From assembly GCA_013416795.1 (NCBI GenBank), contig RQSC01000381.1, forward strand, positions 4,364 to 15,639: DNA of 11,276 nucleotides, given 5' to 3'. Each line of letters opens with the position of its first letter. Within the stretch, counting starts at the first letter, position 1. The translations under genes and the position numbers were made by a program. Under the pieces are notes generated by a model. The model was not told where the DNA came from and did not search any database. It worked only from the letters and a program-made list of their open reading frames with translations. This document shows positions 1 to 11,276 of this stretch, in pieces. The DNA comes from Prasinococcaceae sp. CCMP 1430. Its lineage: Eukaryota > Plantae > Prasinodermophyta.

Positions 1-720
1 CGGCCGCGCGTCGCGGCGGCGCGCCCGCCGACGCGGACGTTGCAGTGCGGACGAGGGCGCGGTGGGGGCAGCGGTGGGGGGCAGGGCCGCAGGGGCGGCC
101 GCGCCGCCGCACGACCGGGGTCGGGCAGCGGTGAAGGCGCAGAGGACGACGAGGGTGTCGTTGACAGCGGCGCGCGCGACACGCTGCGCGCGCTGGAGCG
201 CCTGTCGCGCGACGCGAGCAAAGGAAGCGACGAAACCTCCGCTGGCCTGCAGGCGAACGAGGCCGCTGCCGATGTCGTGGAGCTCGAATTTGCCCTTCCC
301 GACGGCGAGCGTGCCCCGCTGCGCCTGCGTACGCCGCCTGTGGGTGGGCAATACGTCTATGCGCGCGCGCGTTTGCCGCTCGGAGCGACCCTGCATGATG
401 TCGGAAGTGAAATCGTCGTGGAAAGCGTGGAGGCTGACGGGGAGGCCGACAAAGCTGGCGTGCTCCCGGGCGACGCTCTCGCTGCCATCTCGGTCGCGGT
501 GCCACGTATGACCTACCCTGGCGGCAACTTGCTGCTTGGGGGCGTTGGTCGGCCAGGGATTGCGTCGGGGTGGTACGTTGTGGCCGATGAATCGGAGGGG
601 TCAGAGGAACAAGAGGGAGATGAGGAGGAAGGGGCCGCTTTCGCCGCGGCGCTGCGCGCTCTTGGCACCAACGCGAGACGCGCCGACCGTAGCGTCGCGC
701 TCGTGCTCTGCCGAAGATAG
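1..720 (+). CDS. PDZ-like domain protein, 5'-partial, possibly plastid-targeted
   Basis: Frame 1 is open from base 1 to TAG 718-720. The 'start' at 40 is TTG and the first ATG is at 508, so the true start is probably upstream of the window. The segment IVVESVEADGEADKAGVLPGDALAAIS fits the PDZ V..V..G..A..AG.L.PGD.I..I pattern. The Arg/Ala/Pro/Gly-rich N-terminus (RPRVAAARPPTRTLQCGRG) resembles a transit peptide (inference). Confidence 0.75.
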   Translation, partial: RPRVAAARPPTRTLQCGRGRGGGSGGGQGRRGGRAAARPGSGSGEGAEDDEGVVDSGARDTLRALERLSRDASKGSDETSAGLQANEAAADVVELEFALPDGERAPLRLRTPPVGGQYVYARARLPLGATLHDVGSEIVVESVEADGEADKAGVLPGDALAAISVAVPRMTYPGGNLLLGGVGRPGIASGWYVVADESEGSEEQEGDEEEGAAFAAALRALGTNARRADRSVALVLCRR

Positions 721-912
721 CGAGGCCGTGCGCTGAGGCATGGGGCCTACTGCGCTGCGGCAGAGCCTCTTTAGCTACTGGACGGAGCTGCTGAGCCCCG
801 TAGAGTTGATGTGATTATATTGAGTTTGTAGTCTACACTATAGATTTGATGCGAAGCCCACCTACGAGCCTGCCTTCAAGTGCGCCTCTGCAACCACCCT
901 TTAGCTCGCACG

Positions 913-1904
913 CTACCCTGAGTTGGCTTCCAGTTTTGCCTGTATGAGCTTGAACATTTCCTCGCACTCGACTTGCCGAGCAAGGGGGGCCGAACGCGTT
1001 CGGTCGGGGTGCAGTCGCAACGCAGCACGGCGATACGCCGAGCGCACTTGCGCTGCCGAGTCGCCAGCGGGCGCAAAGCCGAAGGCAGAAAGCACGCCTG
1101 GGAGGTCCAGGTGCCCACCCTGCGCGTGCACGCACACAAATGCGCGGAAGTACGCGTATATTAGCACGTCAGGCATCGCACGAGAAGCGTCGAAGTCGAC
1201 TTGACGCGCACGGATGCACGAGTGCCCATCGCAAAGTGCGTGGCGCAACGCACCTTCTCAGCCACGCGAGCTGCCACATCCGCGCGCAGATTCTCGCGCT
1301 GTGCGGCCTCCGACGCGGCCGCCGATGCCACCGCCGCGGCCTCTTGCCGACGCCGCTCGAAACGGTCAGGGGTACCGCGCTCGCCCTTGCCCTCGTCTCC
1401 ACGCTCGCTCGCTCGCTCGCGAGCATTCGACTGCGCGCTCGACACTGCACTCGCAGAGGATGCAGGCCTGGCATTGCGCCGGGATTGGCAGTCAGGGCGG
1501 TCGTGGTCGTCCTGTGGTCCACGTGCGTTTGAGCCCGCTTGTGCGTCGTTTGCGTGCGCACGTGAGCCCTTGCCCGGGCTCTCGTAGCTTTCGTATCCAC
1601 CCTCGTAGAGCTCCTCCTCCCAGCGGTACGGCTCCGGCGTCGGTGAGGAGCCACGCGCTCGCGCTCGAGCGTGCGCCGCCGCTGCGTCTGCCGGGGCCCG
1701 CCCACGCTGTTCCTCGGAAGCGTGGCGCGCAGTGGACTCGTTTGGAGCCCGCGATGCCAAGCTTTCCTCGTCATCCTCACCACGCGCGCCTGTAGGTGTG
1801 TCAGGCGCGTCTCCGCCCTTCGAGACGCCCGGCTCCAACACCGTCTGACGTCCACCGATGAAGGCCTCGATGGTGACGTCAACGACGCCGCCGCGGCGCC
1901 ATCG
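913..1904 (-). CDS. Protein with C-terminal J-like (DnaJ, HPD) domain; exons 1904-1254 and 1119-913; start unresolved (candidate upstream exon 2272-2168)
   Basis: Last exon GGHLDLPGVLSAFGF...VRSAYRRAALRLHPDRTRSAPLARQVECEEMFKLIQAKLEANSG* has the HPD motif and helix II/III pattern. Phase-0 intron 1253-1120: donor AAG|GTGCGT, branch-like GCTAAT, acceptor GCGCAG|. The upstream exon encodes a low-complexity acidic/Arg region then a coiled-coil-like stretch (ERRRQEAAAVASAAASEAAQRENLRADV). The layout resembles, from memory, plant proteins ending in AYK.ALL.FHPDR...QVEAEEKFKLI. Confidence 0.85.
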
Positions 1905-2066
1905 CTGCAGGCCGGCGCGGCGCGGCGGGTGGGGCGTGGCGCGCGCCGCGGGCGCGAGGAGTGGCGGGCAAACGCCTCTCTCTCTCTCGCACACACACAC
2001 GCCACGCTCGGCACGCGGGCAGGCACACCCACAGGTAGGCTCACACACACACTAACACACACATAG

Positions 2067-2068
<2 letters not shown>

Positions 2069-2156
<88 letters not shown>
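2069..2156. repeat. Inverted microsatellite (AC)17-CA-(GT)26
   Basis: Read directly: AC repeats 2069-2102, CA at 2103-2104, GT repeats 2105-2156. The two arms are reverse complements. Confidence 0.95.
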
Positions 2157-2158
<2 letters not shown>

Positions 2159-2269
2159 ACTGCGCACGGGCCCGCGCGTAGGCGCTGCCGCGTTCGCGTT
2201 TGTGCGTGCGAGTTCCCCGAGGGGCGCCCGGCACTGGCGCGCGGCGGGGGAACGCCGGTCGCAATCACA

Positions 2270-2680
2270 CACGCGCTTCGAAATTTTCTCTGCCGATCGT
2301 TATGAATCCATATTGACCATACAATACGGGAAGGTGGATCTCCAAACTAGGCCTACCGTAATTTGCAGACCCTGGTACCCCCCGCACCGCAACAGCTTTT
2401 TCTTTTTTTTTCTTTTTTTCTTTTTTTCCCCGGTGGATGCGATTTGACGGAGCGCTCGCGCTCGCGCGCGCGTGCCCAAATTCCCTCCGCGGATTTTTTC
2501 GAAGCCCATTCGACCTCATTTCGCGCCGATGCGGTCTCGCCCGCGCCCCCGGTTCCGCGCGTTCCCCGAGGCCGAAGCCGCGAGATACTTTCATGCAGTT
2601 GGCCCCAAAAGGCAGAATTCCGTGGAAATACGTATATCAAATGAGTTTAATTCGAAATATTCGACGGAATAGTATGACAG
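2270..2680. promoter_or_regulatory. AT-richer island, putative divergent promoter (J-domain gene / FZ-like gene), with poly(dT) tract 2396-2427
   Basis: Sharp drop in GC between two divergently oriented genes. Contains the tract TTTTTCTTTTTTTTTCTTTTTTTCTTTTTTT. Promoter function is inferred from position and composition. Confidence 0.6.
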
Positions 2681-3035
2681 CGCGCGCGCGCGCATGCACG
2701 GGCGCGGCGGTGCCTGCGCTGCCAGGCTGGGGCGCGGCGCGTGCGGGGCTGGCGGGGGGGAGGGGCGGCGCGCTCGCTCGCTCGCTCGCGCGCGGCTCGG
2801 TCGGCGTGTGCTCGCGTGTCGTCTGTCTCGAGCGCCGGCGCGTGAGCGGGCATGCGCGCGAGAGAGAGGGGGTGAGGGAGAGCTTGTTCCTCCTGTGCAT
2901 GCCGCGCGCGCGCACGCGGAGGTGTCACATCGCGGCCGCGAGCGCGCTTGCGGGCGCGCCCGGCCCCGGCCTCGCCCAGCGCTCGCGGGGCGCGCGCCGC
3001 CGGCCGCGCGCGCGGACGGCCTCGCCCCCGAAGAC

Positions 3036-4579
3036 ATGAGCGCGGCCGACCTCGACGCGTTGGTGAGCTCCATCCAGATGGTCAGCGCGCTGCCGTTCCC
3101 CGTGCAGCGCGAGATACTCAAGGGCGCGGTCGCCTCGGTGCTCCCGGCGGACGCGTGCAATCCCCTCGGGGGTGCGGACGAGTGCAAGCCGCTGCGCACG
3201 ACGGCCGCGTTCGACGCCATGTGCCCGTCGATGACCTCCGCCGCAGTCGACTGCGCGTTCTACTCGAGCTCCGAGCGCGACGTGCAGGACGACCTCGAGG
3301 AGCGCGTGTACGCGGGCATGCGCGACCGCGGCTACGAGGAGTGTCAAGACTGCCTCGGCTACCAGAAGGCGCTGTACTGCGCGCTCGCGGCGCCGGCGTG
3401 CGGGTCCGTGGACCGCATGGTGGAGTGGGAGGACGCCGACGGCACCCCGCGCGGCCTGCTGCCGGCCGTCGAGGCGCTGGTCGCCGACGCGCAGGGCGCC
3501 GAGCTCGCCGAGGCCGAAGGCGCGCAGGCGTTCGCACTCGCGGCGCTGCAGCGCGTCGTCCCCGAGGCCGTGGACGGCCTCATGCTCGGAATGCCGTGCC
3601 GCGAGATGTGCGAGGCCGCCGTGGACAGCTGCGCGTGCGGAGACGCCTCGCCCACCGTGGGGGAGCTCCTCGCGCGCGCGCACGGCGACGACCTCGACGT
3701 GACGGGCATGACGGTGCGTGCACGACCGCGCACGCGCGCGAGCGCTCGCGTGTGCGCGCGCGCGCACACGCGCGGACGTGCGGGCTGACCGATGCGCGCG
3801 CGCGCGCGCGGGGGCGCCTGCGCGCACGCGCACGAACAGCTGGCCGCAGAGCTCGCCATTTTCGAGCCCCTCTACTCGCGGCCGCTGTGCGAGCTCTTCG
3901 CGCCTCGCGATGCGCCGGGCTTTGCGGGCGTGTGCGAGGTGTCGGCGCCAGCGGCGCCGTGCGGCTACTGCTCGCAGGGGGGAGTGGAGCCGCCGTCGGA
4001 GCTGCAGGAGATGATCGCGGCGGAGCTCTTTGCCATGGTGAACGACCTCGTCGAGGGCTCCGACCTCGGCAAGGCGCTGTCGGAGGACTACATCGACGCC
4101 GCCTACTCGGCGGCGGAGGGCGCCGTCGACTATGCATACGGGGACATCGAGCTCGACTACGAGGTCAAGGAGTCGCTCGCGCCCATCAAGGACGACGAGG
4201 ACGAGAAGCGCAGCCAGGCGTCGCCGCCGCCGCGCGCGGCGTCGCCCCCGCCGCCCCCGCCGCCGATCGTCAGGAAGGAGTCCCCGCCGCCGCCCGGAGC
4301 GGCAGCGGCGTCGCCACCGCCACCACAGAGCGGGCACGGCGGGGACGGCGATCATCACAGGAGAGCGGGCACGGCGGGGACGGCGATCATCACAGGCACG
4401 GCGGCGGTGGCGGCGGCGCGGCGACCGCCGTGCTGCTGACGCTGCTGGCCGCTGGCAGCGCGGGCGCCGCGGCCTTCGTCGTGCACCGCCGCAGGCGCGC
4501 GCAGAGCGTCCGCGCGTACATGGGGCTCATCGTCGAGGGGGAGTCGGAGTACGAACCGCCGCCGAGCGTCGACCTCTAA
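3036..4579 (+). CDS. Frizzled-type cysteine-rich domain (FZ/CRD-like) protein with Pro-rich stalk, TM helix and short tail; exons 3036-3713 and 3840-4579; frameshifted by a 35-bp duplication (as assembled stops at 4439)
   Basis: There are 16 Cys, with motifs ECKPL...MC, CLGYQKALYCALAAPAC, MPCREMCEAAVDSC and PLCELFAP matching FZ CRD spacing. Phase-0 intron 3714-3839 (ACG|GTGCGT, GCTGAC branch, AACAG|) contains the stop of the first ORF. SPPPP-rich stalk follows. The TM segment AATAVLLTLLAAGSAGAAAFVV plus HRRRR lies in another frame after the duplication. The N-terminus may extend upstream of 3036. Confidence 0.75.
4327..4396 (+). repeat. Perfect 35-bp tandem duplication (4327-4361, 4362-4396)
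   Basis: AGAGCGGGCACGGCGGGGACGGCGATCATCACAGG occurs twice back-to-back. Confidence 0.97.
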
Positions 4580-4741
4580 GAGGGAACGCGAGCACGGCGC
4601 CGTGTCCGCCCCTCGCGCGCGCGAGAGAGAGCGCATGCACGCGCGCAGTCGCCCGCCCCCACGGGCCGAGACGCCCCACCCGTCCCCCTCTCCCTTGCGC
4701 GCAGAGGATGCATCGCAGCCAGTGGACAGGACGGCGGGTAT

Positions 4742-4746
4742 TGTAA
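4742..4746 (+). promoter_or_regulatory. Candidate UGUAA polyadenylation signal for the FZ-like gene
   Basis: TGTAA lies about 160 nt after the 4579 stop in a locally AT-richer patch. UGUAA is the known chlorophyte poly(A) signal, but its use in this organism is unverified. Confidence 0.35.
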
Positions 4747-4974
4747 GAAATCAGAGCAGTGTACTGATACACAGCCCGCCCCGCGCCATCATCAGCTGAG
4801 GGATGATTATAAGAGAAACGCAGGCATCGCGGCGCGGGGCATGAATAGTTATGCGCGTGCGCCGTGGGGGGCGCACGCGACGCTGGTCGCCTCCTGGCAG
4901 CGCTCCTGGTGCCTCGGCGCGCGCGCGGGCGCGCCCAAAGCGGCGCGCCGCGCCGTGCGCCTCCGTCCGCTCGC

Positions 4975-6287
4975 TCACGCGCGCTTCCTGAGCACGATGC
5001 GGTGCATGGGCGTGAATATGCCCAGCTCGCCCGCCTCGGCGAGGTCGCGCGCAACCTCCACCAGCATCTTGTGCACCTCGGCGGTTCCCTGCGGCGCCAC
5101 CCCGATCGCCGTGAGCGCTCTCACCACCAAGCCGTTGAGGCGGTACTCCCACGCGGAGATATTGAGGCGGCGGTACCACGGCAGCGCCGGCGGCAGCGCG
5201 GCGTCGGCCTCCTCGACCACCTCGAAGCCCACCGCCTTGGCCGCGGCGAGCGCGTCGCCGAGCGTGCGCAGGTCCGGTAGCGCGTTGCCGTGGCAGATGC
5301 TGTCGATGATGCGCACGTGGCGCGGGTCGGACTTGTCGTACAGGTCGGTGGTCAGCCACTCGTACGTGGCGTACAGCCCGCCCGGCTTGAGCACCCTGTG
5401 GATCTCGCCGTACACGCTCTCGAGATTGGGGGCGTGGCAGGTGGCCTCGATGGAGTACGCGCAGTCGAAGGAGGCGTCTTCGAAGGGCATGCTGAGGAAG
5501 TTGCCCTGCACGACCGAGACGCGGCCCTCCAGGCCCGAGCGGCGGTTGTGCGCCTCGCAGCGCTGCACCTGGTACTCGTTGATGGTGAGGCCCGTGACTT
5601 TCCCGCCGGTGGCGCGCGCGATGTTGCGCATGGGCCCGCCCACGCCGCAGCCGGCGTCCAGCGCGGTGCGGCCCTCCCGCAGGCCGCACGCGCGCGCCAG
5701 CGCGGCCTCGTGCGCGCGAGTCGCCTCCGCGTCGCTTTTGCGCCCCGGCAGCGCGGGCGAGAAGTGGAACGACTCCCCCCAGCCCCACTCGTAGATGTCG
5801 GTTACCAGGTTGTAGAACTTTCGTGCACACGCACGCATGCGCACACGCACGCGCGGGCGCGGACCGTCAGCGTTTGGCTGCGCACGCGCGCACACACGCG
5901 CGCGCGCGCAAGAGCGTCCTTCCCACCCACACAACACCCAAACACCCGTACTTGGCGCGCTGCACACGCACGGGCGCCCACGCCCACGCCCACACGCACC
6001 TTGTCAACGAAGCCCGGCGCCTTTGACTTGTCGCTGGCCGCCGGGACCCCGTCGCCCGTGCCGTTCTGCGTGAAGAAGGCGTCGTACTCCTTCCACTCGC
6101 CCTTGACGCGCTTTTTCTCGAGCGCCCCGGAGATCAGCTCCGTGGCGGCGGTGCCCTCCCCGTCGGTCGCGTACCTCTTGCCTGCATAGAGCGCGTTGAA
6201 CAGCCCCGCGGCGGCCAGCGCGCCAACCACCAGCCACGCGCCGCCGGGCGCGAGCCACCCGGCCGACTCGACCGCCTCGGCGGCCAT
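4975..6287 (-). CDS. SMT2: Sterol C24-methyltransferase, plant SMT2 type (24-methylenesterol C-methyltransferase-like); exons 6287-6000 and 5817-4975; 376 aa
   Basis: Motifs FYNLVTDIYEWGWGESFHF, LDAGCGVGGPMR, GLTINEYQV, GNFLSMPF, YSIEATCHAP, YEW and GIFTPMH, plus an N-terminal hydrophobic anchor (AWLVVGALAAAGLF). Phase-0 intron 5999-5818 (AAG|GTGCGT, GCTGAC at 5871-5866, AAG| acceptor) joins FVDK to FYNL exactly as in plant SMT2 (FVDTFYNL). Confidence 0.95.
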
Positions 6288-6419
6288 GGCGGCGCCTGGC
6301 GGCGGGGTGCGCGCACTGCCTGGCGCGCGGCTCGGGCGAGCGGGGAGAGGCGGGAGGGCGCGAGGCGGGAGGGAAGGTGGGGGCAGGCCCGCCGCCCGCG
6401 CGCGCTGTGGCGGCGCCGC

Positions 6420-6760
6420 TCTAACAGCCGTGCTTTCCCGCCCAGATCAATTAACGTATCGACACTTCAATTACCATAAAGCGCAGATTTGGTCGGGAAC
6501 GCCGTCTATGCGACTTCCATCTGGGCTGGGACAAGTACGAGTTTGTACATTACAATTCGACGGAACGTGAAGAAAAACACAACAGTGAAATATTTCGATG
6601 AAAACGCGGGGTTAAAATCTGCGAATTGCCATCCGGCCAGAGGGCGGGGGGAAAAACCGTCGGGTGCGCCGGTTCGGCGCCTTGGAATGACGTGCTCTAT
6701 ATGATCATATAAAATAACCACGGGAGACTTTAATGGTGAGGTCAAAATGCATAGGGGGGC
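6420..6760. promoter_or_regulatory. AT-richer island upstream of SMT2: putative promoter and/or 3' end region of the TANGO2 transcript
   Basis: Compositional shift about 130-470 nt upstream of the SMT2 ATG. A minus-strand TGTAA is at 6554-6550. Confidence 0.5.
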
Positions 6761-6915
6761 GTTCGGCAGAAGCGCGCACGTCGGTCCCAGCCTCCCAGGC
6801 CACGAAGCGCCGCCGCCGTGGGAGGCCAGGTGGGCGCCGGGGCGGGGCTGTGGGTGCGCCCCGACGCCAGCAGCAAGCAGCAGGCGGCGAGCGCACGCGC
6901 GTGGCAGCTCGGCCC

Positions 6916-7137
6916 TTAGAGTGTGCGCACGGCGGCGCCGCCCCTTGCGGTGGCCCCCGCTCCGCCCGCGCTCGTGTTGCTCGGCGCGCGGGCCATCGCA
7001 TCCCAGGTGCTCGCGCACGCCTCCGGAGTCATCTCCGCCACGAGACGCTGCCGATCGTACGAGAGCACGTCCGACGCGCCCTGGCCGCCCTCGTCCGCGT
7101 CTGTGTGAGGGCGATCATCTCCGTGCGGCGGCTCCAT
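6916..7137 (-). CDS. Possible 73-aa small ORF starting 2 nt after the TANGO2 stop
   Basis: ATG 7137-7135 to TAA 6918-6916: MEPPHGDDRPHTDADEGGQGASDVLSYDRQRLVAEMTPEACASTWDAMAR... Third positions are GC-rich and the composition is protein-like. No family recognised. Confidence 0.3.
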   Translation of the reverse strand: MEPPHGDDRPHTDADEGGQGASDVLSYDRQRLVAEMTPEACASTWDAMARAPSNTSAGGAGATARGGAAVRTL

Positions 7138-7139
7138 CG

Positions 7140-8144
7140 TCACCTCGGAAACGTCGTGATACGCTGCCGGGCGGGAGGCGGCCTCAGACCCTCGCGGGCA
7201 GGCACCACCGCCGTCTGCAGCCCGTGGCGCACCCACGTGCCGTCGTCGCGCATGTACCTCTCGACGAGCGTGAGCGTGGGTGCGGCACCGCGCGTGCCGC
7301 AGCACACCACCTGGCAGCTGCGCGTGCCGTAAGGAGCGACGCGCCCCTCGGTCGCCGCCGCGAGCACCTCGGCGCGCACGAACGTCGATGAACAGCCGTA
7401 CTCCCACTTGGCGCTCACCCCCGTGCTCGGCAGCAGCGCGGGGTCGTCAACTAGCGCGCAGTCGCCCAGCACCTCCTCGAGCAAAAAGTCCGTCTCGGCG
7501 GGCGTCAGCCCGTCCGGCCCCTTGTCGGCGCCCTCAGCGCTCGCGCCGCCGCTGACCTCCGCCCCCGCCGCGCGTGCCGCCATCTCCGCCATCTTCTCCT
7601 TGCCGCGCTTCACCTTGGGCCAGGGCGTGTCCATGAGCGCGTTGCTAAGGCCGTGCACGCCGTCCTCAAGGCGCGTTGGCGGGTTGCCGCCCGGCTCGCA
7701 GCCGCCGGTGCCTCTGTTGCTCCAGTGCCACATCTCGGCGGTGTGGACGTAGCCGACGACGAGGTTGAAGCCCGCGTAGGCCTCCTCGGCGCCGCTCGCG
7801 CGCAGGTCTTCGAGGAAGGTCCGAGGCGGCAGCGACGAGCGCAGGTAGGCCGTCACCAGGTCGCCGCGTGAGGGGGGCGGAGGCGCCCCGGGTGCGCGCG
7901 AAGATTCGCGGGGCACCTCGCGGTAGTTGGTGAGCACGGCGAAGCGCCCCGACTGCGTCACGCCCAGCCAGGTCCCGCCCGCGCGCAGGTCCCTCCCGGC
8001 GATGACGACGGCGTCGCCATCTCCCGCATCGTCATCCCACGCGTGCACCTCGCGCGAGGGCCTCGCGAGGAACTCGTCGCGATTGGACGCGACGACCACG
8101 CGGCAGCGCGGGTGCGCGTTGAGCAGCAGGAAGACGACGCACAT
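7140..8144 (-). CDS. TANGO2: TANGO2 / NRDE family protein, single exon, 334 aa
   Basis: MCVVFL start, ASNRDEFLARP, GRDLRAGGTWLG, GRFAVLTNYRE, SRGDLV, GFNLVVG, HGLSNALMDTPWPKV and YGTRS are all hallmark NRDE/TANGO2 motifs. ATG at 8144-8142, TGA at 7142-7140. Confidence 0.95.
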   Translation of the reverse strand: MCVVFLLLNAHPRCRVVVASNRDEFLARPSREVHAWDDDAGDGDAVVIAGRDLRAGGTWLGVTQSGRFAVLTNYREVPRESSRAPGAPPPPSRGDLVTAYLRSSLPPRTFLEDLRASGAEEAYAGFNLVVGYVHTAEMWHWSNRGTGGCEPGGNPPTRLEDGVHGLSNALMDTPWPKVKRGKEKMAEMAARAAGAEVSGGASAEGADKGPDGLTPAETDFLLEEVLGDCALVDDPALLPSTGVSAKWEYGCSSTFVRAEVLAAATEGRVAPYGTRSCQVVCCGTRGAAPTLTLVERYMRDDGTWVRHGLQTAVVPAREGLRPPPARQRITTFPR

Positions 8145-8329
8145 CGCCGCCGGGAGGACGCGCGCGCGCGCGGCGGCGCGCGCGCATGCGAAGCGCGTGC
8201 GCCCGCTGGTGTCCACCCGCCCGAGTGCGCACGTGCGCGCGCGCGTGCGCGCGTGCGCGCGTGTGTGCGCCTGCCCGCGTGCGCGTCGCGCGTGCGCGCT
8301 GCACACACCGGTCGCGCTCTCGCTACATC

Positions 8330-8585
8330 AGAACCCTATTCAAACCCTACTGTAAACCTTTCCAACCCTAAAACCACACGCTCATGCTTTCTGACGTGAC
8401 GAAATGCAGTGCTTTTTGACCCGAAGGAATGTCCGGAATTTATTTGAACCCTACGCAAAACACAAACCTCTCCAAACCTAAACCTCACCTTCTGACGTTT
8501 CCCCGTGACGCAACGCAATGCCTTTTGACACGAAACGGTTTAATGCAATTTGACGTACTGCAACGCGATGCTTTTTGATGCGGGC
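8330..8585. promoter_or_regulatory. Putative divergent promoter (TANGO2 / Myb-like gene) with telo-box-like motifs and three degenerate direct repeats
   Basis: AACCCTA at 8332, 8343 (full AAACCCTA 8342-8349), 8364 and 8447, plus AAACCTAAACCT at 8474-8485. Direct repeats at 8402-8420, 8511-8529 and 8561-8579. Confidence 0.65.
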
Positions 8586-8652
8586 GCGTGTGCGGTGCAG
8601 GCGGGTGTTGCAGGCGCCCGCACCGCCCCCTCCTGCAGCACCACCGACTCCG

Positions 8653-8698
<46 letters not shown>
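8653..8698 (+). repeat. C46 homopolymer (G46 on minus strand)
   Basis: Read directly from the sequence. Confidence 0.95.
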
Positions 8699-8699
<1 letters not shown>

Positions 8700-8871
8700 A
8701 TCGGTCGCTCGTGCTGCCCTCGCCTCGCCACATCGCATCCGCCGCGCGCGTGTCCACTCGGCGTGGCGTGGCGGCGGCGCGTGCGCTCGTCGACGGCAGC
8801 AGACGCGCGCGTGCGCGCGCGCTGTGCGTGCGCTCGCGCAGGCGAACACGCACGCGCACAGACGCGCGCGC

Positions 8872-11276
8872 ATGGACGACAAGGAGGTCGAGCGCGAGCA
8901 GCTGGAGGCCGCGCGGCGCGCGGCGGGCGCCGTCCTGGCGGCGATGGCGGCGGACGACACCCCCGGCATGCGGCGCCTCTTCGACGACGTCGGCGCCGCG
9001 GGCGCGGGCGCGGGCGCGGCTGTTGGCGCGGCGTCGCCGCCGCGGCGATTCCGAGAGGCGGGCAGGTGTGTGCACGCACGCACGCACGCTCGCTCGCTCG
9101 CTCGCGCGTGCCCGCATGCGCACGCATACGTACACGCGCGCGCGCACACAGACGCGTACGCGCACGGGCGCACGCGTGCCAACGCGTGCACGTGCGTACG
9201 CGCACGCAGACTTACACATACACACACACACGCACACGCCCACCCACATATGTCATGATATACTGCACCGCCCGCACTGGCAGCAGCGCACGGGCCTCGG
9301 CGCCCTCGCCGCTCGTGGAGCTCGAGGTGAGGGTGAAACAAGAGGCTGCGGATGAGGAAAACGACCAACTCGCCGGCGAGGGCGCTGTCGCAGGTGAGGG
9401 CGCTGCCGGAGGTGCGTGCGTGTGATGACGTATGCGCACGCGTGTGTGTGCGCGTGCGCGTGTGTTGCATGCCCGAGAGTGCGCCCTCGTGCAGCCGCTG
9501 ACCGCCATTCTCCCCGCGGCTCGGACGTCGGCGGTGGGGGCGCGGCAGCAGCAGCGGCGGCGCCCCCGTCCGCGCTAGCGCCCGCGAGCAAGCTCGCCGC
9601 GCTGCGGCCCAAGCTGCTCACCGACGCCGAGGAGCACGACATCCTCGCATATCTGGTGCGCAAGGGCGCCACCGCTGAGGGCATCCGCTCGGGAGTGTTC
9701 AAGGTGCGTGTGCGTGTGCGCACAGGCATGTGCGTACACGTGTGTGTGCGTGTGTGTGGGTGAGGGGCGTATTTCTGTTTGAACACGTGTGCACCAGTGC
9801 ATACCCGTGTGTGTGCGCGTGTGCATGTGTGTGCGGACGCGTGCCAGCCCATATCCGCTGACTGCCACCCTCCCGCCTCCCCAGACGTCTGCGGCCAGGG
9901 TATGGGCCGAGGCGGAGGAGAAGGGCCTCTTCGGCGGACGCACCGCCGGCTCGCTCGCGCAGCTGTTCGACCGACGCTTCAAGCGCAAGATCCTGAGCGG
10001 CGAGCTGGCGCTGCCAGGCAGGGGCGCCGCGAGCGCCGCCAAGGGGCCGTGGTCAGCCCTCGATGACGTGCGTCATGCGCGCGCGCGCGATTGGGCGTGT
10101 GTTTGTGTGTAGCGGTTGCACCTGCGTCACGCTGTGCGTGCTTGCGTTTGCTCGCTGACTCGTCGTGCTCCCTGTCGGTTCACGCGACCCGTTCCGCCAC
10201 CACATGTACGGAAACGCGCACACACGCACATGTGCGTGCATGCGCGTGAGTAGTTGCCCGCCGCGAGCCCCTCCAAGCGCTTCTGGACGCGCGACGACGC
10301 CATCGGCGTTCTGAAATACGTGGCCGAGGCGGGCGTGACGTCGGCGTCCATCCGCGCGGGCGCCTTCTCGAAGATCCGCACGGGCTTTTGGAAGGGGGCG
10401 CAGGTGCGAGCGGGCGCACACGCACACGCGTCCGCATACACACGCAAGCGCGTATCACACACACGCACACGCGCATGCGACGCCCGAACACGCGCACACG
10501 CATCTGACACGCACACGCACACGCGCGCGCGCGCGCGCAGGCGGCCGGCGTGTGCGCAGGTCGCAAGCCCGACATGATCACCAAATTCTTCCACGAGAGA
10601 CTCAAGCCGCTCATCATATCGGGGGCGCTCGAGCTGCCCGAGCCATCGGGATCGAAGGGCGGGGGCGCCGGGGGGCGCGAGGTGCGCGCGCGCTGCACTG
10701 CACACACGCACGTCTAGCGCACACACGCGCACACACACTCGTGTGACGAACACGAATACACACATGCGTCTGCGCGCATGCACACATTGCGCGCACTCGC
10801 GCGCACACACGCATCTGACGCGCACACGCATGTACATGTCGCGATACACACAAACAAACACACACGCTCACTTCTGCGCTGCAGCTCCTTGAGGCGCGCC
10901 TCAATGAGGGCGGCACGGCCGACACAGGCGACGCGGGCTGCGCCTCGCCGGGCGCGGCGGCGCAGGCGAGTGCGCGCTCCGACGGCGGCGGCGAGGGGCC
11001 GCCGCTGCGGAAGAGGGCCGCGGAGGAGCCCGCCGGTGGAGGGGGGGAGAAGGCGAGTGCGCCTGCACGTGCGCGTGTGTGTGCACGTGCTGTCTTGTGT
11101 GGATGCGCGCGTGCTCCCGCTGACGTCGCGACACTCGCACGCGCGCTCGCAACGCTCACACCATCCCCCTCCCCGTGCGCGCACACGCACGCACACGCGC
11201 GCATGCGAACGCGCCCGCGCGCGCGCAGCGGGCGTCCCACGCGCGCGTGCCCACCGGCGGCGGCGGCGACGTCGGC
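8872..11276 (+). CDS. Multi-exon, 3'-partial protein with two tandem 74-aa Myb-like repeats of Rap1 type; exons 8872-9065, 9284-9411, 9495(or 9549)-9703, 9885-10067, 10254-10403, 10541-10681, 10885-11052, 11229->11276
   Basis: All junctions are phase-compatible and give an open frame of about 407 codons (389 with the 9549 acceptor). Donors are GTGTGT, GTGCGT, GTGCGA or GTGCGC and acceptors are CAG or TAG; the last intron has a putative GC donor. Repeat 1 (LLTDAEEHDILAYL...VWAEAEEKGLFGGRTAGSLAQLFDRRF) and repeat 2 (FWTRDDAIGVLKYV...FWKGAQAAGVCAGRKPDMITKFFHERL) align without gaps. Also a VKQE SUMO-consensus motif and a PPLRKR NLS-like motif. Confidence 0.8.

Follow-up and report, generated by a model that had tools for sequence, protein, structure and literature searches.

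Rap1 proteins are defined by BRCT, Myb (PF08914) and RCT domains (PMC8653790, PMC10813129), of which the BRCT (pfam16589) and Myb regions are the most conserved and the RCT is poorly conserved in sequence (PMC8653790). The family is ancient, with RAP1 members extending from kinetoplastids to mammals (PMC10813129). No Rap1-like shelterin adaptor for plants was found in the reviews searched.

The locus described here lies in a stretch of 11,276 nucleotides (the window), for which the initial annotation proposed two tandem Rap1-type Myb-like domains in a green-lineage gene, divided among four exons. The assignment of the window to Prasinoderma coloniale, the splice model and the predicted fold of the first repeat bear out the tandem Myb-like domains, their green-lineage source and their four exons; the affinity to Rap1 is a separate question, and is considered below.

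Source of the Window and Its Neighboring Genes

One of the neighboring genes is the ORF of a sterol C-24 methyltransferase, whose product matches UniRef entry A0A7R9XUM1 of P. coloniale at 100% identity; its next relatives, at about 60%, are from green algae and land plants. Because of this identity, the organism of the window is assigned by sequence to P. coloniale, a green picoalga. The Prasinodermophyta mark a branch point at the base of the green plants. A second neighbor, of the TANGO2/NRDE family, is transcribed divergently from the Myb-like gene and is complete in a single exon (Pfam E = 1e-54). Its exact product has no database record; beyond close strains and an alga-like relative at 47% identity, the best matches are bacterial NRDE proteins, at about 40%.

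A 96%-identical relative of the TANGO2 product led to the TARA contig L001, which matches window positions 2957-11276 at 95.8% identity and extends 513 bp further, and thus supplies the 3' end of the Myb-like gene. Two more close haplotypes, TARA contigs L006 and L007, were reached through the ORF of exon 6. These three TARA Oceans contigs represent a population of P. coloniale-like strains that are 96-98.5% identical to the window. Four other contigs, L002-L005, belong to a second alga-like lineage (GC 67-69%) whose TANGO2 protein is 47% identical to that of the window, and in which the surroundings of TANGO2 differ, with acyl-CoA dehydrogenase, BRO1 and FAD-binding genes. The Myb-like gene is absent from the vicinity of TANGO2 on these contigs of the more distant relative, and synteny is therefore not conserved.

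Structure of the Predicted Gene

The features of the locus are listed in Table 1. The 3' end of the gene was read from L001 (96% identical) and not from the window, and the full reading frame of nine exons and 474 codons is open to a TGA stop.

Table 1. Features of the window, and the exons that complete the Myb-like gene on contig L001.
Feature	Coordinates	Strand	Remarks
Sterol C-24 methyltransferase ORF	4975-5967	-	
TANGO2/NRDE-family gene	7143-8144	-	
Divergent promoter	8145-8871	.	727 bp; common to TANGO2 and the Myb-like gene
AACCCTA motifs	8332-8453		four, telo-box-like, on the same strand
Duplicated promoter module	8337-8578		copies of ~105-109 bp
C run	8653-8698		46 nt, upstream of the ATG of the Myb-like gene
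Exon 1	8872-9065	+	starts with ATG; acidic Ala/Gly-rich N-terminus; GTGTGT donor, phase 2
Exon 2	9284-9411	+	acidic low-complexity segment; frame continuity
Exon 3 (exon A)	9549-9703	+	Ala/Pro linker, then repeat 1 residues 1-30 (9614-9703)
Exon 4 (exon B)	9885-10067	+	repeat 1 residues 31-74 (9885-10016), then inter-repeat linker
Exon 5 (exon C)	10254-10403	+	basic arm (SKR), then repeat 2 residues 1-41 (10281-10403)
Exon 6 (exon D)	10541-10681	+	repeat 2 residues 42-74 (10541-10639), then start of Gly-rich linker
Exon 7	10885-11052	+	Gly/Ala linker, disordered; basic patch LRKR
Exon 8, start	11229-11276	+	gene continues beyond the end of the window
Exon 8, remainder (L001)	373-561	-	followed by one intron
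Exon 9 (L001)	128-244	-	TGA stop

The junctions around the repeats, in exons 3 to 6, are all four in phase 0, with GTGCG donors and AG acceptors, and exon 3 has a CTGAC branch-point-like motif 5' of its acceptor. The outer exons vary in certainty. Exon 1 differs from L001 at 1 of 192 positions, compared with 6.6% plus indels in the spacer upstream, and exon 2 at 1 of 133, but the boundaries of exon 2 are less sure, with a NAGNAG acceptor and several possible donors nearby. The donor of exon 7 may be GC at 11053 or GT 24 nt downstream; the frame is kept either way, and the choice in Table 1 is one that we infer. We note that the introns within 9064-11228 consist mostly of CA/CG/GT-rich microsatellite-like sequence, that GTGCG donors are common to them, as is a CTGAC branch-point-like motif located 20-50 nt 5' of the acceptor, and that one of them possibly uses the GC donor.

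In the predicted protein, an acidic, low-complexity N-terminal region of about 129 aa (52% Ala/Gly/Pro/Ser) precedes the two repeats, which occupy residues 130-203 and 230-303 and are separated by a 26-aa linker. The C-terminal segment of about 80 aa is helical-looking by eye, with approximately four helices. A search of the protein with an HMM built from both repeats detects no further copy.

Two Repeats Under Purifying Selection

Rebuilt by a script-built splice of the window coordinates (9614-9703 with 9885-10016, and 10281-10403 with 10541-10639), the two repeats are 74 aa each and are identical at 23 of the 74 positions without gaps, which reproduces the initial annotation exactly. The ungapped BLOSUM62 score of 102 compares with -66 +/- 18 for shuffled sequences (z = 9.4) and the Smith-Waterman score of 106 with 25 +/- 5 (z = 16), and none of 5000 shuffles reached the observed score. 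The introns cut the repeats at different places, after residue 30 in repeat 1 and after residue 41 in repeat 2, so that each repeat stays in register across the junction of the other, which is strong support for the splicing. As judged by their sequences, the two 74-aa domains are the product of an old internal duplication.

The window and the TARA contigs L001, L006 and L007 provide four near-identical haplotypes for comparison. Variable sites number 20 in 1425 exon positions and 68 in 1362 intron positions, a 3.6-fold lower frequency in exons (Fisher p = 5e-8). Changes within the repeats are seven synonymous and two nonsynonymous (pN/pS 0.10; p = 0.0016), compared with five and six in the remaining protein (pN/pS 0.46); exon 4 varies only synonymously, and the frame is intact in all four haplotypes. 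The repeats are under purifying selection. Because exons vary less than introns and pN/pS is low in the repeats, we conclude that the gene is real and that the repeats are its constrained part, and the locus is read from its sequence as a functional nine-exon gene of P. coloniale with a predicted protein of 474 aa.

It could be argued that there is no gene here at all, and that the repeats, in GC-rich non-coding DNA or in a pseudogene, are due to chance or decay; GC-rich DNA yields many long spurious ORFs, and no annotated or transcript-derived protein was found, the searched collections holding none from the Myb-like gene though P. coloniale transcriptome proteins are present in them. This reading is scarcely credible in view of the repeat alignment (z = 16), the 3.6-fold lower variation of exons, the pN/pS of 0.10 in the repeats, the intact frame in four haplotypes and an AlphaFold2 model at pLDDT 91.

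A Myb/SANT-like Fold Predicted for the Repeats

The spliced repeat 1 was modeled alone with AlphaFold2, from an alignment that was effectively single-sequence, and gave a mean pLDDT of 91.4 and a pTM of 0.78, with high confidence across the splice junction. The model has helices at residues 4-16, 21-26, 28-42 and 51-68, and forms a three-helix bundle in which helices 2 and 3 make up a helix-turn-helix and an insertion of about 14 residues, itself containing a short additional helix, separates helix 1 from helix 2. By inspection, the core aromatics agree with the Myb/SANT superfamily but are non-canonical: a helix-2 Trp in both repeats, a Tyr in helix 1, and in helix 3 a Phe (repeat 1) or Phe/Leu (repeat 2).

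A structural comparison by VIA-align with 48,161 representative chains places Myb/SANT modules in eight of the nine best rows, and the rows below these are filled with homeodomains and Myb domains, with coverage of residues 1-70. The best matches include 9fso_W (5.9), which we infer to be SNAPC4 residues 142-383 from a modeled length that agrees with PMC11696126; TEBP-2 MCD3 (8u8l, 5.8); the human RAP1 Myb (1fex, 5.8; rmsd 2.4 A over 56 aligned residues, 21% identity); an R2R3 MYB (6kks, 5.3); and ZZZ3 (2yum), TEBP-1 MCD2 (8u8m) and Zeste (5cqq), all at 5.0. Foldseek gave no significant match to the repeat 1 model; TEBP-1 MCD2 and the yeast Rap1-DNA complex occupy its first two rows, and the Myb complex 1h8a its sixth.

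A Myb/SANT-like fold is well supported for repeat 1 by this modeling, and repeat 2 presumably shares it by homology; each domain is thus modeled as a very divergent Myb/SANT (homeodomain-like) three-helix bundle. Of the label Rap1-type Myb-like, the second term is sustained by the list of structural matches and the first is not: the Rap1-type matches lie within 1 Z unit of SNAPC4, R2R3 MYB, ZZZ3 and Zeste, tied with these other Myb classes, and PF08914 is not matched. Alignments extend over 56-63 residues for the Rap1-type modules and others with a long loop, and over 46-48 for canonical Myb repeats, and the former cover more of the model because they too have a long connection between helix 1 and helix 2.

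Searches for Relatives

Pfam finds nothing on the single exon peptides, and hmmscan of the whole of repeat 1 and the whole of repeat 2 returns no family at E <= 10, a result that covers PF08914 (Myb_DNA-bind_2), PF00249, MADF and the other Myb/SANT models. Profile searches of the PDB with the repeats gave chance matches only, and phmmer of exon 4 against the PDB gave nothing. A correctly aligned two-repeat profile retrieved no Rap1 chain from the PDB. A match to the human RAP1 Myb (1fex) at E = 0.87 was seen only with a mis-aligned profile, in which the loop between helices 1 and 2 was collapsed; it is gone with the correct alignment and is not counted as support.

Searches of 1.84 billion cluster representatives, of metagenomes and of 5.8 billion proteins yielded no homologue from outside the species complex. 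The phmmer search of the representatives with exon 4 returned only two sequences (P0001 and P0002), both of which are translated tandem-repeat artefacts, and a scan of JGI metagenomes with the same exon gave 600 pattern matches, none of them confirmed. The profile search of the 5.8 billion proteins recovered, from close strains, the exon 6 ORF of the gene itself (ORF-protein P0144, on TARA contigs L006 and L007), and no other relative.

A Telo-box-like Promoter and the Question of Rap1

The promoter shared with TANGO2 contains four AACCCTA motifs, compared with 0.14 expected by chance, and these are found nowhere else in the window; three of the four are kept in L001. The cluster upholds the telo-box promoter of the initial annotation and is suggestive, and says nothing on what the Myb-like protein binds. 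The motifs fall in a region that includes a duplicated module, each copy of which combines a telo-box-like motif with TGACG motifs and a GCAAYGC..TGC.TTTTGA element; this element recurs in a third copy 50 bp further on. The C run listed in Table 1 is shorter and interrupted in L001.

If the protein were a Rap1, it would be a green-lineage orthologue of Rap1/TERF2IP that lacks the BRCT and has diverged to an extreme degree. Its Myb pair would bind telomeric or telo-box DNA, like that of budding yeast, or a TRF-like protein would recruit the orthologue through its C-terminal helical domain, in the manner of human and fission yeast. The structural matches lend this reading some substance, as 1fex, with 56 of its 59 residues aligned and 21% identity, ties for the best match, yeast Rap1 and the TEBP domains MCD2 and MCD3 are near the top, and the long-loop modules align over more residues than canonical Myb. 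The order of Myb, Myb, disordered linker and C-terminal helical segment also resembles Rap1 minus its BRCT, the gene's own promoter has the AACCCTA cluster, and RAP1 is ancient (PMC10813129). These same structural matches are statistically tied with Myb proteins that are not Rap1, however; PF08914 matches neither repeat; and the sole sequence match to 1fex is lost with the correct alignment.

The domains that flank Myb in Rap1 also count against orthology. Pfam finds nothing above chance on exon 1, the N-terminal 129 aa are low-complexity, and the 727-bp spacer upstream is non-coding by its divergence and indels relative to L001, so that a hidden upstream exon is unlikely and there is no room for one to encode a BRCT; the absence of an N-terminal BRCT, as originally annotated, is confirmed. 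A C-terminal Rap1_C domain, which had been envisaged beyond the end of the window, was sought in the exon pieces and in the spliced 80 aa from L001, and neither it nor any other family gave a Pfam or PDB sequence match; this segment, of about 80 aa and four helices by eye, compares with the six-helix bundle of the RCT. Both repeats, moreover, are basic. The human RAP1 Myb is not known to have a basic DNA-binding surface. Since neither a BRCT, nor a PF08914 match, nor a Rap1_C or PDB sequence match is found, we do not file the protein as Rap1, and consider orthology improbable. A fuller version of this idea, in which the gene represents the Rap1 counterpart long missing from the green lineage, having lost its BRCT, binding telomeric or telo-box repeats directly through two Rap1-type Myb modules, feeding back on its own AACCCTA-rich promoter and surviving only in the deep-branching Prasinodermophyta, is one that we hold in strong doubt, and a role at telomeres is speculative.

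Probable Binding of DNA or Chromatin

The reading that we favor, as somewhat the better bet, is that the tandem repeats of this nine-exon P. coloniale gene represent a new, lineage-restricted family of the Myb/SANT superfamily that would contact duplex DNA, and not a demonstrated Rap1 orthologue. Both repeats are basic (pI 9.3 and 9.9), a short basic arm precedes each, and the third helix is also basic, strongly in repeat 1 and only weakly in repeat 2; from these features the contact with DNA is proposed. The repeat pair would engage the duplex in the manner of tandem Myb repeats, as in c-Myb R2R3 and budding-yeast Rap1, and the C-terminal helical segment may recruit partners or dimerize. By analogy, the protein probably binds DNA or chromatin, and would be nuclear.

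The main rival is a SANT-like role without DNA binding, in which the repeats are protein-interaction modules for histone tails, for a partner, or for dimerization as in TEBP MCD1/2, and the protein would serve chromatin complexes as an adaptor, without reading DNA sequence. The human RAP1 Myb and many SANT domains of the same fold do not bind DNA, and the fold binds protein in the ZZZ3, MTA1, ISWI and Chd1 SANT/SLIDE domains and in the human RAP1 Myb, all of which are in the match list; the telobox signature and the canonical Trp triad, furthermore, are not fully kept, only the helix-2 Trp being conserved in both repeats. The basic character of both repeats and of the third helix (strong in repeat 1, weak in repeat 2), in contrast, is more typical of DNA-binding Myb than of acidic SANT domains, and repeats in tandem with a short linker are the usual layout of DNA-binding Myb proteins. 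TEBP-1 MCD2, which is also in the match list, is a dimerization module (PMC11032478). On balance we regard the SANT-like role as possible but unlikely, and retain the lineage-restricted family with putative DNA contact as the preferred reading.

Implications and Comparison with Known Systems

On a conservative reading, the repeats represent a confidently modeled Myb-like family that matches no current profile and would be a useful seed for a new domain model; as no profile recognizes it, the family is missing from counts of algal transcription factors. Should binding to telomeric or telo-box DNA be shown, the protein would be relevant to the loss or replacement of Rap1 in the green lineage. 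The locus also provides a worked example of how an unannotated, intron-split gene can be recovered through population variation in ocean metagenomes, and the P. coloniale-like ocean strains vary enough for other gene models of this genome to be tested by their exon and intron divergence.

The algal domains differ from each of the described systems that they resemble. Human RAP1/TERF2IP has one Myb (1FEX; PF08914), together with a BRCT and an RCT, whereas the algal protein has two tandem basic domains with no HMM-level match to PF08914, and no evidence for either of the other domains. The Myb-containing domains of Caenorhabditis elegans TEBP-1 and TEBP-2 (8U8L, 8U8M) are 11-12% identical to the algal domain, with no detectable sequence relationship, and TEBP has three such domains and a POT-1-binding region where the algal protein has two domains. 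The DNA-binding domain of budding-yeast Rap1 (3UKG/1IGN) is 8% identical to the algal domain and is accompanied by a BRCT, a C-terminal wrapping tail and an RCT; binding to telomeric DNA is demonstrated for the yeast protein, whereas the algal one is known from sequence and a model. Canonical Myb repeats, as in SNAPC4, plant R2R3 MYB (6KKS) and c-Myb (1H89), are without the insertion of about 14 residues between helix 1 and helix 2 of the algal domains and keep three regularly spaced tryptophans, and their profile, PF00249, misses the algal domains.
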